Of a stretch of 20,080 nucleotides of DNA, positions 1-20,080 are shown one piece after another; position 1 is the stretch's first letter; each line of letters starts with the position of its first letter. The stretch comes from Promethearchaeota archaeon (GTDB lineage: Archaea; Asgardarchaeota; Lokiarchaeia; Sigyniarchaeales; SOKP01), in NCBI GenBank assembly GCA_004524535.1, contig SDNY01000066.1, positions 1 to 20,080 of the forward strand. Direction: 5' to 3'. A program made the position numbers and the translations under genes. The notes under the pieces were generated by a model. That model was not told the origin of the DNA. It worked only from the letters and a program-made list of their open reading frames with translations, and did not search any database.

Positions 1-816
1 TATTTACTTAGTATCGATAGTATTGATAATATTTTTAGAGCCTTCTTATTAATAATCGTTGGTTTCGTTGTAGCTATGCTAAGTGAAAATATTTCAAAAA
101 CCCAATCAAAATTGACAGAAGCCATGGAAGAATTAAAAAGATCAAATGAAGAACTACAGCAATTTGCCTATGCTGCATCTCATGATTTACAAGAACCTTT
201 AAGAACAATAATCAGCTTTTCCCAACTTTTAGAAGAACAATATAAAGATAAAATTGATAAAAATGGTCAAGAATTCATTCAATTTATGACGGAAGGAGCA
301 AGTAGGATGAGAATTTTAATAAACGATCTTTTAAAATATTCAAGGATTACTACTTATACCCAACCATTAGAAAAAACTGACTTAAATGATATTTTAAAGA
401 CGGTTTTATCCAATCTTCAACAATCAATAAAAGAAAGTAACGCAACAATAACCTATAAAGAATTACCTAGCATATTTATTAATAAATCACACATGTTACA
501 ATTATTTCAGAATTTAATAAGTAATGCTTTAAAATTCAAAAGAGAACACCCTTTAAAAATTTATATTGATGCAATTAAAAAAGAAAATGAATGGCTTTTT
601 TCAGTTAAAGATAACGGGATTGGAATTGAAGAAAAATATTTTGATAGAATTTTTAATATATTCCAACGTTTGCATACGAGAGAAGAATATCCTGGGGCGG
701 GGATTGGACTTGCGATTTGTAAAAAAATAATTCAAAGATATAATGGCAAAATTTGGGTAGAATCTAAAATTGGAGAAGGCTCAACTTTTTATTTTACAAT
801 TCCAATAAATAAATAA
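1..816 (+). CDS. Sensor histidine kinase (HisKA + HATPase), 5'-truncated by window edge
   Basis: Frame is open from base 1 and includes a hydrophobic stretch before the track's ATG at 76. H-box FAYAASHDLQEPLR, N-box QNLISNALKF, G1 DNGIGI, G2 GAGIGLAICKKI, GEGSTFYF. Confidence 0.95.
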   Translation, partial: YLLSIDSIDNIFRAFLLIIVGFVVAMLSENISKTQSKLTEAMEELKRSNEELQQFAYAASHDLQEPLRTIISFSQLLEEQYKDKIDKNGQEFIQFMTEGASRMRILINDLLKYSRITTYTQPLEKTDLNDILKTVLSNLQQSIKESNATITYKELPSIFINKSHMLQLFQNLISNALKFKREHPLKIYIDAIKKENEWLFSVKDNGIGIEEKYFDRIFNIFQRLHTREEYPGAGIGLAICKKIIQRYNGKIWVESKIGEGSTFYFTIPINK

Positions 817-856
817 AAATTAAAAGTTTTTTTCATTCTTAGTAAGGAGATAAACT

Positions 857-1306
857 ATGAATAACCAAAAAGATTTAAAAATTGTTGAAATCCTACTTGT
901 TGAAGATAATCCAGCTGATATTCGTCTTACTCAAGAAGCCATAAAGGAAAGCAAAATTTCCAATAATTTACATATTGTAAGAGATGGAATGGAAGCTATT
1001 AGTTTTCTAAGAAAAGAAGGTAAATTTTCTAATGCTGTTCGTCCAGATTTAATTCTCCTTGATTTAAATCTACCTAAAATAAATGGTTTTGAAGTTTTAA
1101 ATGAAATTAAAAAAGATGATGATTTAAAAAGAATACCTGTCGTAATTTTAACTATTTCGGAGGCTGAAGTTGATTTATTGAACGCTTATAATAACTATGC
1201 TAATTGTTATGTAAATAAACCATTAGATATCAAGGAATTTTATAAAATTGTCAAATCCATTGGAAACTTTTGGTTCACTGTAGTAAAATTACCAGATGGA
1301 GTATAA
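857..1306 (+). CDS. Single-domain response regulator (Rcp1/CheY-like receiver)
   Basis: ILLVEDNPAD, PDLILLDLNLPK (phospho-Asp), ANCYVNKP, C-terminal FWFTVVKLP typical of Rcp1-type receivers. AAGGAGA ribosome-binding site upstream. Confidence 0.95.
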   Translation: MNNQKDLKIVEILLVEDNPADIRLTQEAIKESKISNNLHIVRDGMEAISFLRKEGKFSNAVRPDLILLDLNLPKINGFEVLNEIKKDDDLKRIPVVILTISEAEVDLLNAYNNYANCYVNKPLDIKEFYKIVKSIGNFWFTVVKLPDGV

Positions 1307-2183
1307 AATGGAACCTGATAAATTAAATATTCTGTTAATTGAGGATAATCCTTCTGATAACCGCATTATAGAAGAATATTTAAAAAAATCTGAAAAGTTA
1401 AACTTTGATTTAGAATCATGTATTAAATTAAGAGAAGGCTTGAATTTAATGGAGATAAAAAAGTTTGATGTTCTTCTATTAGATTTAAGTCTTCCTGACA
1501 GTGATAGAGAAAATACATTAAAATACTTAAAGGAAATAACTAAAAAAACCCCTATTATTGTGTTAACTGGATTTGACGATAGTAATCTCGCATTAGAAGC
1601 AATTAAAAAAGGAGCTGAGGATTATATAAGCAAAAATGATCTTAATTCACCTACTCTAACTCGAGCGATCCTATATGCTATTGAAAGACATAAAACTAAA
1701 AACATTAAAGAAAAAATAGTTGCTCAAACTGAATATTTAGATGAATATGACAAGAAGATTCTCAATTTAATGCAAGAAGATTGTAGAATTTCTTACTCGA
1801 AATTACATAAAAAAGTGAATTTAGCAGCAAGTACAATCCACAGTCGAGTTCAAAATATGATTAAGAAAGGTATTATTAAAAAATTTAATGCTATGGTTGA
1901 CCCTTTCAAAGTAGGATATGAATCTGTGGCAATAATCGGAATGTCAGTAGATCCATCTAAAATTGATGAAATTGCGAAAAAGATTGCTTTATATGATGAA
2001 GTCCAGTTTTTAGCAACTTCAACAGGGGATCATAATATTATTGTTAAAATAGTTAAAAAAGATGATACAGATCTCTGGACTTTTATTAATGAAAAAATAA
2101 AAACTATTGATGGAGTAAGTCCAAGATTAGATATTTCAAGATTTATCGAAGTTTTTAAAATGGATCCTAAAATAAACCTATAA
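1296..2183 (+). CDS. Response regulator: receiver domain fused to Lrp/AsnC HTH and RAM domain
   Basis: N-terminal REC (LLIEDN, LLLDLSLPD, GAEDYISK); C-terminal LDEYDKKILNLMQEDCRISYSKL...STIHSRVQNMIKKGII HTH and TGDHNIIVKI RAM domain. Start may be the ATG at 1308. Confidence 0.9.
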   Translation: MEYKMEPDKLNILLIEDNPSDNRIIEEYLKKSEKLNFDLESCIKLREGLNLMEIKKFDVLLLDLSLPDSDRENTLKYLKEITKKTPIIVLTGFDDSNLALEAIKKGAEDYISKNDLNSPTLTRAILYAIERHKTKNIKEKIVAQTEYLDEYDKKILNLMQEDCRISYSKLHKKVNLAASTIHSRVQNMIKKGIIKKFNAMVDPFKVGYESVAIIGMSVDPSKIDEIAKKIALYDEVQFLATSTGDHNIIVKIVKKDDTDLWTFINEKIKTIDGVSPRLDISRFIEVFKMDPKINL

Positions 2184-2209
2184 AAAGAAAAAGTAAAAAG
2201 CTCAAATAG
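2105..2209 (+). repeat. Direct repeat copy 1 (3' end of REC-Lrp gene plus downstream DNA)
   Basis: 105 bp identical to 3897-4001; imperfect match continues to about 2259 / 4051. Confidence 0.95.
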
Positions 2210-2328
2210 GTGAATAATAGGGAAAGTTGCACGATCTTTTTATTTTTAAGGGCATCCCTTAATCTTCCCGAATATGTTAATTTTTTAAATTATGAAATAA
2301 AAGATAAAAGGAAAAAAAAAAGAGTTAA

Positions 2329-3720
2329 TTATTTATTCTGTTTAATAAGTACCTTCTTTTTCATAATAATAATTAAGCCGACAATTGCAATAACTGCAAA
2401 TCCCAGATAATAATTTCCGTAGGGAATTGCCTCTTCTTCATCATCATCATCGTCATCATCTCCAAGCAAAAGAAGTAATCCTTTTGGTATTGGTATATCT
2501 TGATGATAGAGATATATTGTATTTGTACCACCATCCAATGGTTCACCTGAAGCAAAAACTAAATAATCTCCTAAAGGAGAAATATCAACCGACTCAATCA
2601 TAAGAATTGGGATTTTCCATTTAGGCATTTTTGGTGTAGTCTTAGTACTGTTGAATAGATAAAATGTTGGATTAAAAGTTCCCATAACCACATATTCACC
2701 AAATTTAGAAATTGCAACATCCTTAGGGACGGGATCAGGATCACCTAAAATTGAGTACCTCCATTTTGCAGTCTTATTACCAGCCTGGAATGAATTGTTG
2801 AAATAATAAAGATATGTGCTGTCACATACTACGATTTTTTTTCCATCAGAAGAGATGTCTATAGTCAAGATATGTTCAGGACTTGTAAAATTCCACATTG
2901 GCTTGCCATGAGGATTTGTCGTATTGAATAAATATACTTCTTTATCATTATTAGAGGCTATAAAATGTTTCCCATCATAAGAGAATACCACTTGCCTAAT
3001 AATATTAGTCGTGTTGAATTGCCATTCATAGGTCTTTGGTATAGATGTAGCTGTATTAAAAAGCGTAATGTTACCACCAAAATCGCCTGTAATAATATAT
3101 TGATCATTACCCGAAATAGCTACATCAGTGTATATCCTCGATGTGCCATCATCATAATACCACTTAGGGTTCTTCTGCCCCACTGAAGGACCATTATCAA
3201 ATAAATACACACCACCAGAATCATTTGCTACCGCAATATAATTACCGTCTTGGGAAATATCAACGTACACAGATCTGCCTCCACTAGTGTCATTGAAATG
3301 CCATAGGTCTGTTTTACTTATACTATCAAGAAGAGTTACATTCTTCCTATTATCACCAAGGACTATATATCTCCCGTTAAATGACATAGCTTGATCATTG
3401 ATTCTTTCACCAACATCATAAGTCCAAAGTGTTGCATTGCTATTTCTATGAAAGATATTTACAGTGCTATCGTTAATTCCCAAAATATTCTTTCCATCTT
3501 TCGAAATCGCTACTATTTGAGGCGGATTTGGAAAAGTGTAATTCCATATTGAAGTAATATCGCCCTCAGCGCTTTCTTTTGGAATAGAAAGTGAGTTTAT
3601 AGAATTATCATTTTGACTATTTATCATTATAAGCTCTTGCGGAATATTCGCTGCTAAAATATTAATAGAAGACAACATTAAGATCGAAATAATAATAAAA
3701 AGATTGATTTTTTCTTTCAT
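2329..3720 (-). CDS. Secreted/surface WD40-like beta-propeller protein with Loki-CTERM-like C-terminal anchor
   Basis: N-terminal signal peptide; repeated V/I-D/A-IS-x-DG-x-YI blades ending in W; acidic linker DDDDDDDEEE; IPYGNYY + transmembrane helix + KKK tail. Confidence 0.85.
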   Translation of the reverse strand: MKEKINLFIIISILMLSSINILAANIPQELIMINSQNDNSINSLSIPKESAEGDITSIWNYTFPNPPQIVAISKDGKNILGINDSTVNIFHRNSNATLWTYDVGERINDQAMSFNGRYIVLGDNRKNVTLLDSISKTDLWHFNDTSGGRSVYVDISQDGNYIAVANDSGGVYLFDNGPSVGQKNPKWYYDDGTSRIYTDVAISGNDQYIITGDFGGNITLFNTATSIPKTYEWQFNTTNIIRQVVFSYDGKHFIASNNDKEVYLFNTTNPHGKPMWNFTSPEHILTIDISSDGKKIVVCDSTYLYYFNNSFQAGNKTAKWRYSILGDPDPVPKDVAISKFGEYVVMGTFNPTFYLFNSTKTTPKMPKWKIPILMIESVDISPLGDYLVFASGEPLDGGTNTIYLYHQDIPIPKGLLLLLGDDDDDDDEEEAIPYGNYYLGFAVIAIVGLIIIMKKKVLIKQNK

Positions 3721-3896
3721 TTCATGTCACTTTTTTAATAAAGATTATGATTGATTATCTTTATATGATGTATAAATATAAACATTCCTCTTTTTGGAAA
3801 AAATAAAATCTCTGTTCGATTTTTACAGATTTGTAAAGAGCATCCAATTTTAGAGAATATGTTAGAAATAAGAATCGTGCGAATTTATATAAAAAT

Positions 3897-4001
3897 TATT
3901 GATGGAGTAAGTCCAAGATTAGATATTTCAAGATTTATCGAAGTTTTTAAAATGGATCCTAAAATAAACCTATAAAAAGAAAAAGTAAAAAGCTCAAATA
4001 G
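3897..4001 (+). repeat. Direct repeat copy 2 (orphan duplicate of REC-Lrp 3' end)
   Basis: Identical to 2105-2209 (offset 1792 bp). Confidence 0.95.
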
Positions 4002-4090
4002 AAGAATAATAGGGAAATTTGCCCGGTCTTTTTATTTTTAAAAGCATTCCCCCTTTTTTTTATTCTAAGTGATTATCTTTATGTGATTTA

Positions 4091-4606
4091 TTAATATAGA
4101 AATCTTTTATCTAATTCAGTTCCACAATTTGGACAATACTTACTCGTAATTGTTAATTCAAAATATCGTTCTAACTCTTTTTTTAGGTTTAAATAAATAT
4201 CAGTAAGCATTATATCCTCAATAGAGATCAAATTTAACTTACCTTTTCTATATAATTTTATTTTCTCTTCTTTTCTTTTCTCATATTCTTTTCCGAAATA
4301 GCCCCAGTATTCAATATATATTTCGTATTTTGGAAGATACCAATCATATTTAATTGGATTACTATGTACCCTTATAGTTTTTTCATATTCATGTTCTATC
4401 CCCAGACGATAAAGATAATTATCAATAATTAATTCTCCTTTAGATTTAACTATATGTCCGTCCATGCATTTAAAACTCGTTGGTTTTTCGCGTTTTTCTG
4501 GTTTCTTCAGAGCTTTTCTGATTTTTAATCCAAAATAAAGAAGGATTATAAAAATAAATAAAAAAACAATTCCTCCAAGTATAAAATAAATGATTACTTC
4601 ATTCAT
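4091..4606 (-). CDS. Membrane-anchored PD-(D/E)XK nuclease-like protein with C-terminal CPNC Zn knuckle
   Basis: N-terminal transmembrane helix; DGHIVKSKGELIIDNYL...EYE...YDWYLP...IYIEYWG motif; KYCPNCG at the C-terminus. Confidence 0.7.
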   Translation of the reverse strand: MNEVIIYFILGGIVFLFIFIILLYFGLKIRKALKKPEKREKPTSFKCMDGHIVKSKGELIIDNYLYRLGIEHEYEKTIRVHSNPIKYDWYLPKYEIYIEYWGYFGKEYEKRKEEKIKLYRKGKLNLISIEDIMLTDIYLNLKKELERYFELTITSKYCPNCGTELDKRFLY

Positions 4607-4693
4607 ATTGATAAATTTACAGTATTATTATTACTTTTAAATTAAGGATATATAAGAATTAAATGTATTGAACATATTGAATTATAAATATTC

Positions 4694-4708
4694 ATAACAA
4701 GTTTTTTA
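4694..4708 (+). promoter_or_regulatory. 15-mer ATAACAAGTTTTTTA shared by hdrC and hdrA upstream regions
   Basis: Exact copy at 15179-15193; both lie about 120-145 bp upstream of an hdr start codon. Confidence 0.45.
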
Positions 4709-4826
4709 TTAAAAAATACTTTTAACAACATAAGATTATCATTTAGATTGTTTAATCAAACAAATAATAATAAAAGGTTTCTCTTCATCGAAAAATTATA
4801 AAATATTAAAGAGATTTAAATGAATT

Positions 4827-5450
4827 ATGAGTGATAATATAGAAAAATATATTAGACGTAAAGTGCATAAAGGTTCAAGTTCAAAAATTGCCCAAAAATT
4901 TGTTGATGCTGGATTAGAAAAGATTAGATCTTGTATAAATTGTGGAACATGCACTGGATCTTGTCCTGCAGGCAGAAGAACAGCATATCGCACACGATCC
5001 GCAATTAGAAAAGCTTTAACAGGAGATGAAAGTGTATTACAAGATATCGATATCTGGATGTGTAGTACATGTTATTATTGTTATGAAAGATGCCCAAGGG
5101 ACATTCCTGTTACCGATATGATTATCAAGCTCAGAAATATTGCTGTTGAAGAGGGTTATATTTTAGATTCTCATTTTGGACTTGCTAACGATATATTTTA
5201 CGCTACGGGACATGGTGTACCCGCAAATGCAGAAAATCAGAAACAATGGAGAGATTTACGAGAATCTTATGGACTCCCCCCATTGCCACCTACGGTTCAT
5301 TCCTATCCAGAAGCAGTCGAAGAGTGCCAACTTTTAATGAAGGAAGTTGGTTTTAGAGATTTATTAGACAATGCTGCTAAATTAAAAGCTCAAAGAAAAG
5401 CGGAAGCGGAAAAAAATGCTAAAGAAGAAGCTGAGGAGGAGAAAAAATAA
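4827..5450 (+). CDS. hdrC: Heterodisulfide reductase subunit C
   Basis: Two [4Fe-4S] motifs CINCGTCTGSCP and CSTCYYCYERCP, IWMC motif, TGHGVP; charged C-terminal tail. Confidence 0.93.
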   Translation: MSDNIEKYIRRKVHKGSSSKIAQKFVDAGLEKIRSCINCGTCTGSCPAGRRTAYRTRSAIRKALTGDESVLQDIDIWMCSTCYYCYERCPRDIPVTDMIIKLRNIAVEEGYILDSHFGLANDIFYATGHGVPANAENQKQWRDLRESYGLPPLPPTVHSYPEAVEECQLLMKEVGFRDLLDNAAKLKAQRKAEAEKNAKEEAEEEKK

Positions 5451-5494
5451 TGAGTGGGTATTCAGAATATAAATGGAGATATGGTTTCTTTTAA
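5450..5494 (+). pseudogene. hdrB: 14-codon hdrB 5' stub (MSGYSEYKWRYGFF*) translationally coupled to hdrC
   Basis: TAATG overlap with the hdrC stop; 36/43 nt identical to the hdrB start at 9299 (MSKYSDYKWRYGFFLGC). Confidence 0.85.
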
Positions 5495-5527
5495 TTCTTC
5501 TTAATCTAATTTTTTTTATAGTTGATA

Positions 5528-5977
5528 TCACACCTTTAGTATTGAATCATAAGGTAATGGGGGGATGCAAAATTCAGTGTTTTGCTCTAAAAAACCAGCA
5601 ATCTCTGCTTCTCTTATAAGATCGAGAAAAAGGGGGGCATTTTTCATTCCTAGTATAGTTAGTAACCAATGTTCAACTATCCTCCCTAAGCTAAGTAACC
5701 CTGCTTCTGCCCATTGTTCAGAAATTTCTATTGTTTTGTCGAGTTGTTTTTTTAGGTAATCAGGTTCAAGTGTAAACTTTGGGGGTTTATGATAAATCTC
5801 TTCAATGCACACTTGTATCTCATTTTCTAATTTATTCCAAAGGAATTCAAACTGGGGCTTTATTTGGCGTATAGCATCTTTACAAATCCATTCTTTTATT
5901 TCAGATTCTTCTCTCGTTTTTAAAGTTAATAATCTTATGCCATTTAGAAGAATAGTCTTCTTCAAGATATTTCTCAT
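5528..5977 (-). pseudogene. Hypothetical helical protein, probably a fragment (possibly DUF4145/HEPN-like)
   Basis: AGLLSLGRIVEHWL...LDLIREAEIAGFL resembles the N-terminal part of DUF4145-like domains but ends soon after; abuts the hsdS fragment head-to-head with no promoter space. Confidence 0.35.
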
Positions 5978-6685
5978 ATGTTATTTAAATCTTTATTTTA
6001 TGATTTCAAAATTAATAAAAAGGAAAAGTTACAATCTAGTGAAGTTGGAAGAATTCCAGAAGATTGGAATCTAAAAAAATTAGAAGATGTTACATTTATA
6101 ACTGATTGCCAACATAGTAAAAAACCAAAAAATCGAGAAAAAGAAAATTATTTACTTCAAGTATATAATATTGGAGAAAAAGGACAACTAGACTTAACTG
6201 ATCCTTATTTTATTTCTAATGAAGATTATCAACATTGGATTAGGAGAATAGAAGTAAAAAAAGGAGATATAATAATTTCCAAAACTGGAAGAGTGGGAGC
6301 CATAGCTCAGATACCAGATATGAAAGCAGCAATCGGGAGGAATCTAGTATGTATTCGCCCTAATTCTGAATTTTTGTCTCCTGAATATCTGAAGGAATAT
6401 ATGTTATCTAATAAAATGAATAATGAAATTAGACTAAAAACTAGTTCTGGTACAATCTTGGATAGCCTTCATGTAAAATATATTAAGAAATTAAGAATTA
6501 TTTTGCCATCGGAATCTCTTTTAAAGAAATTCAGTTAAAATTTAAAACCTTTTCATGAAAGTATTAATTTAAATAGTCGTGAAAATGTAATACTTACAAA
6601 ATTTAGAGATTTACTTCTTGATCAAGTAATTTCAGGAAGAATAAGAATATTTAATCATGAAAAAATTGATGATTTAAATGAGTAA
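5978..6685 (+). pseudogene. hsdS: Type I restriction-modification specificity subunit, C-terminal half, with internal TAA at 6536-6538
   Basis: Begins at the central conserved region (FKSLFYDF...SEVGRIPEDW) and has one TRD (KGDIIISKTGRVG). The same frame continues past the TAA with NLKPF...RDLLLDQVISGRIRI to a TAA at 6683-6685 overlapping the hsdR start. Confidence 0.85.
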
Positions 6686-6881
6686 AATAACAGAAGAAGA
6701 ATTAGAAATCGCATCTCTTGATATACTTAGAGACATTGGTTATTCAATTAAATTCGGTCCTGATATTTCTCCTTCAGGAATAGTTCCAGAAAGAAATTCC
6801 TATAGAGAGATCTTCTTAAAGGAACGGTTTTATTCTGCCTTAAATTACATTATTCTTAAAATATTTGAAGAAATAGGGTGA
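6678..6881 (+). pseudogene. hsdR: Type I restriction endonuclease subunit R, N-terminal fragment
   Basis: ITEEELEIASLDILRDIGY...GPDISP...PERNSYREIFLKERFYSAL is a typical HsdR N-terminus; only 67 aa against ~1000 aa expected. Confidence 0.8.
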
Positions 6882-6964
6882 GAATTACGATTATTAAGAA
6901 TTGTTAAAAATAGAAAACATTCAAACATGAATAAAAGGGCTCTCAAGAGGTAATAAATTTTCAG

Positions 6965-7273
6965 CTAAATCTTTTCTACTTTTTTAGTTTTAAGATTAAC
7001 AAAATACTTGGTATTACATTCATCGCTTACTTCTAATCCCCCCGAAATCGATTGAATTGAGGTTATGTAAATTTCTTGAACGTCGCGTTCGAGACGCGGG
7101 TCGTATTCAACGTCATATATCTTCAAATCCCATAAAAGTTCGTCAGTCTTTGCGTCTCTAGCTTCTATATAACCCAATTTATTCAAGGGAGCAATATACA
7201 TAACATTATTGTGAATTAATGGCTGGGCCCTTTTTGGAGGTCCTCTTGAAGGACTAATTATTGGCGGCTTCAT
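6965..7273 (-). CDS. Hypothetical beta-rich protein (PQQ-repeat-like GYIEARDAKTDELLW motif)
   Basis: 102-aa ORF with protein-like composition and one PQQ-blade-like motif. Confidence 0.55.
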   Translation of the reverse strand: MKPPIISPSRGPPKRAQPLIHNNVMYIAPLNKLGYIEARDAKTDELLWDLKIYDVEYDPRLERDVQEIYITSIQSISGGLEVSDECNTKYFVNLKTKKVEKI

Positions 7274-7384
7274 GGGTAATGGCTCCCATTATCCTTTATC
7301 TTTGATTCCCGAATCATTCTTAGCAACACCTAGCTTCGTAAGGTTCTTTAAATATTTTTAGGAGGGAAACCAAATAAATGTATC

Positions 7385-7845
7385 TCATGAAATTGGAGTC
7401 ATATATTTTGCCCATTGTGCTATCCGAGAAAGAATTCTCTTTGTTTTTGTTTTATTCGTTTTATTGATACCCATCATTAATGAATGAGCTCTGTTTTTTC
7501 TTTGCTTCTTATTTGGGTTTTTATAGGATCATGCTGAATATTAATAGGAAGATTTGCTTCTTGGATTATTTTTTTAAGAGATCCTGCATTCATTTCCACT
7601 ATTCCGATTTTTTCTAAAGAAGGAGTTGGCAAATGGGCTAAAGTAAATGCAGGTGTTGCATATTTACTCCAATCAACTGAAAGTCCTTGCTCTGCTTGAG
7701 TAGTAATAAAAAAGTTGGGATAAATTCGGTTTAATTCTGGCCAAGTTTTCCATAATCTCTTATGTACTCCTCGATATAGGAAATGGTCATCTAAGAAGTT
7801 TTCATCCGGCTCTGTTTCCCAGCTTAAAGGATTTTCTTCAACCAT
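7385..7845 (-). pseudogene. Frameshifted putative ADP-ribosyltransferase-fold (toxin-like) protein
   Basis: FLYRG...GLSVDWS...QHDP in the listed ORF; a shift near the A6 run (7494-7499) gives NRAHSLMMG...KRILSRIAQW ending at a TGA at 7385-7387. Confidence 0.5.
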
Positions 7846-8066
7846 TCACTTACCACCAATCCCACCAATCCCGCAAAACGCTTAGGAAATGAGATTCCAA
7901 TATAGCCATGCTTTCCCATCGGGCGGATAACATCCCAAATGTCGATTTTTCCAATTTCAACGTCATCTACGTGAGGTGCTACGTTATCTTGCATGAACTT
8001 CCACACCTCAGCTTTATATTCAATTTCTTTCTCGCTTAACGCTGAGTCTGGTAATATGACTTCCAT
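7824..8066 (-). pseudogene. Acyl-CoA dehydrogenase N-terminal fragment
   Basis: LSEKEIEYKAEVWKFMQDNVAP...MGKHGYIGISFPKRFAG matches the ACAD N-domain; it breaks off at a GGATTGGTG tandem duplication. Confidence 0.75.
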
Positions 8067-8187
8067 TTTATTTTCACTTTGAAATTATTATTATAATAAT
8101 TATATGTCTGTTTGAAAATTAAATAGTTTAATTTTTTGTAGAAACTATGTCTAAAATTGATAAAAGGATAAAATAAAAGAAAATTAA

Positions 8188-8934
8188 TTAGGGTTTTCCG
8201 TTTTTCTTAAGGGAGATCCCTAACGGAAGGTTTTCAATGAGTTCGAAAAATCGGTTTCTTACGGTTACTTCAGTAACTTGACTTATTTTAGCAATTTTTC
8301 TCTGCGTTCTGCGTTCTTTGCATAAGATTGTGGCTGCATATATTGCTGCGGCACATACGCCAGTTGGCCCTCTACCGGAAGTTAATCCTCGCTGCTCAGC
8401 GAGTTTAATGATCTTTTTTGAGATTTTATGGCATTCTTGAGTTAAATTTAATTCACTAATAAAGCGAGGTAAGAAGTCAATAGGATTGGTGGGGTTTAAA
8501 TTTAGACAAAGTTCATTGGAAATAAATCTAAAAGAACGTCCAATTTCCTTTTTATCTACTCTTGCAATTTCAGCAATCTCATTTAACGTACGTGGTACTT
8601 TATAAAGTCTGCAAGCTGCATATAAAGACGCTGCGGCTACACCTTCAATACTTCTACCCCGGATTAAATGTTTATCAACTGCATCCCGGTAGATTTTTGC
8701 TGAGCATTCTCTTAAATTCTTTTGTAAATCTAAATTTGATGCCATCCTATCTAACTCGCTTAATGCGAATGTTAGATTTCTTTCAGTTGCATCTGAGACT
8801 CTAATTCTACTCTGCCATTTGCGGAGTCGATAAATTTGTCCTCGTAATTTTGCCGGAATCTCCTTTCCGAAAATATCACGGTTTTTCCAATCAATCATGG
8901 TTGAAAGTCCCTTATCATGAATCATATACGTCAT
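8188..8934 (-). CDS. tfb: Transcription initiation factor IIB lacking the N-terminal Zn ribbon (possible pseudogene)
   Basis: [29 protein letters not shown], two cyclin repeats ([33 protein letters not shown]), VTEVTVRNR. In-frame upstream RTRTGAP is conserved, but no Zn ribbon or start codon lies further up. Confidence 0.85.
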
Positions 8935-8995
8935 GGGGGCCCCTGTACGAGTTCTATCATAATTCCTATCACACCCTGGATTTTTGTCTTTTGGT

Positions 8996-9015
8996 GAGTG
9001 TATTTCGATACACTC
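8996..9015. other. Perfect hairpin GAGTGTAT-TTCG-ATACACTC
   Basis: 8-bp perfect inverted repeat with a 4-nt loop upstream of the truncated tfb. Confidence 0.6.
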
Positions 9016-9135
9016 TAATTTTGCCCTCCTCCCCCTATTTAATTTTTTGACCTTGTATTGAGGTTACGTGGCAGGAATCTCCCTTTCATTAATCGATTAT
9101 TAATCGGAAGATTGAAGTTTTCTAAATTCAGCCCA

Positions 9136-9163
9136 AATAATCACTAAATTTATAGTGATTATT
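9136..9163. promoter_or_regulatory. Inverted repeat AATAATCACTA-N6-TAGTGATTATT, candidate operator between divergent tfb and hdrB
   Basis: Perfect 11-bp arms with a 6-bp spacer. Confidence 0.55.
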
Positions 9164-9298
9164 AGTATGCTCCAAATAAATGTCTGAGTTTTAAATTTTA
9201 AACACATCGCATTAAATTGGTATAAATAATAAAAATAACTTTTTTAACATTTTATTAATTTAAAACCTTAAGTTAACAGAATAAAATTTAAGATTAAA

Positions 9299-10284
9299 AT
9301 GAGTAAATATTCTGATTATAAGTGGAGATATGGATTCTTTTTGGGCTGTGTAAACTAGAAATCAAATCGATTCTAGACATAATTCCAAATAGATATCCTA
9401 TGATTGAAAGAAGTATTAGAGATGTTTTTGATGAGCTTGGAGCAGAAATATTAGATATGCCTGGTGCATCCTGTTGTCCTGCACCTGGAGTGTTTCGCGC
9501 ATTTCATATACCTACATGGTTAGTGATTGCTGCTCGAAATATTTCTATTGCTGAAGAACTTGGTGTCAGCCCGATGACAGGATGCAATGGATGCTATGGG
9601 ACGCTCAGAGATGCATGGTATGATTTAGAACATAATCCAGAAGAGAAAAAGCATGTAAATGAACTTCTTGCAAAAGTAGGACGGGAATATAAGGGAACTT
9701 TCGAACCTAAACATGTTGTTCAAGCTCTTTATTTAGATATGGGACTTGATTACTTGAAGGATCAAATAAAATATAAATTTAAAGATCTAAAAGTTGCGGT
9801 TCATTATGGTTGCCATATTGTTAAACCGAGCGATAAACGCCCTTGGAATGGAGAATATGAAAATCCTGAATTTCTTGATGAGATTGTTGAATTAACGGGT
9901 GCAAAAAGTGTTCCATATAAAGATAAATTTATGTGTTGTGGTGCAGGCGGAGCTGTAAGAACTGCTGTAAAAGAAGTTGCTGCTGATTTTACTCGTGAAA
10001 AACTAGTTAATATGCGGGATGCAGGAGCAGATATTATCATAAATTGCTGCCCTTTCTGCCATCTACAATTAGACCTCGGCCAAGTAGAAGTCAATAATTT
10101 CTACAAAGACATAATTGGGGAGCCTTTTAAGATACCTGTTATTTATATTACCCAATTATTAGGAGTGGCAATGGGTATTGACCCCAACAGGCTCGGATTA
10201 ATAAAAAATCATGAGTTGAAAGGTGTTTCGCCTTTTATTCCTATTGAACCATTTTTAGATATGGTTAAGGAGCAATTAATTTAA
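9299..10284 (+). CDS. hdrB: Heterodisulfide reductase subunit B, join(9299..9353,9383..10284), 318 aa after removal of a 29-nt insert
   Basis: ATG 9299 gives MSKYSDYKWRYGFFLGCV then TAG inside the insert. The downstream frame gives IPNRYP, SCCPAPG, GCNGC, HYGCH, CCGAGG, CPFC. Joining restores FLGCVIPNRYP and CX31CC. The track's GTG 9322 start yields a non-homologous N-terminus. Confidence 0.9.
9354..9382 (+). other. Candidate archaeal BHB-type (bulge-helix-loop) mRNA intron, 29 nt
   Basis: Inner stem CUAGAA/UUCUAG, AAA bulge 9352-9354, 4-bp helix GUGU/ACAU, AAU 9381-9383, exon-exon stem 9332-9345 with 9384-9398. Confidence 0.75.
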
Positions 10285-10301
10285 TTTTTTTAATTTTTTT
10301 T
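10285..10301 (+). terminator. Oligo-T archaeal terminator after hdrB
   Basis: T7-AA-T8 immediately after the stop codon. Confidence 0.5.
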
Positions 10302-10467
10302 CTTGATAAATTTTTTCATTTCTTTTAAGTCATAAATTTAGAAATTATTTCTTTTTAGTTGATCGAATTATTATAATTGATTCATTAATTAAGTTTTGTT
10401 TAAATTTTTTAGATAATAAATAAATGCTTTTCTAATTTTCAAATTCATAAAAATTAGATTTTTAAAT

Positions 10468-10485
10468 TATGAATAATTATTCATA
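10468..10485. promoter_or_regulatory. Perfect 18-bp palindrome TATGAATAATTATTCATA upstream of the thioredoxin genes
   Basis: Self-complementary; core ATGAATAATTATTC recurs at 13559-13572. Confidence 0.6.
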
Positions 10486-10539
10486 TAAAAATTTAATATT
10501 AAATAGAAAAATAAAATAGGAAAGATAAGTGAATAATAA

Positions 10540-10884
10540 TTGAATATAGCAGAATTAAGTAAGTTTGGAATCGAAGGCCCTAATGAAGGCAACCTTATCA
10601 TTGATATCTATGCCGATTGGTGCGGTCCCTGCCAGTTCGTATCTCCTCTTCTCGAAAAACTCAGAGATGAGGGTTTAATTAATTTGATAAAAGTAGATAT
10701 TGATCAAAATCGGCCGTTAGGTCAATTATTCGGCATAACTGCAATACCAACTCTTTTGTTTTTTAAAGATGGACAACTATTGGAAAAGACCATTCAAATT
10801 AATGGACAAAGACTTGTTCAAAATGGTATGATGATTGGAGCTACTGGAGAAGAGACCTTTAGAAAAATACTTGAACAAATGTAA
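10540..10884 (+). CDS. Thioredoxin
   Basis: YADWCGPC active site, VDID, GITAIPTLLFFKDG; TTG start. Confidence 0.9.
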   Translation: MNIAELSKFGIEGPNEGNLIIDIYADWCGPCQFVSPLLEKLRDEGLINLIKVDIDQNRPLGQLFGITAIPTLLFFKDGQLLEKTIQINGQRLVQNGMMIGATGEETFRKILEQM

Positions 10885-10942
10885 GTTGAAGGAGTAATTA
10901 GATTTAAAATATGATATTCATATATAAAGGATTGTTCTAAAA

Positions 10943-11356
10943 ATGTCTGATGAAGAACTAGAGAATATAAAGAGGGAAAAAGCAAAAAAAATGTTAAAAC
11001 AGCTTTCCATACCACAAAACATTATAAATTTAAATACTATTGAACAGTATAGAGATTTATTGGAGAAGCATCCAGACAAAGTAATTATTATGGACTTTTG
11101 GGCCACTTGGTGTGCTCCTTGTAATATGTTCGCTCCAGTATATGAAAAACTACAACAAGAATATGCTAATCAATTCATTTTTGCTAAAGTGAATGTCGAT
11201 ACAAATCAAGTATTAGCAAGTCATTATAAAATAACCGGAATTCCGACTACTCTTTTTGTTAAGAATGGTACAATAATTAATAAAATAGTAGGAGCTGCAA
11301 ACTATAATAAAATGAAACAAATTCTTGAAAAAATTAAAAAAAAGTCTAATAAATAA
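10943..11356 (+). CDS. trxA: Thioredoxin with archaeal N-terminal helix
   Basis: MDFWATWCAPC, FAKVNVD, ITGIPTTLFVKNG; MSDEELENIKREK leader. Confidence 0.92.
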   Translation: MSDEELENIKREKAKKMLKQLSIPQNIINLNTIEQYRDLLEKHPDKVIIMDFWATWCAPCNMFAPVYEKLQQEYANQFIFAKVNVDTNQVLASHYKITGIPTTLFVKNGTIINKIVGAANYNKMKQILEKIKKKSNK

Positions 11357-11382
11357 ATTTTTTAGTCAAAAAAAGTAGAAAA

Positions 11383-11907
11383 ATGAAAGCAATCGGAATT
11401 GTTGGATCTCCAAGAAAGGATGGAAATACTGCTTATTTAACAAAACAAGTTTTAGATGGATTAGAAGAAAAATTTGAAACCGAAATGATTTTTTTAAAAG
11501 ACCAAGAGATAAATCCCTGTGAGGCGTGTCATTCTTGCATAAAAGAGGAAAAATGCATCATAGAAGATGATATGCAAGAACTTTACAAAAAACTCAAAGA
11601 AGCTTCAGTCATAATATTATCTAGCCCCGTGCATATGGGGGGCATAACATCTCGATTAAGGATGTTTATGGAGCGGATGTGGCATCTTAGAAAAGGACAA
11701 CTGAAAGACAAAATCGGTTCATTTATAGTAATTGGAAGACGTGATCTTGGGAGTGCTGTAAATGAAATGGAAGAATTTTTGACACGATTAAAATTAGTAA
11801 AAATTCCAGGGGTTATCAGTTATGGCTTTAATAAAGGGGATATTAATAAAGACAAAGAAGCACTAAAAAATGCTCAAGGACAAATTAATCAAATTCTTAA
11901 TCTATAA
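11383..11907 (+). CDS. Iron-sulfur flavoprotein / NADPH-dependent FMN reductase family
   Basis: GSPRKDGNT FMN loop, CEACHSCIKEEKC compact 4Fe-4S motif, DDM, SPVHMG. Confidence 0.9.
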   Translation: MKAIGIVGSPRKDGNTAYLTKQVLDGLEEKFETEMIFLKDQEINPCEACHSCIKEEKCIIEDDMQELYKKLKEASVIILSSPVHMGGITSRLRMFMERMWHLRKGQLKDKIGSFIVIGRRDLGSAVNEMEEFLTRLKLVKIPGVISYGFNKGDINKDKEALKNAQGQINQILNL

Positions 11908-12042
11908 AAAGCTAAATTGAAGATTACGTATTATTGTTCCTTGATTTAACTATTAATTAGGACTTTAAACCTTGCAATAAATAAATAAAAAAAAAAAAAT
12001 AAACCTCAAATATATTATAATGCAATTATTTTTATCTAAAAA

Positions 12043-12813
12043 GTGGAGCTTAACTTGAAGATAGATGACTACCAATTAGCGGCCGAATGGATTTTAGAAT
12101 CTAAATATACTGTAATTTTTTCTGGAGCGGGTGTCTCAGTTGAAAGTGGGATTCCGCCATTTCGTGGAGAAAATGGGTTATGGAGCAAATACAATCCAAT
12201 TTTTTTAGAAACAAGTTATTTTAAGAAATATCCAAAAAAATCTTGGGATTTAATAAAAGAAATTTTTTATGATTTTTTTGGTCAAGCAAATCCTAATGAG
12301 GCACATTATATTATTGCAGAATTAGAAAAAAAAGGATTAATTGATGCAATTATTACACAGAATATTGATAATCTTCATCAAAAGGCGGGAAGTAAAAATG
12401 TTATAGAATTTCATGGAACTTCAAAGACTTTAACATGTTTAAATTGTGTTCAAAAATTCAATAGTGAAAAATTTTTAAATAAATTGCCACCTCATTGCCC
12501 TAAATGTGATGGTTTACTAAAACCGGATTTCGTATTTTTTAGTGAACCAATACCAGATAAAGCTCAGACACTTTCGAATAGATACGCATCAATGGCCGAA
12601 TTATTTATATTAGTAGGGACCACTGGAGAAATAATGCCTGCTTCTTTAATTCCGTATCTTGCAAGAGAAAAAGGCGTACGAATGATTGAAATTAATATTG
12701 AACCAACTAAATATACTCAGACAATTGTCGATATTCTTTTAAAAGGAAAAGCAACGGAAGTATTTATGAATTTAAAAAAATATTTAAATTTGAATAATAC
12801 TCAAAGTAATTAG
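12043..12813 (+). CDS. cobB: Sir2-family NAD-dependent protein deacylase
   Basis: GAGVSVESGIPPFRG, ITQNIDNLHQKAG, FHG, CxxC...CxxC, LKPDFVFF, VGTTG, EINIEPT. Confidence 0.93.
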   Translation: MELNLKIDDYQLAAEWILESKYTVIFSGAGVSVESGIPPFRGENGLWSKYNPIFLETSYFKKYPKKSWDLIKEIFYDFFGQANPNEAHYIIAELEKKGLIDAIITQNIDNLHQKAGSKNVIEFHGTSKTLTCLNCVQKFNSEKFLNKLPPHCPKCDGLLKPDFVFFSEPIPDKAQTLSNRYASMAELFILVGTTGEIMPASLIPYLAREKGVRMIEINIEPTKYTQTIVDILLKGKATEVFMNLKKYLNLNNTQSN

Positions 12814-12855
12814 GATTAAGGTCATGGTATAATAATATTTTTAGGTCAAATAGAA

Positions 12856-13542
12856 TTAAAAAGAAAAAGAATTACCCACACAAATTTGCTTAAATTGGTC
12901 TGGAAACCTTTTTTGAATAGAACCTATATGTTGTGTGCAATGACAGGCCCCTATAAAATCAATCCCTTCTAAATATGAATATTTTTGGAAACCGTGAAAT
13001 CCTCCAATTACTGCTATAACCTTTGAAATCTTTTGTGCTTTTAAGATAAAATTTTCTAATCCTGGATGCGTACAACCAACAAGAATTACAATTTCATTAT
13101 TTTTAGTTTTTAAGAATAAGGCTTGTTCTTTTATTGTACTTCCTATTTGTCCTGAAGAATATATATTTTGATCGATCTCCATGGAATCTGAAACTCCAGT
13201 AACTTTTGCTTTAGTCAAATTTTGCTTATAAAGCTGTTCGACTCTTTTTGGCACATAAATTTCAATATTTGAATTTAATCTATAAATTCCACTTAATCCC
13301 CCTGCATGATCATGATGATTATGAGAAATGATTATTTTTTTAATTTCAGAAGGATTAATATTAAATTTTTTAATATTATGAATTAAAACCTCAGAATTAC
13401 CACCAGTATCAAATAATAAATAATTCTTGGTAAATTTATTATAAATGAGTACAGCAAATCCAAAACCAGTTAAGAAGCCCTCTTCATTGCATTTATTATC
13501 AAAAACAATCCTAATTTCAAAGGAATTTTCTTTAGATATCAT
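12856..13542 (-). CDS. MBL-fold metallo-hydrolase (MJ0448-like)
   Basis: LFDTG, ISHNHHDHAGG, EQAL, VGCTHPG, IGGFH, ACHCT. Confidence 0.88.
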   Translation of the reverse strand: MISKENSFEIRIVFDNKCNEEGFLTGFGFAVLIYNKFTKNYLLFDTGGNSEVLIHNIKKFNINPSEIKKIIISHNHHDHAGGLSGIYRLNSNIEIYVPKRVEQLYKQNLTKAKVTGVSDSMEIDQNIYSSGQIGSTIKEQALFLKTKNNEIVILVGCTHPGLENFILKAQKISKVIAVIGGFHGFQKYSYLEGIDFIGACHCTQHIGSIQKRFPDQFKQICVGNSFSF

Positions 13543-13558
13543 TTATATTTTTTAAATA

Positions 13559-13572
13559 ATGAATAATTATTC
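13559..13572. promoter_or_regulatory. Palindrome GAATAATTATTC just upstream of the MBL hydrolase start
   Basis: Same 14-mer ATGAATAATTATTC as at 10469-10482. Confidence 0.55.
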
Positions 13573-13767
13573 TTAAAAATAATTAATTGATTATTTGCTA
13601 TACCTTTCTGAAATCAAGAGGGATTAAATTCATAAAATAGAGATAAATATTTTATTGATTTAAAAAAAGAATCTCACACTGCACTTTCCCGTTAAATTCC
13701 ATAATACTTAAATATCAACAGATTATTTGTTTTAATATTATCAGATAACTAAAAGATATAAAAAAAA

Positions 13768-13974
13768 ATGACTGTGTATAAAACTATTGAATTAGTTTCA
13801 ACATCTGAAAAGCATTGGGGGGATGCGTTGCAAAAGGGATACGAAGAAGCTAAAAAAACTCTGCGGGGAATACGAACTATTCAAACAGTAAAATTTGATG
13901 TAAAAGTAAAAGAAGATACAGACACGCTTATTTATCGAATCCGATTCAGGGTAAATTTTGAGATGGAAAAATAA
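13768..13974 (+). CDS. Dodecin (flavin-binding) family protein
   Basis: 68 aa, VYKTIELVSTSEKHWGDA...AKKTLRGI...YRIRFRVNF. Confidence 0.88.
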   Translation: MTVYKTIELVSTSEKHWGDALQKGYEEAKKTLRGIRTIQTVKFDVKVKEDTDTLIYRIRFRVNFEMEK

Positions 13975-14127
13975 TTATTTACCATATTTTTTTCCCCATT
14001 CTGCTTGCTTTTTTGCCGGATCGTCTCTTATCTGGCACTTATGATGGATTATATCTTGTTTTTCAAAGGTTTGATCGAGTAGATCATCCAATTCATCTTC
14101 AGAGAGCTTTTCTTTCTTTTTTGTCAT
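13975..14127 (-). CDS. Small hypothetical protein, 50 aa (not in the ORF track)
   Basis: MTKKKEKLSEDELDDLLDQTFEKQDIIHHKCQIRDDPAKKQAEWGKKYGK; stop abuts the dodecin stop; AT-rich promoter-like region upstream. Confidence 0.6.
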   Translation of the reverse strand: MTKKKEKLSEDELDDLLDQTFEKQDIIHHKCQIRDDPAKKQAEWGKKYGK

Positions 14128-14291
14128 AATAAATATACGATTTTTTAGATATATGTAATATATTACTATTCATATAATTTCTTTATTACAGAGGTTTTAT
14201 TCTACCATCGACAGAAATTCTCCTTCATATTATTTATATATATTATATTACTATTATTTCTGAACAAAATATAAAAGAAAAATGGACTAAG

Positions 14292-14744
14292 ATGAGTGAA
14301 GACTTTTTTGATGATTATGCAAAAAAACTTGAAGAAATGATCAAAGAAAAAGCAAAAGAGGATTATAATGAATATATCGTTGATTTGTTTTACGATCCAA
14401 AAAATTGGGGCAAGCCCCCTGATAATGAAATATCTATTTCACAATCCTATAAAGGACCGTGCAATGATACTATGACTTTTTATTTAAATATCAAGAATGA
14501 TATCATTGAGAAAGCAAATTTTATTACAGACGGCTGTGGAGCTACTGTTGCCACAGCAAGTCAGGTAACTCTTCTTATTGAAGGAAAATCATTAGAATTT
14601 GCTGAAAATTTAACAGCCGAAGATATAGATAAAGCTTTAGGAGGATTACCAGAAGATCATAAGCATTGTGCAGAATTATCTGCTACGACTTTGAAAAAAG
14701 CGATTAATAAATATAGAAGAAAGGTATATCAAATAAAAAAGTAA
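14292..14744 (+). CDS. iscU: Fe-S cluster scaffold, IscU/NifU N-terminal family
   Basis: PKNWG, GPCNDTM, FITDGCG, LGGLPEDHKHCAEL (three conserved Cys). Confidence 0.9.
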   Translation: MSEDFFDDYAKKLEEMIKEKAKEDYNEYIVDLFYDPKNWGKPPDNEISISQSYKGPCNDTMTFYLNIKNDIIEKANFITDGCGATVATASQVTLLIEGKSLEFAENLTAEDIDKALGGLPEDHKHCAELSATTLKKAINKYRRKVYQIKK

Positions 14745-14785
14745 ATAATTATAATTAAAATGCTAAAAAATTAAAAAAATAAGAT

Positions 14786-14938
14786 TTATAATTTAATATC
14801 TATATTTACTGTTTTTTTATCTTTAGGAATCCCTTTCAACGCCTCAATAAACCCCAAATTAATGTTTGTCAGAACTTTACTCATTATCGGATTCAATGGA
14901 ATTTCTTTGTCATTTATAAGTAATTTAATATCTGCCAT
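14786..14938 (-). CDS. Small protein, 50 aa, resembling a stand-alone MobB C-terminal domain (not in the ORF track)
   Basis: MADIKLLINDKEIPLNPIMSKVLTNINLGFIEALKGIPKDKKTVNIDIKL; the L-x-I-N-x-K-x-IPLNP...N...G...LKG pattern recalls the C-terminal extension of archaeal MobB. Confidence 0.65.
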   Translation of the reverse strand: MADIKLLINDKEIPLNPIMSKVLTNINLGFIEALKGIPKDKKTVNIDIKL

Positions 14939-15178
14939 ATTTAATTCTTAGTTTCCTTAAATTTTAGAATTTAAATCTATTTAGTAAAAATTAATTTACA
15001 AATGTAATTAACATTTTTGAATTTAAAGAAAAACTTATTTTAGATATTAAATTGGCAGCCAAATCGTAAAGGGTATAAAAAGAATCGAGGGAGAATTAAA
15101 AAGTCAATAATCATCCATCTTATTAAGATCATTACTTTAATTCAGAAATTAAAATCATATTTTTAATTATTATATCTT

Positions 15179-15193
15179 ATAACAAGTTTTTTA
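15179..15193 (+). promoter_or_regulatory. Second copy of ATAACAAGTTTTTTA upstream of hdrA
   Basis: Exact match to 4694-4708. Confidence 0.45.
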
Positions 15194-15336
15194 ACAATCT
15201 CTTAATTTTGATTTCTTAATATGCAAAATAAAATCGATTTTATATACATTAAAAAATTATGATTTTAAAACATTTTATTCCTATTAAACCATTTTTAGAA
15301 ATGGTCAAGGAACAATTAATATAAGATGGACTAAAA

Positions 15337-17334
15337 ATGACAGAAACAGAAAAAGAAATAATAGTAACTGGGAATGAAAAGCCTCGAATTGGAGTGTTTG
15401 TTTGCCACTGTGGAGTTAATATAGCGGGTGTTATCCCTATAGAAGATTTAGTAGAATATGCTAAAACTCTACCCGATGTAGTATTTGCTACAGAATATAA
15501 ATTTATGTGTTCCGATGTCGGACAAACGCTTATCAAAGAAAAAATTCAAGAACAAAATCTTAATCGAGTGATCGTTGCTGCTTGTTCTCCCCGTATGCAT
15601 GAACCCACATTTAGACTGGTATTAAAAGAAGCTGGTTTAAATCAATTTTTATTCGAGATGGCTAATATTAGAGAACATAGCTCTTGGGTCCATATGAAAG
15701 ATCCTGAAGGAGCCTACGAAATTGCTAAAGATCATATTAGATTAGCTGTTAATAAAGCACGAGAATTAGTACCGTTAGAAGTCCAAACTGTCGAGGTTGA
15801 CCCATCATGCTTAATTATCGGTGGTGGAATCGCTGGTATGAATGCTGCGTTAGATCTTGCCACCGAAGGATATAAAGTTTATTTAGTTGAAAAAACGCCA
15901 ACTATTGGCGGTCATATGGCACAGTTGGATAAAACATTCCCAACCATGGATTGTAGTGCTTGTATTCTTACACCAAGGATGGTTGACGTTGCGCGGAACG
16001 AAAATATCGAGCTCTTAACGTATTCTGAAGTAACTGATGTAACAGGATATATTGGTAATTTTGAGGTAACAATTTTGAAAAAACCGCATTATGTCGATCA
16101 AGAAAAGTGTACTGGCTGTGGAGTTTGTATTGACCATTGTCCTGTCTCCGTTGGAAATGAGTTTGATCTTGGGTTGGCTACAAGAAAGGCAATATATATT
16201 CCATTCCCTCAAGCAGTTCCAGGTCAATATACGATTGATATGGATAGTTGTATAAGATGCGGGATATGTGCAAGCCCCGATGTGTGCGAGCCTGAAGCGA
16301 TAGTCTATGATGATGAGCCCGAAGAGATAAAAGTAAAAGTAGGCACGATAATAGTAGCTACTGGTTGGGATTTATATGATCCTACAGAATTAAAACAATA
16401 TGGGTATGGAAGATATCCAAATGTGATTACAGGGCTGCAAATGGAACGATTATTAAGTTCATTTGGACCATTATTGGGAAAACCCGTAAGACCTTCTGAC
16501 CTTAAGGAGCCGCATAGTATTGCTTTTCTTCAGTGCGTTGGCAGTAGAAATTTTAGGGAAGGAGGGAATAAATATTGTTCGAGAGTATGTTGTATGTATG
16601 CAACAAAGCAGGCGAGACAGTATAAGGAGAAACATCCCGATGCAGAAATTTATATTTTTTATATGGATATCCGAGCCTTTGGAAAGGGATATGAGGAATT
16701 CTATGAATCTGCTGGGAGAAATTATGGGATTAATTATGTAAGAGGCAGAATTGCTGAAGTAAGAGAGGGAGAAGACCATAAAATTATTATTAGATCTGAA
16801 GACACACTTCTTCAGCAACCAATTGAATTAGAAGTGGATATGTTTGTTCTTTCATGTGGTTTAGAACCAAGAGCAGATGCTGATAAAATTACCTCGTTAT
16901 TAAGAATTCAGCGTTCCGGAGATGGCTTTTTTATGGAAGCTCATCCGAAGTTAAGACCGGTCGATACATTAACTGAAGGGATATTTGTTGCTGGTGTAGC
17001 TCAAGGGCCAAAAGACATTCCGGATGCTGTAGCACAGGCAAAGGGAGCAGCATCTAGCGCTGCAGCTTTAATGGCCAAAGGTGAAGTGGAAGTTGAGCCT
17101 TTTTTCGCCGTCGTTTCTCCTGAGAGGTGTATTGGTTGTGGAATGTGTGTTGAAAATTGTGCCTATGGAGCAGTCGAACTCGTTGAAGATAGACGATTTG
17201 GAACAATAGCCTCCATCAACCAAGCATTATGTAAAGGCTGTGGGGCATGCGCAGGAAATTGTAGATGTTCCGCAATTAATATAAAAGGATTTACTGCAGA
17301 ACAAATATTTGAAATGATCACAGGGAGGTTTTAA
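15337..17334 (+). CDS. hdrA: Heterodisulfide reductase subunit A (FAD, Fe-S; Cys form)
   Basis: RIGVFVCHCGVNI, ACSPRMHE, IGGGIAG, LDKTFPTMDCSACIL, QCVGSR, CSRVCCMY, GPKDIP, C-terminal 2x[4Fe-4S]. Confidence 0.97.
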   Translation: MTETEKEIIVTGNEKPRIGVFVCHCGVNIAGVIPIEDLVEYAKTLPDVVFATEYKFMCSDVGQTLIKEKIQEQNLNRVIVAACSPRMHEPTFRLVLKEAGLNQFLFEMANIREHSSWVHMKDPEGAYEIAKDHIRLAVNKARELVPLEVQTVEVDPSCLIIGGGIAGMNAALDLATEGYKVYLVEKTPTIGGHMAQLDKTFPTMDCSACILTPRMVDVARNENIELLTYSEVTDVTGYIGNFEVTILKKPHYVDQEKCTGCGVCIDHCPVSVGNEFDLGLATRKAIYIPFPQAVPGQYTIDMDSCIRCGICASPDVCEPEAIVYDDEPEEIKVKVGTIIVATGWDLYDPTELKQYGYGRYPNVITGLQMERLLSSFGPLLGKPVRPSDLKEPHSIAFLQCVGSRNFREGGNKYCSRVCCMYATKQARQYKEKHPDAEIYIFYMDIRAFGKGYEEFYESAGRNYGINYVRGRIAEVREGEDHKIIIRSEDTLLQQPIELEVDMFVLSCGLEPRADADKITSLLRIQRSGDGFFMEAHPKLRPVDTLTEGIFVAGVAQGPKDIPDAVAQAKGAASSAAALMAKGEVEVEPFFAVVSPERCIGCGMCVENCAYGAVELVEDRRFGTIASINQALCKGCGACAGNCRCSAINIKGFTAEQIFEMITGRF

Positions 17335-17336
17335 AA

Positions 17337-17804
17337 TTGAGCAAAGTCGTTTTTGAAACAGAAGATGAAGAAGAAGTTAAAGTAGATAAGGATTGGAAGC
17401 CTAGAATTCTTGCATTCCTTTGTAATTGGTGCTCTTATGCCGGAGCGGACTTAGCTGGTGTCAGTAGAATTCAATATCCCGCAACAGTTCGAGTGGTGAG
17501 AGTACCATGCACCGGCAGAATTAATCCATTCTTTATACTCAAGGCATTAACAGATGGATGGGATGGTGTGGTGGTTTCTGGTTGTCATCCAGGTGATTGC
17601 CACTATATTAGTGGAAATTTAGTTGCAAGAAGACGTTTTGCATTGTTGAATGAACTTCTGGAGTTCTTTGGAATAGAACCAGGAAGGGTTAATTTTATGT
17701 GGGCTTCTGCTGCTGAAGGTGAACGATTCGCCGTCTTAATTGAAAAAGCAACGGAAAGAGTAAAAAAATTGGGTCCAAATAAAAGATTTTTAAAAAAGTG
17801 GTGA
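17337..17804 (+). CDS. mvhD: MvhD/FlxD [2Fe-2S] subunit
   Basis: FLCNWCSYAGADLAG, RVPCTGR, GCHPGDCHY, WASAAEG; TTG start. Confidence 0.95.
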   Translation: MSKVVFETEDEEEVKVDKDWKPRILAFLCNWCSYAGADLAGVSRIQYPATVRVVRVPCTGRINPFFILKALTDGWDGVVVSGCHPGDCHYISGNLVARRRFALLNELLEFFGIEPGRVNFMWASAAEGERFAVLIEKATERVKKLGPNKRFLKKW

Positions 17805-17809
17805 TTTAG

Positions 17810-18817
17810 ATGGGAATTGAAGAGGAAAATCAAAAAATAGAAAAATCTATCAGGGATATTGCCAGAGATCTTCTTAAAAATAAGGAAGTTGATGTAATTA
17901 TTGGCTATACAGAAGGAACCGTCCCCTTGAGTACTTCTCCAATAATTATTAGAGATGAAAAAGATGTTGATAAATTAGTTTGGAACAATTTTTGTTATAT
18001 TAATCTTGCAAAATATCTTGCACCTCGAATGCCACAATTAGTTGATCCTGAAAAAGGGGAATTAAAAGTAGGGATTGTTACAAAAGGGTGTGTTGGAAGA
18101 GCGTTAATTCAACTAGCTATTGAAAAACAGATCAATCTTGATAATGTTAAGATAATTGGAATTCCTTGTAATGGAATTGTAAATAGAAGGAGAATTGAAA
18201 AGGAGATTGGAGAGAAAGAGATTCTTGAGGTATCAGTATCAGAAGACAATATAATTGTGAAAGGGAAAAACTTCGAAGAATCATTTCCATTCAGTGAATA
18301 TATCAATGAGTTGTGTAAACAATGTAAAATTAAATCTCCCCCAAAAGTTGATAGCTGTGTTGGAGAATGTGGTGAATATGAATCTGTGTTTGATGAATTT
18401 AATGATGTTAAAGAATTTGAATCAAAAACCCCCGATGAAAAATGGGAATATATAAATGACCTGTTAAGTACATGTACAAGATGTTATGCTTGTAGAGAAG
18501 CATGTCCTATGTGCTACTGTAATTTATGTTTCGTGGATCAAAATAAGCCTATTTGGTTTGGAAAAACTACGGATCAAACTGAGATCTTAATGTTTCATTT
18601 AATCAGAGCTATGCATATGGCAGGAAGATGTGTCGCTTGCGGTGCGTGTAGCAGTGTTTGTCCCGTAGGAATTGATTTGAATTTAATAACGAGGAAATTA
18701 GAACAAATGGTAAAAGAAAGATATAATTTTACGTCAGGGATTGATATAGATAAGTTCCCGCCCATGATGGATTTTGAAATGGAAGATGAGCAAGAATTTA
18801 TGCTTGAGGAAGATTAA
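17810..18817 (+). CDS. FlxC-like 4Fe-4S protein (FdhB/FrhB-related)
   Basis: CTRCYACREACPMCYC, FHLIRAMHMAGRCVACGACSSVCP; position after mvhD as in hdrA-flxDCBA. Confidence 0.85.
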   Translation: MGIEEENQKIEKSIRDIARDLLKNKEVDVIIGYTEGTVPLSTSPIIIRDEKDVDKLVWNNFCYINLAKYLAPRMPQLVDPEKGELKVGIVTKGCVGRALIQLAIEKQINLDNVKIIGIPCNGIVNRRRIEKEIGEKEILEVSVSEDNIIVKGKNFEESFPFSEYINELCKQCKIKSPPKVDSCVGECGEYESVFDEFNDVKEFESKTPDEKWEYINDLLSTCTRCYACREACPMCYCNLCFVDQNKPIWFGKTTDQTEILMFHLIRAMHMAGRCVACGACSSVCPVGIDLNLITRKLEQMVKERYNFTSGIDIDKFPPMMDFEMEDEQEFMLEED

Positions 18818-18834
18818 AAAGGTGAAATTATAAG

Positions 18835-19872
18835 ATGGAACAAAAAATTTTGTTAAAGAAAGATATTGGAAAATTATATAATGAATTATCTAAAGAATTT
18901 AAATTCTATGCGCCTATCAACGAGAAAGGATATATCACATTTCGAAAAATTGAAAATCCAGATAATATCGTATTGGATTACCTAAACTCAAAAATCCCTC
19001 CTAAAGATGTACTCTTTCCCGAAAAAGATATACTTTTTGAATATCGATACGAGGGAAAAGAGGTAATTATTGAGGAGCCAAAAAATTTAGACGAGAAGAA
19101 AATAATCTTTGGAATCCGACCATGCGATGCCTATAGCTTTGAATTATTTGCGAACTTTTTTTCATTCCATGGGAATTGCAAAGATGAGATTTATCTGACA
19201 AAGAAAGAAAATACTGTTCTTATAGGGATTGGGTGTAATTCCCCCCGACAAACATGTTTCTGTACTTCAGTAGGAGGTCATCCATTTAAAAAAGAAAATG
19301 TCGATATATTTTTAGTTGATCTGGGGAATAAATATCTGGTCGAGTCAATCAGCGAGAGGGGAGAAGCGATTGTAAAAAGTCTATCTTGGCTTGGAAAAGC
19401 AAATGATGAGGATAAACAAAAGGCAGAAGAATTATCAAAGAAAGCAGAAGAGATGATTACTACACAGATAGATCCCGATAAAATAGACAAGATCTTGGAC
19501 GAAAATTTTCAGCATCCAATTTGGAGTGAAATCAGTGAATCGTGCATAAGTTGTGGTACATGTGCATATTTATGTCCTACATGCACTTGCTTCGATGTTA
19601 TAGATGAAAACGATGCTTATCATAATCGTGGGAGAAGAATACGAATTTGGGATACTTGTCAATCTTGTCTTTATACGATGGAGACAAGCGGTCATAATCC
19701 ACGAGGCTCTAAAATAGAACGTTGCCGGAATCGTATTATGCATAAATTTAGCTATTATCCAAAAAATTATGATTTAACTGGCTGTGTTGGCTGTGGACGT
19801 TGCGTTTTATATTGTCCCGCGAATAATGATTTAAGATATATTCTCAAAGAAATTGAACAAATTGAATCATAA
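18835..19872 (+). CDS. FlxB / AsrA-like 4Fe-4S dicluster protein
   Basis: FGIRPCD, CFCTS, CISCGTCAYLCPTCTCF, RIWDTC, HKFSY, CVGCGRCVLYCP. Confidence 0.88.
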   Translation: MEQKILLKKDIGKLYNELSKEFKFYAPINEKGYITFRKIENPDNIVLDYLNSKIPPKDVLFPEKDILFEYRYEGKEVIIEEPKNLDEKKIIFGIRPCDAYSFELFANFFSFHGNCKDEIYLTKKENTVLIGIGCNSPRQTCFCTSVGGHPFKKENVDIFLVDLGNKYLVESISERGEAIVKSLSWLGKANDEDKQKAEELSKKAEEMITTQIDPDKIDKILDENFQHPIWSEISESCISCGTCAYLCPTCTCFDVIDENDAYHNRGRRIRIWDTCQSCLYTMETSGHNPRGSKIERCRNRIMHKFSYYPKNYDLTGCVGCGRCVLYCPANNDLRYILKEIEQIES

Positions 19873-19888
19873 AAGGTGAAAAGAGTAT

Positions 19889-20080
19889 ATGGTAAATCCA
19901 TACATACCAAAATTAACCAAGGTAAAATCACTAGTATCTGAAAATAAAGCAAATGATATTAAAACGATTGAGTTAGAATTTAAAAAAGAAGAAGATTATA
20001 AAGCATTTGATTATATTCCCGGTCAGTTTGCCGAAATTAGTATATTAGGGAAAGGAGAATGTCCAATCGGTATCGCATCA
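19889..20080 (+). CDS. FlxA / AsrB-like FAD/NAD(P)-binding subunit, 3'-truncated by window edge
   Basis: MVNPYIP...FDYIPGQFAEISILGKGECPIGIAS; AGGTGA ribosome-binding site upstream; frame open to the end of the window. Confidence 0.85.
   Translation, partial: MVNPYIPKLTKVKSLVSENKANDIKTIELEFKKEEDYKAFDYIPGQFAEISILGKGECPIGIAS

What the first reader, a model, noticed from the sequence alone, without database searches (positions are those of the whole stretch)
9332..9398. Candidate tRNA-type (BHB-like) intron in the hdrB mRNA
Seen: from ATG 9299 hdrB reads MSKYSDYKWRYGFFLGCV-N-stop, while the rest of the gene (IPNRYP...) is intact in another frame. The junction folds as an exon stem GGAUUCUUUUUGGG (9332-45) / UCCAAAUAGAUAUCC (9384-98), a central 4-bp helix GUGU (9348-51) / ACAU (9377-80), a 3-nt bulge AAA (9352-54), AAU (9381-83) in an internal loop opposite CU, and an inner stem CUAGAA/UUCUAG. 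Known: archaeal splicing endonuclease EndA cuts after the second nt of each bulge, and short BHB-like mRNA introns are established mainly for crenarchaeal cbf5. Applying that rule removes exactly 9354-9382 (29 nt). This restores the frame as TGT GTA ATT CCA (LGCVIPNRYP) and gives CX31CC, the canonical CCG-domain spacing for the non-cubane [4Fe-4S] ligand; the unspliced GTG ORF gives CX40CC. Inference: EndA/RtcB splicing gates an energy-metabolism enzyme in a probable Asgard archaeon. Automated annotation would miss this by calling the false GTG start.
Basis: partly seen in the sequence, partly recalled or inferred. Interest (0 to 1): 0.95.

Follow-up and report, generated by a model that had tools for sequence, protein, structure and literature searches.

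The report
Mini-intron inside an archaeal hdrB gene
A 29-base tRNA-style intron appears to interrupt the gene for an energy-metabolism enzyme (HdrB) in an Asgard archaeon, so the full protein can be made only if the messenger RNA is cut and rejoined.

Summary
hdrB is split: ATG 9299 gives 18 codons and then a stop, and the remaining 300 codons lie in another frame. The junction folds as described (z -3.76; 0 of 200 shuffles fold as well).

An insert sits at exactly this codon in 7 further hdrB copies: 5 relatives' genomes and 2 metagenome contigs. It comes in five sequence types of 29, 30 or 31 nt, and about 120 other copies lack it. One rule, cut after the 2nd base of each bulge, gives C-V-I-P-N-R-Y-P in 8 of 8 copies. 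I calibrated that rule on this genome's own tRNA-Pro intron.

Both exons are under purifying selection. For exon 2, dN/dS is 0.06-0.10. For exon 1, one pair shows 6 synonymous and 0 non-synonymous changes. The genome encodes two EndA paralogues and RtcB. An independent DNA sample also carries the insert.

No RNA read crosses the junction, so splicing itself is not shown. The window's motif is relaxed, not canonical. A regulatory "gating" role was not tested.

Verdict: very probably a real BHB intron in an mRNA, about 0.75. I found none reported for Asgard archaea or for hdrB, and only cbf5 is reported inside an archaeal coding sequence.

The parts
4827..5450 (+). hdrC, the upstream partner gene. 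In relatives its stop overlaps the hdrB ATG.
   Evidence: TIGR03290 at 177.7 bits, above the cut-off of 160. Pfam Fer4_8. In L004 and L205 hdrC runs straight into hdrB.
5450..5494 (+). Relic copy of the hdrB 5' end (MSGYSEYKWRYGFF, then a stop), left behind after hdrC.
   Evidence: 84% identical to 9299-9341. Sequence read.
5495..9298 (.). About 3.8 kb inserted between hdrC and hdrB. It holds unknown ORFs, an HsdS fragment, an acyl-CoA dehydrogenase N-terminal fragment and a TFIIB-repeat gene. It is not part of the intron.
   Evidence: Pfam results. The insertion is absent from L004, L205 and L017, which have the intron.
9299..9353 (+). hdrB exon 1: 18 codons plus the first base of codon 19.
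   Evidence: The exon-1 frame is open in 8 of 8 intron-bearing copies, with an ATG in 7. Between the window and L205 there are 6 synonymous and 0 non-synonymous differences.
9332..9345 (+). 5' strand of the outer (exon-exon) helix.
   Evidence: Pairs with 9384-9398 in the MFE. There are 6 contiguous pairs next to the motif.
9346..9347 (+). CU, unpaired and opposite the 3' bulge. This is the departure from a canonical BHB.
   Evidence: The MFE pairs U9347 with A9381.
9348..9351 (+). Central 4-bp helix, 5' strand (GUGU; lies within the Cys-Val codons).
   Evidence: Pairs with 9377-9380 at probability 0.97-0.99. Three of the four pairs are invariant in 8 copies. The fourth is G-U in 3, G-C in 2 and G.A in 3.
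9352..9354 (+). 5' bulge AAA. Predicted cut between 9353 and 9354.
   Evidence: A 3-nt bulge in the MFE of 5 of the 6 copies folded; the L017 MFE has a 6-nt loop there. Invariant in 8 of 8. Cut rule calibrated.
9354..9382 (+). Predicted 29-nt intron (phase 1). It carries the in-frame stop TAG at 9356-58.
   Evidence: The same insert is in L004 (1 nt different). Related inserts of 29, 30 or 31 nt occur in 6 other copies.
9355..9376 (+). Inner hairpin: stem CUAGAA / UUCUAG with a 10-nt loop.
   Evidence: Other copies keep a stem with different sequence: CUAAGCAAC/GUUGGUUAG in L017 and CUAAUU/AAUUAG in L195. Pair 26-43 of alignment A1 is G-C in 5 copies and A-U in 2.
9377..9380 (+). Central helix, 3' strand (ACAU).
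9381..9383 (+). 3' bulge AAU. Predicted cut between 9382 and 9383.
   Evidence: In 8 of 8 copies a cut 6 nt after the inner stem gives an Ile codon followed by Pro.
9383..10284 (+). hdrB exon 2: the last two bases of codon 19, then 299 codons and the stop.
   Evidence: TIGR03288 at 355.3 bits, above 345.15, starting at profile position 10. dN/dS 0.079 against L004.
9384..9398 (+). 3' strand of the outer helix.
9322..9381 (+). The GTG-started extension that a gene caller would attach to exon 2. Judged false.
   Evidence: Listed as a 320-aa ORF. This frame cannot reach exon 2 in copies with 30- or 31-nt inserts.

Best explanation
hdrB carries a 29-nt intron of the archaeal bulge-helix-bulge (BHB) kind, 54 nt into its coding sequence, after the first base of codon 19.

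**Proposed mechanism.**
1. In the pre-mRNA, exon bases 9332-45 pair with exon bases 9384-98.
2. GUGU 9348-51 pairs with ACAU 9377-80.
3. AAA 9352-54 bulges on the 5' strand, and AAU 9381-83 lies unpaired on the 3' strand.
4. The intron's own hairpin (9355-76) closes the motif.
5. The host's two-subunit splicing endonuclease (EndA) cuts after the second base of each bulge.
6. RtcB joins the exons.
7. The spliced mRNA encodes a 318-aa HdrB. Its N-terminal Cys17 then lies 31 residues before the CC pair of the first CCG motif.
8. Unspliced mRNA yields only a 19-aa peptide from the true start.

**Shown here:** the anatomy, the homologous inserts elsewhere, the frame restoration, selection on both exons, and the presence of the enzymes.

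**Inferred:** the cutting and joining, and which enzymes perform them.
For: **1. Fold.** z -3.76, with 0 of 200 shuffles as good. Five of the six copies folded give this architecture as the MFE; in L017 the MFE leaves the central helix open. z ranges from -1.2 to -3.8.

**2. Same site, three lengths.**
- An insert sits at this codon in 6 of 153 genomes of the order and 6 of 399 of the phylum. That search specified only the exon motifs; the reversed-pattern control gave 0.
- Two metagenome contigs add two more copies.
- Lengths are 29 nt (5 copies), 30 nt (1) and 31 nt (2).
- One structural rule gives V-I-P in 8 of 8. Ile follows Val in 73 of 95 intronless copies.
- In L205 the flanking bases differ, so shifting the cut by one base would give V-V-P instead.

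**3. The rule is this organism's own.** In tRNA-Pro (contig 118), the 37/38 intron lies in a 3-nt bulge / 4-bp helix / 3-nt bulge motif and is cut after the 2nd bulge base on each side.

**4. Conservation of the motif.** The stems differ in sequence but stay paired, and the bulge and central helix are conserved.

**5. Selection.**
- Exon 2 dN/dS: 0.079 (window vs L004), 0.061 (vs G068), 0.064 (vs L205) and 0.099 (vs G088 copy).
- Exon 1, last 12 codons: 6 synonymous and 0 non-synonymous (vs L205); 4 synonymous and 2 non-synonymous (vs L017).
- No copy has a second frameshift or stop in exon 2: 6 full-length copies give open frames of 300-303 codons, and the two cut by a contig end are open as far as they run.

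**6. Enzymes.**
- Two EndA paralogues score 107.9 and 70.7 bits; RtcB scores 561.3 bits.
- Paralogue 1 aligns without a gap to the A. pernix EndA chain 3p1z_B through the loop that holds Lys44. That loop confers broad substrate range (PMC3241643, abstract and passages).
- Asgard EndA is reported as the (alpha-beta)2 type with this loop (PMC5829648, passages).

**7. Real DNA.** An independent DNA sample carries the insert.
Against: - **No RNA evidence.** Three RNA runs were laid. Their contigs cover only exon 2 (9482-9728, 9793-9952), or belong to an intronless relative.
- **Relaxed motif in the window's copy.** Two unpaired bases (CU) face the 3' bulge. The MFE prefers a 5-bp helix with a 2-nt 3' loop.
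- **Only one of 8 copies (L017) can form a strict canonical BHB.** There the central helix has a probability of only 0.2-0.3, because a competing fold wins.
- **Three copies have G.A at the outer central pair**.
- **Covariation in the alignable core is thin.** There is 1 pair with a change on both sides, and 316 of 500 shuffles reach that count. The covariation score was reached by 8 of 500 shuffles. The core is nearly invariant, so the copies share one origin.
- **Selection could partly predate the insert.** The window and G068 are 86 of 90 nt identical around the intron, against about 73% elsewhere. This points to recent spread, so some of the measured selection may predate the insertion.
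Confidence: 0.75

Rival explanations
1. The insert is not removed. Either the gene is dead, or a shortened HdrB is made from an internal start (ATG 9400, or the GTG 9322 frame in the 29-nt copies) without a correctly spaced first cysteine.
For: - No spliced RNA was seen.
- The motif is relaxed.
- The 90-nt high-identity tract suggests a recently spreading selfish element, so decay might not yet be visible.
- A GTG ORF of 320 aa exists in the window.
Against: - Exon 1 keeps an open frame in 8 of 8 copies, with an ATG in 7. Its changes are mostly synonymous.
- Exon 2 has dN/dS 0.06-0.10 and no secondary damage in any copy.
- The intron family is old enough to have diverged into five sequence types and three lengths, yet it keeps the bulge, the central helix and a stem.
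- The GTG frame is lost in the 30- and 31-nt copies.
- Truncation would remove the Cys that is present in 95 of 95 intronless copies examined.
Confidence: 0.15
2. The ribosome skips the insert (translational bypassing, as in phage T4 gene 60) or otherwise recodes it.
For: A stop codon follows the break almost at once (UAG or UAA, two codons after Val, in all 8 copies), and a hairpin follows it. Both are features of the gene 60 case (recalled, not from a call).
Against: - There are no matching take-off and landing codons. The bases just before the exon-2 Ile codon do not repeat GUA or AAC (read).
- The conserved features are those of a BHB, not of a bypass signal.
- Bypassing is not known in archaea (recalled).
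Confidence: 0.03
3. The insert is an artefact or a DNA-level footprint: an assembly error, or a small element flanked by a TAA target duplication and removed or variable at the DNA level.
For: - TAA flanks the insert in the window.
- DNA run X2 also holds an intronless form.
Against: - The insert recurs in 5 other genomes, 2 metagenome contigs and an independent run.
- L017 and L205 have no flanking repeat.
- The intronless DNA form in X2 has different exon-1 bases, so it comes from another strain.
Confidence: 0.02

Closest known systems
The cbf5 pre-mRNA intron of Crenarchaeota (Watanabe 2002; Yokobori 2009, PMC2738675, passages read)
   Same: - A short BHB-type intron inside a protein-coding sequence.
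- Often a relaxed cleavage motif.
- The host has a hetero-oligomeric EndA with broad specificity.
- Patchy gain and loss among relatives.
- Easily mistaken for a frameshift by gene callers.
   Different: - The gene differs: a metabolic Fe-S enzyme rather than an RNA-modification enzyme.
- The lineage differs: an Asgard archaeon, not a crenarchaeon.
- The intron lies only 18 codons from the start.
- The same intron family occurs in orthologues and in two paralogue lineages.
- Splicing of cbf5 was shown by experiment; here it is inferred.
- This genome's own cbf5 is uninterrupted.
The BHB intron in the 5' UTR of HVO_1309 mRNA, Haloferax volcanii (PMC7714728, passages read)
   Same: EndA acts on an mRNA, and removal seems to be needed for efficient expression.
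   Different: That intron lies in the untranslated leader and does not alter the reading frame. Cleavage was shown in vivo and in vitro.
tRNA BHB introns of the same genome, for example tRNA-Pro on contig 118
   Same: The layout is the same: outer helix, 4-bp helix, 3-nt bulge and inner helix, with the second 3-nt bulge on the other strand. The cut positions are the same. The size is similar, 28 nt against 29 nt.
   Different: The tRNA motif is canonical, with no unpaired bases opposite the 3' bulge. The hdrB motif in the window has two. There is no sequence similarity between the hdrB intron and anything else in the genome.
Unconventional XBP1/HAC1 mRNA splicing in eukaryotes (recalled; the abstract of PMC8718801 mentions RtcB acting in XBP-1 splicing)
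   Same: It works in a similar way. A very short, non-spliceosomal intron is removed by an endonuclease and RtcB-type ligation. Removal changes the reading frame and decides which protein is made.
   Different: The endonuclease differs (IRE1 cutting at two stem-loops, not EndA at a BHB). It is a stress-regulated switch, and no regulation is shown here. The hdrB intron is not a member of that system.

Membership tests
Archaeal BHB intron (EndA substrate) | [quoted passage not shown] | tested here: not met
   In the window's copy the 5' bulge AAA and the 4-bp helix are present, but the 3' AAU faces two unpaired bases (CU). The MFE makes a 5-bp helix with a 2-nt loop. Only L017 can form the strict motif.
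Archaeal BHB intron (EndA substrate) | [quoted passage not shown] | tested here: met
   - The 5' bulge plus central helix has pair probability 0.97-0.99.
- The genome has two EndA paralogues.
- Paralogue 1 aligns without a gap through the Lys44 loop of 3p1z_B.
- In paralogue 2 a Ser aligns with the His of the 'EHSKY' stretch of 5x89_A, which I recall to be the catalytic His.
- The loop's role is taken from PMC3241643 and PMC5829648.
- Whether a 2x3 loop is tolerated was not tested.
Archaeal BHB intron (EndA substrate) | Cuts after the 2nd base of each bulge give a functional joined product. | tested here: met
   The rule was calibrated on tRNA-Pro. It gives C-V-I-P-N-R-Y-P in 8 of 8 copies with inserts of 29, 30 or 31 nt.
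Archaeal BHB intron (EndA substrate) | The host encodes EndA and an RtcB-type ligase. | tested here: met
   PF01974 matches twice, at 107.9 and 70.7 bits. PF01139 matches at 561.3 bits.
Archaeal BHB intron (EndA substrate) | Excision seen in RNA: a spliced junction, or an excised or circular intron. | tested here: inconclusive
   One call laid 3 RNA runs and 1 DNA run. There were no joints, and no RNA contig of this strain covers 9299-9400. One RNA contig with the joined form differs at 5 of 30 exon-1 bases, and a similar joined form exists as DNA.
HdrB (CoB-CoM heterodisulfide reductase subunit B, TIGR03288) | Score over the curated cut-off, and two CCG domains. | tested here: met
   Exon 2 alone scores 355.3 bits against a cut-off of 345.15, from profile position 10. 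The intronless orthologue L005 scores 376.8 bits from position 2. Pfam CCG matches in two stretches. Whether the substrate is CoM-S-S-CoB in this non-methanogen was not tested.
Translational bypassing (T4 gene 60 type) | Matching take-off and landing codons flanking the skipped stretch. | tested here: not met
   No GUA or AAC lies just before the exon-2 Ile codon (read).
Self-splicing group I or II introns, or any Rfam family | A match to a catalytic RNA model. | tested here: not met
   There were 0 Rfam matches in the window at gathering score, and 0 at E<=1 in 9250-9450. 29 nt is far too short (established knowledge).

The most novel reading that the evidence does not exclude
This would be the first mRNA intron of an Asgard archaeon, and it is mobile. 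A family of 29-31-nt BHB mini-introns would have spread between hdrB orthologues of three genera and into two paralogue lineages, always at the same codon. It would carry about 90 nt of flanking exon with it, which is exactly the stretch that forms the splicing motif. Because the motif begins 33 nt after the start codon, translation of the unspliced mRNA and folding for EndA would compete. HdrB output would then depend on EndA/RtcB activity, making an archaeal counterpart of XBP1-type frame-switch splicing.
Probability: 0.3. Interest if true: 0.85.

Novelty: new member of a known kind. Interest (0 to 1): 0.72.

Why it matters
**Rarity.** In the papers I could search, BHB introns inside archaeal coding sequences are confirmed for one gene only: cbf5, in Crenarchaeota, since 2002. 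A 5'-UTR case in Haloferax is also reported (PMC7714728, PMC2738675). Five full-text searches found no report for hdrB or for any Asgard mRNA.

**What a second case would show.** It is in a core redox enzyme, in the archaeal group closest to eukaryotes. It would show that protein-mediated mRNA splicing is not a crenarchaeal oddity.

**A natural comparative series.** There are three lengths and five sequence types, set against about 120 intronless copies.

**Practical consequences.**
- It provides a short, defined substrate for testing what Asgard EndA accepts.
- It flags an annotation error. Gene callers will report a 320-aa protein with a false N-terminus, which misplaces the first cluster-binding cysteine.

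Tried and rejected
**RNA evidence.** One run search and one read-laying run (3 RNA runs and 1 DNA run; 90% likeness) found no joint. RNA contigs lie only on exon 2. One RNA contig (X20) shows the joined form, but it has 5 of 30 exon-1 differences, and a similar joined form stands in DNA run X2. I therefore assign it to an intronless relative and do not count it as splicing.

**Genome-wide search for other CDS introns.**
- A script found 41,256 BHB-like motifs (37,969 distinct) with 4+4+4 pairs and introns of 18-120 nt.
- Of these, 451 merged an ATG-started frame of at least 15 codons with at least 100 open codons at the true cut.
- With the 3' cut displaced by -2, -1, +1 and +2 nt, the counts were 507, 469, 504 and 467.
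- No excess appeared in any length or exon-size class.
- hdrB was recovered as the positive control.
- The scan cannot see rare real introns, so it shows neither presence nor absence.

**Other copies of this intron in the genome.** A regex gave 8 hits, and only hdrB forms the hairpin. blastn-short found only the intron itself.

**Other genes in the genome.** The other 6 HdrB-like genes have uninterrupted N-termini. cbf5 is uninterrupted.

**Collection scans.**
- The exact-core pattern in genome contigs returned 71 loci. I read the 9 archaeal loci, and 2 of them are hdrB, identical over the stretch to L004 and L017. The 62 bacterial loci I set aside by record title, unread.
- Viral contigs returned 0.

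**Structure and family checks.**
- Rfam gave nothing.
- I did not build a covariance model. The outer helix sits in three different registers, and 29 nt carries too little information for a search of several hundred genomes.

**Tree.**
- My automatic intron label failed, so I read the positions by eye.
- L017 and L204 were left out because they are truncated.

**Inserted ORFs.** Pfam gave only a weak PD-(D/E)XK hint, E 0.051 and below the cut-off.

- Supplements of the cited papers were not read. Those of PMC5829648 (EndA tree and loop alignment) bear on the subunit assignment.
Full report
**1. The observation**

- From ATG 9299 the frame reads 18 sense codons of a typical HdrB N-terminus (MSKYSDYKWRYGFFLGCV), then AAC, then TAG at 9356-58.
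- The remaining 300 codons are open in the frame of GTG 9322..10284.
- Exon 2 alone passes NCBIfam's HdrB model TIGR03288 (355.3 bits; cut-off 345.15), and the match starts at profile position 10.
- An intronless orthologue (L005) matches from position 2. The missing piece is therefore exactly what exon 1 would supply.
- The 79-nt stretch 9326-9404 folds to -20.6 kcal/mol. Dinucleotide shuffles give -11.5 +/- 2.4, so z is -3.76, and 0 of 200 shuffles fold as well.

**2. Surroundings**

- The window is contig C162 of a 3.66-Mb genome that is 99% complete.
- hdrC (4827-5450; TIGR03290) is followed at once by a 43-nt relic of the hdrB 5' end (5450-5492; 84% identical to 9299-9341).
- About 3.8 kb of gene fragments follows: an HsdS half, an acyl-CoA dehydrogenase N-terminus, a TFIIB-repeat gene and unknown ORFs.
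- Then comes the present hdrB.
- This insertion is a separate event from the intron. In L004 (same genus, 96% identical protein), L205 and L017, hdrC runs straight into hdrB, and the intron is still there.

**3. Relatives**

First search (40 genomes). I read the 30 loci L003-L032:
- the window's own copy;
- 2 with an insert at the same codon (L004, L017);
- 25 with a contiguous G-C-x-x-P-N-R-Y-P;
- 2 uninformative, cut by contig ends.

Family-wide search (134 genomes, 104 with a match at E<=1e-120). I fetched 100 further upstream regions:
- 95 are contiguous;
- 3 carry the insert (L132, L180, L195);
- 2 have no anchor;
- four weaker paralogue rows were not fetched.

Insertion-agnostic pattern. 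It specified only the two exon motifs, with 24-60 free bases between them.
- It matched 6 of 153 genomes of the order and 6 of 399 of the phylum.
- The reversed control matched 0.
- The six are the same six: genus g1 has 3 of 9 including the window, g11 has 2 of 54, and g3 has 1 of 7.

Collection scans.
- A metagenome scan added two contigs, L204 and L205.
- A genome-contig scan with the exact core returned 71 loci. I read the 9 archaeal ones; two of these are hdrB, identical over the stretch to L004 and L017. The 62 bacterial loci I set aside by record title without reading them.
- The titles of those two hdrB records name a Thorarchaeota MAG and a Promethearchaeota MAG, so the organism is an Asgard archaeon.

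**4. What the eight copies show**

There are five sequence types and three lengths:

| Length | Copies |
|---|---|
| 29 nt | window, L004, G068, L204, G088 paralogue |
| 30 nt | L017 |
| 31 nt | G005 paralogue (L195), L205 |

- The invariant parts are the exon bases GUGU, the bulge AAA, the first three stem pairs (CUA/UAG) and ACA.
- Deeper in, the stems differ in sequence and length but still pair: CUAGAA/UUCUAG, CUAAGCAAC/GUUGGUUAG with one mismatch, and CUAAUU/AAUUAG. The L205 stem is weaker.
- In the alignable core, 93.8% of cells pair, against 19-54% when the partner is slid by 1-3 columns.
- One pair changes on both sides (G-C in 5 copies, A-U in 2). The outer central pair is G-U in 3, G-C in 2 and G.A in 3.
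- This covariation is thin, and I do not lean on it.

The stronger argument is the reading frame.
- The three lengths have three different frame effects. The 30-nt copy keeps the frame but carries an in-frame TAA.
- Even so, cutting two bases after GUGU and two bases after ACAN gives Val-Ile-Pro in 8 of 8 copies.
- Ile is the residue at that position in 73 of 95 intronless copies.
- In L205 the flanking bases differ, so the cut position is not ambiguous. Shifting it by one base would give Val-Val-Pro.
- L017 and L205 have no flanking direct repeat.

**5. The cut rule checked in this organism**

- In tRNA-Pro(UGG) on contig 118, the anticodon stem and position 37/38 fix the intron at 28 nt.
- Read against those boundaries, the stem is followed on the 5' strand by a 4-bp helix (UUUG/CAAA), then a 3-nt bulge cut after its second base, then an inner helix.
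- On the 3' strand the second 3-nt bulge, also cut after its second base, abuts the anticodon stem.
- The hdrB motif has this same layout.
- L017 matches it strictly: outer GGGU/ACCC, bulge UUU, GUGU/ACAU, bulge AAA.
- The window's copy has two extra unpaired bases (CU) opposite the 3' bulge. L195 and L205 have one.

**6. Selection**

Exon 2, between intron-bearing copies:

| Pair | dN/dS |
|---|---|
| window vs L004 | 0.079 (dS 0.26) |
| window vs G068 | 0.061 |
| window vs L205 | 0.064 |
| window vs G088 paralogue | 0.099 |

Exon 1:
- The frame is open in 8 of 8 copies and has an ATG in 7. The G088 paralogue probably starts at a GTG.
- Over its last 12 codons, the window and L205 differ by 6 synonymous and 0 non-synonymous changes.
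- The window and L017 differ by 4 synonymous and 2 non-synonymous changes.

Consequences:
- A gene translated only from an internal start would have no reason to keep exon 1.
- The GTG frame that a gene caller would choose in the window cannot reach exon 2 in the 30- and 31-nt copies.

Caveat:
- The window and G068 are identical at 86 of 90 nt from -40 to +49 around the intron start, against about 73% in the flanking windows.
- Their exon-1 codons show 0 differences, although exon 2 has pS 0.69.
- This points to recent transfer of the intron with its flanks. Part of the selection signal could therefore predate the insert in some lineages.
- Against that, the family has had time to diverge into five types, and none of its hosts has decayed.

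**7. Enzymes**

- The genome has two EndA-family genes (C100 at 107.9 bits, C84 at 70.7 bits) and one RtcB (561.3 bits).
- The C100 protein is closest to chain 3p1z_B (E 7.6e-37). It aligns without a gap through the loop that holds Lys44.
- 3P1Z is the A. pernix enzyme. That loop, and Lys44 within it, give it its broad substrate range (PMC3241643, abstract and passages).
- In the C84 protein a Ser aligns with the His of the 'EHSKY' stretch of 5x89_A, which I recall to be the catalytic His. This fits a structural beta subunit.
- Asgard EndAs are reported as (alpha-beta)2 with this loop (PMC5829648, passages).
- ARAGORN calls only 12 tRNAs in this near-complete genome, 8 of them with introns. 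This agrees with a preprint on heavily interrupted Asgard tRNA genes (10.64898/2026.10.13.758758, passages). That text mentions no mRNA intron.

**8. RNA and DNA reads**

- No joint was reported among 3 RNA runs and 1 DNA run.
- RNA contigs lie on 9482-9728 (run X17) and 9793-9952 (run X19).
- One contig of X20 lies on 9380-9498 and continues upstream into an intronless G-C-V-I-P form. Its exon-1 bases differ from the window at 5 of 30 positions.
- DNA run X2 also holds an intronless form. I therefore attribute the X20 contig to an intronless relative.
- DNA run X2 also holds a 1664-nt contig that covers 9317-9407 with the insert present and with changes at 9360 and 9362.
- So the 29 bp is real DNA, and splicing is neither shown nor contradicted.

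**9. Distribution and history**

- In a maximum-likelihood tree of 24 HdrB sequences, the intron-bearing copies fall in at least three groups.
- The groups are separated by well-supported branches (100/99 and 98/94). They are the window with L004; G068, L205 and the G088 paralogue within the g11 group; and the G005 paralogue among distant paralogues.
- Each group has intronless neighbours.
- My automatic label failed, so I read this from the printed tree. L017 and L204 were left out because they are truncated.
- Together with the high-identity tract, this fits repeated transfer or gene conversion better than one ancient gain with many losses. I did not test the two formally.

**10. Is it general?**

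- In this genome I found no other case. The other 6 HdrB-like genes and cbf5 are uninterrupted.
- The intron sequence occurs only once.
- A structure-plus-ORF scan gave 451 candidates at the true cut, against 467-507 at displaced cuts. That scan has no power to find rare introns.

**11. Comparison with what is known**

- The closest known case is the crenarchaeal cbf5 intron. It shares the mechanism, the relaxed motifs, the hetero-oligomeric EndA and the patchy distribution (PMC2738675).
- A 2020 paper states that cbf5 was then the only reported BHB intron in an mRNA, and it adds a 5'-UTR case in Haloferax (PMC7714728).
- My five searches found nothing on hdrB or on Asgard mRNAs.
- I file this as a new member of a known kind.
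- It fails the strict canonical-motif test in the window's copy. It meets the relaxed-motif, cut-rule and enzyme tests. The RNA test is open.

**12. Verdict**

- A real, EndA/RtcB-spliced mini-intron in hdrB: probability about 0.75.
- An unspliced insertion, giving a dead or truncated gene: about 0.15.
- Recoding by the ribosome: about 0.03.
- An artefact or DNA-level footprint: about 0.02.
- The remainder goes to mechanisms I have not thought of.

Noticed in passing
window 5450-5494 and 5495-9298: hdrC is followed by a 14-codon relic of the hdrB start, then by about 3.8 kb of gene fragments: an HsdS half, an acyl-CoA dehydrogenase N-terminus, a 248-aa TFIIB-repeat protein and unknown ORFs. 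The hdrC-hdrB operon has been split, and hdrB now sits behind AT-rich sequence with a TATA-like box about 75 nt upstream of its ATG.
   Followed up: partly
L209 (G068:C36) and L204, between hdrC and hdrB: Two other intron-bearing alleles have a different insertion of about 3.4 kb at the same junction. It cuts between the hdrB ribosome-binding site and the ATG. It encodes a 774-aa ORF with only a weak PD-(D/E)XK hint (E 0.051). Both share about 80 nt of upstream sequence with the window. The hdrC/hdrB junction may be a hot spot for an unknown mobile element.
   Followed up: partly
window 9314-9403 compared with L209: A 90-nt tract around the intron is 96% identical between genomes of two genera, while the rest of the gene is about 73% identical. 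The tract coincides with the stretch that forms the splicing motif.
   Followed up: partly
own genome, all contigs: ARAGORN finds only 12 tRNA genes in a 99%-complete genome, 8 of them with introns and one call clearly spurious (a 2927-nt 'intron'). Most tRNA genes are probably too interrupted for the program.
   Followed up: no
G057:C3:104327-105226: An hdrB orthologue (86% identical) with one in-frame TAA inside an otherwise full-length match. It has no insert at the intron site (L131).
   Followed up: no
L211 (G005:C12): One contig carries two hdrB copies about 5 kb apart. One is intronless (79% identical to the window's). The other is a 62% paralogue with the 31-nt intron.
   Followed up: partly
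window 10540-12813 and 15337-19872: Downstream of hdrB lie two thioredoxins, an FMN reductase and a Sir2-family gene. Further on is an hdrA-like gene (665 aa), an MvhD/FlpD gene and two Fe-S proteins, which looks like a heterodisulfide-reductase-type redox module.
   Followed up: no
window 9380-9498, run X20: A metatranscriptome contig shows that an intronless hdrB of a close relative (3 differences in 119 nt of exon 2) is present in an RNA library.
   Followed up: no
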